A DNA stretch of 58,446 nucleotides, taken from IMG/VR virus record IMGVR_UViG_3300025597_000001. The stretch is one strand, 5' to 3'. The number at the start of each line of letters is the position of its first letter. The first letter of the stretch is position 1. Origin of the DNA: a virus. This document shows, piece after piece, positions 1 to 58,446 of this stretch. The notes beneath the pieces are model-generated. The model was not told where the DNA came from, ran no database searches, and saw only the letters and a list, made by a program, of their open reading frames with translations. The translations under genes and the position numbers were made by a program.

Positions 1-127
1 ATTTAAACCCGTCAAAAATTAGTCTTCAAATTTACTTAAATTGTTGATTTAGCAGTCCGGGAAAAGGTCAAAAGTTGTCAACTATTATTAATATCTGTTA
101 CGCATTTTGTTAGCATTGCAGCCAACG
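1..127. repeat. Terminal direct repeat, identical to 58320..58446 (circular closure or terminal redundancy)
   Basis: Read directly: bases 1-127 (atttaaacccgtcaaaaatt...gcagccaacg) recur base for base at 58320-58446. The start codon of minus-strand ORF 57407..58321 overlaps the repeat start. Confidence 0.95.
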
Positions 128-241
128 ATAATTTAGGGTATGTGTTTTTTAAAAAAGAAGATGTTGATAGACTTAGACTGATTGAATCTATTTTAAGAAA
201 CTCTATTGGGTTCAAAATTGGATACATCTCCTATTTTCTAA

Positions 242-724
242 TCACCGCACTAAATTATTCTTATTCGGACAGTCCTTACAGATCGGAAGAGGTAGATAGA
301 AATGTACTCTCTCTTCCTCGTTTTTCATTTCTTCTTTCTTCATCTGCTGTAAGTCAGCTATCTTATTAAGTACTTCCGCTCTATCCTTGCCTTTTAAACC
401 ACTAAGGGACTTTATTAATTCGGCTATAATGAAATCCTTTTCTTTGTAGTTTTCAACAAGAGAACTAACATCATCATACGTTCCGTTGTTTTCTATTGTT
501 GTTTTTTCTGTTTTCAAATAGGTTATCAGAGAGTTTATTTGAGGATTCTCCCTTATATGCTTGTTAGCTAAAGTAGCACTTCCTGACGTTAAAGGCCTAA
601 AGATAGCTATATAAGCCTCTGTTGCTGATAAACCCATAGCCATAAGCATGGCGAAGTATACATCGTTCGATTCGCAGTTAAACTGCTTCATTAATCTTGC
701 CGTTAGGTTTTTTTCTTTTTCCAT
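242..724 (-). CDS. HTH DNA-binding protein, possibly small terminase-like
   Basis: 160-aa ORF whose ATG overlaps the int stop (TAATG at 722-726). GLSATEAYIAIF...ANKHIRENPQI resembles the HTH of Terminase_2-type small subunits. It is not adjacent to terL, so the call is tentative. Confidence 0.4.
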   Translation of the reverse strand: MEKEKNLTARLMKQFNCESNDVYFAMLMAMGLSATEAYIAIFRPLTSGSATLANKHIRENPQINSLITYLKTEKTTIENNGTYDDVSSLVENYKEKDFIIAELIKSLSGLKGKDRAEVLNKIADLQQMKKEEMKNEEERVHFYLPLPICKDCPNKNNLVR

Positions 725-1581
725 TACTTGAAGTTGCTATAAAATTCTTTTAGTTGCGGGTTATTTTCTACCAGAGAAACACAAATGTAACGCTCGGTTT
801 GTTCAATTGAGCTATGACCGAGAATTTTCGATATTTGATATATGTCGATTCCTTTTAAGTATAATAGTGTTGCTGCGGTTCTCCTTGCCGTATGGCTGGA
901 AACAAACGTCCACTTCTCTCCTTCTACATATTTTCCACCCTGATATAACTTAATCATATTGGTTATCCCTACATTCTTGCAAATATCCCTGATAATCCTG
1001 TTAAAGTAACAAAGCGAAAATTCAAGTCCTACAAAACCATAAGCCTCGTTTTCCTTAATCAATCTCTTAACAACTGGTGCTGCCGGAATATCTGCCTGTA
1101 TCCTTGTTTTCTTTGATACATACCGAAGTGTGTTGCCAAAGATGTTTTCTTCTGTGAACATGATATAGTCCGAATGCCTTGCTCCGGTCAGACAACCTAA
1201 AACAAACTGATTACGTATTGCTCTTTCTGTGTCGTTTAATGGTTCGTACGATATTATTTTCTGAACCTCATCTTCTGTAAGATAAACATGCTGGCTTACG
1301 TCCTTTTTTATTGTCAGGAGCTCACTGAATCCTCTTGGGAGTTCTATTTCGTCCGAATATAGGTTCAATACAGATTTAAGCATCGAACAATACGTTTTTG
1401 CGCTGCTCCTTGCCGTTTGTCGTAACATACCGTTGGCAAACTTATCCAAGTTTACTTTAGTCATGTTTTCCCATGTTGCTTTTTCGTGAGTTATTTTCTC
1501 GAATCTATTCAAGATACTGTCCGAGTATTTTGGGTATCTTGCTTTAAATGCTTCTCTTAGTGTTTCCATTGATAACAACAT
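724..1581 (-). CDS. int: Tyrosine recombinase / phage integrase
   Basis: 285 aa with the catalytic signature TGARHSD (Arg), SSHTARRTAAT (HxxR) and GHSSIEQTERYI (His...Tyr nucleophile). Confidence 0.85.
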   Translation of the reverse strand: MLLSMETLREAFKARYPKYSDSILNRFEKITHEKATWENMTKVNLDKFANGMLRQTARSSAKTYCSMLKSVLNLYSDEIELPRGFSELLTIKKDVSQHVYLTEDEVQKIISYEPLNDTERAIRNQFVLGCLTGARHSDYIMFTEENIFGNTLRYVSKKTRIQADIPAAPVVKRLIKENEAYGFVGLEFSLCYFNRIIRDICKNVGITNMIKLYQGGKYVEGEKWTFVSSHTARRTAATLLYLKGIDIYQISKILGHSSIEQTERYICVSLVENNPQLKEFYSNFK

Positions 1582-1655
1582 TTTTTATTCATTATAAGAA
1601 CTGTTTCGCAATCCCATCCGCTTAGTGAGACTGGATGTAAACTACCCACAAGCTA

Positions 1656-1841
1656 AAGATTTGTGGGCTTTAAACCTAAGAACGAATGCACTTGACAGTA
1701 CAACATACTCGGCTTTTCAGGGCTGTTTACAGAAGCCCCCAACAATGCTATATTCTTAGCTGCATTTTCGTCAGCATCGAATACAGAATTGCAGTTGCTA
1801 CAAGTAAATTTTTTGCCTTGTCTGTTGCCTATATGCAGGCA
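1656..1841 (-). pseudogene. Remnant of a TnpB/OrfB (IS200/IS605-type RNA-guided nuclease) C-terminus
   Basis: The minus-strand frame after the stop of ORF 1842..2495 reads GNRQGKKFTCSNCNSVFDADENAAKNIALLGASVNSPE. This is the F-x-C-x-x-C...DADxNAAxNI zinc-ribbon end of TnpB. There is no start codon and no N-terminal RuvC part. Confidence 0.5.
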
Positions 1842-2495
1842 TTAGCGGTCATGCCTACCGGACTGCTCCGTAATGAAGTTTGTCCATTGACTAACCATAG
1901 CCTGTGCAATTCCGGGAAACGTCTTTGAACGAAGTTTTGCACGTTCATCTTTCGGTAGTTTCCAAGCATCAGCATACCAGCCAGGCATTGTCTTACCGCT
2001 CTTAAATTCTTTTCTCGGTTCAGGTTTTACCACATTCGTAGGCGTTAATGTCGGTAGCCCTTTTAACCATAAGCACGTTTTCTTTTCGTATGGGTCGCCA
2101 AACTCATAAGGATTAATAATTTGGTCAGGTTTCCGCCATTCGCTACTCATTATGCCAACAGGATTTTCAATAGCTATGTAATCGCATTCAGCATTTGCGA
2201 ACATCAAAAAGAATTTAATCGCTTCTTCTCGGTCTTTATGCCTTTGCACGGCTTTTTCTCCGTATCGTTCAATATTAAACCATCGGTTGCCTGTTACCGT
2301 TAAGTATGTGCATGGCGGAAAGGCTACAATCATATCCCATTTCTGTTTTAGCAATTCGGTTACATCTTGCTGCAAATGCCATTCAGGATGTCCGCCACTG
2401 CACGGAAGTATATCACAAGAAAAAGCCTCGTGTCCTAACCCCCTAAATCTGTTTGTTAATGCCTGGCTTTCTTCACAGGCTACTAATATTTTCAT
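1842..2495 (-). CDS. Compact C5-cytosine DNA methyltransferase-like protein
   Basis: 217 aa with MKILVACEESQ at the N-terminus, FPPCTYLT (PC motif IV), IENPVG (ENV-like motif VI) and TFPGIAQAM near the C-terminus. Confidence 0.6.
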   Translation of the reverse strand: MKILVACEESQALTNRFRGLGHEAFSCDILPCSGGHPEWHLQQDVTELLKQKWDMIVAFPPCTYLTVTGNRWFNIERYGEKAVQRHKDREEAIKFFLMFANAECDYIAIENPVGIMSSEWRKPDQIINPYEFGDPYEKKTCLWLKGLPTLTPTNVVKPEPRKEFKSGKTMPGWYADAWKLPKDERAKLRSKTFPGIAQAMVSQWTNFITEQSGRHDR

Positions 2496-2534
2496 TCTAT
2501 TTTAGTTTTATCGTTAATAATCCGGCACGAACCG

Positions 2535-2657
2535 CTAATATCCGTTTGTGGCTATTATTTTTCCGTCTTTGTGTAAAATACCATCTGAGTAAGGTGAATA
2601 TCCCCCGCCAGTGCAATTATACATTGCGTTTATACGTTTTAATTCTTTTGTTTTCAT
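2535..2657 (-). CDS. Small hypothetical protein (40 aa)
   Basis: Hand-translated ATG..TAG ORF MKTKELKRINAMYNCTGGGYSPYSDGILHKDGKIIATNGY. It fills the gap between two minus-strand genes and is below the track cutoff. Confidence 0.3.
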   Translation of the reverse strand: MKTKELKRINAMYNCTGGGYSPYSDGILHKDGKIIATNGY

Positions 2658-2661
2658 TTTT

Positions 2662-3030
2662 TTATTGTTTTTCGTTCTCCATTTGTTCTAATTTCTTGCG
2701 TAATTCTTCTATTTCTTGTTCTTTTTCTTTCTTGGCCTTTTCTTTTATTTTTTCTTTCTCCTTGTCGAGAAATTTTTTGACATCGTTATATATTTTTTCG
2801 AGTGTTTCTGCCGTGTAGTTAAGAGGCATCTCTATTGTATTTTTGTATTCGGCTATTTCAACTTTCTCAAATCCCATTGAGTATTCTCTGTCTTTTGTAA
2901 AATATAAACTAATTTCGTCGTAAATACTATTACCATATTGCATAATAACATGCCGTTCAATAGGAGTTCTGCCAACAAAATCTGCGTATTCGTCGGCCAG
3001 CTTTTTCAGTTTTTTGATTTGTTCTTCCAT
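2662..3030 (-). CDS. Hypothetical protein with K/E-rich coiled-coil C-terminus
   Basis: 122-aa ORF in the co-oriented early cluster. The overlapping plus-strand ORF 2453..2818 is low-complexity shadow. Confidence 0.6.
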   Translation of the reverse strand: MEEQIKKLKKLADEYADFVGRTPIERHVIMQYGNSIYDEISLYFTKDREYSMGFEKVEIAEYKNTIEMPLNYTAETLEKIYNDVKKFLDKEKEKIKEKAKKEKEQEIEELRKKLEQMENEKQ

Positions 3031-3182
3031 TGCTTTAAATTTTAGTTTAGTTTGCCTACTCTATCATGGCTTTTCGGACTCCGCCATTTTTCCGTAAAGA
3101 TACGAATAGTTTGATAAACAACAAACCAAAAGTTACTTATTTACATGTATTTAACTAAATAGATTTGTTTTTTACGTTTGTT

Positions 3183-3446
3183 TTATTCGTCACTGTCAAT
3201 CATATAGCACTTTGTTGCCGTACCTCTTTGTTTTCTTGTGTCTATCATTTTGTTTGAATCAATAAGCACCATTGCGCTTGCTATTATTTCGGGGTTCTCG
3301 TAGGTTCTTGCAACCCTTAACTTTAATCCTAAAAAGTCCTCCACTTGTTTTTTGGTCAACTTTTCGGAGTAAATTCTCGGATCGTCTGCCATCAGATTAA
3401 TAACTGATCCAAAATATTTTTCAATTTGCCAAAACATTGTTCCCAT
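3183..3446 (-). CDS. Hypothetical protein
   Basis: 87-aa ORF, tightly spaced with 3464..4006. Confidence 0.55.
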   Translation of the reverse strand: MGTMFWQIEKYFGSVINLMADDPRIYSEKLTKKQVEDFLGLKLRVARTYENPEIIASAMVLIDSNKMIDTRKQRGTATKCYMIDSDE

Positions 3447-3463
3447 TTTATTCTTAATTTTAT

Positions 3464-4006
3464 TTATTCGTAAATATACATTCCTAAATCAACTATATGT
3501 CCACAAATGTCGGTTGTCGTTACATTCAATTCTTCAACTTTAGTTCCGATAATAAGGCGGTTACTGCCTTTTGCGAGTTTTCCGGTGTACATTGAAATAT
3601 CAGCTCCAGCACCAAGTGCATACATTTCTTTGAGAGTAAGTTCAGCCTCCCGGTAAATTTTAACATCCGATTTCTTAACGCTTTTCCATTCAATAAACAG
3701 AAAAGTATCCGGCACGAAAGTCCTATTCATAATTCCCAAATTATAAAGAACCTCTTCACGTGTGGCAACGTTACCGTTCAGTTGGTCTCCGAATTTAGTG
3801 GCATTGTTTTCGTGCCATGAAAAACGAACGGTTATTATTTTTCCGTTATTGTTATTCGTGTAGGTAACATACACGCTTTCGGTGGTTTTACTTTCATTTA
3901 CGGTTGTAACGATAAAAGGAAATTCGGAAAAATCGAATAAATCATAAGATACGTGATAATTTCCGTTACCTATTGGATTGTCCTGTCTGTCAGATTTTGC
4001 TTTCAT
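3464..4006 (-). CDS. Hypothetical protein
   Basis: 180-aa ORF with no recognisable motif. Confidence 0.6.
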   Translation of the reverse strand: MKAKSDRQDNPIGNGNYHVSYDLFDFSEFPFIVTTVNESKTTESVYVTYTNNNNGKIITVRFSWHENNATKFGDQLNGNVATREEVLYNLGIMNRTFVPDTFLFIEWKSVKKSDVKIYREAELTLKEMYALGAGADISMYTGKLAKGSNRLIIGTKVEELNVTTTDICGHIVDLGMYIYE

Positions 4007-4120
4007 TGTTATTTCATTTAGTTTTAATTATTGTTTTCTGCCGTTGTTTTTTCTGTTTGTTTTCTGCCTCCACAAGGCCATATTTTCTGCGTTCATGTTT
4101 TCTGCTTTGCAAATGAATAT

Positions 4121-4145
4121 GGGAGAGTGCAAAATACACCCTCCC
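4121..4145 (-). terminator. GC-rich hairpin just downstream of ORF 4155..4463
   Basis: gggagagtg-caaaata-caccctccc, a 9-bp stem with one mismatch. On the minus strand it follows the stop codon and is followed by a weak T-tract. Confidence 0.4.
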
Positions 4146-4154
4146 GATTGATTG

Positions 4155-4463
4155 TTATTTGTTTATACCTTCAAAATATCGAAGGAGCGTCGTAAATCTT
4201 TCGATGTATTGGTTTTTTATGTAATCGTTCAATATTACTCCGCTTCTTTCGTTTTCGATCACCGTGCCCGAAAAATCGATATTTAACATCTTACATGCAA
4301 CCTCCGTAAAATGTTCGAGCTTCTTGTCGAGGTAATTTATATCAATGTTTCGATATCCTCCGTTTTTCAACCCATCGATAATTTTGTTTATAGGATCAAT
4401 AAGCGTTACGTCGATAATAAATTTATTCACGACGTCGTTTTCTATGTTTAGTGTTGCTTTCAT
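4155..4463 (-). CDS. Hypothetical protein
   Basis: 102-aa ORF. Confidence 0.6.
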   Translation of the reverse strand: MKATLNIENDVVNKFIIDVTLIDPINKIIDGLKNGGYRNIDINYLDKKLEHFTEVACKMLNIDFSGTVIENERSGVILNDYIKNQYIERFTTLLRYFEGINK

Positions 4464-4486
4464 TTTATCTGTTTTTTGTTTTCTGT

Positions 4487-4684
4487 TTAGATTATTTCAA
4501 ATCTGAATCTATTCTTTTTCTTAACAACCCGAAACCTATCCATTCTGCCCTTGCTATTAGTCAAAGAATACACGCCGTCCTCACCTTCATGCAGTTCAAT
4601 ACTTGTCGAATAAAAGTAATCATTCACCATCTTTGTTATTCTCTCCAGAGTAGGAGCACTTGCCAACAATGTTACTGTTTTCAT
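4487..4684 (-). CDS. Hypothetical protein
   Basis: 65-aa ORF. The antisense plus-strand ORF 4451..4699 looks like shadow. Confidence 0.5.
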   Translation of the reverse strand: MKTVTLLASAPTLERITKMVNDYFYSTSIELHEGEDGVYSLTNSKGRMDRFRVVKKKNRFRFEII

Positions 4685-4695
4685 TTGTCTAAAAT

Positions 4696-4800
4696 TTAAA
4701 ATAGTTCAACGATAATTCTTATTACAAAATAAGCAGCTGCCGATAAAACGGCAGTCCAGCATAAAATATCCATTAATTTTTCTTTGTTTTCGGCGTTCAT
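4696..4800 (-). CDS. Small membrane peptide (34 aa)
   Basis: Hand-translated MNAENKEKLMDILCWTAVLSAAAYFVIRIIVELF with one hydrophobic helix. It is preceded by a CAGAAAACAA leader motif. Confidence 0.35.
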   Translation of the reverse strand: MNAENKEKLMDILCWTAVLSAAAYFVIRIIVELF

Positions 4801-4848
4801 TTTCTTTTGTTTTTTTTGTGATTGTTTTCTGTCTTATATAAATCCATA

Positions 4849-4877
4849 GGATAGGATGGCCGTTAACCACCCTATCC
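4849..4877 (-). terminator. Hairpin 10 nt downstream of ORF 4887..5279
   Basis: ggatagg-N15-cctatcc, a 7-bp stem. Confidence 0.35.
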
Positions 4878-4886
4878 CTAAATTAT

Positions 4887-5279
4887 TCAATCTTCTTCGA
4901 AGTATCCCCTTGCTTTCAAATATTCTTTTAACTCAAACGATTTAAAATCAATACTTTTGGCAATTATTTGCAATTCTTCGTCCGTGCAGTCCTCAATGTA
5001 TTTGCAATAATCGGTATCAAAATCTCCGTCAAAATCGAGCCTCCCGATTAATCCTTTCGGATCGTCGTCCGAAACAAAATTGCCTGCTCCGTCGTAAATT
5101 TTTATCTTAATGAATCGGCCACGTTCGTCCCGATCCCGATAAAAGATATTATCGGCATTCAACTTCTGTAAATCCCTGAAGTTTAACTCGCCCAGAAAAG
5201 TTTTATGCCCGGCATTGTAAAATCTGCCGCCGCGTCCAATATGAAAAGCAACAATGATTTGGTTTTCTTTTGTTTTCAT
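4887..5279 (-). CDS. Hypothetical protein
   Basis: 130-aa ORF. Confidence 0.6.
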   Translation of the reverse strand: MKTKENQIIVAFHIGRGGRFYNAGHKTFLGELNFRDLQKLNADNIFYRDRDERGRFIKIKIYDGAGNFVSDDDPKGLIGRLDFDGDFDTDYCKYIEDCTDEELQIIAKSIDFKSFELKEYLKARGYFEED

Positions 5280-5281
5280 TT

Positions 5282-5443
5282 TTACTTAATTTTTAAAGTG
5301 AATAATTCGCGCCTGCGTTGTCTTTTTTTGAGTACACGAGCCGCTGCTTCGCTTCTCTCGCCCAAATTCAGGCCTGCAATAGCCGCGAGCCTTTCGGCGC
5401 TGCTTTTTGCGCCGATTGAATCCAAATATTTTTCTACGTCCAT
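5282..5443 (-). CDS. Small basic hypothetical protein (53 aa)
   Basis: Hand-translated MDVEKYLDSIGAKSSAERLAAIAGLNLGERSEAAARVLKKRQRRRELFTLKIK. It ends 2 nt before the next start. Plus-strand ORF 5205..5570 is its antisense shadow. Confidence 0.45.
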   Translation of the reverse strand: MDVEKYLDSIGAKSSAERLAAIAGLNLGERSEAAARVLKKRQRRRELFTLKIK

Positions 5444-5461
5444 TTTAGTAAATTTTAATTG

Positions 5462-5644
5462 TTACCGACAATACTCCATATCCGTGCCGACGTCTTCGCC
5501 GAGCGTCGTATTTTCGCGTATAGTGCTATACACGTTCAGAATTTCGTACATTGTTTTTCGCGTTGTATAGTCGTATGTTTCGTTAAATTCAACATACTTG
5601 CCTCTATACTTTTTGTTTACTTGTTCTTTAGTTAGCGTTTTCAT
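5462..5644 (-). CDS. Hypothetical protein (60 aa, internal start chosen)
   Basis: The track ORF 5462..5791 begins with implausible hydrophobic junk. MKTLTKEQVNKKYRGKY starts at 5644, right after a CAGAAAACAA leader. Confidence 0.5.
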   Translation of the reverse strand: MKTLTKEQVNKKYRGKYVEFNETYDYTTRKTMYEILNVYSTIRENTTLGEDVGTDMEYCR

Positions 5645-5747
5645 TTTGTTTTCTGTATTTAATTTGTTGTTTTTCGCGCCCATTTTCGGCGATTGTTTTT
5701 TTCGGTTGTTTTCTGCTCCAATACTTCGCATAAATAGGCAAAGAATC

Positions 5748-5769
5748 GGGAGGGTGCAAATAACCCTCC
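5748..5769 (-). terminator. GC-rich hairpin related to 4121..4145
   Basis: The ggaggg/ccctcc stem has the same GGGAGGGTG...CCCTCC flavour as the 4.1-kb hairpin. It lies at the stop of ORF 5775..6191. Confidence 0.35.
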
Positions 5770-5774
5770 AAATT

Positions 5775-6191
5775 TTACATGTAAGCCTCAATTTCGGCTA
5801 CTTTTTTGCTCTCTATTTCCTCCAATAACTCAATGTATTTTTTGAAGTTATTGAGAAAATAAAGCGCCTCTTCATTAGTCGCGAAGTCAACCCATTTTGA
5901 ATAATCACCAGCGTAATAAAAGCCGGGACGTCCGTCTCCGTAGTCAGAATTTCGGCATACGTTTAAAACTCCGCTTTGATAATAGTAATCTTTTTTGATA
6001 ACTAAATATTTATGAGTGTAATAACTCGCCGATTTTGTTACAAGCGAAAGATCACCGAGCTCCTCAATTTCGAGCTCCTCCATTTTTTTAATTACGATGT
6101 TAGCTAAATCCTCAACCTTGTTAGCTAAATTTCGCGACAGTCTTTTGTAGTCGTTTCGTTCGATAATTTGTTGTAAAGTTTTCATCTTCAT
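5775..6191 (-). CDS. Hypothetical protein
   Basis: 138-aa ORF. Confidence 0.6.
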   Translation of the reverse strand: MKMKTLQQIIERNDYKRLSRNLANKVEDLANIVIKKMEELEIEELGDLSLVTKSASYYTHKYLVIKKDYYYQSGVLNVCRNSDYGDGRPGFYYAGDYSKWVDFATNEEALYFLNNFKKYIELLEEIESKKVAEIEAYM

Positions 6192-6333
6192 TTAATTTTA
6201 AAAGTTAGTAATTTGTACCCGCTCGAACATTCAATGTTCACGCTCTTTTATTTTCAAAAAGCTAAAGCGGGTTATTTTTCTTCTTTATGCCATATAAAGG
6301 CCGCCGATTGTTTTTGTTCTTACTTTCATAAAT

Positions 6334-6609
6334 TTATATTTCTGTGAATTTAACAATACTTTGACAGTAGTAATTTTCAGGATCGTGAGGCACAAGCCTC
6401 CCGATTGAAAATCCAACGCCGCCGCGCTTTTTTGTTAACTCGCGCGCTTGTCTTAACATAGAATCTAAAGATAAACGACCGTCCAACTGCATTAATGAAT
6501 CACTCCCGCAGCCGGGCATTGGATACCTATCCTCAAAATTCATTTTACCTGCTTTGTTGTCCCATCTGCCTGCTGACAACCGCCAAATAAATACATATTT
6601 TTCTTTCAT
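6334..6609 (-). CDS. Hypothetical protein
   Basis: 91-aa ORF. Confidence 0.55.
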   Translation of the reverse strand: MKEKYVFIWRLSAGRWDNKAGKMNFEDRYPMPGCGSDSLMQLDGRLSLDSMLRQARELTKKRGGVGFSIGRLVPHDPENYYCQSIVKFTEI

Positions 6610-6654
6610 TTTAGTTTGTTTTTTTTGATCCTTTCGGATCGGTTTATATTATTT

Positions 6655-6684
6655 CTAAAAAATTAATCAACCCGCCGGCCGGGT
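6655..6684 (-). terminator. Intrinsic terminator after ORF 6784..7332
   Basis: On the minus strand, the GC hairpin acccggccggcgggt is followed by tgattaatttttt. Confidence 0.45.
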
Positions 6685-6783
6685 GGCTTGCGTAATTGGG
6701 AGTTACGTAATAAATTTTATTATCGATCATAACCTCCCTTTTTCCAATCTTTTGTTTTCAAAGATTTAACGGAGGTTTAAGTG

Positions 6784-7332
6784 TTAAATACAAGGAGCAA
6801 CAAAGCAGCGCATAACAGGTTGACCGTTTACGATAACAAATTGAACTTTATGAATTTTGAAAGTTACATCATCGAACTGCCAACGCCCGTTTATAAGGGA
6901 ATAACTTCCCCCTTTTTTGCCGGTACTTTTGTACACTTCGATAAAATCATCGGTTTTTTTGCCAAAACTGTTACCCTCTATATGTACATCATCGGCGATG
7001 ATTATTTTACTAAATTCTGAATTTGCAAAGGCATGACCGCCGATAAAATTACAATTCGGAATTTCAAGCGTGCCGGTACATTTACTGTTTTCAAAGGCGT
7101 AACTTTCTATCCTCTCCACTTTCCGCAGGTCGTAAACGCTTGTGAAGTTTGAATTTTCAAAAGAGCTTGCTCCAATCCACTTACATTTTGGAAAGTTAAT
7201 TGCACCCTCAAAGGAACTGTTATAAAAAGCACGGCCGCCAATTTCTTTGACTTTCGGAAGTGAAATAATGCCGGTTAAATTTTCATTCTCAAATTGCCGA
7301 TAATCGATTTTCCTTAATTTTAAAGTTTTCAT
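6784..7332 (-). CDS. BspA-type leucine-rich repeat (LRR_5-like) protein
   Basis: 182 aa with about 23-aa repeats carrying the F/AFxNSxF pattern (AFYNSSFEG, SSFENSNFT, YAFENSKCTG, HAFANSEFS). Confidence 0.65.
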   Translation of the reverse strand: MKTLKLRKIDYRQFENENLTGIISLPKVKEIGGRAFYNSSFEGAINFPKCKWIGASSFENSNFTSVYDLRKVERIESYAFENSKCTGTLEIPNCNFIGGHAFANSEFSKIIIADDVHIEGNSFGKKTDDFIEVYKSTGKKGGSYSLINGRWQFDDVTFKIHKVQFVIVNGQPVMRCFVAPCI

Positions 7333-7376
7333 TTTATTTAATTTTGTGCTCTTTCGAGCGGTTTATTTTAGTATTG

Positions 7377-7408
7377 TAAAGGTAACATCATCCAGAGAAT
7401 CCGCCAAA
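7377..7408 (-). promoter_or_regulatory. Candidate Bacteroidota-type promoter for the leftward early operon
   Basis: The minus strand reads TTTG (7408..7405), then 20 nt, then TACCTTTA (7384..7377). This is one mismatch from TAnnTTTG. Confidence 0.35.
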
Positions 7409-7665
7409 TATTTTGCGTTAAAAAACGTTAAATAAATAGTTAAACGTTGTTAAAACGCCATGCTACCAACACAAAAGAACTTATATTTTAGTACTTCAAA
7501 GATAGTAAATTATTCTATAAATTGTACTCTTGTACTCTATCTTTTATATATTCTTATATCGTCTTAACAGTTATTTACATGTGAGTAACGGAGCAAGTAA
7601 CTGACAAGGTAACTATGTAGAATAATAATCCAATAGAAAAAAATTATAAGCCGGCTAATCGTATT

Positions 7666-7830
7666 GATAAAATCTATAAATGATAATCTATATAGATAGT
7701 TTCTATTAATGAACGTGTATAGAAAAATACTATATATATTCTATTTATATAGCAAATTTGAATGTGATAACGGTGTAGTGGTATTATAGATAAAATCTAT
7801 ATGACAGATATTTCAATAGATAAAATCTAT
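7666..7830. repeat. Three copies of the 12-mer GATAAAATCTAT (iteron-like)
   Basis: Exact copies at 7666-7677, 7789-7800 and 7819-7830 in the 890-bp divergent intergenic region. A TGTACTCT tandem at 7523-7538 and related ctatatagatag motifs lie nearby. Confidence 0.7.
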
Positions 7831-8046
7831 CAAATATGTAAAGCCGTGCTTCTACTCATTTTTTTAAAAATCGGTATTTTGAAAAGTCGTTTATATTATT
7901 CTTATAATATAAAGTAAATCAAACTCCCATGTACAGCCATTTATAGCCACCATCCCCCCCCTTGTAATAATTAAACAGCAAGGGGCTATCAATCCTCCTC
8001 TAAATTTTTTTTATTTTATTTTCAGACCCAATTTTAACACACACAC

Positions 8047-8116
8047 GTACCATTTTCTCAATTTTTAGTACATATTATCACAATATGTACCATTTTTTCA
8101 ATTTTTGGTACATATT
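8047..8116. repeat. Two 30-nt direct repeats spaced 40 bp apart (operator- or origin-like)
   Basis: gtaccattttctcaatttttagtacatatt (8047-8076) and gtaccattttttcaatttttggtacatatt (8087-8116). Each is bounded by GTAC...GTAC. Confidence 0.75.
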
Positions 8117-8153
8117 CGGAATAATAATAGAACAGTAAAAAAATCAATAAAAA

Positions 8154-8185
8154 TTTGTAAAACAACAAAATTATCATTAAATTTG
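8154..8185 (+). promoter_or_regulatory. Bacteroidota-type promoter upstream of 8220..10085
   Basis: TTTG at 8154-8157, then about 20 nt, then TAAATTTG at 8178-8185. This matches the -33 TTTG and -7 TAnnTTTG consensus. Confidence 0.5.
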
Positions 8186-8219
8186 CGGTTTGACATAAAA
8201 TTTCAAACAAAAAATCAAC

Positions 8220-10085
8220 ATGGAAAGAGAAAATTACGACAGTCTGATTGATGAGGTATTCGGTTTAATCAACAAAGAAGAGTTATCAAAAGCAATCAAA
8301 TCTAAAAGGTCGTCAATAAGAGTTGATGGCGTACAGGACTTAATACGAACTGCGATAATAGAATCGTCTATAAGCAAGTATAAAGGGTTACTACACTTCT
8401 TCAATGGAAAGATATATGAACCATTAAGTTATGATGAATTTTCCAATCTTATATACGACTTAATGAAGCGTTGCGGATTACCATTGGGAGATTACTCAAG
8501 ATTTCACAGTGTAATTGAATTATGTCTAAGGGCAACGTCTAACAAACAACTAAAAATAGAACAAGAGCTTGTTGTGTTTAATGATTGTGTACTTGATACA
8601 AGAAGAATGATTAAGCATAAATTTGACAAATCACTTGTACAATTGTCTTCGGTTGGATACAAATATGATGATATGGCAATAGCTCCACAGTGGAACGTTT
8701 TTTTAGAGGTTATACTTCCCAATAGAAAAGACAGAACTTTGCTTCAAGAGGCATTAGGATGTCTTTTACTTAACAGAAGTAAGACTGAATATTCCGTATT
8801 TTTATCCGGAGCAGGAACAATATCCAAAGAAATTATATTTGATACGATGAAGAGCTTATTTGGAGAAGGGAGTATAGGAGAAATTCCAGTAGGATTACTT
8901 CTAACCGGAGCTGGAAGGAAAAAGAACATAGCACTAATAGATGGTTTAAGAGCAAATTTCAGTAGAGATACGGTATCATCTGACATAACGAGGAATGAAG
9001 ATTCATTTAAGTCTCTTATAAGCGGAGAACCATTAGAGGCAAAACAACCATTAGGAGAAAGTTTTATAGCTAAAAACATTCCTATTCAGTTTATAAGTCT
9101 TATAGAGATGCCGGTAATGCAAAGCATGAACGATGGATTAAAAAGTAGAATTGTGATAATTGACTTTAAGAATGATGCGTCGATAGAAAGAAACTCAAAA
9201 CAACTATCAGGAATCTTTAAGGATGAGTATTCTGGTATATTTAACTGGGTATTGGAAGGAAAGAACAGATATATAAAGAACGGATATGAATTTAGTGATA
9301 GAGGTTATATAGAGTCCAAAATAGAGGAGCATCAAGGAATAGGAAACTCTGTTTTAAAATTCATGTATATAAACAAATACTACAAGAAAAACAAGAATAT
9401 TACAGATACCATACCAAGATGGATAAACTCCATACACCTGTACAACTCTTATAAGAAATGGTGTTTAGACAACGAAATAACACCTGAAACAATGAATAAC
9501 TTTGGAGGAATACTAAGAAAAGATGGTTATCAAAAGAGACATGGGACGAATGGTAATCAATATGCCATATACGGAACAACCATTAAAGAAAACGTTCATT
9601 CAGAGACTGTCATATTAAGAAAAAAAAGAGTAAACGAGGACAATTTAATCCCATACATGATTGATGGGAGGGAATACATAAACACACAAGCAGGAATAAG
9701 CAAGCAAACAGGAGTAAGCACATCTCAAATATCCATTTACAGGAAGGCTGGTTTATTAACAGACTGTTATCACATGGATGGATACACGTTGGTATTTGAC
9801 ATAGCCAAGACTAAGATGAGGCTGAAACAAATAGGAAAATATATGACAGAAGAGCAGACTGAGGCAATAAAGCAAAAAATGAAAGAAGAGGCAAAAAAGA
9901 GAGGATTATTTAATGCTGAAATGAAAAAGAACAACTCAAAGGCAAGAATTTACAAATCTCCAGAAGACGAAATGCTTATTAAGATAAGAAACTCCATTCA
10001 AAGAGAAGAAAGGAAGCTATTATCGCAAGAAGTAAAGAAACTTGAGAAACAATATGACAAACTTAGAGACAAAACAAAAAAATAA
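8220..10085 (+). CDS. P4/D5-family primase-helicase C-terminal domain protein (replication initiator) with degenerate Walker A
   Basis: 621 aa. The layout FNGKIYEPL...APQWNVFLEVILP...LLQEALGCLL...VFLSGAGTISKE...LISGEPLEA...SRIVIIDF follows the P4-family primase C-terminal/SF3 pattern. An HTH-like GISKQTGVSTSQISIYRKAG lies near the C-terminus. Confidence 0.6.
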   Translation: MERENYDSLIDEVFGLINKEELSKAIKSKRSSIRVDGVQDLIRTAIIESSISKYKGLLHFFNGKIYEPLSYDEFSNLIYDLMKRCGLPLGDYSRFHSVIELCLRATSNKQLKIEQELVVFNDCVLDTRRMIKHKFDKSLVQLSSVGYKYDDMAIAPQWNVFLEVILPNRKDRTLLQEALGCLLLNRSKTEYSVFLSGAGTISKEIIFDTMKSLFGEGSIGEIPVGLLLTGAGRKKNIALIDGLRANFSRDTVSSDITRNEDSFKSLISGEPLEAKQPLGESFIAKNIPIQFISLIEMPVMQSMNDGLKSRIVIIDFKNDASIERNSKQLSGIFKDEYSGIFNWVLEGKNRYIKNGYEFSDRGYIESKIEEHQGIGNSVLKFMYINKYYKKNKNITDTIPRWINSIHLYNSYKKWCLDNEITPETMNNFGGILRKDGYQKRHGTNGNQYAIYGTTIKENVHSETVILRKKRVNEDNLIPYMIDGREYINTQAGISKQTGVSTSQISIYRKAGLLTDCYHMDGYTLVFDIAKTKMRLKQIGKYMTEEQTEAIKQKMKEEAKKRGLFNAEMKKNNSKARIYKSPEDEMLIKIRNSIQREERKLLSQEVKKLEKQYDKLRDKTKK

Positions 10086-10157
10086 CAAGTAGAAAACACA
10101 AACAAAATCAGGCTCTATTTAGCCGTTTATTTAACGTGTATTGATAGTTTACACAAA

Positions 10158-10177
10158 AGTTGATAAATATATCAACT
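10158..10177. repeat. Palindrome AGTTGATAAATATATCAACT (intergenic cassette, copy A)
   Basis: Perfect 8-bp arms. Related copies lie at 12269-12286 and 12822-12839, and flanking ...ACACG...TTTATTTAA blocks are also shared. Confidence 0.6.
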
Positions 10178-10260
10178 AAGATAAAAAAGTGTCTTAAAAA
10201 CGCTTAAAATAAGTCGCAATAGTTTACACCTTAGAAATTTCATAAATAACATGATTTTTA

Positions 10261-11025
10261 CTACTCAATAAAGTTATCATTTAGTTCAATATCTAAAGTT
10301 CTGTACCGTTTTACTGGTTGTTCCGCTGCGGTCAAAGACATTTTTTTGATTATCTCATCATTCCACGATTTGTTATTCAGGTAAGTTTCTGGGTTTTTTC
10401 GATAGCTCTTATCTGGTTGTGCTTTCTTGTATTCAGATATATGTGCTTTTATCTTTAACTTATCCGCATTTGATATTTTACTCCACTTAACTTTAAGTTT
10501 TGTTTTATCACCAACTTTTTTGTCATAGTCATTCCAAAATTCATCAAAAGAATAAACCTCATTTGAACGATATAGATTATTAGAATAAGAATCTATATTC
10601 TTATCATTCTTATCATTCTTGTTTATGTCCGTCTGATGTCCGTCTGTTGTATCGTCTGTTGTATCATCACCTTGATATGTTTTGTAATTACATATTGATA
10701 TTAAAGTAGTTACGCTCGATTTCTGTTGTATCAACATGCCGTCCGTTTCGAGCTGTTTTATGAAACGTGTTGTTTTGCCTCTCGACCATCCCCATCGTCT
10801 TGAAAGAATCTCTTTAGAATACCCCACCTGACCACGTGCAACATCGACCTTATTACCCCTGATATAGAAAAAGTTATTTGTGTGATTTGCCAACAAAATA
10901 AGGTCTATCCATGCCTGTGTTCTTGTGAATGGTTCGGAGAAGTACATCGGGTTATCCATTATCTTTCGATGAAGTTTAATCCAACCACCGTCTTGTTCTT
11001 TAATTATAGACTTTTTTGCTCTCAT
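10261..11025 (-). CDS. DnaD/Rep-like winged-helix replication protein
   Basis: 254 aa. GWIKLHRKIMDNPMY...AWIDLILLANH...VDVARGQVGYSKEILSRRWGWSRGKTTRFIKQLETDGMLI is typical of phage replication/DnaD-like N-terminal domains. Internal DDTTDDTTD and KNDKNDKN are encoded by short tandem DNA repeats (10597-10665). Confidence 0.6.
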   Translation of the reverse strand: MRAKKSIIKEQDGGWIKLHRKIMDNPMYFSEPFTRTQAWIDLILLANHTNNFFYIRGNKVDVARGQVGYSKEILSRRWGWSRGKTTRFIKQLETDGMLIQQKSSVTTLISICNYKTYQGDDTTDDTTDGHQTDINKNDKNDKNIDSYSNNLYRSNEVYSFDEFWNDYDKKVGDKTKLKVKWSKISNADKLKIKAHISEYKKAQPDKSYRKNPETYLNNKSWNDEIIKKMSLTAAEQPVKRYRTLDIELNDNFIE

Positions 11026-11667
11026 TTATAATAAATTTAGCTGTCGTTGATGATTAATAAGCCTGTTTTTACCAGCCTCGTAGTAGTCTTCGTCCAGTTC
11101 TATTGCGGTTAACTCGAATCCCATATCGTGGCATGCTATGCCTATAGAAAGACTGCCAAAGTGTGTATCCAAAATTGTGTCGCCTTCTTTGGCATAGTTT
11201 TTAAGTATCCACTTATACAGTGCTACTGGCTTTTGGGTTATGTGTATCCTTTTTTCACTTGTATTTCTTACATGTCTAAATATTTTAGCATTTCTATCAA
11301 AAGAAGTCCACGCAAATTCACAATCAGCCATCGTGTCCATTAAAGCAACCTTATCCCATATTAAAAATCCTCTTGTTGGTGGTAATTGTGCATAATTTCC
11401 TCCCCAAATAATTTGATTTTTACTAACCCGAAATAATTCATCAAAATATTCTTTAGTTGGTAAAATATCCCAATAAGAATCGCTTCTTTTATATTTACTT
11501 GCCCACGTTCCACCTTGAGTTAATTTGTCCCCCAACCCATAAGGAATATCAACTATGGCTAAATCGTAGTATTTATCTGGTGTTTGCCTAAGCAAATCCA
11601 TGCAATCGCCGTTGTAAAGATGAATCTTGCCTGAATGATATTCGTTTTTAAATCCTATGTACTCCAT
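11026..11667 (-). CDS. DNA methyltransferase (N6-A/N4-C, beta-class order)
   Basis: 213 aa with IVDIPYG (motif IV), HITQKPVALYKWIL, and LDTHFGSLSIGIA (weak motif I) at the C-terminus. Confidence 0.75.
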   Translation of the reverse strand: MEYIGFKNEYHSGKIHLYNGDCMDLLRQTPDKYYDLAIVDIPYGLGDKLTQGGTWASKYKRSDSYWDILPTKEYFDELFRVSKNQIIWGGNYAQLPPTRGFLIWDKVALMDTMADCEFAWTSFDRNAKIFRHVRNTSEKRIHITQKPVALYKWILKNYAKEGDTILDTHFGSLSIGIACHDMGFELTAIELDEDYYEAGKNRLINHQRQLNLL

Positions 11668-11713
11668 TTTGTTTTAATTTTCATATTAAAAACTTGTTTG
11701 CTACCTTAAATTT

Positions 11714-11827
11714 TGATGTCCGTCTGCTGTACTATCTGTTATATCACCATGTCTACAATCAAAACAATTACTAATTGATATTTAACAGATTACAATCAAT
11801 TTCTGTTGTATCATCTGATGACCGTTT
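11714..11827 (-). pseudogene. Non-coding remnant homologous to the middle of the Rep gene (10634..10747)
   Basis: An ungapped by-eye alignment gives 75 of 114 identical positions, including tgatgtccgtctg and atttctgttgtatca. The Rep frame here contains several stops. Confidence 0.6.
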
Positions 11828-11952
11828 TTGTGATTACCGTGTGTTTCTTTTTATTTTGCTTATATCCCATCCACGCTAAAGCGATGAATTGGTTTTACGC
11901 AAAACTCATAAACTAAAGATTTATTGGATTTCTTGCTAATTTTCACTTTAAA

Positions 11953-11984
11953 TACGACAAAAACAACAGGCTAAAAACCTGTTG
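11953..11984 (-). terminator. Intrinsic terminator after small ORF 12022..12198
   Basis: The minus strand reads caacagg-tttttag-cctgttg followed by tttttgtcg. Confidence 0.55.
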
Positions 11985-12021
11985 CAATGTGCATGAAATA
12001 GTGTTTTTGTTAAATATCATT

Positions 12022-12198
12022 TCAGGCACGCAAATTCCGCTTTACCTTTAAATCTCCAGTAAAGATATTCTCAATTAAAACTATCTTATCGTTTCTATAA
12101 ATCAGGTTGTTCTTTGTTCTAATCTTTTCTTTTAAAGAATACTTCTTGACAATGTAATTCTTAATTTCGTTAATTTCAATCAATGCTTCGTTGTTCAT
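12022..12198 (-). CDS. Small hypothetical protein (58 aa)
   Basis: Hand-translated MNNEALIEINEIKNYIVKKYSLKEKIRTKNNLIYRNDKIVLIENIFTGDLKVKRNLRA, followed by a terminator. It is below the track cutoff. Confidence 0.45.
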   Translation of the reverse strand: MNNEALIEINEIKNYIVKKYSLKEKIRTKNNLIYRNDKIVLIENIFTGDLKVKRNLRA

Positions 12199-12268
12199 AT
12201 TTGTTTGTTTTTTAATTTTTATTAATTTGAATTATTTCAGTGTGTTTTAAGGCGTTATTTTTTTAAAG

Positions 12269-12286
12269 CTGATAAATAGTTCAACT
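12269..12286. repeat. Degenerate copy B of the GTTGATAAA...TCAAC palindrome cassette
   Basis: gctgataaatagttcaac. The flanks (ttttaaggc..., ...acacgcttttatttta) align with copy C. Confidence 0.45.
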
Positions 12287-12406
12287 TTTGTAAAAAATAA
12301 ATCTACACGCTTTTATTTTAATCTTGGTGGCCTTATTTACATATATAATGCTATCTTATTAAAACACTACTCGATTTCTTCTTTATTTTGTTCTCTTTTT
12401 GAATGC

Positions 12407-12739
12407 CTAAAATACTCGTCTGAATAATCTGTCATATTCCATCTCAAGGATAAAATTAAGCCTCATTTGATACTCGATAAAGTCTCTCAAGTCTTCTCCA
12501 TTCTCCAAGATTCCAACCAGTGCCATTCTTGTTCCTAAAAAGTTTGCTTTTGGATAGTTGTACGGTCGCTTTACATTCGTTAAAATGTAATTTCTACGTC
12601 TGTATGGAAATATAGAATACTGATTCATTTTGTCTTCAACTTCTTTCTCATTAAGAACAAAGTTTTTGTATTTGTTCCTTTCACTTCCGTTCAATCTTGT
12701 TAGTGTGTTGTTAATCACATCAATTCTTGTCTGTTTCAT
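12407..12739 (-). CDS. Hypothetical protein with a frameshifted paralogue at 53054..53415
   Basis: 110-aa ORF. The blocks NEKEVEDK...IFPY and ANFLGTRMALVGILENGEDLRDFIEYQMRL recur at 53.1-53.4 kb. Confidence 0.6.
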   Translation of the reverse strand: MKQTRIDVINNTLTRLNGSERNKYKNFVLNEKEVEDKMNQYSIFPYRRRNYILTNVKRPYNYPKANFLGTRMALVGILENGEDLRDFIEYQMRLNFILEMEYDRLFRRVF

Positions 12740-12821
12740 TTTTGTTTTTGTTTTAAATTGTTATTTTAATCCTGATTATTTTGAGCCATTTTAAGGCTTT
12801 CTAAGCGATTATTCTTGTTTG

Positions 12822-12839
12822 GTTGATAAAGACATCAAC
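12822..12839. repeat. Copy C of the GTTGATAAA-N-ATCAAC palindrome cassette
   Basis: gttgataaagacatcaac, followed by the hairpin ccacgc-N12-gcgtgg (12858-12881). Confidence 0.5.
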
Positions 12840-12887
12840 TTTGATGAGATAATTCAACCACGCCAATTTATTTAAGCGTGGAGGCGT

Positions 12888-13568
12888 TTATTCAGGCAGC
12901 CACATATAGCTTCTTAACGAACCGTACCTGTATTTTGTGTAAATATCGAGTAAATCCGATCCTCTTAACTCGAACCAATCATCAAGTCTTCGCTTATCGG
13001 CGTATTTTAAATGCAACTCATTAACAACATCCATATCTATCGATAACAATAACGACAATTGGTTGTTGTCCGAAGACAAAGATAGTAAAGTTTGTTGAAT
13101 GTCGAGCGATTTGCCAATTTTTACAAGGCCTGAATTACGATCTTTAATCAGATATGTCTTATATTCGTATAAAATGCGCAAAACATCTCCGATATCGTTG
13201 TGTTCTCCGAATATCTGTCCGTTAGTTGTTTGTTCGTTTATAAGCTTCATCATGTCAAACCTGAACATAGGATTAAGCCAAGCCAAAAACTCCAAGAACA
13301 GATACGGGTGCATCCAAACTTGTCCGTATTTGCCTTTTTCTATCTCTATTACCTTAAATTTCTCCTCCCAACAGTAGTTGTTTGAGGCAAACTCCAAAAT
13401 ATGGATGTACTCTTTGGTAGATTGTGCTTTAAGAAAGTGCTCCAAGTGCTTCTCTTTGTTGTCTTCATTAAACTGTCTCAAAAGATCGGTGGCGTTAAAC
13501 ATGCTGTCTTTGGTTCTTTGGATAACGTAGTAGTTACCCATTTTGATTGTAATTTGATTTGTTTTCAT
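12888..13568 (-). CDS. KilA-N domain / T5orf172 (GIY-YIG-like) domain protein
   Basis: 226 aa. The N-terminus (VIQRTKDSMFNATDLLRQF...EHFLKAQSTKEY) is KilA-N-like. The C-terminus (YLIKDRNSGLVKIGKS...LHLKYADKRRLDDWFEL) is T5orf172-like. Confidence 0.6.
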   Translation of the reverse strand: MKTNQITIKMGNYYVIQRTKDSMFNATDLLRQFNEDNKEKHLEHFLKAQSTKEYIHILEFASNNYCWEEKFKVIEIEKGKYGQVWMHPYLFLEFLAWLNPMFRFDMMKLINEQTTNGQIFGEHNDIGDVLRILYEYKTYLIKDRNSGLVKIGKSLDIQQTLLSLSSDNNQLSLLLSIDMDVVNELHLKYADKRRLDDWFELRGSDLLDIYTKYRYGSLRSYMWLPE

Positions 13569-13571
13569 TGT

Positions 13572-14519
13572 TTAGAATAAATTTAATTGTGATATTAATG
13601 CTTTTAATCGTTTCTCTGCAATTTTGCAGTATTCCTCACTCATTTCGCTTCCTATGTATTTACGTCCAAGTCTTAATGCTGACTCTGCCGTAGTACCTGT
13701 TCCCATAAACGGGTCATAAATTATTCCCCCTTCTGGACATCCTGCTAAAATCGGTTTTGAAATTAAGCTTTCATTATAGGTGGCGTAGTGTTTTAATGAA
13801 CTTGGTCTTATTGGAATATCCCAAAAATCTGAAACAGAACCCGGATTTTTTCCATTTGGATTATTCCATTCTCTTGTTCCTCCTCCAATACCAAGTTCAC
13901 TACCATAAGATTCTGCTCTTTTATTTCTAACATTTGACTTAGTAACTGTTTTATCTCTTATGGCGTCTAAGTCAAAATAGTATTTCTCGTTTTTTACAAA
14001 GAAAAATACATATTCATGTTTCTTGCTAAATCTATCGGTAACAGATTCTGGCATTGCATTAATCTTAGCCCAAATAATGTCATTCCTTAAAATCCATCCT
14101 CTATCGATACATCCAATAGCAAACCGATGAGGAATAAGACATAATGATTTGTTTTTTATATTTTGCTGAATTTGCTTTCTAATATCACTATTATGAACGC
14201 TATCGTCTAAAAATGGATTGCGGTTTGATGTTGTATTCCCATTATACGTATCTCCCAAATTTATCCACACAGTACCTTCTTTTTTTAATTTTGGATAAAT
14301 AGCATCCATGAGAGACCAAAGATGCTCCAAATATTCTTGATATGTTGTCTCTAATCCCCATTGTCCTTCGTAGCCGTAATCTCTAAGTTGCCAATATGGA
14401 GGGCTTGTTATTACGCAGTCCAAGAAGTTGTTTGGCATCCTTGATACCGTATCCAAGCACGGCTCGCAATATATTTTATTTGTCTCAATGTTTTGCTGCA
14501 TCTGTTTATTTATTTTCAT
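13572..14519 (-). CDS. DNA methyltransferase (SPPY type, N4-C or N6-A, beta-class)
   Basis: 315 aa with VITSPPYW (motif IV) and IYDPFMGTGTTAESA (motif I) at the C-terminus. Confidence 0.8.
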   Translation of the reverse strand: MKINKQMQQNIETNKIYCEPCLDTVSRMPNNFLDCVITSPPYWQLRDYGYEGQWGLETTYQEYLEHLWSLMDAIYPKLKKEGTVWINLGDTYNGNTTSNRNPFLDDSVHNSDIRKQIQQNIKNKSLCLIPHRFAIGCIDRGWILRNDIIWAKINAMPESVTDRFSKKHEYVFFFVKNEKYYFDLDAIRDKTVTKSNVRNKRAESYGSELGIGGGTREWNNPNGKNPGSVSDFWDIPIRPSSLKHYATYNESLISKPILAGCPEGGIIYDPFMGTGTTAESALRLGRKYIGSEMSEEYCKIAEKRLKALISQLNLF

Positions 14520-14555
14520 TTGTTTTGATTATTGCTTATTCGTGAAATCATCTAC

Positions 14556-14648
14556 TTATGTTACTCTCGTAATGTGTGTAGTATGCAATGAGACCAACAA
14601 AATAGTCAAGACAACAAGAGACGCAGCAAGATTAATTAATTCTTTCAT
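14556..14648 (-). CDS. Possible 30-aa hydrophobic peptide
   Basis: Hand-translated MKELINLAASLVVLTILLVSLHTTHITRVT. It lies directly upstream of the methylase gene on the same strand. Very short and speculative. Confidence 0.2.
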   Translation of the reverse strand: MKELINLAASLVVLTILLVSLHTTHITRVT

Positions 14649-14759
14649 TTTGTTTTAATTTAATTTTTGTCAAAGATAATGGGTTCTATTTTATAAACCA
14701 AATTTTTAGTGTTAAATAATCTTAAAATGTTATTTTAATTATTTTAATGAACAGTATAG

Positions 14760-15050
14760 CGAGCCAAATACCCCGAATGTTATGGGGTTTCCAAACAAAG
14801 GATATTTTAAGAAAAACACCATTTTTGTTTGGCAGTGTGTTGAGCATTTGTCCTCCGAACCACATTTCGTGGTATAAGTGGTCAGTTCATTCCACTTAGT
14901 TTTAACTCGTCCGCTCTAAAACTCATTCGGTTGGTAGTTGCAGGCCGGCAGGGCTACCATTTACGCCTTAGATCGTCGTCTCTCACACACGTTTTTGCCG
15001 AATACACGGCCGTTTCAATTTATAGCTCCCTGAAACTGGTATAAAGAGGG
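14760..15050. ncRNA. Candidate structured RNA (unknown class) in an ORF-free, GC-enriched island
   Basis: No ORF of 60 aa or more on the gene-bearing strand. Nested helices: cccc/gggg 14771-14787; ccaaacaaa/tttgtttgg 14791-14832. A ccgaa/ttcgg stem (14855/14926) encloses three hairpins (14860-72, 14877-96, 14898-923). ggtag/ctacc lies at 14933-58. Confidence 0.35.
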
Positions 15051-15053
15051 TGT

Positions 15054-15105
15054 AAAAAAATAACAGCCGATTAGTTTATTCGGGGTTTAACTATAGTCGG
15101 CTGTT
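15054..15105 (-). terminator. Hairpin plus T7 tract on the minus strand
   Basis: aacagccga/tcggctgtt forms a 9-bp stem (15062-70 / 15097-105) with a large 26-nt loop. On the minus strand it is followed by attttttta (A-run 15054-15060 on plus). Confidence 0.4.
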
Positions 15106-15286
15106 AAGTATTCTCACGAATGAGAATTATATCTTTATGTTAAACCCCTAAAATATTAGCAAACTTAAAAACAAGTTTTAGTATTTCCAAATAAAATCAC
15201 AACTTTTTTCTCTATTTTGTGAAATTTAGAATAATTCTAAATAACAACCAAACATAACAATTTGTGTTATATGTACTTACATTAAA

Positions 15287-16258
15287 TTATGTTGAAGTAA
15301 TCAAATTCTTTCTCTTCTCTTTCGGATAATCAGATGTTCTTCTTCTTGAGATAGCATGACAGTCTGAACATTTTACATTTGAGAATTTAGACACATTCGT
15401 ATAAGTGAATGTTCCGGTATCAAATAAATTCGTAGAACCGCAATAAGGACAGGTTTCTTCTTTATTCTCTATGTACAAAGATAGGTTTGGATGATTCTTT
15501 ATCCACGGCCTAAGTTTTAAATAAACCTGTTCAAGGATTTCAACGTCCCTCATATTATACTCTTCCATATAGTTAAGCGATTCTTGGTCTCCATTAACAC
15601 ATCTATCCCACAGTTCAAAAGAAGTCTCTTTCTTATGTTCGATATTAAAATATCCAGCAAGGTCATCAAGTTTATTGGACGTAAATCCGAATTGCTTTCG
15701 TGCAACACATAATGTGTCAATTATTCTATAAGGCGATGGTGGAGTTAACCCATTGATAACAAACCGTGCGTTCATCTTTGGCACATCAAACTTCTGGGCA
15801 TTATGAGCGATGATTATGTTGCTTTGGTCAAATAAATTCCACAAAGACTTAACAATTCTGTTGTCATTCTCTTGAAGTGCTTCTTCAGGTGATAACACGT
15901 CGCTCATCATATAGTTGTTATTTAGCCACTTCGCACTCCACGATAAAACATACCAGTCAGATAAAAATTGATTTGAACCTATATCCTGTTTCCACTTTCC
16001 CCATACGTAGGCTTTCATTGGTGCAGTTTCAATATCAAAGATAAGTATTCGTGGTGTTTTGTCTGATGATAATAAAGTATCAAGATAGTGTACTTCTTGC
16101 TCTCTGAACTTTTCTAATTTTTTATACTCTTCGTCGCTGATTCTTAATCGATAGGTCTTATTAAATGTTCGTGGTTTGAAATCAGAAATGCTTTTACCTC
16201 TTATTGAGGCTATAAACTCCATCTCTTTTACCGAGATTGAACGTCTTTTGTTTGACAT
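15287..16258 (-). CDS. DnaQ/PolB-exo-like 3'-5' exonuclease with C-terminal zinc ribbon
   Basis: 323 aa with LIFDIETAP (Exo I), IIAHNAQKFDVP (Exo II), YNMRDVEIL (Exo III) and CPYCGS...CSDCH. Confidence 0.7.
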   Translation of the reverse strand: MSNKRRSISVKEMEFIASIRGKSISDFKPRTFNKTYRLRISDEEYKKLEKFREQEVHYLDTLLSSDKTPRILIFDIETAPMKAYVWGKWKQDIGSNQFLSDWYVLSWSAKWLNNNYMMSDVLSPEEALQENDNRIVKSLWNLFDQSNIIIAHNAQKFDVPKMNARFVINGLTPPSPYRIIDTLCVARKQFGFTSNKLDDLAGYFNIEHKKETSFELWDRCVNGDQESLNYMEEYNMRDVEILEQVYLKLRPWIKNHPNLSLYIENKEETCPYCGSTNLFDTGTFTYTNVSKFSNVKCSDCHAISRRRTSDYPKEKRKNLITST

Positions 16259-16323
16259 AATTTTTATTTTAAGTTAACACTAACTAAATAAAATCACTTT
16301 TATAATTATTGTATTATATCATT

Positions 16324-17868
16324 TTATGTATCATCATTTGAACTTGTTTGTGTTATATTTTTAGCTTTTTGAATTTCCGTTTCTAACTCAGCCATCTGTT
16401 TTGCCTTTTCCTCTTTTATTATTCTATCCCATTCGCTTACGGTAGAATACATAGAAATCTTCTCAGAAGCTGTTTGTCTTGAAATGAATTTGTTCTGAAC
16501 CGCAGCTGCCAAATCTGCAACCATAGCACTTTCAGATACGTGAACATAAGGTTTTATCCACCATTTCATTGGTAGGGTTGCAAAGTCAATCGTACTCTTA
16601 ACTTCCATTCCATAACCGTGAGAGAATATCTTTACCATTTCGTTCAAAAATGGTTGATATTCATTGGCATCAATCATCGCTTTTTCATAAGCAGGAGAAT
16701 ATAATATTTTAAGTGCAGCTGCAGGAAGGTCTCCAGATTTAAGAGAAGGTGGTATAACCGTGAACGACTGTTCATATATCATCTTATATAAAGTATCAAT
16801 CTGTTTCATAAACGATTCCGAAGCATTCGGAGCATTAAGATAACCAGCCTTGTCATCTTTGCCCATCTCAAGAACCTTTATCGTACCATTCATATCAAAC
16901 TCTTTTCCAATAGCCGTCTTGCCATCCCCCTGTAAATAAAGAATAGGGAATCCGTATGCCTGATTATTCTGTGCCATCTGTGAAACTGAAAGTTCAAACT
17001 CTTCTATAGAATTTTGAGAAGGCGTCCAACAAGCACCATCGTTATCTCTCATATAAGCTACTGGTACGAATGGGAATCCGTGAGCTTTTTTACTTATAAT
17101 AGAATAACCATCTATTCCGAATATATTTAATATCCTCTGTGGAATAGTTTTAGCTGCGGATTTTTTATATCTTGTGAGATAGACTTCATCCCAAACCTCC
17201 AGCCATTCTGTGATTTGATTGCCATCTTCATCGTTGTCATAGTATGAACGTGCAAACAGTAACATTCTCCCTGTTAATGGGTCTCTATGTGGATAAAGTG
17301 TGTCTCCGTTCAGAAAAGATAGTGTTTTATATCCAAATTCACCATTATTCATAAAACCAACGAATGCAGAATCGCCGGTTATCTTGGTTGATTTTGTAGT
17401 TTCATAAAGAGCCAGTTCCATGTCTTTTTGTATCCAACCACTTCTGAATTTAAGAAACATCTCTTTTTGTTCTTCTGTCGGGTTTTTCACATTAAGCTCA
17501 AACTGAACATCATTTCCACAAAGATGTACTATTTGTTTTAGAGCGATAATTTGTTGAAATGCAAATGCAAGTCTTGGAACGCATTCTTTATAAATACGCT
17601 TTTCAGTTCCTGTTTGATTGCCGTCTTCGTCGAATATCGGGACAGTCTCTTCCTTGTAAATATCAGGATAAACGGTTGGGTCGTTAATTGTATGTCCAGA
17701 AGGATAAAACTCCCGAAGAAAATCAGCTTGCGTTACCGTCTGGAACAACATATTGTCGTTTGCTGATGAAAACGGTTCTTCCGTTGAGGTAAATCTCGAC
17801 TGCGATAGATACCCAGTAGGTGTAATACGTTTCCAAACTCTTTTTGTTTTAATGTCGATTGGTCTCAT
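16324..17868 (-). CDS. Portal protein
   Basis: 514-aa ORF in the packaging block downstream of terL. Its size and acidic C-terminus fit SPP1 gp6-type portals. No catalytic motif is expected. Confidence 0.65.
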   Translation of the reverse strand: MRPIDIKTKRVWKRITPTGYLSQSRFTSTEEPFSSANDNMLFQTVTQADFLREFYPSGHTINDPTVYPDIYKEETVPIFDEDGNQTGTEKRIYKECVPRLAFAFQQIIALKQIVHLCGNDVQFELNVKNPTEEQKEMFLKFRSGWIQKDMELALYETTKSTKITGDSAFVGFMNNGEFGYKTLSFLNGDTLYPHRDPLTGRMLLFARSYYDNDEDGNQITEWLEVWDEVYLTRYKKSAAKTIPQRILNIFGIDGYSIISKKAHGFPFVPVAYMRDNDGACWTPSQNSIEEFELSVSQMAQNNQAYGFPILYLQGDGKTAIGKEFDMNGTIKVLEMGKDDKAGYLNAPNASESFMKQIDTLYKMIYEQSFTVIPPSLKSGDLPAAALKILYSPAYEKAMIDANEYQPFLNEMVKIFSHGYGMEVKSTIDFATLPMKWWIKPYVHVSESAMVADLAAAVQNKFISRQTASEKISMYSTVSEWDRIIKEEKAKQMAELETEIQKAKNITQTSSNDDT

Positions 17869-18592
17869 TGTTTATATGATTTTTGATTCTGTTACTTGCT
17901 ATATCAAAGTATTTGTCGTCTTTTTCAATGCCTATAAATCGTCTATTGGTGTTTAGGCATGCTATACCTGTCGTGCCGCTACCCATAGCATTGTCTAAAA
18001 CAAGCTCTCCTTCGTTTGTATATGTTTTAATAAGGTACTCAAATAGTGCTACTGGTTTTTGTGTAGGATGATAACCTCTTTCTTGATTGAATTGCAGTAT
18101 ACGTGTTGGATACCTAAATCCGTCATTTACAGTTGTTGTCGGCTTCATTACAGTATCCGTTATCTCGTAATTACGTGGAGTTTTGTCTCGTTCCACTTTA
18201 TATGGTTTTCCTTCTGTAAATTGCGGATTATAAGTAGGTTGTTTTTTGTAGAACACGCATATATCTTCATAATTATTTAAAGGTCTTTTCTTTGCCATAA
18301 AAGGGTCTACGCCTTGTGGTTTCTGCCAAATCCAACAATACTTAAACATTTCAATGTTTGAATTTATTAATTTAGTTGTAAAAGGTTGACACGCTGTTAA
18401 CACTATTGCTCCGTTAGGTTTTATAATGCGTTTGTATTGTTCCCATAATTTATTAAGAGGGATAATAGAATCCCATTTGCACGCAGTTGTTCCATAAGGT
18501 AAATCGCAGATGATTGCATCTATACTCTTGTCTGGTATATCCTTCATCAACTCCAAACAATCTCCTTTCAATAATTTGATTTGTTCGTTCAT
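17849..18592 (-). CDS. DNA methyltransferase (DPPY-like, beta-class), paralogue of 50242..51012
   Basis: 247 aa with IICDLPYGT, YHPTQKPVALFEYLIKTYTNEGELVLDNAMGSGTTGIA. Confidence 0.85.
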   Translation of the reverse strand: MNEQIKLLKGDCLELMKDIPDKSIDAIICDLPYGTTACKWDSIIPLNKLWEQYKRIIKPNGAIVLTACQPFTTKLINSNIEMFKYCWIWQKPQGVDPFMAKKRPLNNYEDICVFYKKQPTYNPQFTEGKPYKVERDKTPRNYEITDTVMKPTTTVNDGFRYPTRILQFNQERGYHPTQKPVALFEYLIKTYTNEGELVLDNAMGSGTTGIACLNTNRRFIGIEKDDKYFDIASNRIKNHINNETNRH

Positions 18593-18612
18593 TCTAATTT
18601 GTTTTTAAATTA

Positions 18613-18924
18613 TTACTTATTTACTATCAAATTCCACAAATCTTCTGATGTTCTCAGTGGTATATTTTCATTATCTATCTTAACACACCCGTCTTTGTAT
18701 TTATCACCAAATTCCAACTCCCAAATAAAATAGTTTATCCACTCATTTTCATCGTTGGTTAATTCTTGCAATAGTTTAATCATTGTATCTATAATAACGT
18801 GATTGTCATATCCGGAAATATAATCGAACGGTAGAATGATTTTAAATGCCTTTAAACACTCTTTGTCTTTGTCCATCTGCTGTTTAATAGCGTTGATTGA
18901 AGAAATGAATAATTCTTTGTCCAT
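18613..18924 (-). CDS. Hypothetical protein (internal start MDKELF chosen)
   Basis: The track ORF runs to 18990 but would overlap the terL end (18935). The ATG at 18924 removes the overlap. Confidence 0.5.
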   Translation of the reverse strand: MDKELFISSINAIKQQMDKDKECLKAFKIILPFDYISGYDNHVIIDTMIKLLQELTNDENEWINYFIWELEFGDKYKDGCVKIDNENIPLRTSEDLWNLIVNK

Positions 18925-18934
18925 TTTTGTAGTT

Positions 18935-21691
18935 TTAAAATTTATTTCTATTGAAAATTGTGTTGCGGTGATAAAATTGAGGCGAAACATATTTAGTTCC
19001 TAATTTAGGAATCCCTTTACTCTTCTTCTCTTTTATTTCAAATATCATTCTCATAATCATAGCATCCATAAAGTCAGGAGAGTGTCCTACCAGTTTCTTC
19101 ATATCCACTTTCTTGATAAGCGTAAATCCTTTCTCATAAGACGTTGAATTTGCCCTTATAGCTTTTCTCTCTTCCATTAGTATTTGCCTCAACTGTACGT
19201 TCTTGTTCTTTCCAGCATCAAATCTATAATCAAGTAATGTTGGCTCTATTGATATTTCCTTATTGATTATCTTCTTTGCCAATAAATAAGCCGCCTGTGA
19301 TTTAATCGTATCGTACAGTCCCTTGTCTTCTTCCGATACCGATTCCCTATTGTTAAATGGAACTGCCCCGTTAAAGAATCCCTTAAATATCTGTCCTATA
19401 CCATTCAGGTCATAAGTGAAATTCTCTTCCAATACTCTCCATTCTTTTAGTTTAGCTTTAACTACATTTACGGTATCTTTAGAATCTTTACGGCACACAA
19501 AAAGGTCTTTTAAGTGCCATCCTTCCCACAGCCACATAACAAGATTATCACCTCCGTCGAACGCTGCATCAAGAGAAGCTCTTTTTACGCCATCACCTAT
19601 TTGTTGAGGATTATTGAAAAATGCTTCCATGTGATTCATCTTAATCATATCATCACCAACGGATTTATATTTCCAGTTTCCTTCCAAATCACGAGAGCGT
19701 TGTTCTTCGGATTGACCAGCGAGGTTAGCAAGGTAGGTCGGGTCTGAACGCATAAGTTGAATGTTATCCGCAAGACGTGCCTCAACAAAAGTTACGGATT
19801 TAACAAATAAATCGGCAGGATTCCCATATTCGGCATACGCATCTATCCATAGTTTGTCTATGATGTTTCTGCATTGTTCATAAACTTCCTGTTTACTGTT
19901 TCCCCATATTATATCCTGTACTTCATCTCCGTTCATAAAACAATATCTACGTACCCCGTCTCTTTCTTTAATAGGAAGCCCATCTTCTCCTATCCACCAG
20001 TCAATAAACTGAGCTACCCACGAATCTGGGTCAGGGTTGGCAGTACACCATATTCTATTGCGTATTCCAAACGCATTACGATTATTTGTAAGTAGGTATT
20101 TGAATTTATTATATTCCATGTGGGTGATTTCATCAATACCTATATAAGCGTATTGCTTACCCTGCATACGTATCTTAAATTCCTCGTATTTATCTGAATA
20201 ATAATTGAATTTTAGTGATGCACCACTATTAAAATTCCATGACATATCCGCTTTAGAACGATTATATGTTCCGAAGTCAGAATACACATCATAAGATGTA
20301 TCAACAAGGTCTGAAAGGTCTTCTATTTCGTGTCTCAATATTGTTGCTCTAAAATTCTTGTTTTGGTAGTCTTTTAAGGCCTCTAAAAGAAGAGAGAATG
20401 AATTGTGGGTTACGATAAAATCATTAACCAAAAAAAGAGAATCAGAGTTTTCAACTCTAATGCAACACACTTCTTCTTTTCCAACATATTCACAATCTAT
20501 TATTCTGCGACCATATTCACTTACTCCTCCGTTATATTCTCTGCATAGCTCTTTTTTTCGTGTAAGCCTGAATAATCGTTCTGAATTTGGTATTTTAATG
20601 TATATTATATAGGCATCATTGCATTGTACGTATTCACCATCTGCTGTTTTATATCCAGCCTTATTCTTACTTATCGTAGCAGTTCCACCAAGACTATTAA
20701 TCATGAACTTGACGTCTTTTGCTAATTGTTCGCTAATAGTGGTATAAGAGCAATGTCCTCGTTGGTCAATCATTCCATCAGTGTCCATTAATCCCTGAAC
20801 TAACGCAAACCGCTCTTCGATTGTTCCAAACTTGTACATATCTGGGATAAATTTACTTGCCGCAAGATGTCCACTTAAACCTATGGTCTTAATATAGTTT
20901 ACTAACTTTTCATCTTTAATGTAGTATGATGAAGCCTTGTTCCCTTTTTTATCCACCCTGTGCGCCATAGATATACCAGCTTTTACAAACTGTTGAACAA
21001 CCTCATCATCCATAGTTGTTAACGAAACAGCATTTCCGTTGTATATTGTATTTGAAACACATCCGGCACCCAAAAGAGCTCCTATTAGATATGGGTCTAT
21101 TGATTTATCTTTTTTATTGTAATTGATTGTAAATGCAACAGGATCGCAAAGGGGGACAATAAGATTATTGCTATACTTCGATTCTTTGTGCTTCTCAAAC
21201 TGAATGTGTTTGTATATCATATCTGTAGTCCACACTCTCCAATCTGCCTCTAATCCATTTCCGCCTAACTTTCTTTTTTTACTTATATAGTTAGTCTTGC
21301 GCAAAGTCCATGCGTGGTCATAAGAGCAAATAACCGAAGAACCGTCTATAAATGTCATTTTATAAACGTCTTTAACGCCATTGAATGAAATACTCCAAAC
21401 TCTCTGCATTCTACCATCTCTGCCAGTGATTATTGAGCCAGGCTTTAATTCAGAAATAGGTCTAAATCCAAACGGAGTACACACTAATGTGCTGTAAATC
21501 AGACATTTTGAGCCACCCCTCGAGCCTCCACCAAAAATAATATCCGCATTTTGAGACAGCATATTCTCCTGTCCACCACGTTGAGCAATAATTTTATATG
21601 GATTTTTCTTTTTAGCATCTTCCTTGCGAAGGTGTTCTATATAATCCCAAGAATAGAAATCTTTATCTTTTATCGTTAAAAATCTATCCAT
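18935..21691 (-). CDS. terL: Terminase large subunit, interrupted by an intein
   Basis: The extein reads ...IIFGGGSRGGSK | SFSLLLEALKDYQ... (P-loop), with YIGIDEITH (Walker B-like) and a C-terminal nuclease-sized region. The ATG at 21691 is preferred over the GTG at 21709. Confidence 0.85.
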   Translation of the reverse strand: MDRFLTIKDKDFYSWDYIEHLRKEDAKKKNPYKIIAQRGGQENMLSQNADIIFGGGSRGGSKCLIYSTLVCTPFGFRPISELKPGSIITGRDGRMQRVWSISFNGVKDVYKMTFIDGSSVICSYDHAWTLRKTNYISKKRKLGGNGLEADWRVWTTDMIYKHIQFEKHKESKYSNNLIVPLCDPVAFTINYNKKDKSIDPYLIGALLGAGCVSNTIYNGNAVSLTTMDDEVVQQFVKAGISMAHRVDKKGNKASSYYIKDEKLVNYIKTIGLSGHLAASKFIPDMYKFGTIEERFALVQGLMDTDGMIDQRGHCSYTTISEQLAKDVKFMINSLGGTATISKNKAGYKTADGEYVQCNDAYIIYIKIPNSERLFRLTRKKELCREYNGGVSEYGRRIIDCEYVGKEEVCCIRVENSDSLFLVNDFIVTHNSFSLLLEALKDYQNKNFRATILRHEIEDLSDLVDTSYDVYSDFGTYNRSKADMSWNFNSGASLKFNYYSDKYEEFKIRMQGKQYAYIGIDEITHMEYNKFKYLLTNNRNAFGIRNRIWCTANPDPDSWVAQFIDWWIGEDGLPIKERDGVRRYCFMNGDEVQDIIWGNSKQEVYEQCRNIIDKLWIDAYAEYGNPADLFVKSVTFVEARLADNIQLMRSDPTYLANLAGQSEEQRSRDLEGNWKYKSVGDDMIKMNHMEAFFNNPQQIGDGVKRASLDAAFDGGDNLVMWLWEGWHLKDLFVCRKDSKDTVNVVKAKLKEWRVLEENFTYDLNGIGQIFKGFFNGAVPFNNRESVSEEDKGLYDTIKSQAAYLLAKKIINKEISIEPTLLDYRFDAGKNKNVQLRQILMEERKAIRANSTSYEKGFTLIKKVDMKKLVGHSPDFMDAMIMRMIFEIKEKKSKGIPKLGTKYVSPQFYHRNTIFNRNKF
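20402..21505 (-). mobile_element. Intein (368 aa) with LAGLIDADG homing-endonuclease domain
   Basis: It starts with Cys (CLIYSTLVCTPFG) right after the P-loop Lys and ends ...FIVTHN, followed by Ser +1. Block B-like is SYDHAW. The two dodecapeptides are YLIGALLGAGC and LVQGLMDTDGMID. Confidence 0.85.
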
Positions 21692-21787
21692 AAATAAGAT
21701 ATTTAACACAAAAGTACTAAAACTTTTTTATAAAACAACATTTTAAGAAAAAATTTTCCACAAAACGAGGAAAAAATTAAAAAAATA

Positions 21788-21819
21788 TTTGTTATATTAA
21801 AAAAAATACATTATATTTG
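21788..21819 (+). promoter_or_regulatory. Bacteroidota-type promoter of the structural (late) operon
   Basis: TTTG at 21788-21791, then 20 nt, then TATATTTG at 21812-21819. It lies in the divergent gap between terL and the scaffold gene. Confidence 0.5.
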
Positions 21820-21843
21820 CGAGATAATTTAAACTTTAAGAAA

Positions 21844-22476
21844 ATGGATAAAGAAAAAATCTTATCTCAAATCAAGGAAAAAATTGGAAAAACCAATTTG
21901 GACGACCGTACAATAACCGATTACATTACGCTCCATTTACCAGAAGGTTCAGAACCAGATGATAAATTTTACGAAAGGGCGGTTGGTATTCTCAAGTCTA
22001 TCGAAGGAGATTTTTCTCACAAGGTAGGTAATACGGTTAAAGAACAGGTCGCAGCAAAAATTGAAGAGTTCAAAAAGAACTACAAACCCGCATCGAAAGA
22101 GGACACCCCTCAAAAAACAGACGATGCATTATTGAAGAGGCTTGAAGCACTTGAACAGGCTTACGAAAAAGAAAAGAAATTAAATATGATTAACTCTTTG
22201 CGTAACGAAGTAAAGTCGAAGGCTGAATCACTAAAGGTAGCTCGGAAACCATTATGGGAAGACATAGTATCCACTATAGAAATTCCTGATGATGCAACCG
22301 CAGATTCACTTTTAGAAATAGTTAAACCAACTTACGAGGCAAAACTAAGGTCTTATCTTGGTGACGGAGCTGTTCCTTATCAAGGAAGTCAAAATCCTCC
22401 AAAGGATGACGGAAGTCAATTAGACGAGTTTTTTGCCAAAAAGGTTGAACAAGGCAAAATGCCTAAAAAAGAATAA
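21844..22476 (+). CDS. Putative capsid scaffolding protein
   Basis: ATG at 21844 (the track start 21817 is TTG). Charged, helical and coiled-coil-like, and positioned immediately before the capsid genes. Confidence 0.5.
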   Translation: MDKEKILSQIKEKIGKTNLDDRTITDYITLHLPEGSEPDDKFYERAVGILKSIEGDFSHKVGNTVKEQVAAKIEEFKKNYKPASKEDTPQKTDDALLKRLEALEQAYEKEKKLNMINSLRNEVKSKAESLKVARKPLWEDIVSTIEIPDDATADSLLEIVKPTYEAKLRSYLGDGAVPYQGSQNPPKDDGSQLDEFFAKKVEQGKMPKKE

Positions 22477-22498
22477 TAACATTAAAAAAAATTAGATT

Positions 22499-23158
22499 AT
22501 GAGTGATTATGGAAAAAAAGAACAGACGTATGACTCTGGGAAGAACATCTGGGTAGATGTTCCAAAGGTCTATCCTGTTGGAGGTGTAATTGATACTTCC
22601 GGAATGACCATCGGGGATGTAATCCCAGCAGGCTCAATGTGTGCGTTGGATACAGCATTGGGAAAGATTAAGATTATAACTTCGGCTAATTCAAGTGGTG
22701 CAGCAGAAGTAGATACTCTTACTATCTCTGCCGGAGCTACTAAGGCTGGTAAGGTAACCGTTACTCTTGACGGGGTAGCCTATGAAATTGACGTTGCATT
22801 AGCAGATGATACCGCAGAAGAGGTTGCAGCCAAGATTGCCGCAGTAACTTTTGCAGGATGGACTGCCTCTGCTCTTGCAGGCGTTGTAACATTTACTGCT
22901 TCGGTAAAAGAAACTAAGATTGCACCAATGTTCGATGGAGGAGATACTGGTGTTGCTGGAACGTTCGTTGTTACTACTAAAGGAGAACCAGATTCAGCAA
23001 AAGTTAATGGTTTGCTGTACAATGATGTAATTGTAAACACCTATTCTACAGGAACAGTAGTTTATGAAGGACAGGTATTCGAGGATATGCTTGCAGAACC
23101 TATTCCAGCAGCAGTTAAGGCAATTTTGCCTCAGATTACTTATTTTAAACACGCTTAA
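22499..23158 (+). CDS. Putative head decoration/accessory capsid protein
   Basis: 219 aa, Ala/Thr/Val-rich, and sits directly before the major capsid gene, as gpD does before gpE in lambda. The call rests on position only. Confidence 0.4.
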   Translation: MSDYGKKEQTYDSGKNIWVDVPKVYPVGGVIDTSGMTIGDVIPAGSMCALDTALGKIKIITSANSSGAAEVDTLTISAGATKAGKVTVTLDGVAYEIDVALADDTAEEVAAKIAAVTFAGWTASALAGVVTFTASVKETKIAPMFDGGDTGVAGTFVVTTKGEPDSAKVNGLLYNDVIVNTYSTGTVVYEGQVFEDMLAEPIPAAVKAILPQITYFKHA

Positions 23159-23173
23159 AAAGGAGGATAAACA

Positions 23174-24340
23174 ATGAGAACAAACGTAAAATCATATTAT
23201 GACTTACTTGACTTCGGATTAGGCGGTGCGAGCTTTCAGCAATTTGTTGACAGATTTAAACAGAAGTATAATGCACCTCAAACTGACGGCTTTCAGTGGG
23301 ATGATGAAATTCAGTTGGATTTCACCTACGAACAGTTAGAGGCAGACTTGGGTGTTGCAACGTTACCGGTTTATACAGATATTGATTCTCCTGGTCTTTA
23401 CAAGAGCTTTGAATCTTTCAAGATTGGTTCTAATAAGATACCGCCCCAGAAACATGGATTTGCACTGAATCAAAAAATTCTTCGTGAAAAAATGATTTTG
23501 GCACAGAAATATGGAGAAGCTGCATTAACAAACGAAACTCGTGATGCACTGCTTAGTCTTCAATTTGATTCTGTAGATAAATTACTCGCAGGTAACTACA
23601 ATGGACTTACACATCAGAGAATGCGTATAGTATCTACTGGTCAGTTTACAATTGACGCAACGAACAATCCACAGGGCATTAAGGGAATAACCTTTGACTT
23701 TGGAGTTCCTGGTGGAAACAAGGAAACGCTGTCTGGAACTGCCCGTTGGTGGACTGACGCAGAACACACTACGGAAGGAGCAACAGCAGACCCGATTAAA
23801 TATCTGAAAGACAAATACAAATGGGCTAAGAAGAACGGCTATCCTATGGGTCATTTTGAAATGTCTCAAGACTTGTTCGATGACATGTTGGGACATAGCA
23901 AGGTGCTTACCCGTGTTGGACGAATGATGTTCCCGAACTCTGGTTCGGATGCATTGAGTTATGCACAGAATCTTTCAGACGATGCCGTTATTGCTGCTAT
24001 TACTCGACTGGTAGGATGTCCTATTGTACCGAGAGATTCTAAGGCAATGGTTGACAAATACGACCCTTCAACTAAGTCCCTTAAAAAAGACTGGGTTGAA
24101 AACTTCAATCCTCTGAATGTGGCTTATGTACCAGATGGACAGATTGGAACAATCAAGGCTGCACAACACGTGTTGGTTGGAGACCCTTCTGTACGGACTG
24201 CTTTATTTGACGGTGGAAGAACGCTTATTACGCAAAGATTTGAATCTCAAACTAAAAGCGTTTACATAGAGAGTGAAATTTATGCACTTTGTGTTCCGCA
24301 GGTTGCAAGATACATGTGTATTTATACCGTAACAGCTTAA
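23174..24340 (+). CDS. Major capsid protein
   Basis: 388 aa. Position (scaffold, decoration, this gene, connectors) and size are typical of HK97-fold or lambda gpE-like capsid proteins. Confidence 0.7.
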   Translation: MRTNVKSYYDLLDFGLGGASFQQFVDRFKQKYNAPQTDGFQWDDEIQLDFTYEQLEADLGVATLPVYTDIDSPGLYKSFESFKIGSNKIPPQKHGFALNQKILREKMILAQKYGEAALTNETRDALLSLQFDSVDKLLAGNYNGLTHQRMRIVSTGQFTIDATNNPQGIKGITFDFGVPGGNKETLSGTARWWTDAEHTTEGATADPIKYLKDKYKWAKKNGYPMGHFEMSQDLFDDMLGHSKVLTRVGRMMFPNSGSDALSYAQNLSDDAVIAAITRLVGCPIVPRDSKAMVDKYDPSTKSLKKDWVENFNPLNVAYVPDGQIGTIKAAQHVLVGDPSVRTALFDGGRTLITQRFESQTKSVYIESEIYALCVPQVARYMCIYTVTA

Positions 24341-24341
24341 C

Positions 24342-24731
24342 ATGGCAACAACTCAATATACTACCAGCACAATCCCCGTAGAAGCATATCTGCGGGGGTG
24401 TGTAGGTTATACCATATCTGACGAGGCATTGTTATCAATCTTTATAAAGAGAGGTGTAGAACCTCAAACTCCTGCGTTGGCACTTTCGATAAAAACACTT
24501 GATTTATGCAAGGCTGACCTTTATATTTATTGTGCAGCACTACCTAACGTTACGCCTACGATAGAAGACGCAGACGCTGGGTGGAGACATAAAGAAGGTG
24601 GTTTTCAAAAAGGCGTAACAGACAATGGTAGATTGATACAGATGGCAAATGAGATTTACAGGAAGTATGGAGAGGAAGTGGCTAAGTCAACTATCAAAAT
24701 GAACGCTTTTGGCATGAAGTTCCATGAATAA
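24342..24731 (+). CDS. Head-tail connector/adaptor candidate
   Basis: 129-aa ORF, 1 nt after the capsid stop. Confidence 0.4.
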   Translation: MATTQYTTSTIPVEAYLRGCVGYTISDEALLSIFIKRGVEPQTPALALSIKTLDLCKADLYIYCAALPNVTPTIEDADAGWRHKEGGFQKGVTDNGRLIQMANEIYRKYGEEVAKSTIKMNAFGMKFHE

Positions 24732-25023
24732 CCCAAGATTTCCACATACATGTAGTGTCTATAGAAAGACCGGTGCTACGCCGTTTGGCGATGGTTGGGA
24801 GAAAATTATTTATGAAGGAGAATGCAGGAAATACACGAATACTTCACGATTTAACGAAGTAATTATTTCAAAATATGGACTTTCAATACCGGGAACTTTA
24901 CCTGTGAAGGTTGGTGATTTATTGACAGTAACTGATGCTACAGGTACTTTTAAAGGTTCTGTAGTTGAGGTTAGTTCAGGTAACTTGGGAACGACAGTAT
25001 TTTTTAACGTAATAGGTCAATGA
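24724..25023 (+). CDS. Head closure / head-tail joining candidate
   Basis: 99 aa, overlapping neighbours by 8 and 4 nt (translational coupling). Confidence 0.4.
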   Translation: MNNPRFPHTCSVYRKTGATPFGDGWEKIIYEGECRKYTNTSRFNEVIISKYGLSIPGTLPVKVGDLLTVTDATGTFKGSVVEVSSGNLGTTVFFNVIGQ

Positions 25024-25544
25024 GTAACGAATCTAAATTGGACAAAGGTCTTGCAAAGGCGAGAAAGATTGCTTTAGAGCACGTACAGAAATGCTTGGAA
25101 GATGCCTGTGATGAACTCGTTCGACATGCACAAAAGAACTACAAGTCTCCAATCGGTTCGTTTACTGGGAATACAATTACCAGTTACTCTGTTGGATTAT
25201 ACATAGATGGAGTGTTTATGTATTACTACAGCGACGATGGAATAAAGCCACCAAAGAGAGCTAAACTAACCAAGAAAGAAGGGAGGGTAACGTTATCTCC
25301 AGACTGGGACGGACGAACAAGAAGCATGTATGCTTCAATAGACACAAAAGGTGGTTATGGAATCGATTATGCGTTTGATTTCTTAAACAGCTACAAATCG
25401 AAAACCAAAGGAATAGAAATAGTTATGTGTTCAGGGACAGAATATTCTTCTTATATTCAAGATGTTTTAGGTGGAAACGTATTAACCAAAACAAAAGATG
25501 AGGCAGAATCTATTTTGATGTCTAACATGAAACCGATGAAATAA
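25020..25544 (+). CDS. Head-tail joining / neck protein candidate
   Basis: 174 aa, coupled ORF in the neck block. Confidence 0.4.
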   Translation: MSNESKLDKGLAKARKIALEHVQKCLEDACDELVRHAQKNYKSPIGSFTGNTITSYSVGLYIDGVFMYYYSDDGIKPPKRAKLTKKEGRVTLSPDWDGRTRSMYASIDTKGGYGIDYAFDFLNSYKSKTKGIEIVMCSGTEYSSYIQDVLGGNVLTKTKDEAESILMSNMKPMK

Positions 25545-25924
25545 TGGCAAAGGCATTTCCAAGAAGAGATATTCTGTATTCGTTATACAATAAACTGTCT
25601 AAGATATGTAATGTGTATATATCTAATAGACCAACATCAACTCCTGTGGAAGAAACTAATTTTATAGTAATAGACATTACTGGAACAATGAGCAATAAGA
25701 ACGCCTATCAGGAAGCAACGTTGCGAATAGACCTTTTTAGAAAAGACTTTGCAGGTGGAATAGAAGATGTTGAAGGATTAGACAGTCTTTACAGTCAACT
25801 TATAGTAATGTTTCCAATAGTTACTGATAAATTTACTGCAATATCTCCGAGATTGGTTTCTGGAGGAAGTGATGACAAAGGATTTCACTACTTGATGGTG
25901 TACGCTGATATTTTGACAAAATAA
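25544..25924 (+). CDS. Tail completion/terminator candidate
   Basis: 126 aa, the last small ORF before the tail tube gene. Confidence 0.4.
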   Translation: MAKAFPRRDILYSLYNKLSKICNVYISNRPTSTPVEETNFIVIDITGTMSNKNAYQEATLRIDLFRKDFAGGIEDVEGLDSLYSQLIVMFPIVTDKFTAISPRLVSGGSDDKGFHYLMVYADILTK

Positions 25925-25953
25925 ACAATTTAACAATTTAACAATTTACAATT

Positions 25954-26514
25954 ATGGCAGAAATGACAATTACGAAAAAGCTGACAGATTTGCAGTCAGT
26001 TTTTGACAAGGTTAAAAGGGTGTTTTATGATGACACTGTAAACATAAATCTAAACACCGTTACGTCGCTCGATTTTGAGTTACCAGTTATTGAAGACAGT
26101 TTTTCTTTTGACAGTGGGGCTGTAAGTATTTCCTCAGTTAAGATAACTACCGGTCAAAAATGGGCAAGTTATGTTACCGCTGGAGACCCAAGCATTACAA
26201 TGCAGGTTGCATCTGTTGACGATGACATTGCAAAACTATTTATGACTGAAAAGGGAACGGCTATTACCGGAGTTTCTTCTATTGATGGGTTTAATATCAC
26301 CGGACAAGGATATTCTACCGAAACGAAAAAGGTTACTGGTTCGCTTATTCTGGCTTCGGAAGATGGAACGAGATTGATTGCGCTTCCTAATGTAGAAATG
26401 TTTGCAAATCCTGTAATAGCATCAGGAACTCCAGCATACTTCAATGTACAGGTGTTTACTAAACCTAATGCAGATGGTGCTGACATTATCTTGTTGAATG
26501 GAGCTAAACCTTAA
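25954..26514 (+). CDS. Major tail (tube) protein
   Basis: 186 aa. It sits immediately upstream of the chaperone pair and tape measure and is followed by a strong terminator. Confidence 0.6.
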   Translation: MAEMTITKKLTDLQSVFDKVKRVFYDDTVNINLNTVTSLDFELPVIEDSFSFDSGAVSISSVKITTGQKWASYVTAGDPSITMQVASVDDDIAKLFMTEKGTAITGVSSIDGFNITGQGYSTETKKVTGSLILASEDGTRLIALPNVEMFANPVIASGTPAYFNVQVFTKPNADGADIILLNGAKP

Positions 26515-26540
26515 CGGATAATCCTTTTTAATAACACTAA

Positions 26541-26571
26541 GGGTGGTGCGAAAAATCACCGCCCTTTTTTT
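26541..26571 (+). terminator. Intrinsic terminator after the tail tube gene
   Basis: gggtggtg-cgaaaaat-caccgccc (8 bp including one G-U) followed by ttttttt. Confidence 0.7.
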
Positions 26572-26581
26572 AAATAAGAAT

Positions 26582-27034
26582 ATGGCAAAAGTAAAACAAC
26601 CTAATAAAGAGGTTCAAGACGAGTTAAACTCAATCATAGAGAATCTACCAGATTATGCAAAAATCAGAAATAAGATTTATAAAATAAGATGGCTACATGC
26701 TGGAACGGTAAGAAAGATTAATCAGATAATACTTAAAGAAGGGAATGATTCTATAGCTAACTATCAGGTTGCTGCATGTATTATCTTAAATGGTTTCCTA
26801 AAGATTAAATTCATCTATCCTTTCTTATGGAGATGGTTTTATTATGTAAAACAGTACTCAGAAGCCGACTTAACAGAAGTATTAGCTATTGGTAAAAAAA
26901 AAATACCGCTGCAGTCGTACTTCGTGAATACCATATTGATGACAGATATGAGGGATACGATGATGATGATGACCAAGAAAGAAGTGTATTCTATCCGTCA
27001 AGAACAAAATATGGAGCAGCGTGGGATTATTTAA
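26582..27034 (+). CDS. Tail assembly chaperone (gpG-like)
   Basis: The ATG at 26582 lies after the terminator (the track start 26543 is a GTG inside the hairpin). Canonical position between tube and tape measure. Confidence 0.6.
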   Translation: MAKVKQPNKEVQDELNSIIENLPDYAKIRNKIYKIRWLHAGTVRKINQIILKEGNDSIANYQVAACIILNGFLKIKFIYPFLWRWFYYVKQYSEADLTEVLAIGKKKIPLQSYFVNTILMTDMRDTMMMMTKKEVYSIRQEQNMEQRGII

Positions 27035-27249
27035 AAGACTATAATTGGATGATGCAGCCTAAAACCATATTATTTTATAAGATACCAATGTATCACTATA
27101 GTTGGACGATGACAAATGCACAACTTGAGTTAATCATAAGTGATAAACCAGTATCTTATATTAAACCAGAAAAGAAAAAATTTAGTAAACCATCCGCAGA
27201 AAGAATAAATCGCTCGATTGAAAACTATAAAAAAAGAACCAAAAAATAA
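26582..27249 (+). CDS. Tail assembly chaperone -1 frameshift fusion (gpGT-like)
   Basis: The -1 frame is open from 26896 to 27249 and overlaps the G frame. The shift site is the A10 run at 26894-26903. The track's 27049..27249 ORF is the distal part of this frame. Confidence 0.55.
26894..26903 (+). promoter_or_regulatory. Slippery run A10 (GGT AAA AAA AAA ATA) for a programmed -1 frameshift
   Basis: It contains A_AAA_AAA heptamers in the zero frame. The -1 frame has its last upstream stop at 26893-26895. Confidence 0.55.
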
Positions 27250-27251
27250 TC

Positions 27252-30200
27252 ATGGCAAAACTCGGCTCACTATATTTCTCTATCCTATATAAAGACGACC
27301 CAAAGCAACTTGAGACAATCAAGAAAAGAGCGTTAAAACAGCTTAAAAATCTTGAGGTTAAATTAAAAGTTAATCCTACAACCACTGGAACTACTACTAA
27401 AAGTGGAAAGTCAAGGACTGCTGCCACTAAAGAGGAAATAGGATACATAGAACAACTAATTCAAAGAACAAAGGAATTAGAACAGGAATATAGAAAACTA
27501 CCCAAGTCAGCCGATGCAACCAAAACTATACAGGAATTTTCTAAAGTTAGAAAAGAACTGGATGACATGGGAAAAAACCTTATTGATGCGTCTAAAAAAC
27601 AGAACTTGGCGGAAGGAAGCCTTGTATCTTATAGAGCTGAATTATCAAAACTAATTTATGAATATGACAGGTTGAGTGCAGCAGAGAGAGAGGCTGCTGC
27701 CGGAAAAGAACTACTTAAAAACATTCAACAAACAACTATAAAATTAAATGATGCCGAACAAGCATCAATGCGTTACCAGAGAAATGTGGGTAACTATAAA
27801 TCTGGTTTTAATGGTCTTACATTTCAGATACAACAGTTAGCCAGAGAGCTGCCGTCTATTGCTTATGGGGCTAATATATTCTTTGCAGCCATATCCAACA
27901 ACCTTCCAATGTTTACCGACGAGGTAAAAAGAGCCAAAGAAGAATACAAGCAACTTAAAAAAGAACAGGCAGATGGCATAAATACGAACAAAAAAGCCGT
28001 ACCTGTTTGGAAGCAAATCACTGCAAGTATATTTAGCTGGCAGACGGCTATTGTTGCTGCTGTAACCGTATTAACACTATACGGAGCTAAAATAGTTGAA
28101 GCCATAGGTAGTATGTTGAAATTTGGTGATGCAACAAAACTAACCAAAAAGGAAATTAAAGAATTAGGTAAAACTTTCGCAGAGGCTGCAGGAAGTGAAA
28201 TAGCCAAGTTAGACGTATTATTCAATAATCTTGATAAAACAAGAGAAGGAACTTTAGAGTGGTACGATGCGAGAAATAAGATACTTGAGCAACATCCAAG
28301 TTTATTATCTTCAATGGATTCGGAGATAACATCACTTCACGACAAGGCTGGTGCATATAGACTATTAAGAGATGAAATATACGCAACGGCAAAAGCGGAG
28401 GCAATAGAAAAGGCAACAAAAAAACCACGAGAAGAAGCAATAGACGTAGCAACAACAAATTACAATAAAATATATGACCAAGCCGTAATAAAAAAAGGTA
28501 AAGATTATGCAGATGATTTTATTAATCGTTTGAGAAAAGATATAGAGACTACAGGAAAAATGTCTGCCGAATTAGATAAAGAAATTAGTAATATATTCAC
28601 AAAAAGAACAAAAGAAAAAATTACAGACAAATGGGGAGATACATACGAGGTGGTATTTAAAGAAAATAAAATTTTACCACTTATAGATGAAATAACAAAA
28701 GCACAAGATGTATTCAGAAAGAAAACAGAAGATGCTGAATCGTTATTTGATTGGTTGAAAATCACAGATAAAGACGTTAAAGAAAATAAAGAATTTTTAA
28801 CAAGACAGAGAAACATTTTACAAACACAACTTGAAGGTTTAACCAAAACAGAGGCTGCTGGAGTTAAGGGATTACAACTAAAAAAACAAATCAAAGCCAT
28901 AGACGACGCCATTGATGCAGCTTACGGAACAGGAGATACAGAGAGAACAGGACGGGCAGAGAAAGAAAACGACCCGTTAAAAGAACGTGTTGCTTTATTA
29001 ATGGAGGCTAATGCTTTATATGAAGAATGGTTGAAAATATCCGGCATAGACAAAGCCAAGAGTGTGGCAAAAGCACTTTATCCTGACTTTGACCCAGACA
29101 CGCTTCGTTCGGAGTTAGAGAATATACAGAAAACAGGAAGTAAAGAGGCAAGCAAAGAAGCAACCAAAGCATTAATAGGTCTTGATAAAAATACCGTTGA
29201 AATTTCATTAAGTGATGTTGAAAAACAGATTACCGAAACCATCGCAAAGTGGGATTTATTCTCTAAACTATACAAAGAATCTGGTGATTATCAATTTTCT
29301 ATTAATGCAGCGTTAGAAGGTAAAGTTGGGTTTAAGTCAGTATTGGAACAATTACAGAAGGAAATAGAAGATGCGATAAAAGGAAATAAATTTGGTGTTT
29401 CGTTTAACGATATTATCAAAGCAGATGAAAGAACTGTTACGGGAATGTTTGGCGGAAAAACATCAGCTCTTGTCAAGGCATATCAAGACGAATCAAAGAA
29501 ACTGTCCGATGAAAGTTTAATGCGGGCTGCCGAACTACTAAGCACTTATAAAAACTACGAACAACAACGTAGAGATATAATTGCTAAAGGAGAACAGGAT
29601 GTAGCCGATTTGATTCAAAATGGAGCATCGCAAGAAGCCATAAAAGAAGCACAAAAAAGAACAGAAGAGGCTATTGCATCATTAAATTTTGAAGAGTTCA
29701 AAGGAACAGATTCGTGGATTAAGGCATTTGAAGATATAGATAGACTTTCTACGTCAACTATTGACAATATTATATCCGATTTAGAGAACTTTAAATCATC
29801 CGCAGGAAAAAACCTTAAAGTTGATGAATTTAAAGAACTCATGTCTGTTCTTAAAAAGCTAAGGAACGAATATGAATCACGCAATCCATTTAAGTCTCTT
29901 ATAGAAGGAATTATTGAGTATTCTGATGCAACTAAACGACTTAAAAAGGCTAATGAAAATCTAAATATTATTCAGTCTGGTGGAAAAGTACAAACAGGAT
30001 ATACACCTACCTATACAACTAAAACAGATACGAGTGGAGCTATTCCTACTACAAGAAAAGAAGTAACAGGACTAACCGCACAATACAAGACACTTGGACA
30101 AGCACAAGAAGATGTTGCTAACGCAAGTAACGACGTTAAAACAGCTCAAGACAAAATAGGCGATGCCTTTAAAAATGCAAAACCATATTTAGAATCGGCT

Positions 30201-31346
30201 TTAGTAGCACTTGGTGGACTTCAATCAATGTTTGAATCTCTTGGAGATGACGACATGGCTGAAAACATCGGATATGCTATGGATGCTTTAGGTTCAGTGC
30301 AAAACATAGGTCAAGCATTTGCACAAGGTGGAGTTGCAGGAGGAATAATGGCTTCTTTAGGCGAAGTAGCTAATTGGGTTGGAAAGATAGCACAAGCTCA
30401 CGACAATAAGCTCAATAAATCAATCAAAAAAAGCGAGGCAGAAGTTAAGAAATTAGAATCCGCTTATAAACTAATTGAGGCTTCTTTAAGTCGCTCTCTT
30501 GGAAATCAGAATGAGTTAATACAAGCGCAAAAGAAAAATCTTGAACTACAATTACAGGAGCTTAAAGTTCAGAGAGACGCAGAGGCAGCAAAGAAACATT
30601 CTGACAAAGCTAAATTGGCTGATTACGACGCTGCGATAGCTTCTGCCGAACAGAATCTACAGTATTTTGCAGAAGATGCAGCAAAAGACCTTTACAATAT
30701 AGACCTTAAAGGATGGGCTTCTCAATTGGGTGATGCACTCTTTGAGGCATGGAAGAAGGGCGAAGATGGTGCAATGGCATTCAAAAAAACATCGGCTGAG
30801 ATATTGGCTGGCGTATTAAATGATATACTTAAAATAGCTGTTTTAGAGCCAATGATGGAAAAGTTACGCATTATGCTGTTTGGTGAAGATGGGAAGAGTG
30901 GATTTATGAGTGATAGTAAACTTGATGAAAATGAATTAAAACAATTATCAGGTGCTATAATGGAGGGGGCTGATAGCGTAGATTCTCTTAATAAAGTATA
31001 CGATGATTTGAATAATTATTTTAAGGCTAATTATGGTATTGACCTAAAAGAGGTTGGAAATAAGGCAGAAGGATTATCAAACGACATTAAAGGAATAACC
31101 GAAGACACAGCTTCATTACTTGCTTCTTATGTTAACGGCATTAGGGCTGACGTTGCTATACAATTAGACATTGTTAGGTCGTTTGTAGATTCAGATATAC
31201 CAGAGATAACATCAATAGGTAAGGCACAATTGATTCACTTACAGAACATCGCTAAGTTCACAGAGAAATCATCAAAGATGGCAGAAGATATAATGGATTT
31301 GTTAAACTCTGTTTCGGCTGGTACAAAATCGTTAAAAGTAAAATAA
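27252..31346 (+). CDS. Tape measure protein
   Basis: 1364 aa, highly helical and K/E/A-rich, with hydrophobic segments (for example IFFAAISNNLPMF, AIVAAVTVLTLYGA). It follows the chaperone pair. Confidence 0.85.
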   Translation: MAKLGSLYFSILYKDDPKQLETIKKRALKQLKNLEVKLKVNPTTTGTTTKSGKSRTAATKEEIGYIEQLIQRTKELEQEYRKLPKSADATKTIQEFSKVRKELDDMGKNLIDASKKQNLAEGSLVSYRAELSKLIYEYDRLSAAEREAAAGKELLKNIQQTTIKLNDAEQASMRYQRNVGNYKSGFNGLTFQIQQLARELPSIAYGANIFFAAISNNLPMFTDEVKRAKEEYKQLKKEQADGINTNKKAVPVWKQITASIFSWQTAIVAAVTVLTLYGAKIVEAIGSMLKFGDATKLTKKEIKELGKTFAEAAGSEIAKLDVLFNNLDKTREGTLEWYDARNKILEQHPSLLSSMDSEITSLHDKAGAYRLLRDEIYATAKAEAIEKATKKPREEAIDVATTNYNKIYDQAVIKKGKDYADDFINRLRKDIETTGKMSAELDKEISNIFTKRTKEKITDKWGDTYEVVFKENKILPLIDEITKAQDVFRKKTEDAESLFDWLKITDKDVKENKEFLTRQRNILQTQLEGLTKTEAAGVKGLQLKKQIKAIDDAIDAAYGTGDTERTGRAEKENDPLKERVALLMEANALYEEWLKISGIDKAKSVAKALYPDFDPDTLRSELENIQKTGSKEASKEATKALIGLDKNTVEISLSDVEKQITETIAKWDLFSKLYKESGDYQFSINAALEGKVGFKSVLEQLQKEIEDAIKGNKFGVSFNDIIKADERTVTGMFGGKTSALVKAYQDESKKLSDESLMRAAELLSTYKNYEQQRRDIIAKGEQDVADLIQNGASQEAIKEAQKRTEEAIASLNFEEFKGTDSWIKAFEDIDRLSTSTIDNIISDLENFKSSAGKNLKVDEFKELMSVLKKLRNEYESRNPFKSLIEGIIEYSDATKRLKKANENLNIIQSGGKVQTGYTPTYTTKTDTSGAIPTTRKEVTGLTAQYKTLGQAQEDVANASNDVKTAQDKIGDAFKNAKPYLESALVALGGLQSMFESLGDDDMAENIGYAMDALGSVQNIGQAFAQGGVAGGIMASLGEVANWVGKIAQAHDNKLNKSIKKSEAEVKKLESAYKLIEASLSRSLGNQNELIQAQKKNLELQLQELKVQRDAEAAKKHSDKAKLADYDAAIASAEQNLQYFAEDAAKDLYNIDLKGWASQLGDALFEAWKKGEDGAMAFKKTSAEILAGVLNDILKIAVLEPMMEKLRIMLFGEDGKSGFMSDSKLDENELKQLSGAIMEGADSVDSLNKVYDDLNNYFKANYGIDLKEVGNKAEGLSNDIKGITEDTASLLASYVNGIRADVAIQLDIVRSFVDSDIPEITSIGKAQLIHLQNIAKFTEKSSKMAEDIMDLLNSVSAGTKSLKVK

Positions 31347-31347
31347 C

Positions 31348-31848
31348 ATGAACATAAAAGAAATGAACATTGAATTAAGAAGACAGGCAAGACAATTAGG
31401 TCTTTGCGATAAGTGGTTCAATGAATGGGATTTAAACTCCGGTTATCAAGAGTTAATCGACAAGTATAAAAAAGGTATTGACTTCGCAATGGAACATAAC
31501 TTCCCTTCTAATGAATTTATAGTTGATAACATAGGCAAAGAAATACTTGAAAAGAATAACATCTATGTAAACACGGAATTTTACGAATATAATCCTAAAA
31601 GTGATTGTGTTATTCTCGATAGTGAAGGAAAATTGATATTTGGTGGTTTTTCCGTAAGAGATATATATATTAATGGAGAATCAGATGTAGAGATAGAAGC
31701 TGCAGACAACTCAAAAATATTTGTAAGTATTTACGGAAATCCTTCTGTACACATAATACAACGTGGATTGGCAGAAGTTTACACGTATAATTACGGTGAT
31801 GGACAAATTACTTTTTCAGGAAACGTAAATGTAGAGAAAAAATATTGA
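31348..31848 (+). CDS. Hypothetical protein (inserted between tape measure and Dit-like gene)
   Basis: 166-aa ORF with no motif recognised. Confidence 0.5.
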   Translation: MNIKEMNIELRRQARQLGLCDKWFNEWDLNSGYQELIDKYKKGIDFAMEHNFPSNEFIVDNIGKEILEKNNIYVNTEFYEYNPKSDCVILDSEGKLIFGGFSVRDIYINGESDVEIEAADNSKIFVSIYGNPSVHIIQRGLAEVYTYNYGDGQITFSGNVNVEKKY

Positions 31849-31899
31849 AAAAATCGTGGTTTTTTGTTTTTATTTTATTATATTTGTAGAAAAAATAAC

Positions 31900-32385
31900 A
31901 TGGCGGTAGTAGATTATACGATATTATTCCAGAAAGAAAAAACAGGGTCATCATTAAAGGATTTGGTTAATGATTTTGATATGGTTTGTTTGTCATTTCC
32001 TCTTCAACTTGACTTGGAAGCAAAGGACGTTGTTTCCGATGATTGGCCGGAAGAAGACGGGGAAGATTGGTTTGAGCCGGATGTTCTACCATTAAAGGCT
32101 TATGACATAAACGTAGAGATAGGATATTCCGGTGATAATTGGGGAACAAAGATAGAATCATTCCTTAATTACCTTACCGGTCAAGACGGAAGTGGGGTAA
32201 AGATAAAGATGTACGACGTTCATACCGGAATAGGAAGAAAAGGAGTTCGATTTGTGAGTTATAAACCTAATCTTTCTGGTTACGACGGAAAACTTATGAC
32301 ATTTACGTTAAGATTTAGGGTTGCAGACCCAAGAACAAAGGTAACCCCTCAATATACGGGAAGTGAAATAACTGGATTAAACTAA
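31900..32385 (+). CDS. Distal tail protein (Dit)-like
   Basis: The ATG at 31900 is preferred. About 160 aa, in the first baseplate position after the TMP region. Confidence 0.45.
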   Translation: MAVVDYTILFQKEKTGSSLKDLVNDFDMVCLSFPLQLDLEAKDVVSDDWPEEDGEDWFEPDVLPLKAYDINVEIGYSGDNWGTKIESFLNYLTGQDGSGVKIKMYDVHTGIGRKGVRFVSYKPNLSGYDGKLMTFTLRFRVADPRTKVTPQYTGSEITGLN

Positions 32386-35231
32386 TGAGTTGGAAAGTTT
32401 ATAATAAGAGTGGCGTAGAGCTTTGTGAGATTCACAAATTAGAATATAGTGGGTCGTTTATGGGTGAGAAATTTATTACTGCATCCATAAAATCACCATA
32501 CCCAATTAACTTCTCTATAGGCGATTATGTAACCTATCGTGGAGAGAGGTTTACGTTAAACTATGACCCAACAACAATCAAGAAGGCTGCCGTAAACAAG
32601 GCTGGTGATGCATTTACCTATGATAATATAAAATTCAATAGTTATTCAGATGAATTAGTGCGATGTGAATTTTTGGACTATGTTTTAAACGACAATCTGA
32701 TTCATTTTTCATCCTTACCTACATTTGGATTCCACGCAGTAACCGTGCACGATTTGGCAGAAAGAATACAAGCAAATCTTGATAGAATATACACAGGAGA
32801 CAGTGCGTGGACAGTAACGGCAGATGACACAAACGTAAGTGTAACAAACGTATTTATAAACGCAGACAGAATAAACGTGTGGGAAGCGTTATCATTTGCC
32901 TCTTCCGTATTTAAAACAAACTTTATTATTCGTGGAAGAACCATCTCTATAGGAACGGCAGGGAATATAATAGACGATATATTTGAATATGGTAAAGGAA
33001 GTGGATTAAACAAGATAACAAGGGTGGCAGACGCCGAACAAAAAATTATAACCCGACTGAGAGTATATGGTAGCACAAGGAACTTACCCCTGCATTACTA
33101 TAAGAAATTAGGAGGAGACACCCCCTATGTTCCTAACAATATGGCTGTTAACAACCTTATGTTACCAGACTTTCCACAGACATTAAACCCATACCTTGAC
33201 AGTCCGAACATAGCTACTTTGGGAATAATGGAAGGTAGTGTATTCTTTGACGGAAGCGACCCATCACTACCTGAGATATACCCATCACTTGAAGGAATGA
33301 CAGCATCTCAATTAAGTGCAGCTGGCATAATAGTCAATTTAGATTCTGGAGACAACGGTAATTTGGATGAGGTAGCTGCCGATTCAGTAAATAGTGATGG
33401 CACTCCAATTACCGATAACGGTATATTTGAAGAAGGCGCAAACGTACCATCATTCAAGATAACCTTAAAAGATATTGGAATAGTTACATTTGATATAAAC
33501 GATTACTTATCAGCCAACACTCCCACTATCTCAATGAAAAACGGCCTATGCGGCGGCAGAGAGTTTGAGATACTTTCATGCGTAAAAGAAGGCAACAAGT
33601 ACATACTTACATGTAACAGGGTATTGGACGAAGGTATAGGACTGTATTTCCCGTATGCCTCAATGAACATAAAAGCTGGCGATAAATTTGTCCTCTTAAA
33701 CATAGAAATGCCAGAGGTATATATAGAGGCAGCTTCGCAAAGATTATTATCAGCAGGACAAGAATATCTATCTAAGAATGACTATGTAAGATACACATAC
33801 GAAGTTGATATTTCTCCTGTATATATGGCTTCACATCAGTCCTTGCATGACACTATTTTAGAGGGAGACTACTTACAATTTGCCGATACTGATTTAGGAA
33901 TAGCCGGAAGTATTATAATAGACAACTTAAACATAAAAGAAGGAGATGAAATTATTCCGTCCTATAAAATAACCCTCTCCGACGAAAAGCAGGTTGGAAC
34001 GATTCAAAGAATACAAAACCAGATTAATTACATCCTAAGTGGTGCAAATGGCTCTATTGTTGACCCTAAACAAGTAGAAAGTTTAATCAACTTAATAGGA
34101 GATAAACAATTTCTTTCTAAAGTATCAGCAGATACAGCCCAAAAGCTAATAAAGTTTCTTGAAGGGATAGAAATAGGCTCATTCAGTTCCGGACTACTTG
34201 GTTCTGGCGCAGCAATTAAGAATGTAGCAGGTACTTCGATAGCAGAGGTTGACCAATTACTTGTGAGACAAAGGGCGGAGTTCTTTTCAGTCTTAATACA
34301 CGAAGCAAGAAGTGTTGGTGGTCAGTTGATTATCAGTGCAGCTAATATGTTGTGCACAAAAGTAGAAGAAACTACAGATTTTTACAGATGCTACTTTGAT
34401 TCAAAAGACGGAGAGGCTACTAACTTATTTGAAAACACTGATTTTGCCCGATGTCAGATATTCACTGGAACTAAACAGAAGTTCTATTGGAGAAAAGTCG
34501 TTTCGGTAGGACAAGATTATATTGAATTAAGCAAAACAGATTGTGCTCTGAATAGTGATGTACCAGAGGCGGGAGATTCAATCTTTCAACTTGGTTCAAC
34601 CGATGTAAACCGACAAGGGGCGATGATACTCTCAACCGTAGGAAACGATGCACCATCCTTCATTCAATACTCGGGTATAAACTCGTATGACTTAACAGGA
34701 AAAGAAACGACTAAATTCACAAGACTTGGTAACAGAATAGTAGGTAGTACCGTATTTCTTTCGGGCGGTCAAGACCTTGATACTTGGGTGGACGAAACAT
34801 CACAAGATTTAGAAGACGTTTCTAATGAAGTTAGCGGAAAGAATACAACTTTTTTTGCTAAACCAACTTCTTATGTAAAGGGAGATACGTGGTTTCTAAT
34901 GGAAGATATGGTTGTAGGTGAAATACCATATAAAAAAGGCACAATGTTGAAGGCGGTCTATTCTACTGGTTCAGACTATGATTGGAGGTTAGTATTTGAA
35001 GAAGACCCAACGCAGACCACAGATGGAATAAACCTTATAAGAAACTATGATTTAAGATTAGACATGTCCTTATGGGGAGAGGCGAGTGGATATGGAGAAT
35101 TAACACCGGAAGAACTCAATGCACTTCCAACTGATTTTTACACAAAAAATCTTAACGTGATTGGAGACGAATATGGTTATAATATGGCAATAGTAACAGA
35201 AAATAACGAACTAATAACTTTATACGAATAA
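32385..35231 (+). CDS. Tail-associated/baseplate hub protein (Tal-like)
   Basis: 948 aa, following the Dit-like gene with an ATGA overlap. This is the typical siphovirus order TMP-Dit-Tal. Confidence 0.55.
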   Translation: MSWKVYNKSGVELCEIHKLEYSGSFMGEKFITASIKSPYPINFSIGDYVTYRGERFTLNYDPTTIKKAAVNKAGDAFTYDNIKFNSYSDELVRCEFLDYVLNDNLIHFSSLPTFGFHAVTVHDLAERIQANLDRIYTGDSAWTVTADDTNVSVTNVFINADRINVWEALSFASSVFKTNFIIRGRTISIGTAGNIIDDIFEYGKGSGLNKITRVADAEQKIITRLRVYGSTRNLPLHYYKKLGGDTPYVPNNMAVNNLMLPDFPQTLNPYLDSPNIATLGIMEGSVFFDGSDPSLPEIYPSLEGMTASQLSAAGIIVNLDSGDNGNLDEVAADSVNSDGTPITDNGIFEEGANVPSFKITLKDIGIVTFDINDYLSANTPTISMKNGLCGGREFEILSCVKEGNKYILTCNRVLDEGIGLYFPYASMNIKAGDKFVLLNIEMPEVYIEAASQRLLSAGQEYLSKNDYVRYTYEVDISPVYMASHQSLHDTILEGDYLQFADTDLGIAGSIIIDNLNIKEGDEIIPSYKITLSDEKQVGTIQRIQNQINYILSGANGSIVDPKQVESLINLIGDKQFLSKVSADTAQKLIKFLEGIEIGSFSSGLLGSGAAIKNVAGTSIAEVDQLLVRQRAEFFSVLIHEARSVGGQLIISAANMLCTKVEETTDFYRCYFDSKDGEATNLFENTDFARCQIFTGTKQKFYWRKVVSVGQDYIELSKTDCALNSDVPEAGDSIFQLGSTDVNRQGAMILSTVGNDAPSFIQYSGINSYDLTGKETTKFTRLGNRIVGSTVFLSGGQDLDTWVDETSQDLEDVSNEVSGKNTTFFAKPTSYVKGDTWFLMEDMVVGEIPYKKGTMLKAVYSTGSDYDWRLVFEEDPTQTTDGINLIRNYDLRLDMSLWGEASGYGELTPEELNALPTDFYTKNLNVIGDEYGYNMAIVTENNELITLYE

Positions 35232-35449
35232 TGGCTGAGATAAAATATATTAAAATTTCCAACATGCCAGTTGCAGAAACGACTGTTGGATTTAGTGCTT
35301 TAGGAATCAGAAAGAATATAGACAATACGGTAGATAACGTACAAGTTCCGTATTCGTTACTTATAGGTGCTACTCCTGTTATAACAGCAGAAGTAAACGA
35401 AAGTGGAGACCTTATAATGACTATTGACTATCAAAAAATACAGGAATGA
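35231..35449 (+). CDS. Small tail-module protein
   Basis: 72 aa, coupled on both sides. Confidence 0.45.
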   Translation: MAEIKYIKISNMPVAETTVGFSALGIRKNIDNTVDNVQVPYSLLIGATPVITAEVNESGDLIMTIDYQKIQE

Positions 35450-36210
35450 AAAGAATCAGGATAGGAAATGACTTTGTCATTGACTGGGAGATAATAAGAA
35501 ACGGAACATCAGAGAATTTAACTCTTATCGAAAATCCATCATTGACAGTTCGTGTTTTAGGGAAAACAAAATACGTTCCTTTTAAAATTGGAGCTGGGAT
35601 GATTCAGATTGAATTTACGCCTTCAATATGCGACACATTAGGGGTATATAATTTAGAGTTTTCCTATGAAATACCAGATGAAGGATTATCTGATTTAGAA
35701 AGAAAATGTACGATAGACATTGACGCTTTTGAGATTGTACCTAAAAGTGCACTAGCAGACGATGCCGGAGCTTTTGCGTTGTCATCGGATTTAGCTATAG
35801 GATTTAAGGGTGATGAAGGAGACAGTGCCTATCAGGTGTGGCTGAATGCAGGGAACATCGGGACTGTTGACGATTATTTAGCTTCTTTAAAAGGAGAAAA
35901 AGGAGATGCTTTTACTTATGATGATTTTACTCCTGAACAACTTACTTTATTAAAAGGAGAAAAAGGAGATAATGGAGATAGCGCCTATCAGGTTTGGCTT
36001 GACGCTGGAAATACTGGAACTGTTGAAGATTTCTTTTTAAGTCTTAAAGGTGATAAGGGGGAAAGCGCTTATCAGATATGGTTAAATGAAGGCAATACAG
36101 GAACAGTGGAAGATTTCTTATTGAGTTTAAAAGGAGAAAAAGGAGATATGGCGGACATATCGATGACGGTAAATGAATTTGGAGATTTAATAGCAACAAT
36201 ATATAATTAA
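35446..36210 (+). CDS. Tail fibre protein with collagen-like G-x-K-G-D / SAYQVWL repeats
   Basis: 254 aa with three units of GD(S)AYQ(V/I)WL(N/D)xGN(I/T)GTV(D/E)D(Y/F)LxSLKG(E/D)KG. Confidence 0.65.
   Translation: MKRIRIGNDFVIDWEIIRNGTSENLTLIENPSLTVRVLGKTKYVPFKIGAGMIQIEFTPSICDTLGVYNLEFSYEIPDEGLSDLERKCTIDIDAFEIVPKSALADDAGAFALSSDLAIGFKGDEGDSAYQVWLNAGNIGTVDDYLASLKGEKGDAFTYDDFTPEQLTLLKGEKGDNGDSAYQVWLDAGNTGTVEDFFLSLKGDKGESAYQIWLNEGNTGTVEDFLLSLKGEKGDMADISMTVNEFGDLIATIYN
35806..36147 (+). repeat. In-frame tandem repeat region (three units of about 30-45 aa) in the fibre gene
   Basis: Residues 121-234 of the ORF. The DNA units begin near 35818, 35971 and 36061. Confidence 0.7.
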
Positions 36211-36213
36211 ACT

Positions 36214-36690
36214 ATGGCAACAACAATTAATTTAGGAAAAATAAGACCGTACGATGCTGGAGAGTGGAGTGCAACATACGCAGGAGGATATGACGTTTTA
36301 AACATTGTTACATACAATGGTGGAAGTTTTATGTCTAAAGTAACGGAAAACATATATCCCATAACAAATAGGACAAAGTGGATTCCATTAACAGATGGAG
36401 AAAAGATAATAGGCGCAGAAGAAGTAGTAGCAACCGACCTCAACGCATTAGCTGAAAGAGTAGCAGCTTTGGAGGCTGCATTTAGGAATATGGTAATAAG
36501 TAAGATAGAAGTTGACAGCATTGACGTTCTTAAAGATTTGAATTATCAAGGCAGACCGCTATTTATCGTGTCAAATGTAGCACCTGCGGTTGTCCCTGAT
36601 GGCGTTCCGCAATTCTATATTAACACGGCAACAGGAGACCTTTATTCAGCAAAAGCAAGCGATGCAGTAAGTGATTGGATTTTAAAATAA
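36214..36690 (+). CDS. Tail fibre/baseplate-associated protein
   Basis: 158-aa ORF within the fibre block. Confidence 0.45.
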   Translation: MATTINLGKIRPYDAGEWSATYAGGYDVLNIVTYNGGSFMSKVTENIYPITNRTKWIPLTDGEKIIGAEEVVATDLNALAERVAALEAAFRNMVISKIEVDSIDVLKDLNYQGRPLFIVSNVAPAVVPDGVPQFYINTATGDLYSAKASDAVSDWILK

Positions 36691-36697
36691 ATAAGAT

Positions 36698-38014
36698 ATG
36701 AAAAATATAAATAATTATCAGAATTTAGCTGCCTACACGGCAGATGTGAATAGACCAACCGACCAAAATACGGTAAGTCTTATAAAAGACGTTAACATTA
36801 TCAAACGGCAGGGAGTGAATGTTATTGTCCCTACAATCTATTGCGCAGTGGGTGATACAGTCATCTATGATACCGTTGATTTGAAATATAAGGTTATCAA
36901 ACAAGGGACGGTAAACAGAACTCTTCTTTTTCTTTCGTCAAGATACATCATAACTGGTGTTGTGGCTTCACGGACAAATACTTCGGCTTTGATAGACGCA
37001 GGGGTGCAGGTAAGCAAGCAATGGGCTGCATCATACAAAGTAAAAATGAGTGGATTCTCATTTGTTGCGGATGGAAGTTTTACTATAACAATTAATTCTA
37101 CTACTACGGCAATTATTAATTATACAACAACTGACACACTTGCTACGTTAGCCGTAAAGATGCAGGACGCAATACGTGCAATAATGACTGCACATCCTGC
37201 CGGATGGACTGTAACAGCTTATGCCGACTATATAATTGTAGAACAAAATTCATACACTCCGAATGTAACTGTATTTACCTGTTCTGACACAAATGTAACT
37301 ATAAATAAGTTAACAGGAAATTATCAAACAGCATTGACCGGACTTCAGACGCCGTCAACGAAAATTCACAGGAATGATGGAACTTTAGAATATTTTGCAG
37401 GTGCGAATTTTTGGAAATTTAAACAGTTTTATTCTGTAAGTGGAGGAGATTTGGTTAATCAGACTTTGACAAGTTCAGGTGTGATAAAAGAATCGAGGTT
37501 CAATGCTACGGACAATCCTATTCTGTTCAATTATTACAAGACATACGACAATTATCTACAAGCTAAAATGGTGAAGAAGTCGTATTCAAAAGGAGTTATT
37601 ACGGACAAAAGCGGACAACTCAACACGCAAAAATTGGCTGGCGTGAAATACAATGACCATGACGGTACTATTTCACCTGCCTATCCCGCAGCGGATTATT
37701 GCAATTCATACGCAGTTGCAGGAACAAAACATCTTGCTGGCTCGTGGTGGCTACCATCAGTTTGGGAATTAGAACAAATTATCAGCAAGATAACTAACGG
37801 AATAACAGGCGTTGAGCTGGATGCTATGACAAAAGGATTTATCGAGGCTGGATTAACGCCTACAATTTTAGACCTAATGTATAAAAGCTCTTGTGAATAT
37901 AATAGCCTGTATTCGTGGGTATATAATGGCATTACTGGTGCTTTCTATCATGCAATTGATAAATATTTATTGCATTTTTCACGTGTTATTTCAAATCTTA
38001 TTCTTGAACCTTAA
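36698..38014 (+). CDS. Putative receptor-binding/tail fibre protein
   Basis: 438 aa, T/S/N-rich, followed by a chaperone-like small ORF. Confidence 0.45.
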   Translation: MKNINNYQNLAAYTADVNRPTDQNTVSLIKDVNIIKRQGVNVIVPTIYCAVGDTVIYDTVDLKYKVIKQGTVNRTLLFLSSRYIITGVVASRTNTSALIDAGVQVSKQWAASYKVKMSGFSFVADGSFTITINSTTTAIINYTTTDTLATLAVKMQDAIRAIMTAHPAGWTVTAYADYIIVEQNSYTPNVTVFTCSDTNVTINKLTGNYQTALTGLQTPSTKIHRNDGTLEYFAGANFWKFKQFYSVSGGDLVNQTLTSSGVIKESRFNATDNPILFNYYKTYDNYLQAKMVKKSYSKGVITDKSGQLNTQKLAGVKYNDHDGTISPAYPAADYCNSYAVAGTKHLAGSWWLPSVWELEQIISKITNGITGVELDAMTKGFIEAGLTPTILDLMYKSSCEYNSLYSWVYNGITGAFYHAIDKYLLHFSRVISNLILEP

Positions 38015-38025
38015 AACTTAAAGTT

Positions 38026-38274
38026 ATGTATCAAAAGGAAATTAATGAGAAGTATCAGAAGATACACGAATTACGCTCTTATTTGAAATCAACGGATTAC
38101 ATGAATCTACGGCATGATGATGAACCGGACAAGGTGATGAGCGAAGAAGTGAAAGAAATGCGAATCAATGCACGGAATGAAATTAACGTGCTTCAAAGTG
38201 AAATTAAAGAGTTGGAAGCGTTGGAAGAGGAATACCTTAAAACAATAAATGCACATCCCAATGAAAATTACTGA
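38026..38274 (+). CDS. Tail-fibre assembly chaperone-like protein
   Basis: 82 aa. LKSTDYMNLRHDDEPDKVMSEEVKEMRINARNEI resembles the L-x-x-TDW...R...P...R motif of fibre assembly proteins. Confidence 0.4.
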   Translation: MYQKEINEKYQKIHELRSYLKSTDYMNLRHDDEPDKVMSEEVKEMRINARNEINVLQSEIKELEALEEEYLKTINAHPNENY

Positions 38275-38509
38275 CAAAATGCTGCATTTTGGCATTAGCT
38301 TTTTAATCGTTTCAACCGTATTTTTATACTGCAATTTATTTGGTTTATCGCTCGTTTGGAGTTGTGTATTATCCAACGTGGTGGCTATCTCATTTGGAGT
38401 GGTGAAGGAGATAATCGACTTGAAATGGGATTGGAAAGATATATTGGCGGATGTGGCGGGAGTTGTGGCGGGTGATGTTATTATTGGAATTATACTTTTA
38501 ATTAAATGA
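38261..38509 (+). CDS. Small multi-pass membrane protein
   Basis: Three hydrophobic segments: HFGISFLIVSTVFLY, LSLVWSCVLSNVVAISFG and LADVAGVVAGDVIIGIILL. The start could be 38249 or 38261. Confidence 0.5.
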   Translation: MKITDKMLHFGISFLIVSTVFLYCNLFGLSLVWSCVLSNVVAISFGVVKEIIDLKWDWKDILADVAGVVAGDVIIGIILLIK

Positions 38510-41500
38510 AAAGATATTTTAAATCAGATGATACCTATATTCAGGATATTGTTCTTCAACCAGGAACATATACTTTTTGGGCTTACATAAAAAGTGAGTT
38601 CGGGGATAAATATACCTTTGCTTTGGCCAATGAAGCTGATGAGTGGGAAGTCTTCGATGTAGATGTTCAACAAGGTTTATGGACAAAAGCATATATTATC
38701 TTCACAATTACCGAAAAAAAAGTAAAATTAAACCTGATAAAAAGATATTTCGACCCGTCTCATCCGGTATATGTTCTTAATCCACAAATAATAAAAGGAA
38801 ACATTCCGTCCGATGCGGGAGCAAGTCCGTTCGATATAGACCAAATAACAGATGACTTGCATGATGAAATTACAAGTATATCTGATTTCACGAATGATGA
38901 GTTCGCCGATAAGGTTTTAAGTTCAGGAGAAAGAGTTTCCTTAAAGCGTGATTTAGAAACTGTAGAAGTTATCTTTCAAAGTCTAAAAGGAAGTTTTGAT
39001 AAGTTAATAATTAATCCTTTTATATCAGCAGATGTCATAAATGACTTAATAACAAAATACAATGAAGTTGCATCGGCAAAGACAGTGTTTTTTGGTGTTA
39101 TAAACGGTATCATAGATGGTGATGGTGTAATTTCACAAGATGAAATAGACAGTAAGAATGAAAAATTAGATGCACTTAATAATGCCATATATGAGTACAA
39201 TATGGCAGAAAAGGAGATTGCCAACTCAATGGGGGAGGATTATACCCAGAAGATAGACGAGGCAATTGTAAAAGCAACGTATTGGTCAGTTAAATCAAGT
39301 TCACCTGTAATTTATAAGAATGCTTCCGATGCGAGCACAAGTGGTTCACACGTGCCTATAACTGTATCGGGTGAATTAAGAAGTGGAACAACAACTACGC
39401 AGGGAGGATTTATAACGGTTACGCCAAACGGAGAAACAGAGGCTGGTACAGCAACGGCAAGTCCTGTAACTATCGCTCCCGCAAACGGAGACGGAAAAAC
39501 TTCATATACAGTCAGACTTTACGATACAGCTTCAAAAACAACGCTGCTCGACACGATGACTATCCCTGTCGTTTTCAAGGGTGCAAGCGGAGTGAATGCT
39601 ATCAGTGTAGTGTTGAGCAACGAGGCAGATGTTTTACCTGCTTCACCAGAAGGAGTTGTTTCTGATTATTCAGGTTCTGGTACTACTATTAGAGTATTTG
39701 AAGGTGCAACCGAATTAGATTATGACGGAATAGGTACTGCTAATGGTAAATTTAATGTAACCGCAGGGGAAGATGAAATAACAGTAGGAACAAAAAGCAA
39801 AAGCGGATTAATGTGTATATTCGGAGATGCCTCAGACATGACTTCTGACAATGCCTCTATAACATTTATTATAACTGGTAAAACTCAATCGGGTGATTCG
39901 TTTAGTATTATAAAGAGACAGTCTTTGAGTAAAAGCAAGGCAGGAACTAATGGGGTTTCCATAACATTAGTAGATGTTGAATTTGCAAAGAATACAAACC
40001 CCACTACACCTCCAACGACAGGATGGAGTACAACATCACCCACGCTTTCGGAAGGAGAACAGCTTTGGACGAGAACAAAAACTACTTATTCAAGCGGAAG
40101 TCCTACTTATACCACTCCCGCTAATATCACCCCTAAAAAAGGAGATGTTGGTACTGGCGTTGAAAGCGTAACAGAAGAATATGCTATATCTACTTCTAAA
40201 ACAGTTCAACCTACGACCGGATGGAGCACAACTCAACCCGCTTGGGTACAGGGACAATATATTTGGTCGAGAGTTAAGGTAGTTTATAAAAATCCACCTT
40301 CCACTGTTTATATGGGTTATGCTGTTTCAAGTGAATGGGAGGCTATTAATGATATTGAGATAGGCGGAAGAAACTTATTGCTAAACAGCAAGGGTAAATT
40401 TGTTGTGTCTGCCGAAGATACTGGTCAAGAAAGCGATAATTGGCAACATTATCGATTTTATTGTAATATGGCACTTAATGAGCAATATACTATAAGTGCC
40501 GACATAGAAATAGACGAAGGAAGTTTTACGCAGGTTACAGTTTATCCATATCCCGATGGTGTAAGTGCAAATGTTGATATTCCTTCAAATGGAAGGATAA
40601 AACACACATTTACAAAGACCAATGCAACGACAAATAGTGTGCTTATTTACGCCGGAATAGCTGGTGCTACAAGAGGAAATGGAATTTTTATAAGAGAAGT
40701 AAAAATAGAGAAAGGAAATAAAGCAACTGAATGGACGCCCGCACCCGAAGACGTAGAAGCTGATATTCTTAAAGCCGAAGGATATATGAAGTTTCGCTAT
40801 CTAAGAGATTGGATTCAGGGAAGTTCGGTAGATAATAATAATAGGTGGAAGCGCATAAAAATTATAGATAAAAATGGATTTGATTTAGCTTTTAATAAAC
40901 CGGTAACATCAAATGGAACATTCAATACTAATTATCCTGCATCGAACATTGTAGATAATAATCTGACAACTTATGCACAAATAGACGGAACATCACCTGC
41001 AACGCTGAATTACGTACAGGTTGATTTATTGCAAGTAAGAAATAATGTTGATCACGTTCAGATTCATCACTATCACGATGATGGGCGTACATTTAATTCA
41101 ACAAAGACCGAAATATCGGAAGATGGTGTAAATTGGACTACTATATTCGATAGTGCTAAAAGCTGGACGTATAAGGAGACTGTTTACGGAAATACCATAT
41201 CTTTCAGGACGCAGAATTTAGAAGCAACCATATTAAGGAGCGGGGCACTTTCAGATAGATTTAGTGGATTTGATGGGGGATTAGCAACGGCTGTTATCAT
41301 GGAAATGAGAGAACCTTCGACCACGACCAGAGGTGATGCAACGGCTGGTTTGTCGGGAATAAAAGGAACGGATGGTGATTTACCTGCCTTTTGGGCTGGC
41401 GGAACGTATCAGAATGCATTGGACGGAGTTGCGAAAACAATATTAAACCATGATGGAAGTGGACACTTGGCTGGTGGAAATATATCATGGGATGTTAATG

Positions 41501-42225
41501 GGAATGCTGAATTTGCTGGGGCGATAGACGCTGAAAGTGGATATATCGGCTCTCTCGAAATAAAATCTGATGGATACATCGATTTGCCGCCTACATTTTC
41601 AGACCAAAAAGGCCGGTTAGACAATAGCGGATTAAAACTTATTTATGATGGAAGTAGTTCACAAAAGATAGAATGGTACACTGGTCTTGGAACGTTTGCT
41701 GGTAGCATACAACCAAATTATGACGGACATTTAAGAATTGAATCAAGTTTTGGAGTAAGAATTGAATCTGGTTATGATATTTATCTTGGATACGAAGGCT
41801 TGTTCAATGATATATTTATAGGGAACTCGTCCGCAACCATAAAATTTGGTGGAAGTAAATTAGACAACATTCAGAAAATAACAAATTTAGGATTTCCGCA
41901 AATGGCTTATTCAACATTAGCGATGGTAGATAATACAATTTATACTATTAATACAGATACCTCGTTGTTGGTTGTTACAAGTGCCGGGTCTAATTCTGGA
42001 ATTTTTAAAATCAATGCAGGAGGAGGTGGTGTTTCTCCCACAAATGGAATGGTTAAAATTGTTTTAAATGTATCAACATCCATAGTAAGATTTAAGTGTA
42101 CAACAGCGGGTTCAAACATTAAATACCATCAGATTAATCAAGAATTTCAATTAGGTGGAAACGCATTGGCTATTCTTGTATATTATGGCGGATATTGGAG
42201 AATACACATGGATTGGGGGCAATAA
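38506..42225 (+). CDS. Large tail fibre/host-specificity protein with discoidin (F5/8 type C)-like domain
   Basis: 1239 aa. It has duplicated TTGWSTT(S/Q)P...(Q)(L/I)W(T/S)R motifs. NIVDNNLTTYAQIDG...YVQVDLLQV...ISEDGVNWTTIFD is typical of galactose-binding-like domains. Confidence 0.65.
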   Translation: MKRYFKSDDTYIQDIVLQPGTYTFWAYIKSEFGDKYTFALANEADEWEVFDVDVQQGLWTKAYIIFTITEKKVKLNLIKRYFDPSHPVYVLNPQIIKGNIPSDAGASPFDIDQITDDLHDEITSISDFTNDEFADKVLSSGERVSLKRDLETVEVIFQSLKGSFDKLIINPFISADVINDLITKYNEVASAKTVFFGVINGIIDGDGVISQDEIDSKNEKLDALNNAIYEYNMAEKEIANSMGEDYTQKIDEAIVKATYWSVKSSSPVIYKNASDASTSGSHVPITVSGELRSGTTTTQGGFITVTPNGETEAGTATASPVTIAPANGDGKTSYTVRLYDTASKTTLLDTMTIPVVFKGASGVNAISVVLSNEADVLPASPEGVVSDYSGSGTTIRVFEGATELDYDGIGTANGKFNVTAGEDEITVGTKSKSGLMCIFGDASDMTSDNASITFIITGKTQSGDSFSIIKRQSLSKSKAGTNGVSITLVDVEFAKNTNPTTPPTTGWSTTSPTLSEGEQLWTRTKTTYSSGSPTYTTPANITPKKGDVGTGVESVTEEYAISTSKTVQPTTGWSTTQPAWVQGQYIWSRVKVVYKNPPSTVYMGYAVSSEWEAINDIEIGGRNLLLNSKGKFVVSAEDTGQESDNWQHYRFYCNMALNEQYTISADIEIDEGSFTQVTVYPYPDGVSANVDIPSNGRIKHTFTKTNATTNSVLIYAGIAGATRGNGIFIREVKIEKGNKATEWTPAPEDVEADILKAEGYMKFRYLRDWIQGSSVDNNNRWKRIKIIDKNGFDLAFNKPVTSNGTFNTNYPASNIVDNNLTTYAQIDGTSPATLNYVQVDLLQVRNNVDHVQIHHYHDDGRTFNSTKTEISEDGVNWTTIFDSAKSWTYKETVYGNTISFRTQNLEATILRSGALSDRFSGFDGGLATAVIMEMREPSTTTRGDATAGLSGIKGTDGDLPAFWAGGTYQNALDGVAKTILNHDGSGHLAGGNISWDVNGNAEFAGAIDAESGYIGSLEIKSDGYIDLPPTFSDQKGRLDNSGLKLIYDGSSSQKIEWYTGLGTFAGSIQPNYDGHLRIESSFGVRIESGYDIYLGYEGLFNDIFIGNSSATIKFGGSKLDNIQKITNLGFPQMAYSTLAMVDNTIYTINTDTSLLVVTSAGSNSGIFKINAGGGGVSPTNGMVKIVLNVSTSIVRFKCTTAGSNIKYHQINQEFQLGGNALAILVYYGGYWRIHMDWGQ

Positions 42226-42242
42226 TATTAAAAAATATAATT

Positions 42243-42521
42243 ATGGAATTTAAAGAGCAATCTAAAAAACAAATAGTTGTTGTAAATTACGAAGTAATAA
42301 ATAATGGCTATAAATATGATATAGAAGTAAATGGTTCATTGATTACGATGAAAATATACACAAATAAAGAAACCATTTTAAAGGATGGAAGTATGTCGTT
42401 TGAACAAAGTGCATTTCCTGTTGGAATTATTTCTTTACAAGATGGGAATAAAAGAATAGCCATGCATGGAGATATAGACGAACATATAAAAGTGTTTAAT
42501 GAATTTATTAAAACATTATGA
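42243..42521 (+). CDS. Hypothetical protein
   Basis: ATG at 42243, after the fibre stop region. Confidence 0.45.
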   Translation: MEFKEQSKKQIVVVNYEVINNGYKYDIEVNGSLITMKIYTNKETILKDGSMSFEQSAFPVGIISLQDGNKRIAMHGDIDEHIKVFNEFIKTL

Positions 42522-42778
42522 AAACAATAGATTTATCGAAACTACAAGTAGAGCTATTAGACGGCTCAACGATGGAATATGACCTGTCAAAAGAATTGGC
42601 AGAAGTGATATTTAAAAGTACACAGAGTTTAGCAGAACATTCGTTTTGTTTAGATTTATACAAGAATCCTGTAATTGAACTTACCGAAGAAAACAAAGCT
42701 ATTATTGAGAAGTACGTTCAGGGCTACTTTAAGGCGTTTGTTCAGGTAGCATTTAAGAAACTTTTAAATGAGACTTAG
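42518..42778 (+). CDS. Hypothetical protein
   Basis: 86 aa, ATGA-coupled. Confidence 0.5.
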   Translation: MKTIDLSKLQVELLDGSTMEYDLSKELAEVIFKSTQSLAEHSFCLDLYKNPVIELTEENKAIIEKYVQGYFKAFVQVAFKKLLNET

Positions 42779-42780
42779 TC

Positions 42781-42960
42781 ATGCAACTATACATTAAATT
42801 CGGAAGTATAATAAAATTTCAAGAGTTACTCGATAAAGGTGATTATTTGAAAGGTGTTTTAAAGATACGAGGAATTAATGTTTACGAAATAACGACTTAT
42901 GATATTTTTGAAATAATTAAGATTTTAGAAACTAACGGAGTAAATTACGAAATAAAATAA
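42781..42960 (+). CDS. Small hypothetical protein (59 aa)
   Basis: Hand-translated MQLYIKFGSIIKFQELLDKGDYLKGVLKIRGINVYEITTYDIFEIIKILETNGVNYEIK. Just below the track cutoff. Confidence 0.45.
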   Translation: MQLYIKFGSIIKFQELLDKGDYLKGVLKIRGINVYEITTYDIFEIIKILETNGVNYEIK

Positions 42961-42965
42961 TTATT

Positions 42966-43394
42966 ATGAATTGGGAATACTTGGTATCGGCACTAATTGG
43001 GCTTATCACCGGAGGCGGTGTATCTTGGTTATTTAGAATAAAAGGAGATAAAGCAGGTTCAGAAGCAGACGCAATTGATAAAGCAGCAGACGCAATGAAA
43101 AAACTACTTGATAACGCAGAACAACAGCAGACTACTTTTAATAGAATAATTGAAGGAAAAGACAAACTTATTGAGCAGCAGCAAAATCTCATTGAAGGTT
43201 ATAAAGTTGCACTTGACGAAGCAAATAAAAAACTGAAAGAACTTGAGTACAAGATAGCCGATAACGATAGAAAGATTTCCGGAATGCAAAAGATGATTGA
43301 TACAGCTATAAATGATAGAAGAATAGCAGAAGGTCTTGCGTGTTTTAATGATAAATGCGAACAACGAAAACCAAATAGCGATGAAAACAAGTAA
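42966..43394 (+). CDS. Membrane-anchored coiled-coil lysis protein (holin or spanin-like)
   Basis: An N-terminal TM (YLVSALIGLITGGGVSWLF) is followed by a long coiled coil. It overlaps the endolysin start. Confidence 0.45.
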   Translation: MNWEYLVSALIGLITGGGVSWLFRIKGDKAGSEADAIDKAADAMKKLLDNAEQQQTTFNRIIEGKDKLIEQQQNLIEGYKVALDEANKKLKELEYKIADNDRKISGMQKMIDTAINDRRIAEGLACFNDKCEQRKPNSDENK

Positions 43395-43812
43395 CAACGG
43401 AATTGAATTTATAAAAAGGCATGAAGTATTACGACTGAATGCCTATAAATGTACATCAGGGAAGCCGACTATAGGTTACGGACATACAAAAGGAGTTAAG
43501 ATTGGTCAGACAATAACAAAAGAAGAGGCTGAACGACTTTTCAGAGAAGATTTAATTGTAGCTGAAAACGAAATAAACAGACACAATCTCAATCTTAATC
43601 AAAACCAATTTGACGCTCTGGTAAGTTTTGTCTTCAACGTGGGAATTGGAAACTTTCAAACCTCAACACTATTAAAGAAAATAAAGTTAGACCCGAATAA
43701 TGAAAGCATTGAAAACGAGTTTAAGAGGTGGATATATAGTGGCGGTAAGGTTTCACTCGGTTTAATTAAGCGAAGAAAAGAAGAAGCAGAATTATATTTT
43801 AGCAAAAACTAA
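43381..43812 (+). CDS. Endolysin, GH24 (T4/lambda-type lysozyme) family
   Basis: IEFIKRHEVLRLNAYKCTSGKPTIGYGHT matches the E...(D)...T lysozyme core. Also QFDALVSFVFNVG. The ATG at 43381 is preferred. Confidence 0.8.
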   Translation: MKTSNNGIEFIKRHEVLRLNAYKCTSGKPTIGYGHTKGVKIGQTITKEEAERLFREDLIVAENEINRHNLNLNQNQFDALVSFVFNVGIGNFQTSTLLKKIKLDPNNESIENEFKRWIYSGGKVSLGLIKRRKEEAELYFSKN

Positions 43813-43816
43813 AGTT

Positions 43817-44185
43817 ATGAAAAAAATATTTATTGTACTACTTATTTTAACGACTTTTACAGCGTGTAAAACGAAAGAAATACTTGTACCAGTTGAGCAT
43901 GTTAAAATCGAGTATAAAGACAAGCTACGCATTGACAGCGTGTATAATCGAGATACTATGTATCTATTTACAGAAAATGACACTGTTTATCTTCAATCTA
44001 TAAAATGGAGAGAGCGTTTCAGGATTGATACAGTCAACCTTATAAAAGTTGATTCAATACCTTATAAGGTTGAAGTTATCAAAGAGGTAAATAAACTAAC
44101 GAAATGGCAACAAATAAGACTGGATGCATTAAACATTATTGTTATTCTCATTCTTATATACGCATTGATTAAAATCAAGTTATAG
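43817..44185 (+). CDS. Unimolecular spanin candidate (lipoprotein with C-terminal TM)
   Basis: Signal peptide and lipobox MKKIFIVLLILTTFTAC, with a C-terminal helix ALNIIVILILIYALI. Last gene of the lysis block. Confidence 0.5.
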   Translation: MKKIFIVLLILTTFTACKTKEILVPVEHVKIEYKDKLRIDSVYNRDTMYLFTENDTVYLQSIKWRERFRIDTVNLIKVDSIPYKVEVIKEVNKLTKWQQIRLDALNIIVILILIYALIKIKL

Positions 44186-44214
44186 CCTAAAATCATAAAC
44201 AATTGATATTCAAT

Positions 44215-44241
44215 AGCCACAGAAAACCCTGTGGCTTTTTT
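44215..44241 (+). terminator. Intrinsic terminator ending the late operon
   Basis: agccacag-aaaacc-ctgtggct followed by tttttt. Confidence 0.75.
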
Positions 44242-44283
44242 GTGTTAAATAATCTTAAATCATAGAAAATAGTTGACAAAATA

Positions 44284-44315
44284 TTTGGATTGTGTAAAAC
44301 CACGTATTATCTTTG
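44284..44315 (+). promoter_or_regulatory. Bacteroidota-type promoter of the rightward early/replication operon
   Basis: TTTG at 44284-44287, then 20 nt, then TATCTTTG at 44308-44315. Confidence 0.5.
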
Positions 44316-44356
44316 CACTACTAAAATAATTATTGGAAAATAAAAACTTACAAATT

Positions 44357-44560
44357 ATGAACTTACAAAATTATTACAAGTCTATTCCGGAGCATACATC
44401 TCCGAAGAGCAATTGGATTAGACAGACCGCTGAACGATTGGGCGTTTCAGAAGGCACTGTTAGAACATGGGTGTATGGGAAAAACCAACCACGTGATAGT
44501 AGAATTTTAAAACAATTATCAGAAATAACAGGAATACCAGAAAATGAACTATTTAATTAA
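44357..44560 (+). CDS. HTH transcriptional regulator (Cro/excisionase-sized)
   Basis: IRQTAERLGVSEGTVRTWVYG helix-turn-helix. The ATG at 44357 is preferred to the TTG at 44333. Confidence 0.6.
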   Translation: MNLQNYYKSIPEHTSPKSNWIRQTAERLGVSEGTVRTWVYGKNQPRDSRILKQLSEITGIPENELFN

Positions 44561-44566
44561 ACTAAA

Positions 44567-44809
44567 ATGAAAACAAAATTTAATCACGAGACCGTATTTG
44601 ACACGGCAAACAGACTGATGACGTTTATTATCCATCCACGTCTTCAAATTGTAGTCAATTTCAACGAATATGAAATCTCAATTATAAGAGATGGAGAAGT
44701 AATCGACAGAGAATGTTTCAAGGGAGAGCCATTTTCTTTAACAGACTTGGAACTTATTTTACAACAAGCAAACGAGGCAGCAGAAACTTTAAATGAATTT
44801 AAAAAGTAA
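44567..44809 (+). CDS. Hypothetical protein
   Basis: 80-aa ORF. Confidence 0.5.
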   Translation: MKTKFNHETVFDTANRLMTFIIHPRLQIVVNFNEYEISIIRDGEVIDRECFKGEPFSLTDLELILQQANEAAETLNEFKK

Positions 44810-44827
44810 CTATTAAAATTTATAATT

Positions 44828-45421
44828 ATGGAAAAAGAATTAAATGACAAGTTAATTGCCATACAAAGCAATCTTAAAGCACCTAAGAATCAATACAATA
44901 GCTTCGGAAAATACTCGTACAGATCGGCTGAGGATGTATTGGAATCTTTAAAGCCACTATTGAAAGAGACCGGATGTTCGTTAGTCATATCAGACGAGAT
45001 TATTATGATTGGAGATAGGGTATATGTAAAAGCAACCGCAACTCTTTCAGATGGTAAGAATAGTATTAGTACATCAGCTCTCGCACGTGAAGAGACAGAA
45101 AAGAAGGGTATGGATGGAGCACAAATAACCGGAGCAGCCTCATCGTATGCACGAAAGTACGCTTTAAACGGACTATTCTGTATAGACGACACAAAAGACC
45201 CTGATTCTACCAATCAACACGGTAAAGACGAACCATCTACGGCTAAACCTGTTTCTAAACCACAAGATACGACTAAACACGACATTGAACAGGCTAAGAA
45301 AGCATTAGAACAATGTAATGACAACGCATCCGTAGACGCAGTTGTAAAGTTATTTAAGAATCTATGGAAAGACGAAGAATTTAAAAATTTAGTTGCGGAA
45401 GCAAGGGGGAGGATACAATGA
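44828..45421 (+). CDS. Erf-family single-strand annealing protein
   Basis: KNQYNSFGKYSYRSAEDVLESLKPLL and GAASSYARKYALNGLFCIDD resemble ERF recombinases. It is paired with a nuclease gene. Confidence 0.6.
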   Translation: MEKELNDKLIAIQSNLKAPKNQYNSFGKYSYRSAEDVLESLKPLLKETGCSLVISDEIIMIGDRVYVKATATLSDGKNSISTSALAREETEKKGMDGAQITGAASSYARKYALNGLFCIDDTKDPDSTNQHGKDEPSTAKPVSKPQDTTKHDIEQAKKALEQCNDNASVDAVVKLFKNLWKDEEFKNLVAEARGRIQ

Positions 45422-46314
45422 TAGAACTAAAGAAATCCGGAATAGTATTTAATCCGGAAAACCACACCTATTGGTACGGAGACAAACAATTATTCGGTAT
45501 AACAGGAGTAATAGGGAGGCAATTATTTCCAAAAAAATACGCAGATGTACCCGAAGAGCTGTTAAGGAGTAAAGCCGAAAGAGGAACTGCAATCCACGAA
45601 GGATGTCAGATGTTTGATGATTTTGGAATCATCGATAGAGAAGAAGTTCAATGGTATGCAGACTTGAAGTCAGAAATAGGATTTGATGTAATCGAAAATG
45701 AATATTTGGTTACTGATTATGACTATTACGCTTCTGGAGTTGATAAGGTAATGCTAATTGACGAAAAAATCTGCTTGGGAGACGTAAAAACAACATCTAC
45801 ATTAGACAGAGAATATCTTAGTTGGCAATTGTCTATATACAAGTACATGTTCAACATACTAAACCCAGATATTGAAATTAGTGGATTATATGCTATATGG
45901 ATTAAAGATGGGGCTAAACTCGTTCAGGTAGATGAGATTCAAAGAGAAGAAGTAATAAGACTACTTGAGTGCGACAAGAATGGAGAAAAGTACGTACCGG
46001 TTTCTATTGTACCGAAAGAGTACGAGGATGAGGCACTTGCATTAGTAAAGAACATCGCAGAAATTGCAGAACAAATAGATGCGCTTAGTGAAATGAAGAA
46101 ACAATATCAGTCTAACATAGAAGAGTTGTTTGAAAAATTCAACATAACGAAATGGGAGACCGATTACTTCATCATTACTAAACGAAAAGATTCTGTCAGG
46201 GAGAACTTCGACACGAAGAAATTCAAAGAAGAACATCCTGATTTGGCGAAGAAATATATAAAAACATCACCAGTTAAAGGAGGAATAGTAACTCAACTAA
46301 AAAAACAAGATTGA
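45418..46314 (+). CDS. PD-(D/E)XK (Cas4/RecB-like) recombination exonuclease
   Basis: GTAIHEGCQ...GVDKVMLIDEKICLGDVKTT (D...D/E-x-K). It is translationally coupled to the Erf-like gene. Confidence 0.6.
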   Translation: MIELKKSGIVFNPENHTYWYGDKQLFGITGVIGRQLFPKKYADVPEELLRSKAERGTAIHEGCQMFDDFGIIDREEVQWYADLKSEIGFDVIENEYLVTDYDYYASGVDKVMLIDEKICLGDVKTTSTLDREYLSWQLSIYKYMFNILNPDIEISGLYAIWIKDGAKLVQVDEIQREEVIRLLECDKNGEKYVPVSIVPKEYEDEALALVKNIAEIAEQIDALSEMKKQYQSNIEELFEKFNITKWETDYFIITKRKDSVRENFDTKKFKEEHPDLAKKYIKTSPVKGGIVTQLKKQD

Positions 46315-46316
46315 TT

Positions 46317-47120
46317 ATGGCAGACGGAAAAGGATTACGGTACAACGAAGGTAAAACCCAACTTGACTTAATTCCACCATCGGTTTTAGAAGGACTTGGA
46401 AAGGTGCTTACATTTGGGGCTGATAAATACGGCGAAAACAATTATCGTCGAGGCATGAAGTGGTCTAATGTTATAAATTCTTTGTTGAGGCACATAAACG
46501 CATTTAGAGATGGAGAAGACTTTGATAAAGAAAGCGGATTATCACATTTAGACCATGCGATATGTAATCTAACATTCTTAAAAGAATTTCAACGTATCTA
46601 TCCTCAAGGAGATGACAGATTACACGGTTACATTGACATGCCGACGGTTGGATTGGATATAGACGACGTATTGGCAGATACGATTAATTATTGGTGTAGT
46701 TATTACAACTGTGATGTGCCTTCTTGGTGGCATGATACCAATTTCTCGAAAGAAAGATTTGATGAACTAAACACGAATAAAGAGTTTTGGTTAAACATTC
46801 CAAGAAAAGTCAATCCAGATGACTTGGCGTTTGAACCAGTTTGTTATGTAACATCTCGTTCAATACCGAATGAATGGACAAGAGAGTGGCTTATTAAGAA
46901 TGGATTTCCAGATGTGGAATTAATATCCGTTGGACATGATAAGAGTAAGGTCGAGGCATTAAAAGGTAAGTGCGATATATTCATCGATGATAGGTTTGAT
47001 AATTTCGTTGAATTGAATAAAAACGGTATTTGCTGCTTTTTGATGGATGCACCACACAACCGAAGGTATGATGTTGGATATAAAAGGATAGTTGATTTAG
47101 GAGAATTTTTAAAATACTAA
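46317..47120 (+). CDS. Fusion of a dATP/dGTP pyrophosphohydrolase-like (DUF5664) domain and an NT5C-type HAD deoxyribonucleotidase
   Basis: The N-terminus reads RYNEGKTQLDLIPPSVLEGLGKVLTFGADKYGENNYRRG...RHINAFRDGEDFDKESGLSHLDHA. The C-terminus has VGLDIDDVLAD (DxDxV) and IFIDD. Confidence 0.6.
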   Translation: MADGKGLRYNEGKTQLDLIPPSVLEGLGKVLTFGADKYGENNYRRGMKWSNVINSLLRHINAFRDGEDFDKESGLSHLDHAICNLTFLKEFQRIYPQGDDRLHGYIDMPTVGLDIDDVLADTINYWCSYYNCDVPSWWHDTNFSKERFDELNTNKEFWLNIPRKVNPDDLAFEPVCYVTSRSIPNEWTREWLIKNGFPDVELISVGHDKSKVEALKGKCDIFIDDRFDNFVELNKNGICCFLMDAPHNRRYDVGYKRIVDLGEFLKY

Positions 47121-47131
47121 TAATTAAAATT

Positions 47132-48085
47132 ATGAAAAGTGAAAATTATCAAGAAATTTTTTTGGAATCAAAAGAAGATAATCAATTTCCAGTATCTGAT
47201 ATTAGTAATAATTTTTATAAATATCAGCATATTGAAAGACTTGGAACAGTTGAAACAGGTGGAATTGAAGTAGGAGAGTGTTATGTATTCCCTAAAATTG
47301 ATGGAACAAATTCTCAGTTATGGTTCAACAACGGATTACAGGCTGGTAGTCGTAATAGACAATTATCGGTTGAAAATGACAATGCAGGTTTTTATAACTG
47401 GGCATTGAAACAAGAAAAGTTTAAACAGTTTTTTGCTAAGTATCCAAATTTACGCCTAATGGGAGAATGGTTAGTTCCTCATACCTTAAAAACATACAAA
47501 AAAACAGCATGGAATAACTTCTATGTGTTTGACGTAATGGATGGGGAATATTATCTACCTTATGAAACCTATAAAGAGATTCTTGATGAATTTGATATTG
47601 AATATATACCGCCCATTTGTAAAATAAAAAATCCAACTTATGAGCAATTAATTAATCAAATAGAGAAGAATGTTTTTTTAATTGAAGATGGGCAAGGAAC
47701 TGGCGAAGGGATTGTAATTAAAAACTACAATTACAAAAATAGGTTTGGGCGTGTTGTTTGGGCAAAGATTGTTAAAAACGAATTTAAGGCAAAACATGCT
47801 AAATGCGACGTGACCGAAATTAAAGAGAATAAAATTATTGAAGAAGAGATAGTAAATAAGTTTGTTACAAAGACTTTAATTGAAAAGGAACTGGCAAAAA
47901 TTGAAATTGAAAGCGGTTGGAGTAGCAAACAAATACCAAGACTTTTAAATACTGTTTTTTACTGCCTTGTAAAAGAAGAAAGTTGGAACTTTGTAAAAGA
48001 GTTTAAAAATCCGATTGTTGATTTTAAACGACTTTCATTTTTTACCATAAATAGAATTAAAGAATTATTTCCTAATCTTTTTTAA
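47132..48085 (+). CDS. ATP-dependent RNA ligase (Rnl2/DRB0094-like nucleotidyltransferase)
   Basis: Motif I FPKIDGTN, plus MGEWL, EGIVIK and WAKIVKNEFK. Confidence 0.6.
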   Translation: MKSENYQEIFLESKEDNQFPVSDISNNFYKYQHIERLGTVETGGIEVGECYVFPKIDGTNSQLWFNNGLQAGSRNRQLSVENDNAGFYNWALKQEKFKQFFAKYPNLRLMGEWLVPHTLKTYKKTAWNNFYVFDVMDGEYYLPYETYKEILDEFDIEYIPPICKIKNPTYEQLINQIEKNVFLIEDGQGTGEGIVIKNYNYKNRFGRVVWAKIVKNEFKAKHAKCDVTEIKENKIIEEEIVNKFVTKTLIEKELAKIEIESGWSSKQIPRLLNTVFYCLVKEESWNFVKEFKNPIVDFKRLSFFTINRIKELFPNLF

Positions 48086-48136
48086 TCGAAAATTATCAAC
48101 AAATAAAACAACTACTTATAATTAAAAAATAATATT

Positions 48137-48460
48137 ATGAGTGGAGGACATTTTGACCATAAGCAATATTGGATAAACGATATTGCAGATACTATTGAAC
48201 GTGAATTGAACCGACAGGGTAAAGAAAAGCCGAAAGATGAGCTTTACTTTAATAAACTATATTATGAAGAATATCCAGAAGAAAAGTTTTATCAGATATA
48301 CTCTGATATTGTCCAAGAAAAGATGAGAGAAGCCGTAAAACAATTAAGAATTGCAGCTATATATGCTCAAAGAATCGATTGGTTTCTTTCAGGAGATGAC
48401 AGCGAAGAAAGCTTTATTGAACGGTTGGATGAAGAGTTAAACGAAATAAATGGTTTATGA
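48137..48460 (+). CDS. Hypothetical protein
   Basis: 107-aa ORF. Confidence 0.5.
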   Translation: MSGGHFDHKQYWINDIADTIERELNRQGKEKPKDELYFNKLYYEEYPEEKFYQIYSDIVQEKMREAVKQLRIAAIYAQRIDWFLSGDDSEESFIERLDEELNEINGL

Positions 48461-48852
48461 TGATGAAAAGAGAAATATTATTCAAGGCAAAATCGGTTGA
48501 TACGGGAGAATGGTATGAAAGTATGACTATTTCAAAAGGCACATCTGAATCAACTAAAGATTTGTTGTTTATGGAGATTGATGAAGACAATTGGATTGAG
48601 ATTATTCCAGATTCACTAAGTCAATACATAAACAAAAAGGATAAAAACGGAAAAAAAGTTTTTGATGGAGATTACGACGAGGATGGTAATTTCGTTATAT
48701 GGTGTGATAAATGTGGTAGTTTCGAGTTTGGCGGAGTTGATCTTGAAACAAAAGAGGTTTATACTACTTGTTATCGATGTCAAGGTGATTTCGGCCTATT
48801 CGATAGTATTGATGATTTTCAAATTATTGGCAATATTGCAGACTTAAAATAA
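48457..48852 (+). CDS. YopX-like protein
   Basis: REILFKAKSVDTGEWYE...DKNGKKVFDGD follows the YopX pattern. CDKCGS...CYRCQ are cysteine pairs. Confidence 0.5.
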   Translation: MMMKREILFKAKSVDTGEWYESMTISKGTSESTKDLLFMEIDEDNWIEIIPDSLSQYINKKDKNGKKVFDGDYDEDGNFVIWCDKCGSFEFGGVDLETKEVYTTCYRCQGDFGLFDSIDDFQIIGNIADLK

Positions 48853-48858
48853 AATAAC

Positions 48859-49242
48859 ATGCAAAACCTACTTGAAGAAGCCGAAAAGATGCAGAATTAT
48901 CTTGAAATAGAATGTTCAGATAACGTAACTGATATAATTGAAAGAATCAAAACTCTGTCCGTTTATTTGGCAAGGTCGGGTAATATGCTGGCAGAGGCTA
49001 AACGTATTTATAAGCGAAAGGTAACGTCGGAAATAGCCAATACGATAATAGCCATTGCAAAAGAGAATTTCCTTTCAGCAAAAGCACAGAATGCACTTGT
49101 CGATGCAATAGCAGAAGACGAAGCGTTTCTTGTAGATAAATTAGACAGGATTAATAGTTCGTGTGTTCATCAAATAGATGCTTTACGGTCGATTCTGTCT
49201 TACGAGAAAGCGAGTTTAAAACTAAACGAAACTGGATATTAA
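48859..49242 (+). CDS. Hypothetical protein
   Basis: 127-aa ORF. Confidence 0.5.
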   Translation: MQNLLEEAEKMQNYLEIECSDNVTDIIERIKTLSVYLARSGNMLAEAKRIYKRKVTSEIANTIIAIAKENFLSAKAQNALVDAIAEDEAFLVDKLDRINSSCVHQIDALRSILSYEKASLKLNETGY

Positions 49243-49327
49243 TTTCAAACAAAAAAATAAAAAGTATTCCGTTTCGGATAACTTTCTTATAAAACAAATT
49301 AAAATAATTTCCAAAAAAATCAATTTT

Positions 49328-49636
49328 ATGATACGAAAGGTAAGCAAAAAACAGGCTAAAAAAAACGCAGAACTCATAAAAATAAAAAGAGAAATGGATA
49401 GGGAATGCTATTTCTGCGGTGGCTATGGTGGCGACTTGGCACACGTATTACCTCGTAGTTTGTTTCCCCAATACTACACAGAAAAATGGAACTTAATTAT
49501 CGCTTGTAGGACGCACCACAATCTGTTTGATAACGACATAGAGTTTAGAAAAAAGTTCAACTACCTATATCTACAAATTGTCAAAAAAGTAAATCCAGAA
49601 GACAAAGGAATGGTTGATAAATACTTTGGAAAATGA
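49328..49636 (+). CDS. HNH/His-Me finger-like nuclease (NinG-like) candidate
   Basis: CYFCGG...LAHVLPRS...ACRTHHNLFDN. Confidence 0.4.
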   Translation: MIRKVSKKQAKKNAELIKIKREMDRECYFCGGYGGDLAHVLPRSLFPQYYTEKWNLIIACRTHHNLFDNDIEFRKKFNYLYLQIVKKVNPEDKGMVDKYFGK

Positions 49637-49965
49637 AACAAAAATATAATAACGTAAAATATAATGGATTTGATTCCAAGAAAGAATATTATCGAAACAA
49701 CGAATTAAGGCTTCTTGAAAAAGCTGGAGAAATATCAAATCTTGAAGAGCAAGTTCCATACGAACTTTTGCCAGCACAATATCAGATTATTAACGGGAAA
49801 AAGAAGTGTGTTGAAAAATCGGTTAAATATATAGCAGACTTTCAATATATTGACAAAGATGGTAACTTGGTTGTTGAGGATACAAAAGGAATGCGAACAT
49901 CAACGTACATTATTAAGAGGAAACTAATGTTATATTTTCACGGAATAAAAATTAAAGAAGTTTAA
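49633..49965 (+). CDS. DUF1064-type (PD-(D/E)XK-like, putative junction resolvase) protein
   Basis: FDSKKEYYRNNELRLLEKAGEISNLEEQVPYEL...YIADFQYIDKDGNLVVEDTKG. Confidence 0.5.
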   Translation: MKQKYNNVKYNGFDSKKEYYRNNELRLLEKAGEISNLEEQVPYELLPAQYQIINGKKKCVEKSVKYIADFQYIDKDGNLVVEDTKGMRTSTYIIKRKLMLYFHGIKIKEV

Positions 49966-50241
49966 CATTAATTAACTACATAAAATTTGGATATTAATAA
50001 TTTTCCCATTACCTTTGACAAACAATTAAACCAATAAAAATTACGAACATGACAACAAAAGAAGAAATTAAACAAATAAATTTGATAAAATTGATAATTA
50101 AAAAATACAATTATGGAGACTAAAAAAGAATTTGAAGAACTTGAAAGAGCAATGATTAATGCACTAAACATGTGTTATACGCTGGCACGGTTGATTAAAC
50201 GATAAACTTGAATTGAAACACAAAACAAAATTTTTATTAAA

Positions 50242-51012
50242 ATGAGCGAGGGCAAAAAAGAAATATTATTAGGAGATTGTTTGGAACTTATGAAGGATAT
50301 TCCAAACGGAAGTATTGATATGATACTTTGTGATTTACCTTATGGAATTACTCAAAGTAAATGGGATGTAATAATACCTTTTGATAAATTGTGGGAGCAA
50401 TATAACCGAATTATAAAAACAAACGGAGCAGTTGTTTTATTTGGTAATGAACCATTTTCAAGTGCTTTAAGGTTTAGTAATATGCAGAATTGGAAATATG
50501 ATTGGATATGGGATAAAAAAAATAAAACAGGAATACTGAACTGTAAAAAAAGACCATTAAAGCAATTTGAGAATATAATGGTATTTTATAATGAGCAATG
50601 TATTTATAACCCACAAATGACAAAAGGTAGGTTTAGAAACAAGAAAATAACCACTAAAAAGGTTTTTGATGCTTATGGTGATTTGAATAATGAGGTAGAT
50701 AATTATAACGATGAATATTATCCAAGCAATATTTTGGAATTTTCAAATGCTGGCAACATGAAAGGTAAATTACACCCAACACAAAAGCCAATTGAATTAT
50801 TTGAGTACCTGATTAAAACATACACTAATGAAAATGATTTGGTGTTAGATAACACAGCAGGAAGTGGAACAACTGCAATAGCTTGTTTGAATACCAACAG
50901 ACAATTTATAGTAATGGAAAAAGAACAAAAGTATTACGATATTATTTTAAAGAGGGTGGCAGATTTTAATAAAAATTTTGAACCGCGAACTCTCTTTGAA
51001 AACGAAATGTAG
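50242..51012 (+). CDS. DNA methyltransferase (DPPY-like, beta-class), paralogue of 17849..18592
   Basis: ILCDLPYGIT and LHPTQKPIELFEYLIKTYTNENDLVLDNTAGSGTTAIA. It is collinear with the 17.8-kb paralogue on the opposite strand. Confidence 0.85.
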   Translation: MSEGKKEILLGDCLELMKDIPNGSIDMILCDLPYGITQSKWDVIIPFDKLWEQYNRIIKTNGAVVLFGNEPFSSALRFSNMQNWKYDWIWDKKNKTGILNCKKRPLKQFENIMVFYNEQCIYNPQMTKGRFRNKKITTKKVFDAYGDLNNEVDNYNDEYYPSNILEFSNAGNMKGKLHPTQKPIELFEYLIKTYTNENDLVLDNTAGSGTTAIACLNTNRQFIVMEKEQKYYDIILKRVADFNKNFEPRTLFENEM

Positions 51013-51164
51013 TGCTTGCGTATAACGCTGGAGTCATATCAATTGAACACATCACAATTGAAGGAGATGGGAAAACGGAATTATGGCTTGATTTTGAATA
51101 TCCATGTTTGAATCTTCTTTTTGATATGTATCAGAAAAAATAATATAACACTTAGTACAGGCTT

Positions 51165-52568
51165 ATGTCTAAATTAGACCAAGTACAAAGAAACAAAGAA
51201 CAAATAAACGTACAAGGCGTTACGCTTCCTCACAACGAAGAGGCTGAAAAGGCGACCATAGGTGCAATGCTACTTGAGAAGAACGCCGTCTATGAGGTTA
51301 TTGATTTTCTTAAACCGGAAATGTTTTACGATGATTTTCTTCAATCTGTCTATAGTGCTATATTAAGAGTTGAAGAAAATTCAAAGGTTGATATGATAAC
51401 CGTAGTAGATGAACTAAGAAAGACAAATGACAATGTAGATATTTTAAGAGTAGCATCTTTATCAAGTGGTGTAATGTCTTCTGCACATATTAAAACACAC
51501 GCCATGATTATCTATCAAGATTATTTAAGGCGTAAATTAATCCTTTCATGTGCTAAGACCGTATCAGACAGCGAAGATATGTCAGTTGATGTTTCCGACC
51601 TAATAGACAATCACCTTTCTAACATTGAAAACATAGTTCATAGTACAATAGAGAATGAAACAATCTCAATTTCTACTGTAGTTGATGAATCATTTGATGC
51701 CTATAGGGCAAGAGAAAAACGTGTTAACGAAGGACAATCGATTGGTGTTCACACTGGACTTAATAAGTTAGACAGAGTATTGAATGGATTCCAATCAGGT
51801 ACGCTTAATATCATTGCAGCGAGACCAGCTATGGGAAAAACGGCATTCATGTTGAATATAGCACGTAAAGCAGCAAAGCGTGGTTCTCACGTGTTTATAG
51901 TTTCCCTTGAAATGACAAAAGTATCTTTGGTGGATAGAATGATTATAGCAGAAAGTGGAATTGATTCAAACAACTATAAAGCTGGGAGATTAACATCAGA
52001 AGAATATGAATTGATGATTTATGGTAGAGAAAGAATATCGTTTCTTCCTATAGAAATAAACGATACGGCTCTTATGACCGTTCAGCAAATAAAATCACAA
52101 GCTAAAAAACTAAAAAGAAAAGGAAAGTGCGATATTATTCTTATCGATTACCTACAATTAATTGAAGCTCCATACGTAAAGGATAGGACTAAGAATAACG
52201 AGGTGTCTGAAATTACAAGAACACTTAAAATAATGGCAAAGGAACTTGATATACCCGTTGTGTTATTATCCCAATTAAGCAGGGAAGTAGAGCGTAGAAC
52301 AGAAAAGATACCACTCTTATCAGACCTTAGAGATAGTGGTTCAATAGAACAGGATGCTGATTGTGTTTTATTCATTCATAGGGAGCATTATTATAATGAA
52401 AACGCAGATAGACATTCAGGAATAGTTCGGATAGCAAAAAACAGAGAAGGAATGGTTGGTGATGTTTACTTTTGGGTCAACGATACCATATCAGATTTCA
52501 GGGACGATGAGCCACGAGGCAATACGTTTATATCCGCTAAAAAAGAAGATTATGAATTGCCGTTTTAA
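51165..52568 (+). CDS. dnaB: Replicative DNA helicase DnaB
   Basis: 467 aa with LPHNEEAEKATIGAML, Walker A ARPAMGKTAF, ILIDYLQLI and LSQLSREVE. It has an unusual C-terminal tail ...KKEDYELPF. Confidence 0.9.
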   Translation: MSKLDQVQRNKEQINVQGVTLPHNEEAEKATIGAMLLEKNAVYEVIDFLKPEMFYDDFLQSVYSAILRVEENSKVDMITVVDELRKTNDNVDILRVASLSSGVMSSAHIKTHAMIIYQDYLRRKLILSCAKTVSDSEDMSVDVSDLIDNHLSNIENIVHSTIENETISISTVVDESFDAYRAREKRVNEGQSIGVHTGLNKLDRVLNGFQSGTLNIIAARPAMGKTAFMLNIARKAAKRGSHVFIVSLEMTKVSLVDRMIIAESGIDSNNYKAGRLTSEEYELMIYGRERISFLPIEINDTALMTVQQIKSQAKKLKRKGKCDIILIDYLQLIEAPYVKDRTKNNEVSEITRTLKIMAKELDIPVVLLSQLSREVERRTEKIPLLSDLRDSGSIEQDADCVLFIHREHYYNENADRHSGIVRIAKNREGMVGDVYFWVNDTISDFRDDEPRGNTFISAKKEDYELPF

Positions 52569-52664
52569 TGCCTCAGCGATTGTATAAATCGATCAGGTTG
52601 AGTTATCGCAAGCAAGACGAATAAGACACCAACAAAATAAAATAACCACTTAAAACGCTTCAAA

Positions 52665-52904
52665 ATGAGAAATAAATTTAAACAAGTTGCAAATGTAACC
52701 AACAAGCTCGGGTTTGATTGGATCAAGTCTATCGAGATCAAAGATTCAGACCCGAATGTTATAGTGAGAGGCACGTACTCCAACGAAATTAGATGGGGTT
52801 TATTAAACATTGGGTTTGAACGTATATGTGGTTTGAAGGATAGTCGAGTACATTGTTTTTCAAAGCGAACCGTAATGATTTTTCTAACGGGTTGTGGCTT
52901 GTAG
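52665..52904 (+). CDS. Hypothetical ORF, possibly disrupted (continues in the -1 frame as 52853..53035)
   Basis: 79-aa ORF. The overlapping TTG-started frame 52853..53035 carries the conserved module shared with 56424..56566. Confidence 0.3.
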   Translation: MRNKFKQVANVTNKLGFDWIKSIEIKDSDPNVIVRGTYSNEIRWGLLNIGFERICGLKDSRVHCFSKRTVMIFLTGCGL

Positions 52905-53035
52905 CTGAAAGGGATTTAGAAGCACAATGTTTCAACTTGCACTACTGCCGATTAGAACCACAAATGACGAATGTAGCACGTCAGCCATTTTTGCTACAAA
53001 CCGCTGTTATGTGCTGGGCGGTTTATCAGCACTAA
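52886..53035 (+). repeat. Copy X of a diverged ~145-nt module (partner 56424..56566)
   Basis: Shared blocks are aacggNttg, ggctt, gtag, ttagaagcacaa, tttcaa, cactac and caaa(a)ccgctgtt. Both copies are open in the same plus frame (NGLWLVAERDLEAQCFNL versus NGLRLGVVAELEAQTFNM). Confidence 0.6.
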
Positions 53036-53053
53036 ATTTAATTTGAAAACGAA

Positions 53054-53415
53054 ATGAAAAAAGGAATGATTTTCGACTTGTACCAAGATGGGCAGCCGAC
53101 AAAAAGAGTAATGGCAATTAACGAAAAAGACGTTATGGATTTGCAAGATGGTAAGTTGATATTTGATATTGACTTTGAAAACGAAGTTGGCGAAATATTG
53201 ATTTATAACATTTTCGAGTACGGAATGTAGCCTTGCACATAACTACGTTGTATGCAAATGTCATCGGCCTAAATGGCAAAAAGCCAATTTCTTGGATACG
53301 CACATGGCTTTGGCTGGCGTATTAAGAAGAGGCGAAGCGTTGCGTGATTTTGTAGAATATCAACTTCGCATGAGGCAAGTAATTGAGTTTAGAAACAAAG
53401 ATATACCAGAATAAT
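53054..53415 (+). pseudogene. Frameshifted paralogue of ORF 12407..12739
   Basis: The 58-aa ORF 53054..53230 (…AINEKDVMDLQDGK…NIFEYGM*) matches the N-terminal half. The +1 frame 53202..53415 (…LAHNYVVCKCHRPKWQKANFLDTHMALAGVLRRGEALRDFVEYQLRM…) matches the C-terminal half and has no start codon of its own. Confidence 0.5.
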
Positions 53416-53416
53416 T

Positions 53417-53857
53417 ATGAAAAAAGAACGAAGTTTTATCGGCAAGATTTTTAATGTAAGCGACGAAAAATATCGTATCAGGTCTATAACTTACGGCGAC
53501 AAAGGAGTACATTCAATCGAAATAGACGGATGCGATGAAAACAGAAATTATGTATATGAGGTTACTTTGGATGCTAACGGAGTAACGGTGAGACCATCAA
53601 TATATCCTAAATGGGTAGGAGCGCCCATTAGTTCAGAAGAATCAGACGAACCAAAAGTGGGAGATAGGTGCATCTTTTGGAATGACAACAGCAAAATATT
53701 TGCAATTGATACCTTGAAAAAGGGAGATGAGAATATAGTATCTTATAATGATGGGATAAAATTCTTATGGGTTGTGAACAATAACTATTTCAAGAATTGC
53801 ACAAAATATTCTGACAAGAAACTCATTGAAATTGTAAACAAGCTATGGCAAAAGTAA
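53417..53857 (+). CDS. Hypothetical protein
   Basis: 146-aa ORF. Confidence 0.55.
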   Translation: MKKERSFIGKIFNVSDEKYRIRSITYGDKGVHSIEIDGCDENRNYVYEVTLDANGVTVRPSIYPKWVGAPISSEESDEPKVGDRCIFWNDNSKIFAIDTLKKGDENIVSYNDGIKFLWVVNNNYFKNCTKYSDKKLIEIVNKLWQK

Positions 53858-54234
53858 GCTTTGACTTCGACGGAGTGTTGGATAGATCCGATGTAGTGCT
53901 ATATGTCAAGACACTTATTGAACGTGGCGTTGATGTCTATATTTGTACATCAAGATTAAGCAATGATGCTGCACCGAGTGATAGGTGGAACGACGACTTG
54001 TATCAAATAATGGATGTTCTTGGGCTTAATCGTCGCAACGTAATATTCTGCAACAATATTTACAAGTATCAAGTTTTCAAACACGGCGACTTTTTGTTTC
54101 ACGTCGATGACAGCTTCGATGAGGTTGAATTAATCAACTCATATACAAACACCGTCGGAGTATTTTTAGGCGATGGATGGATTGATAAATGCGAACAACT
54201 AATTAATAAAAATTATGGCAAAATTAAGAGTTAA
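53845..54234 (+). CDS. Small HAD-superfamily hydrolase
   Basis: SFDFDGVLD (DxDxV motif I), ICTSR (motif II) and FHVDDS (motif IV). Confidence 0.55.
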   Translation: MAKVSFDFDGVLDRSDVVLYVKTLIERGVDVYICTSRLSNDAAPSDRWNDDLYQIMDVLGLNRRNVIFCNNIYKYQVFKHGDFLFHVDDSFDEVELINSYTNTVGVFLGDGWIDKCEQLINKNYGKIKS

Positions 54235-54403
54235 ATACACACCCATTGATCCATATTATTCAACCTTTGAACAAACGTTTATATCGGAGACAATAGATGG
54301 TTGCGAAGAACAACAATTTGAATTTGAAGAGTGGCTTGGGAGAGAGCATTCAGCTAATATTATGTTTATTTATAAAGTAGAAGTATTAGAACTAAAATAT
54401 TAG
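54215..54403 (+). CDS. Hypothetical protein
   Basis: 62-aa ORF. Confidence 0.4.
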   Translation: MAKLRVKYTPIDPYYSTFEQTFISETIDGCEEQQFEFEEWLGREHSANIMFIYKVEVLELKY

Positions 54404-54408
54404 ATACG

Positions 54409-54690
54409 ATGAAAGTATATATAGTTGAATCAGATTTTGGCTGTTATGAAGATTACACAAAAGTAATTAACGGCATTTATTCACGCCCTGAAATTGCAGA
54501 AATAGAGGCTCAAAAAATTAGAGATTATTATAAAGAAATACGAGAAAGGGGAGATCCATCAGAAGAACTTGAAAATTATGAAAATATGCCAGATGATGAA
54601 TATGAAAGATTAAGTGAAATGCTGGACGATTATTACGAGGCACTTGAATATAATCAAACAGTTGTAAAGGAATATGATGTTATTGACTAA
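54409..54690 (+). CDS. Acidic hypothetical protein
   Basis: 93 aa, strongly D/E-rich in the C-terminal half. Confidence 0.5.
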   Translation: MKVYIVESDFGCYEDYTKVINGIYSRPEIAEIEAQKIRDYYKEIRERGDPSEELENYENMPDDEYERLSEMLDDYYEALEYNQTVVKEYDVID

Positions 54691-54713
54691 TATAGTTATA
54701 AAAAGTTATCAAC

Positions 54714-55049
54714 ATGAAAGAATTTAAAGGAACAAAAGGGGAGTGGTGGTTACCACATTTTGCAGATCCAACATGTGAGTGTGATTGCGGGTTCGTGTTA
54801 AATGAGAGTGTTATGGGAGCAATAGCCACCGTACATTACCATAAGAGCGACAAAGATGAAAATCCACCATTAGAAGAGGCTGTTTATAACGCACGACTAA
54901 TATCGTCAGCTCCAAACTTATTGATGATATTACAAGAACTTATTGATGTATGCAAAAAAGTACAATCAAATTGTGATATTGGAGAATATTCTGATTCGTT
55001 GAAAAAATCGTTGGATGACGCAAGAGTTATTGTAGATAAAGTATTATAA
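54714..55049 (+). CDS. Hypothetical protein
   Basis: 111-aa ORF. Confidence 0.5.
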   Translation: MKEFKGTKGEWWLPHFADPTCECDCGFVLNESVMGAIATVHYHKSDKDENPPLEEAVYNARLISSAPNLLMILQELIDVCKKVQSNCDIGEYSDSLKKSLDDARVIVDKVL

Positions 55050-55066
55050 AATAAAAACATACAAAA

Positions 55067-55333
55067 ATGGACAGCATTAAAGAAATTGTACTCAAAGAGT
55101 ACCAAAAAGGTAACATCGTAATTAATAGTTTAGAAGGGCTTATGTCGGCCTCATTAACCGATTTTATAAACAACAATGCCGACGAAATTCTTTACGACCT
55201 TAATAGGGACGAGGCGACTATTCTTACGTTTATCGACGATCCTAAATGGATAAACGATTTTGCGGCTGCAAAAGTCATTCGTGCTCTTAAAGATAAAATA
55301 GACGAATTAGAGAACCAACTTAAAAAGATATGA
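55067..55333 (+). CDS. Hypothetical protein
   Basis: 88-aa ORF. Confidence 0.5.
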   Translation: MDSIKEIVLKEYQKGNIVINSLEGLMSASLTDFINNNADEILYDLNRDEATILTFIDDPKWINDFAAAKVIRALKDKIDELENQLKKI

Positions 55334-55491
55334 ACCAAACACTTGAACAATTAAAACAGTATTTCGATAATACCCCAGAAGAAGAAATAAGAAAAGAATG
55401 GGATGATTTGGATCGGTCGTGTAAAGATATTGACCCGAAGATAGATGAGTTTTTAACAATATTAAACAAAAGAAAACGAAACGATGAATAA
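55330..55491 (+). CDS. Small hypothetical protein (53 aa)
   Basis: Hand-translated MNQTLEQLKQYFDNTPEEEIRKEWDDLDRSCKDIDPKIDEFLTILNKRKRNDE. It has ATGA overlaps with both neighbours. Confidence 0.45.
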   Translation: MNQTLEQLKQYFDNTPEEEIRKEWDDLDRSCKDIDPKIDEFLTILNKRKRNDE

Positions 55492-55738
55492 ATTTGAACA
55501 ATTAGCAAAAAAACTTGGAAATGACAATTTGTTGAAGTCTGACGACAACTTGATAAACAACAATTTCCGGCAGGCAATTTCTTATTACCTAAGCTCAAAT
55601 GGTTATTTTTTGATTGACATTGCGAAATGGCAGGGTACAAATAAGGCTGTTGTCATGATGCAAATAAAAGCATTTAAGGATTCACTTAACAAGAAAGATA
55701 AATTATCTGTTGAATTATGGAACAAACTTAATAGTTAA
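55484..55738 (+). CDS. Hypothetical protein
   Basis: 84-aa ORF. Confidence 0.5.
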   Translation: MNKFEQLAKKLGNDNLLKSDDNLINNNFRQAISYYLSSNGYFLIDIAKWQGTNKAVVMMQIKAFKDSLNKKDKLSVELWNKLNS

Positions 55739-55773
55739 AGTTTATTAAAACACGGAAAATAATTGATTGAATG

Positions 55774-55805
55774 TTTGGAAAGTAATAAAATAACATATAT
55801 CTTTG
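55774..55805 (+). promoter_or_regulatory. Bacteroidota-type promoter
   Basis: TTTG at 55774-55777, then 20 nt, then TATCTTTG at 55798-55805, about 20 nt before the ATG at 55825. Confidence 0.45.
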
Positions 55806-55824
55806 AACAATAAAAATTATATTT

Positions 55825-56043
55825 ATGGAAATAAAAGAAGACCATTCTATGTTATCAGACAAAACCATTTTGACTTCTTTATTGGAAGAAATTAGAGAAG
55901 ACAAAAGAAGACATCCAATTAAAAACAGGTGGTTCTGTTTTAAGATCGAAGCATACCTTCTGTTGACAGAAAATAAATTAATTAGGTGGATAGAAAAGAA
56001 ATTTAAAAATTGGAAGCTATATCATAAATCTATTAAAAACTAA
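55825..56043 (+). CDS. Hypothetical protein
   Basis: 72-aa ORF. Confidence 0.5.
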   Translation: MEIKEDHSMLSDKTILTSLLEEIREDKRRHPIKNRWFCFKIEAYLLLTENKLIRWIEKKFKNWKLYHKSIKN

Positions 56044-56048
56044 AAACA

Positions 56049-56288
56049 ATGAGCAATTACGAACAAAAAGCAGGTACTGGAACACTTTGGAAAAACGAAA
56101 ATTACGTTAAGGGAGGAAATCAACCTTATGCAAAGGGAACTATTAAGGACTTAAACGGAGATGATATTGATGTTGCACTATGGATTCCAAAAAGCGATAA
56201 GATTAAAGGATTTAACATTACCATGCAAGAACCTTACAAAAAGAAAGAAGAAACTTCAAACAAGGAAGATGCTTCTCTTCCGTTTTAA
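56049..56288 (+). CDS. Small DUF736-like/OB-like protein with an SSB-type acidic LPF tail (putative ssDNA-binding)
   Basis: GTGTLWKNENYVKGGNQPYAKGTI...DVALWIPKSDKIKGFNITMQEP and the C-terminus ...NKEDASLPF. Confidence 0.4.
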   Translation: MSNYEQKAGTGTLWKNENYVKGGNQPYAKGTIKDLNGDDIDVALWIPKSDKIKGFNITMQEPYKKKEETSNKEDASLPF

Positions 56289-56296
56289 ATTAGAAC

Positions 56297-56566
56297 ATGG
56301 AAACACAAAAAGGAGTGTGGATTTACACATCAACAGCAGATGGGAATCCTGAAGAAAAACCTATTTTTGTTAATTATATTGATGGAGAAACAAAAAAAGA
56401 GGAGGTTGTTGAAAGATTAAACAACGGTTTGCGGCTTGGCGTAGTGGCGGAATTAGAAGCACAAACTTTCAATATGTCACTACCGTTTTTTAGAAGTACT
56501 ACCATTCAATTTGCCACTGCCCCCGCTATTACGCAAAACCGCTGTTGGCTGCTGTGCTTCTTCTAA
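56297..56566 (+). CDS. Hypothetical protein carrying module copy Y; its 3' end overlaps the convergent methylase gene
   Basis: 89-aa ORF. Its last 87 nt overlap 56480..57400 on the other strand, so the true extent is uncertain. Confidence 0.4.
   Translation: METQKGVWIYTSTADGNPEEKPIFVNYIDGETKKEEVVERLNNGLRLGVVAELEAQTFNMSLPFFRSTTIQFATAPAITQNRCWLLCFF
56424..56566 (+). repeat. Copy Y of the diverged ~145-nt module (partner 52886..53035)
   Basis: See copy X. Confidence 0.6.
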
Positions 56567-57400
56567 ATCAGTATAGTATTCTTCTGTCTTTTCTTCTATA
56601 ATAAAAAGTCTTGGTGCGTCTGCTATTAGTTTTACTCTTTGTCTTGCAATTTCACAGTACTCGTGGCTTATGTCAATTCCGATATATCGTCTGCCCATTT
56701 CACAAGCAACTCTTGGAGTTGTACCACTTCCACACATAGGGTCTAAAACAATGTCTCCTGGATTTGACCAAGAGAAAATGTGGTCTCTAACAAGTTGACA
56801 AGGAAAAGGTGCTGGATGTCCTTTTGCTTCTTGGTCTTCTTGTTTTTTACCTACAACATATTCCCAAATGTTTCCTTTGATTTTTTTTTCCTTTACAGGT
56901 TTAGCTAATTTTTCTCTTTTCTGCTCATTTTTTGAAAAGTTTTTGTAAGTTGTTCCATTTAGTTCTAAACCTGCGTGTAAACAATCAACCATAATTGGGT
57001 TGTGTGTTTTAACAAAACCTTTACTAAAAACAAACATATACTCAAATTCATTGTTGTAACGTTTACGATAGATTTGAGGTATTGGATTTGCCTTACGAAA
57101 TATCATTGTGTCGTGAAGATTAAAACCAATCTGCTGGAAAAATAACGCCTGTTTAAAACTTGAGCCTGTTTCGTTACCGTTAATTGTAGCATCGCTAACA
57201 ACCCAAACAACTATGCCACCTTCTTTTGTTACTCTGAAAAGTTCCTTTGCGATATCTTCAAATGGAAAAACAAATCCTTTATAATTTCGCAAATCATCAT
57301 AAGGCGGAGAAGTAATAGTAAGGTCAATTACATTGTCATCAAACTGTCGCATTACCTCTACGCAGTTGCCTTCTATTATTTTATTTATGAATTTCTCCAT
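56480..57400 (-). CDS. Type II DNA methyltransferase (SPPY, beta-class), cognate of the adjacent endonuclease
   Basis: 306 aa with LTITSPPYDD (motif IV), GHPAPFPCQL and VLDPMCGSGTT (motif I). It starts 7 nt downstream of the REase gene on the same strand. Confidence 0.85.
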   Translation of the reverse strand: MEKFINKIIEGNCVEVMRQFDDNVIDLTITSPPYDDLRNYKGFVFPFEDIAKELFRVTKEGGIVVWVVSDATINGNETGSSFKQALFFQQIGFNLHDTMIFRKANPIPQIYRKRYNNEFEYMFVFSKGFVKTHNPIMVDCLHAGLELNGTTYKNFSKNEQKREKLAKPVKEKKIKGNIWEYVVGKKQEDQEAKGHPAPFPCQLVRDHIFSWSNPGDIVLDPMCGSGTTPRVACEMGRRYIGIDISHEYCEIARQRVKLIADAPRLFIIEEKTEEYYTDLEEAQQPTAVLRNSGGSGKLNGSTSKKR

Positions 57401-57406
57401 AGCTAA

Positions 57407-58321
57407 TTATTTAAGTGCAAATAGTCCGTTGTCTGTAATTGCATTGATAGTTTTTATTCTACTTTCAATCTTGTGAACTTTGATAAGTTCCTTCAATGCC
57501 TCTTTGTGGGTCATTTTCATTATTTTTTCCCTTTCTTGTGCTAAAAATGTAAGGGCTTCTTCTTTTGAAATAGCGATACTTTCAGTTGCAACTCCTTTCT
57601 CAATACTCCACAAAGGTTCAATTGCTTTAGAAAAGGAGAGGATGGTTTTATTGATTGCTAACCAATAGTCGGTAGCATTTTTTGAAGGATTGAGTGCCTT
57701 TACGGTTTCAAATATTTTTTTTAAAAGTTGTTGAGCTTTTGCTTGCCCTTCTTTTTCAGAATATGCAAGAAGTAAAGCAAGGTGAGAGTAGGTGAAAATA
57801 CACACATTTTGTGTTGTTGCTTGTTGGTAAATTTGGCTTGAAGAAGTTGGAAGCTGATAAATAGGGCAAACTACCATTGCATAAGGTTTACCACGTTTCC
57901 AACTGTGCATTGCTTGAACTTTAAAGTCCTTTTGATTTTTTGCTGTTCTGCTTAGTCTGAACGCTTTAGCATCGGCAACAAAGCTGTAGTCTTTTGCAAA
58001 TGCTTCAACGTCTGCCGCATCTGCCCGCTCTTTAAGCACCAAACTTTTAAGTCCTAATGCTGAATATGCTAACGAAAGTAAACAATCTGTGTATTTTGAA
58101 TAGAGTTTTTCTTCGCTTGTGTCGTGTCCATAACTTTCAGGAATGTTTCCGCAAAGTCGCAAGTGGTCAATTAGAGAAGGAATACCATTTTTCTTGATTT
58201 CAGCCTCTAATTCTTTTTCTAATTTATCTGTATCGTCACCGAAATTACCACTCAGTTTTCGGATTTCTTCAATCCAATACTTTCTTGTTTTTATTGCCTT
58301 ATCTGTTATTATTTTATTCAT
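57407..58321 (-). CDS. Type II restriction endonuclease, HindIII-like PD-(D/E)XK
   Basis: 304 aa. The block DVEAFAKDYSFVADAKAFRLSRTAKNQKDFKVQAM...FTYSHLALLL matches, from memory, the R.HindIII D...D-A-K catalytic block. The R-then-M order and about 300-aa sizes also fit. Confidence 0.6.
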   Translation of the reverse strand: MNKIITDKAIKTRKYWIEEIRKLSGNFGDDTDKLEKELEAEIKKNGIPSLIDHLRLCGNIPESYGHDTSEEKLYSKYTDCLLSLAYSALGLKSLVLKERADAADVEAFAKDYSFVADAKAFRLSRTAKNQKDFKVQAMHSWKRGKPYAMVVCPIYQLPTSSSQIYQQATTQNVCIFTYSHLALLLAYSEKEGQAKAQQLLKKIFETVKALNPSKNATDYWLAINKTILSFSKAIEPLWSIEKGVATESIAISKEEALTFLAQEREKIMKMTHKEALKELIKVHKIESRIKTINAITDNGLFALK

Positions 58322-58446
58322 TTAAACCCGTCAAAAATTAGTCTTCAAATTTACTTAAATTGTTGATTTAGCAGTCCGGGAAAAGGTCAAAAGTTGTCAA
58401 CTATTATTAATATCTGTTACGCATTTTGTTAGCATTGCAGCCAACG
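58320..58446. repeat. Second copy of the 127-nt terminal repeat
   Basis: Identical to 1..127. Confidence 0.95.
58346..58353 (-). promoter_or_regulatory. -7 box TAAATTTG upstream of the R-M operon
   Basis: The minus strand reads agTAAATTTGaagac about 25 nt before the REase ATG. No clean -33 TTTG is present. The box lies inside the terminal repeat (also at 27-34). Confidence 0.3.

Follow-up and report, generated by a model that had tools for sequence, protein, structure and literature searches.

A candidate portable leader module of Bacteroidota phages, apparently orphaned beside a GC-rich non-coding core

In the guanidine-IV (mepA) riboswitch and other 'kissing' attenuators, termination is altered when the loop of a terminator hairpin pairs with an element upstream of it. 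Loop pairing is also used by phage RNAs; the P4 CI RNA causes premature termination by pairing with seqA and seqC, and IsrK of Gifsy-1 works in trans, on read-through transcripts that start at its own promoter (PMC4825925). For plasmids, examples of rep-gene leaders are the countertranscript-driven attenuator of pT181 and the pseudoknot switch of IncIalpha, IncB and IncL-M (cited in PMC10724649). Here, we describe an intergenic locus of a phage genome and compare it with these systems.

The window, i.e., the whole 58,446-nt stretch of IMG/VR record IMGVR_UViG_3300025597_000001, is a tailed phage genome of ~58 kb that encodes a portal protein, an intein-bearing terminase, a tape measure protein, DnaB, a primase and several methylases. 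Bacteroides LoVEphage and Dulem virus 40 have portals 45-55% identical to that of the window, which makes a Bacteroidales host probable. Abundant phages infect the Bacteroidota of guts and digesters, hosts that lack Shine-Dalgarno-led initiation. To our knowledge, almost nothing is known about the timing of gene expression in these phages.

The intergenic gap and its GC-rich core

The gap at 14520-15286 lies between an N6/N4 methylase gene on the left (13572-14519, minus strand) and the gene for a DNA-polymerase exonuclease subunit on the right (15287-16258, minus strand). A first-pass annotation had taken the whole gap as non-coding. Its core is indeed ORF-free, but the left part contains a conserved, hydrophobic small ORF of 30 aa (14556-14648, minus strand) with a promoter of its own. 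This ORF lies upstream of the methylase gene and outside the RNA element described below, and its homologues precede the methylase genes in two relatives (L006 and L008; L numbers label the relatives' loci). The predicted promoter, TTTG-N20-TATCTTTG at 14671-14702 on the minus strand, is the second of Bacteroidota type in the gap besides that of the leader; with an ATG 22 nt downstream, it would drive both the small ORF and the methylase gene. Its flank is conserved in L002, L006 and L008.

The same annotation had proposed a large, helix-dense, novel structured RNA in the GC-enriched middle of the gap. Every helix that it drew is present in the sequence at its place, and the enrichment is real: GC content is 43.7% at 14791-15053 and 47.7% at 14840-15015, against a window mean of 35.1%, so that 14791-15053 ranks in the top 3% among 263-nt pieces of the window. 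The absence of genes from the core was likewise borne out, as no frame of at least 25 aa in 14700-15230 matches Pfam or PHROGs. On the plus strand of 14760-15050, however, where they had been drawn, the helices are no denser than chance would give: its fold z is -0.3, and 69 of 200 shuffles fold equally well. The minus strand of the same interval folds modestly better than shuffles (z = -2.5; 4/200 as good), and the sole clearly structured piece is the right-hand 112 nt of the region (z = -4.5), at 31% GC. Covariation in relatives backs only three of the drawn helices, aacagccga/tcggctgtt, ggggtttaac/gttaaacccc and attctca/tgagaat, all of which are in this right-hand part; the multi-stem junction drawn at 14855-14930 found no support. 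Thus, the GC-rich cue and the supported structure are different pieces of DNA, the latter being AT-rich. GC-rich, ORF-free islands alone are no evidence of structured RNA, and here the supported RNA is the AT-rich neighbour of such an island.

A novel RNA was nevertheless a sound expectation in kind, as the element has no Rfam match and is conserved with compensatory changes, but its size, strand and place differ from those proposed. It is a ~100-nt promoter-proximal leader of the attenuator type on the minus strand (15054-15153) and not an ornate RNA of ~390 nt. Comparison of homologous regions collected from relatives, a check that the annotation had suggested, gave the same division: the leader at the right end keeps compensatory pairing, and the core is without a homologue. 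The region had also been said to match no tRNA, tmRNA, SRP, RNase P or known ribozyme core by eye, which agrees with negative scans of the gap for tRNA, tmRNA and other known RNAs using Rfam 15 and ARAGORN.

The GC-rich core itself (14791-15053), to which no strand is assigned, sits where relatives have a cargo gene. A search of 5.8 billion proteins gave no homologue of its two longest frames, the eight frames searched have no match in Pfam or PHROGs, and it lacks 3-base periodicity (statistic 2.6, compared with a shuffle mean of 6.1 and a median of 15.2 for coding sequence of this genome). A tblastx comparison with the regions downstream of other leaders was negative, as were searches for a second copy in the window and 197 fetched loci and for matches in isolated phages. 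Against 883 sampled Bacteroidota genomes, blastn returned only short, weak matches, mostly to an AT-rich hairpin and an A-run/terminator stretch. Core sequences used as exact patterns recovered nothing related from IMG/VR, JGI metagenomes or GTDB genomes; the sole exact-pattern match, L070, was set aside, being without similarity to the window. Rfam searches of the whole window, the gap and the core with lax filters gave only chance-level matches (E of at least 0.67), and ARAGORN relaxed to 80% thresholds gave no credible tRNA or tmRNA.

Several identities for the core were considered and dropped. The arms and loops of a tRNA-like 76-nt 'cloverleaf' at 14855-14930 are of the wrong sizes. A mobile element or MITE was rejected on account of the single copy (window and 197 loci) and the lack of convincing terminal inverted repeats. 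A decayed gene or a host fragment, the alternative offered by the first-pass annotation, is not supported either: Pfam and PHROGs, protein searches, tblastn with protein X (see below), tblastx and codon periodicity were all negative, leaving neither translated similarity nor residual codon periodicity in the core, although the DNA may still be old and scrambled.

The leader module and its covarying pairing

The evidence supports the right end of the gap, 15054-15191 on the minus strand, as a self-contained unit that consists of a promoter, a ~100-nt RNA and an intrinsic terminator. The promoter, TTTG-N20-TAAGTTTG at 15160-15191 (minus strand), is of the Bacteroidota type, with the -33 TTTG at 15191-15188, a 20-nt spacer and the -7 box TAAGTTTG at 15167-15160, and it aligns with the promoters of L003 and L004. 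From this motif, transcription is predicted to start near 15153. The bipartite motif has eight matches in the window, seven of them intergenic with a spacer of exactly N20; each of the other six N20 promoters has an ATG 19-41 nt downstream, and none of these six is followed by the leader architecture. On the plus strand of the leader, no Bacteroidota-type promoter motif was found, either in full or as a -7 box.

The 5'-terminal segment of the leader RNA, A (GGGGUUUAAC; 15139-15148, minus strand), is a perfect 10-bp complement of 15082-15091. It begins 11 nt past the -7 box in the window and 8-12 nt past it in relatives; with a start 8-12 nt after the -7 box, it would stand at or near the predicted 5' end of the RNA. 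Segment A is followed by hairpin P1, AUUCUCA-UUCG-UGAGAAU (15110-15127, minus strand), at whose position most of the relatives laid out also have a hairpin. Next comes T, a predicted intrinsic terminator (15054-15105, minus strand; fold z -4.5). Its 9-bp outer stem AACAGCCGA/UCGGCUGUU (15097-15105 / 15062-15070) encloses an inner stem UAGUU/AACUA and a 12-nt apical loop, and is followed by A + U7 (15054-15061; U7 at 15054-15060). A scan with a simple terminator consensus missed T because its loop is longer than 8 nt. The partner of A, segment A' (GUUAAACCCC; 15082-15091, minus strand), forms the start of the T loop and overlaps the inner stem by 3 nt. In 20,000 shuffles of the 5' segment, the 10-bp run of GGGGUUUAAC with GUUAAACCCC was reached 22 times.

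Farther downstream, a weak hairpin t2, CCCC-AUAACAUUC-GGGG followed by UAUUU (14771-14787, minus strand), could mark the end of read-through transcripts. The region of its 3' arm includes AUUCGGGGU (14770-14778), which is complementary to the T loop over 9 nt, a match at about chance level (estimate roughly 0.1). No comparable counterpart exists in L005 or L120; the upstream partner site of the T loop is present in all instances, and the downstream 9-mer is found in the window only. As a candidate analogue of P4 seqC, this third site is not conserved. A search of the window for further T-loop targets gave seven matches with at most three mismatches, against 6.6 expected.

In L003 and L004, with exonucleases 82% and 81% identical to that of the window, the leader lies directly after the exonuclease gene, in sequence that aligns with the window minus strand at 15195-15040. 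The contigs of this lineage, IMGVR_UViG_3300034685_000034 and IMGVR_UViG_3300038673_000005, stop within the leader or shortly beyond it. The three loci share the layout TTTG-N19/20-TAnnTTTG, A, P1, UUUAAC, T + U-run, ACAC. Segments A and A' are complementary in each, as GACACGGAUA / UAUCCGUGUC in L003 and GGCGAGG / CCUCGCC in L004, and their letters differ completely among the three. A' fills most of the 12-nt apical loop in all three, and its overlap with the T stem, 3 nt of the inner stem in the window, is absent from L003 and L004.

A covariance model, R1, whose structure comprised P1 and the outer T stem alone, was built from these three loci; it contains no A:A' pairs and is hence blind to that pairing. 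When 91 sources were searched, R1 found L005 (E 5e-7) and L120 (E 2e-5), in which A and A' are perfect complements over 14 bp (TTGTGGCGAGAATG / CATTCTCGCCACAA) and 10 bp (TGATGGTACA / TGTACCATCA), respectively, each with new letters. Another locus, L198, was reached via its homologue of protein X, the sole one in 401 Bacteroidales genomes, which lies beside a tRNA gene. The same leader precedes this homologue, with A/A' GTACGAGTT / AGCTCGTAC (as RNA, GUACGAGUU / AGCUCGUAC), P1 CCUC/GAGG and a T stem AAAUCCCG/CGGGAUUU. Thus, three instances were found blind to A:A', and the complementarity is present in 3/3. The number of 5'-segment shuffles per 20,000 that reached the complementary run observed was 0 for L003, 387 for L004, 0 for L005, 10 for L120 and 886 for L198.

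An architecture scan of 1.15 Mb of fetched loci, which required A:A' complementarity, gave 15 matches compared with 3-5 in shuffled DNA and added L017 (CGUGCCGG / CCGGCACG) and L040 (AGCGGGAAGCA / UGCUUCCCGCU). In all, eight instances were gathered (the window, L003, L004, L005, L120, L198, L017 and L040), and each has a different A/A' pair of 7-14 bp. P1 and T also vary by compensation across relatives, so that three helices covary. A hairpin with other sequences occupies the P1 position in five of the six relatives that were laid out (TCTCC/GGAGA, ATCACC/GGGGAT, CCTA/TAGG, CAGCC/GGCTA and CCTC/GAGG), and L017 has only an AT-rich linker there. The T stem is conserved or compensated, for example as AACAGCCGC/GCGGUUGUU, AACAGCCGU/ACGGUUGUU, AAACGUCGG/CCGGCGUUU and AAAUCCCG/CGGGAUUU. 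Pairs were counted by hand and with our own scripts; the variable A/A' and T segments are not alignable with MAFFT. A scan of IMG/VR with the leader pattern returned the known members and two matches without leader-like context, and no Rfam family matches the leader in the window or its relatives.

Cargo genes, indel and orphan state

In relatives, the U-run of the terminator ends 3-23 nt ahead of the start codon of the first replication-type gene, and in L005, L120, L198, L017 and L040 the cargo start codon lies within about 25 nt of it. For example, the U-run in L005 and L120 ends 8-9 nt before the ATG of an ORF of ~250-263 aa, named X. The predicted fold of X comprises two winged-helix domains in tandem (pLDDT 86), for which Foldseek returned weak matches to RPC62-type proteins and to the iteron-binding initiator RepE54. 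The protein has no Pfam domain and only five relatives in a large protein collection. Repeats that appear iteron-like by eye follow X in L005. The leader of L017 precedes a small ORF and a helicase/primase gene, and that of L040 an operon that includes a DnaD-like helicase loader. On account of X, the helicase/primase and the DnaD-like loader, the module is placed at the head of replication-type genes.

Conversely, the window has no such gene behind its leader. The order in L120 is exo - leader - X - KilA-N, compared with exo - leader - core - small ORF - methylase - KilA-N in the window. The UUUAUAC that follows the terminator is kept, but UUUAUACUAUG of L005 has become UUUAUACCAG in the window, with no start codon and no ORF after it; the first ATG, 199 nt after the -7 box of the promoter at 15160-15191, opens no gene. 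In addition, tblastn found no trace of protein X in the window. With UUUAUACCAG in place of the conserved UUUAUAC-AUG and no ORF behind it, the module is an orphan here: its cargo gene is gone, and nothing recognisable is left for it to regulate. The leader here may consequently be a functionless relic.

The closest relatives show that the module can disappear through a ~400-nt indel. L001 and L002, both IMG/VR contigs, have exonucleases 98% and 93% identical to that of the window and match it at 90-100% nucleotide identity in the flanks 14520-14733 and 15191-15290; between these flanks lie only about 55-61 nt, which form a strong hairpin, compared with about 460 nt in the window. Since the flanks are shared and the block of ~400 nt is absent, the difference is an indel. 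Imperfect direct repeats, TTTCCAAACAAA (14788-14799) and TTTCCAAATAAA (15184-15195), lie near its boundaries. The leader occupies the same place in more distant relatives, and the absence is thus best read as a loss in L001 and L002; insertion into this phage as the origin of the block was dropped as the less parsimonious explanation. The two contigs have lost the module without obvious harm. The region is a mosaic in other respects as well, as L006 and L007 lack the exonuclease gene and L002 has a split methylase gene.

A proposed gate, its rivals and known systems

We propose, with a probability of roughly 0.6, that the element is a portable phage leader module that most likely serves as a transcription gate into replication-type genes and is orphaned in this phage. 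In such a gate, the first 10 nt of the leader RNA (A) would pair with the apical loop (A') of its own terminator. The pairing could take place in cis, as a pseudoknot or a loop invasion, or in trans, with accumulated terminated leader RNA binding to nascent transcripts. By either route, it would alter the formation or the work of the terminator hairpin and thereby set the read-through of polymerase into the next gene. Because a 10-bp duplex would be strained in a closed loop of 12 nt, pairing may either open the upper terminator stem, which would weaken termination, or lock the terminated RNA in a pseudoknot; a stabilising effect on the RNA or on the terminator is just as conceivable. Among the features of a classical attenuator, an intrinsic terminator is present, whereas helix sharing with the terminator stem amounts to the overlap of 3 nt with the inner stem. 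Since A' resides in the terminator loop and not in its stem, the device is not a classical antiterminator with mutually exclusive helices. In six instances tested, the nested T fold and the nested A:A' fold are 1.2 to 8.8 kcal/mol apart, and the A:A' duplex by itself contributes -11 to -23 kcal/mol. This phage would probably make a stable, terminated RNA of ~100 nt, with its 3' end predicted near 15054-15060, and some read-through into the 263 nt of GC-rich non-coding sequence, of which a minor product would end near 14765.

In a rather unlikely rival reading, the leader works chiefly in trans as a specificity RNA, after the manner of the P4 CI or P1/P7 c4 immunity RNAs. Terminated RNA of ~100 nt would then accumulate, and its loop A' would bind A of nascent leaders with the same 'address', switching the replication gene of its own phage or of a co-infecting relative off or on; the orphan would be an exclusion or decoy RNA. 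That each lineage has its own A/A' 'address' on a conserved frame, as in heteroimmune P1/P7 and P4-like elements, is consistent with this possibility, for which the P4 CI mechanism and the action of IsrK in trans are precedents (PMC4825925). Pairing in cis accounts equally for the covariation, however, and Rfam C4 (RF01695) found no match. The third site downstream, AUUCGGGGU at 14770-14778, would suit such an RNA, but its complementarity to the T loop is no more than chance would give and is missing in L005 and L120, and no other loop target in the window exceeds chance. A related and quite improbable idea is that the orphan has become an RNA-only device, either an address-specific trans exclusion or decoy RNA against related phages or a gate into a GC-rich core ncRNA that replaced the initiator cargo.

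The remaining rivals concern the core, which may with about equal chance be RNA cargo reached via read-through or recombination debris from a methylase cassette that replaced X. That the core, alone or with the leader, is a separate structured ncRNA of the minus strand, transcribed through the terminator as RNA cargo, is unlikely; this reading is the nearest surviving form of the large RNA first proposed. No test gave any sign of coding in the core, which ranks in the top 3% of the genome for GC content and is placed between the promoter-plus-leader and a hairpin with U-rich sequence after it. In L004, which also lacks a start codon, the first ~60 nt past the terminator are loosely alike by eye. 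Against this stand the lack of any homologue, and hence of covariation, the lack of an Rfam match even with lax filters, and the deletion of the core in the closest relatives; moreover, the fold signal on the minus strand (z -2.5, 4/200 shuffles as good) is weak and has no counterpart on the plus strand. Rather doubtful, too, is the reading that recombination left functionless junk here, either a captured piece of host or other foreign DNA or what remains, in scrambled form, of the lost cargo gene, with the methylase cassette and its promoter taking the place of X. The synteny of L120 and the window fits such a replacement, as do the mosaic character of the region (exo absent from L006 and L007, methylase split in L002) and the imperfect direct repeats TTTCCAAACAAA / TTTCCAAATAAA near the indel boundaries. 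Yet neither X nor any other protein has left a trace or residual codon periodicity, the 883 sampled Bacteroidota genomes hold no match, and decaying DNA in an AT-rich phage would not be expected to exceed the genome mean in GC content. Finally, a CRISPR RNA mimic, either an RNA anti-CRISPR or a natural single-guide-like RNA, was rejected as extremely improbable. The minus strand of the core reads GUUUUAGAGC-GGAC-GAGUUAAAAC-UAAGUGG, which we take to resemble the repeat/anti-repeat junction of a type II-A single-guide RNA, and a GUUUCA...UGAAAC palindrome at 15012-15036 gives a weak CRISPR-DR2 match (14.8 bits, E 6.4). Both motifs are far under any threshold, however, and Rfam at E up to 10 gave no tracrRNA or other CRISPR-repeat match. 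Nor is there a cas gene among the large window ORFs scanned or a repeat-like match in the 883 Bacteroidota genomes, and the nearest characterised phages infect Bacteroidales.

A promoter-leader-terminator module that is portable and stands before replication genes, as we favour, points to an RNA-level gate that is absent from Rfam. Its freely varying 'address' letters are possibly an immunity or incompatibility determinant. In comparison, guanidine-IV-type riboswitches have conserved ligand-binding nucleotides, whereas the paired letters of the window leader class vary freely, and no Rfam riboswitch family matches the window leader. The pT181 and Inc leaders resemble the module in being structured and in lying before a replication-initiator gene; their expression is decided by long-range pairing between a hairpin loop and a distal segment, with specificity set by the loop sequence, as may hold for the module too (cited in PMC10724649). 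In those systems, the antisense RNA is a separate transcript of the opposite strand, whereas the window leader is without a plus-strand promoter motif, and the pseudoknot of the Inc plasmids controls translation and not a terminator.

P4 CI, P1/P7 c4 and IsrK resemble the window leader in that a leader-derived RNA has a loop complementary to a site in the same transcript and in that the complementarity differs between related elements; they control downstream replication or anti-repressor genes via termination or translation (PMC4825925). Rfam C4 (RF01695) has no match at E up to 10 in 14450-15350 or at E up to 1 in L004, L005, L120 and L198. Unlike in those systems, the paired loop in the window is that of the terminator itself, and there is no consistent second target site. 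Their hosts are enterobacteria, whereas leaders of the window type belong to Bacteroidota hosts, and to this class the window adds an independent lineage and an orphaned copy.

Host-type promoters and a small hydrophobic ORF

Seven intergenic sites in the window match the Bacteroidota promoter consensus, and the spacer is exactly 20 nt in every case. Five lie on the plus strand (8154-8185, 21788-21819, 44284-44315, 49986-50017 and 55774-55805) and two on the minus strand (14671-14702 and 15160-15191). An ATG follows 19-41 nt downstream of six of these matches, the exception being the island's own leader promoter at 15160-15191. The seven sites likely constitute a map of the promoters at which the host polymerase reads the phage. 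The other minus-strand match (14671-14702; TTTG-N20-TATCTTTG) serves as the promoter of a small ORF at 14556-14648 (minus strand), which encodes a hydrophobic peptide of 30 aa just upstream of the methylase gene. Homologues of this ORF, likewise upstream of the methylase gene, were found in two relatives (L006 and L008), with approximately 19 N-terminal residues conserved and a differing C-terminus.

Mosaic surroundings in related phages

The portal-methylase neighbourhood is highly mosaic among relatives. L006 and L007 possess no exonuclease gene at all between portal and methylase (L006 3015-3369). The methylase match in the closely related L002 is split into two parts (2872-3315 and 4005-4535) lying approximately 690 nt apart, suggesting that the gene either is disrupted or contains an inserted element (a homing-endonuclease cassette or an intron).

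In some relatives, the leader RNA is followed directly by X, a tandem winged-helix protein. In L005 (4900-4990, 5385-5455, 5532-5605), X precedes, in this order, a run of short, iteron-like AGAGA(T/A)A-type repeats, a tRNA-like fragment with the T-arm GGTTCGAATCC and an intact tRNA-Met (ARAGORN; Rfam 66 bits). The leader-plus-X module also occurs in a Bacteroidales genome (L198, G339 contig 15; 2713-2773 and 1489-2304, minus strand). Because this module lies approximately 300 nt from what appears by eye to be a tRNA gene 3' end, L198 is suggestive of an integrated phage or satellite-like element with the same control module.

Other RNA elements and likeness to known families

On L062 (2925-3061, plus strand), the contig of a relative, a segment of approximately 70 nt ending in a strong terminator has a promoter (TTTG-N19-TATCTTTG) at its head. 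As in L003 and L004, GCATCGG comes after this promoter. The segment matches R1, a covariance model of the leader built without A:A' pairs, at E 0.048; the A:A' pairing between the leader's 5' segment and the terminator apical loop is absent from it. This segment may represent a different short leader or sRNA.

Across the window, a single Rfam family scores above threshold, the DUF805b RNA motif (RF02914; 3053-3087, minus strand; 44.7 bits, E 1.7e-9). Two likenesses to CRISPR-related RNAs within the island were both judged to be chance: the minus-strand sequence GAGUUUUAGAGCGGACGAGUUAAAACUAAGUGG (14898-14930), which resembles a Cas9 single-guide repeat/anti-repeat junction, and a 25-mer, GUUUCA...UGAAAC (15012-15036), matching CRISPR-DR2 at 14.8 bits.

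Follow-up and report, generated by a model that had tools for sequence, protein, structure and literature searches.

A LAGLIDADG intein with the class 3 signature in the Walker A motif of a phage large terminase, with likely traces of past homing and a probably impaired endonuclease

In the 58,446-nt stretch of viral DNA analyzed here (hereafter, the window), the large terminase gene terL carries an in-frame insertion between the codons for the Walker A lysine and serine, and sequence comparisons confirm that this insert is an intein with a LAGLIDADG domain. We consider it probable that the element is a bifunctional intein of class 3, the class marked by the WCT residue triplet, that it arrived by endonuclease-type gene conversion, and that replacement of a catalytic aspartate by alanine (D147A) has since abolished double-strand cleavage of empty sites, and with it homing, or left only nicking. 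None of its features is a new kind of element; inteins in terminase P-loops were already known from the class 3 phage inteins and from TerL1-a (PMC5050341), as the first-pass annotation had pointed out for the class.

Boundaries, fold and intein-less alleles

The first-pass annotation described a full-size LAGLIDADG intein of 368 aa at 20402-21505, and these coordinates proved exact (Table 1). It had left the strand unstated; terL is encoded on the minus strand, and translation of 20402-21505 on the plus strand is full of stops. The listed terL ORF covers 18935..21709 and encodes 924 aa if counted from the GTG at 21709, with the intein at residues 69-436, flanked by GGSRGGSK on its N-terminal side and by SFSLLLEAL on its C-terminal side. 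The homologues P0002, P0010 and P0122 start with MDRF, which corresponds to the ATG at 21691. Counted from this ATG, TerL without the intein has 550 aa, in line with the size first proposed.

Table 1. Coordinates of the terL gene, its intein and the surrounding features in the window; a slash marks the insertion point or splice junction.
Feature	Position	Strand	Details
terL precursor gene	18935..21691	-	918 aa from ATG 21691, stop within span
N-extein, 62 aa	21506..21691	-	C-terminal Walker A residues GGSRGGSK at 21506-21529
C-extein, 488 aa + stop codon	18935..20401	-	
Walker B YAYIGIDE	20129-20152	-	in C-extein
Nuclease-half acidic motif LDAAFDGGD	19547-19573	-	in C-extein
SPP1-type portal gene	16324-17868	-	downstream of terL
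Intein, 368 aa (CLIYSTLVC...FIVTHN)	20402..21505	-	Cys1 to Asn368; HINT domain split by double-motif LAGLIDADG endonuclease
Cys1	21503..21505	-	position 1 of block A
Block B core SYDHAW	21308..21325	-	Ser61 (B:7), His64 (B:10), Trp66 (B:12)
First LAGLIDADG helix YLIGALLGAGC	21059..21091	-	Ala147 (GCC, 21065-21067) at catalytic Asp position
Second LAGLIDADG helix LVQGLMDTDGMID	20765..20803	-	catalytic Asp243 (20777-20779) intact
Intein mosaic segment, ~aa 116-253	20747..21160	-	N-terminal half of endonuclease
Block F EEVCCIRVE	20450..20476	-	Cys348 (F:4) at 20462-20464
Block G FIVTHN/S	20399..20419	-	Thr366 (G:5), His367, Asn368; Ser+1 at 20399-20401
Upstream co-conversion tract, <=43 nt	21506..21548	-	donor-type L006 (intein-bearing), not backbone L005
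Downstream co-conversion tract, <=35 nt	20367..20401	-	donor-type L006
Reconstituted intein-less site, window type			GGTGGCTCAAAA / TCATTCTCTCTT
Natural empty site, L005			GGTGGGAGTAAG / AGCTTCTCCTTA

Profile searches of the insert, a check named in the first-pass annotation, returned LAGLIDADG_3 (4e-11) and Hom_end (1e-4) above the cut-offs and a weak match to Hint_2. Homologues of the insert were found in 656 phage records, 626 of which cover at least 80% of its length, and the motifs quoted for it beforehand (SYDH, YLIGALLGAGC and LVQGLMDTDGMID) are all present, so the insert is not a chance reading of the sequence. The AF2 model of the intein (pLDDT 87.8) has a HINT fold, with PI-SceI (7.8e-18), TliVMA, PI-PfuI, I-DmoI and the class 3 intein MchDnaB1 as its top Foldseek matches and gp41-1 and I-Tsp061I also among the matches. 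The splicing blocks of an intein are recognizable as C1, SYDH, EEVCCIRVE and VTHN/S, and each of the two splicing halves aligns with gp41-1 and with DnaB mini-inteins. Every splicing-block residue that is conserved among terL inteins is kept in the window copy.

The interrupted gene has the attributes of a Terminase_6N-type large terminase, including Walker A and B motifs and synteny with the portal gene. The spliced sequence matches the Pfam Terminase_6N profile at 2.4e-14 from profile position 4, compared with 3.9e-12 and a match starting only at position 12 for the unspliced precursor. TerL is 64% identical to the annotated large terminase of LoVEphage; the N-extein can be aligned with it up to K75, and the C-extein is 66% identical from T76 onward. 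A megablast search of terL against GenBank phages gave no match, indicating that the phage DNA is only distantly related to deposited genomes, and protein searches were therefore used. The host phage belongs to a LoVEphage-like group whose members are presumed to infect Bacteroidales, and its own bacterial host is probably a Bacteroidales species such as Petrimonas. Its genome assembles into a 58,319-bp circle that contains a complete structural module. In related records the terL precursor is labeled 'hypothetical protein' or 'terminase domain-containing'. The GC content of the intein is 36.0% and that of the window 35.1%, and no foreign signal was detected in the base composition of the intein compared with the window. 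Within the window, tblastn revealed no second intein copy, and no tRNA genes were found.

Precise absence of the intein was observed in both near-identical and more distant orthologues, in the kind of comparison with intein-less homologues that the first-pass annotation had proposed. The allele P0010/L005 lacks the intein, has 99% protein identity in the extein, and reads GGSRGGSK/SFSLLLE; its DNA is ~96.4% identical to the window terL on both sides of the insertion site. In BLASTP pairs, K75/T76 of the LoVEphage TerL and K62/S63 of the Dulem virus protein flank the intein gap exactly, which puts the insert between Lys and Ser/Thr of Walker A, as first assigned. The P0002-type extein also occurs in the intein-less alleles P0123, P0124 and P0126, and L010 too has a naturally empty site. 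Removal of the intein gives back the conserved P-loop motif, in which Ser+1 doubles as the residue that completes the Walker A GK[ST] motif. These comparisons rely on BLASTP pairs and on splitting the sequences at the splice junctions, since the short N-extein was misplaced when MAFFT was used to align whole precursors with TerLs that lack the intein. The possibility that the 368 aa form a conserved integral domain of TerL was rejected in view of the empty alleles at 99% extein identity.

Splicing-block conservation and the class 3 signature

Residue conservation was counted in 116 homologous terL inteins. Class 3 inteins, which are associated with P-loops and terminases (PMC2807308; PMC5050341), are defined by the WCT triplet (PMC5050341; PMC3196547), and this triplet is present in the window copy as Trp66, Cys348 and Thr366. 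The Trp at B:12 occurs in 115 of the 116 inteins, whereas the Cys at F:4, the Thr at G:5, the His residues of blocks B and G, and the terminal Asn are found in all of them. The +1 residue is Ser, as in the window copy, in 109 inteins and Thr in the other 7, in agreement with the Ser or Thr, rarely Cys, of class 3. The first-pass annotation had taken the initial Cys as a hallmark, but it is the WCT triplet that is essentially invariant: only 8 of 116 inteins begin with Cys, while the other 108 have Pro, Ala, Gly, Leu or Met at position 1. The original class 3 trait of having no Ser, Thr or Cys at position 1 is accordingly shared by these 108 and not by the window copy, although a later wording states that an N-terminal nucleophile is 'not required' (PMC5222942). 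Conservation of the N-terminal nucleophile among orthologous inteins, as expected for class 1, was not observed, with Cys1 in only those 8 members.

Similarity to established members of class 3, a class that has been described as monophyletic, points in the same direction. Across its full length, the window intein is 32% identical (E 8e-45) to the gp175 helicase intein of mycobacteriophage Alice, which has been classed as class 3 (bioRxiv 10.1101/2025.01.02.630785), and the terL intein family profile matches the class 3 inteins MchDnaB1 (9e-11) and MsmDnaB1 (4e-10). Cys348 aligns with Cys124 of MchDnaB1 and with the engineered Cys107 of gp41-1_WCT; the latter structure, 6riz, is gp41-1 with C1A/F65W/D107C (PMC7664689) and matches the intein better than wild-type gp41-1 does (1.5e-7 vs 7e-5). 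A canonical class 1 intein, with an N-S acyl shift at Cys1, transesterification by Ser+1, cyclization of Asn368 and an endonuclease that homes today, appears quite unlikely. All of the class 1 residues are there (Cys1, His64 at B:10, His367-Asn368 and Ser+1), and gp41-1, the closest sequence relative with a solved structure, is a class 1 intein in its natural form. However, besides the rarity of Cys1 next to an invariant WCT, position F:4 holds Cys instead of the Asp that class 1 inteins usually have (PMC2807308), and wild-type gp41-1 scores below both its WCT-engineered variant and the DnaB inteins of class 3. Taken together, the essentially invariant WCT and the restriction of Cys1 to 8 of 116 inteins suggest that splicing probably starts at the block-F Cys, with Cys348 as the putative initiating nucleophile and Cys1 likely dispensable; since the window copy does have Cys1, a class 1 or mixed route is also conceivable.

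In the intein tree, the Cys1 forms are polyphyletic and nested among the others, and they raise the possibility of a hybrid or reverting intein, in which Cys1 sub-lineages of a WCT intein regained a functional N-terminal nucleophile, used alone or beside Cys348, and would stand naturally between class 3 and class 1. We regard this alternative as unlikely. Cys1 appears at no fewer than three separate places in the tree, and of the 37 WCT inteins on record in 2009, 3 had Ser1 or Cys1 (PMC2807308). The Cys at block F:2 is changed to Val in 7 of 8 Cys1 forms compared with 3 of the 108 others (Fisher p = 2e-8, a value that ignores phylogeny), but only two or three independent events underlie this co-variation. 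Moreover, the Cys1 forms all retain WCT, an argument for a continuing need for Cys348. Tentatively, then, the Cys1 sub-lineages might be class 3 inteins reverting towards class 1 or using dual nucleophiles, with the loss of the F:2 Cys as a compensating change. In the class 3 MP-Be DnaB intein, the P1C substitution led mostly to cleavage rather than splicing (PMC2807308), suggesting that natural Cys1 forms may have a re-tuned active site.

The 918-aa precursor would be unable to form a P-loop, and DNA packaging would consequently require protein splicing. In the first step of the preferred class 3 route, Cys348, aided by His64 and Trp66, would attack the Lys(-1)-Cys1 bond to give a block-F thioester branch; the N-extein would then be transferred to Ser+1, and cyclization of Asn368 would free the 42-kDa intein. 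A final O-to-N shift would yield the 550-aa, 63-kDa TerL with the junction GGSRGGSK-SFSLLLE. Cys1 may provide a parallel, class-1-like entry into this pathway.

Endonuclease domain and arrival of the intein

The first-pass annotation reported two LAGLIDADG motifs and took YLIGALLGAGC as an intact one. Both helices are indeed present: the LAGLIDADG_3 match covers two stretches of the insert, and the helices at 138-147 and 229-243 of the AF2 model end at Ala147 and Asp243, respectively. Foldseek matches to I-DmoI, I-Tsp061I and the endonuclease domain of PI-SceI agree with the duplicated alpha-beta-beta-alpha-beta-beta-alpha fold of double-motif enzymes. LAGLIDADG enzymes draw one catalytic acidic residue from each helix, with a metal ion common to the two active sites (PMC3017599). 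The first helix lacks this residue in the window copy, which reads GAG where 114 of the 116 homologues have GDG, whereas the Asp of the second motif is present in all 116. Across 78 columns with conservation of 95% or more, the window copy departs from the family only at D147A. The sister allele L014, with intein DNA 97.2% identical, has GAC where the window has GCC, so the change would be a single A-to-C substitution. An active endonuclease, as the class 1 reading assumes, is compatible with the intact Asp243 and the other conserved endonuclease columns, and with homing footprints indicating a recently mobile lineage, but not readily with the replacement of Asp147. As judged from these residues, the endonuclease of the window copy has probably lost all activity or can at most nick DNA; some LAGLIDADG enzymes with one impaired site still nick, and nicks can stimulate gene conversion (PMC3017599). 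With the catalytic Asp lost, the window copy is unlikely to home now, a state that matches an early degeneration stage of the homing cycle.

Defective genomes and sequence errors are possible in metagenome assemblies, and A147 is one base away from L014. It nevertheless seems very improbable that the insertion is dead and non-splicing, which would leave a defective terL and a phage not viable alone, or that D147A is an assembly or sequencing error. The conserved splicing-block residues are intact, with the single departure falling in the endonuclease, and the circular genome retains its structural module. An identical 918-aa protein with A147 is recorded on 3-4 contigs from two sources, JGI and ENA, although one of these contigs is base-identical across terL and may itself be the source of the window, which limits the independent confirmation of the variant.

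The DNA around the intein is a mosaic of two terL types. Upstream of the insertion site, informative positions from -40 to -1 agree with the intein-bearing allele L006 at 9 of 10 sites, and those from -174 to -44 agree with the intein-less L005 at 16 of 16. Downstream, positions +1 to +33 are of the L006 type at 9 of 10 sites, and the sequence is L005-like from +36 on, so that the changeover is sharp on both sides. Of the mismatches to L005, 25 fall within 60 nt of the insertion site in either direction, against 35 over the remaining 1533 nt (Fisher p = 1.8e-14). L014, the sister allele, has a shorter tract, whose downstream end is reached by +21. From these patterns we infer that endonuclease-type gene conversion brought the intein into the terL backbone from a diverged terL that carried it, and that the conversion would have carried along ~40 nt of donor extein upstream and ~35 nt downstream. 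The mosaic could alternatively stem from ordinary phage-phage recombination, without endonuclease-initiated repair. The ability to home that was first ascribed to the element is thus doubtful at present given D147A, whereas its past homing is well supported by the co-conversion tract.

Exchange has also affected the intein itself. Its segment at ~aa 116-253 has 60-80% identity to L006 DNA, as opposed to 90-100% for the rest of the intein. The same segment is present in P0122 and P0125 with Asp147 intact, and it is therefore a recombinant module rather than a product of decay; an origin of the segment in an unsampled lineage or by relaxed decay was dropped. Near-identical exteins can carry very different inteins, as in P0002 (Cys1) and P0004 (Ala1), and a second insertion register, two residues upstream, occurs among homologous terL inteins.

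Relation to known inteins and biological implications

The closest established parallels are the class 3 inteins in phage P-loop ATPases, for example those of mycobacteriophage Bethlehem DnaB, the Alice gp175 helicase and actinobacteriophage TerL (PMC2807308; PMC5050341; bioRxiv 10.1101/2025.01.02.630785). The window intein shares with them Trp B:12, Cys F:4, Thr G:5 and Ser B:7, a +1 Ser/Thr, the THN end, an embedded LAGLIDADG domain and the ATPase P-loop site. It differs in starting with Cys rather than Pro, Ala or Gly and in having lost the first catalytic Asp, and its host is a LoVEphage-like, presumed Bacteroidales phage with a Terminase_6N-type extein rather than an actinobacteriophage. 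TerL1-a of mycobacteriophages occupies the same residue-level site, GK/[ST], and likewise uses the P-loop Ser/Thr as its +1 nucleophile (PMC5050341), whereas its TerL belongs to Terminase_1 and that of the window is Terminase_6N-like. A neighboring insertion site one residue away was described by Kelley et al. (2016; PMC5050341), and the mycobacteriophage Terminase_6-like TerLs have inteins at the C-motif, not the P-loop (PMC5050341).

Among phages of gut Bacteroidota, inteins homologous to that of the window interrupt TerL in crAss-like phages (Yutin et al., 2021; PMC7886860), such as cr111_1, and in the Parabacteroides phages PF672P1 and PF672P2. The window intein is 32% identical to that of cr111_1 and 40% to that of PF672P2, both of which have Ala1 and WCT, although the exteins are distant from the window TerL (25.8% identity for PF672P1/P2; 34% and 27% over whole precursors). 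PF672P2 has lost the Asp of the second LAGLIDADG motif (DIGG), in contrast to the first-motif loss in the window copy. The structural relatives PI-SceI (yeast VMA1), TliVMA and PI-PfuI have the same two-domain architecture (Foldseek E 7.8e-18, TM 0.67) at only 12-16% sequence identity, but they belong to class 1 and retain the catalytic Asp in both motifs, and PI-SceI has an extra DNA-recognition region.

In this phage group terL is a split gene, and TerL phylogenies and size filters need prior removal of the intein. The locus offers an unusually clean series through the homing cycle, comprising empty alleles, occupied alleles whose co-conversion tracts differ in length, near-identical exteins between which intein lineages have been swapped, and a two-codon register shift, with the window copy caught one base after loss of the catalytic Asp. 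Six first residues (Cys, Ala, Gly, Pro, Leu and Met) are represented among the closely related inteins of these terL alleles, which are a resource for the study of class 3 splicing chemistry and could be used to map any path between class 3 and class 1. If the reversion of the Cys1 forms were true, two splicing mechanisms would interconvert naturally within a single orthologous insertion site. For the host phage, packaging should hinge on post-translational splicing in the ATP-binding loop of its terminase.

Extent of the intein and intein-less terL alleles

The limits proposed in the first-pass annotation for a 368-aa insert in the large terminase gene terL proved exact (see table). The strand had been left unstated; the gene lies on the minus strand, and plus-strand translation of the same interval is riddled with stop codons. 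Since the homologues start at MDRF, translation likely begins with the ATG at 21691, which makes the product 918 aa long. In Pfam searches, as proposed at first pass, the insert matched LAGLIDADG_3 (4e-11) and Hom_end (1e-4), both over cut-off, and the Hint-type match, to Hint_2 in the N-terminal part, was weak. Removal of the insert improved the Terminase_6N match of the precursor from 3.9e-12 to 2.4e-14 and moved the profile start from position 12 to 4. The only NCBIfam models matched were intein-containing exception models, every one far under cut-off. A short open reading frame that overlaps the C-terminal part of the intein on the opposite strand is without support and probably spurious; antisense endonuclease ORFs are known in some phage inteins (bioRxiv 10.1101/2025.01.02.630785).

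Positions of terL, its intein and neighbouring features in the window
Feature	Position	Strand	Remarks
terL ORF	18935..21709	-	924 aa if GTG start
Intein (CLIYSTLVC...FIVTHN)	20402-21505	-	residues 69-436; 368 aa; flanked by GGSRGGSK and SFSLLLEAL
Cys1	21503-21505	-	
Val346 (block F:2)	20468-20470	-	
P-loop	21506-21529		
Putative recombination patch	about 19304-19382		C-extein nt +1020 to +1098
Antisense ORF, probably spurious	20403-20612	+	69 aa, TTG start
Variable cargo	17849-18990	-	
Identical ends	1-127 and 58320-58446		127 nt

The annotated large terminase of Bacteroides phage LoVEphage was aligned by BLASTP in two segments, query 2-68 stopping at K75 and query 437 onwards beginning at T76, and the TerL of Dulem virus 40 was split in the same way at K62|S63. 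A large protein search returned four intein-less 550-aa alleles and more than 110 intein-bearing precursors of about 900-925 aa (51-86% identity). The intein-less TerL P0010 shares 99% identity with the extein, and its GGSRGGSK|SFSLLLE is the exact predicted splice product; the intein-less proteins P0017-P0019 are 92% identical. The window's own 90% cluster contains three further intein-less alleles, P0123, P0124 and P0126, with an extein of the type found in the intein-bearing P0002. Because intein-less alleles occur on both P0010-type and P0002-type exteins, the element is a presence/absence polymorphism on at least two extein backgrounds, which rules out an integral TerL domain. The extein alignment suggested at first pass thus yielded intein-less homologues with the gap exactly at the splice junction. 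In related records, the precursors are annotated as hypothetical proteins or 'terminase domain-containing'.

Fold, splicing class and insertion register

An AlphaFold2 model of the intein built from 23 homologous inteins (mean pLDDT 87.8, pTM 0.88) matched PI-SceI in a Foldseek search against PDB at 7.8e-18 with a TM score of 0.67. Further matches were the TliVMA and PhoVMA inteins and PI-PfuI, the free-standing LAGLIDADG enzymes I-DmoI and I-Tsp061I, and the mini-inteins MchDnaB1 and gp41-1. The LAGLIDADG helices of the model span residues 138-147 and 229-243.

In a sequence search of solved structures, the top match was 6riz (1.5e-7), ahead of wild-type gp41-1 6qaz (7e-5); 6riz is gp41-1 with C1A, F65W and D107C, an attempted graft of the class 3 WCT motif (PMC7664689). 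Class 3 inteins are defined by Trp, Cys and Thr at B:12, F:4 and G:5, respectively (PMC5050341; PMC3196547). In the window intein, Trp66 lies two residues past the block B His (SYDHAW), Cys348 occupies block F position 4 (EEVCCIRVE), and Thr366 precedes His-Asn (VTHN). Among 116 homologous terL inteins, the Trp is present in 115 and the Cys, Thr, His and Asn in all, whereas position 1 is Cys in just 8; position +1 is Ser in 109 and Thr in 7. The 30 inteins at the window's insertion site begin with Ala (9), Cys (8), Gly (5), Pro (5), Leu (2) or Met (1), and the Cys1 forms appear at three places in a neighbour-joining tree, nested among forms without an N-terminal nucleophile. The family profile matched the solved class 3 inteins MchDnaB1 (9e-11) and MsmDnaB1 (4e-10) with W, C and T aligned. 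The helicase intein of mycobacteriophage Alice gp175, listed as class 3 in a 2025 survey (bioRxiv 10.1101/2025.01.02.630785), is 32% identical to the window intein over its full length (E 8e-45). Most WCT inteins interrupt the ATPase P-loop of a helicase-like protein, phage large terminases being among these proteins, and 3 of 37 have Ser or Cys at position 1 (Tori et al., PMC2807308). Given the WCT conservation, the rarity of Cys1, the class 3 relatives and the precedent for both P-loop sites and Ser/Cys starts, we file the element as probably working like a class 3 intein, although the absence of an N-terminal nucleophile that formally marks the class does not extend to this copy, which has Cys1. 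The first-pass reading of an intein was correct in outline but calls for two corrections, a class 3 type and an endonuclease that is probably disabled.

In the proposed pathway, Cys348, positioned by His64 and Trp66, would attack the Lys-Cys1 peptide bond to form a block-F branched thioester, and the N-extein would be transferred to Ser+1. Asn368 cyclisation followed by an O-to-N shift would then produce a 550-aa TerL whose GGSRGGSKS P-loop is intact. In this pathway Cys1 may play no part, or it may provide a parallel entry. Block F:2 is Val in 7 of 8 Cys1 forms versus 3 of 108 others (Fisher p = 2e-8, with no phylogenetic correction and only two or three independent events), and the run from F:2 to F:4 reads CCC in most family members and VCC in Cys1 forms; this co-variation may be a compensatory or redox-related change. 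Since a P1C substitution in MP-Be DnaB favours cleavage over splicing (PMC2807308), natural Cys1 forms may have been re-tuned. As the Walker A motif is interrupted by the insert, the precursor is expected, from the established function of the P-loop, to lack ATPase activity, and packaging should require splicing.

The majority of the homologous terL inteins (86/116, including P0006, P0012 and P0031) are inserted two codons upstream of the window's site and start with Pro1 (GGxRGG|P...THN|SKS). They form a clade nested among the Pro1 inteins of the window's site, which suggests that the insertion register moved by 6 nt inside one P-loop.

Past and present mobility

The window and contig L005, which carries the intein-less P0010 allele, share about 96.4% DNA identity on either side of the intein. 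Their mismatches, nearly all synonymous, are concentrated at the junction, with 25 within +/-60 nt and 35 in the other 1533 nt (Fisher p = 1.8e-14). At informative sites, taken as those separating L005 from the intein-bearing P0002 allele on L006, the window is of L005 type from -174 to -44 (16/16), of L006 type from -40 to -1 (9/10) and from +1 to +33 (9/10), and again of L005 type from +36 on. This switch is the pattern expected when a double-strand break is repaired with co-conversion of donor extein, here no more than 43 nt upstream and 35 nt downstream. The sister allele L014, whose intein DNA is 97.2% identical to that of the window, shares the upstream tract, but its downstream tract is over by +21, and this shorter tract implies separate events or later recombination. 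The near-identical exteins of P0002 (Cys1) and P0004 (Ala1) contain inteins that share only about 50% identity. The window intein itself is a mosaic: residues about 116-253, a module also found in P0122 and P0125, show 60-80% DNA identity to L006, and the remainder 90-100%. The L014 tract, the P0002/P0004 intein swap and this mosaic are all consistent with repeated gene conversion. In the nuclease half of terL, a cluster of 17 differences to L005 within about 80 nt, amid near-identity elsewhere and with L014 carrying the L005 type, points to a further small patch of recombination.

The first LAGLIDADG motif reads LLGAGC in the window, in place of the GDG present in 114 of 116 homologues, and D147A is the sole departure of the window intein among 78 columns conserved at ≥95%. 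Codon 147 is GCC in the window and GAC in L014, so that one A-to-C change accounts for D147A. JGI and ENA records include 3-4 contigs with the exact A147 protein; among them the 58,460-bp contig L013 is base-identical across terL and may be the window's own source. LAGLIDADG enzymes have one catalytic acidic residue per helix and a metal ion common to both active sites (PMC3017599). Because D147A removes the catalytic acid of one helix, double-strand cleavage has most likely been lost in this copy; the A147 form may retain one-strand nicking, which can still stimulate gene conversion, though less efficiently. The homing ability expected at first pass is thus borne out for the lineage by its co-conversion footprint, but probably not for this copy, whose endonuclease seems to have entered the initial stage of degeneration in the homing cycle. 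A 'hypothetical protein' of Parabacteroides phage PF672P2 (L001 3785-6625, OP172820.1) is an intein-bearing TerL with Ala1 and WCT that displays the complementary loss, its second motif (DIGG) having Gly for Asp, whereas the window has lost the Asp of the first. P0007, from a Petrimonas sulfuriphila contig of 300 kb, has an intein that differs from the family at 11 of the 78 conserved columns and may be decaying within a prophage.

Genome context and significance

The identical ends show that the window is a complete genome assembled as a circle (58,319 bp, 35% GC). It has a structural module and an SPP1-type portal gene, and an N6/N4 DNA methylase is encoded between the latter and terL. Among named phages, its closest relatives are LoVEphage-like phages of Bacteroides and Phocaeicola, and the P0007 precursor on a Petrimonas contig suggests Bacteroidales hosts. 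No tRNA genes were found in the window, in contrast to LoVEphage, where a tRNA cluster adjoins terL. The cargo around terL and the portal gene varies: the window carries a small ORF of 103-125 aa and the methylase, L008 and L015 the methylase without the small ORF, and L006 neither. Downstream of terL, L014 carries an HNH/RRXRR ORF; immediately upstream of terL, L015 carries an IS605 OrfB/TnpB (Cas12f-like) gene.

Class 3 inteins in phage P-loop ATPases, terminases included, are established (PMC2807308; PMC5050341; bioRxiv 10.1101/2025.01.02.630785), as are the 'classic' Walker A Lys | Ser/Thr insertion site (PMC5050341) and TerL inteins in gut crAss-like phages (PMC7886860), in agreement with the first-pass view that the class is not new. 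The LoVEphage paper does not mention inteins. Overall, the intein is real and well supported, with an endonuclease that is probably disabled. Modest added interest lies in the combination of Cys1 with a WCT scaffold, a pair of insertion registers separated by two codons in one TerL clade, a very clean co-conversion footprint, and a catalytic Asp loss just one base old.
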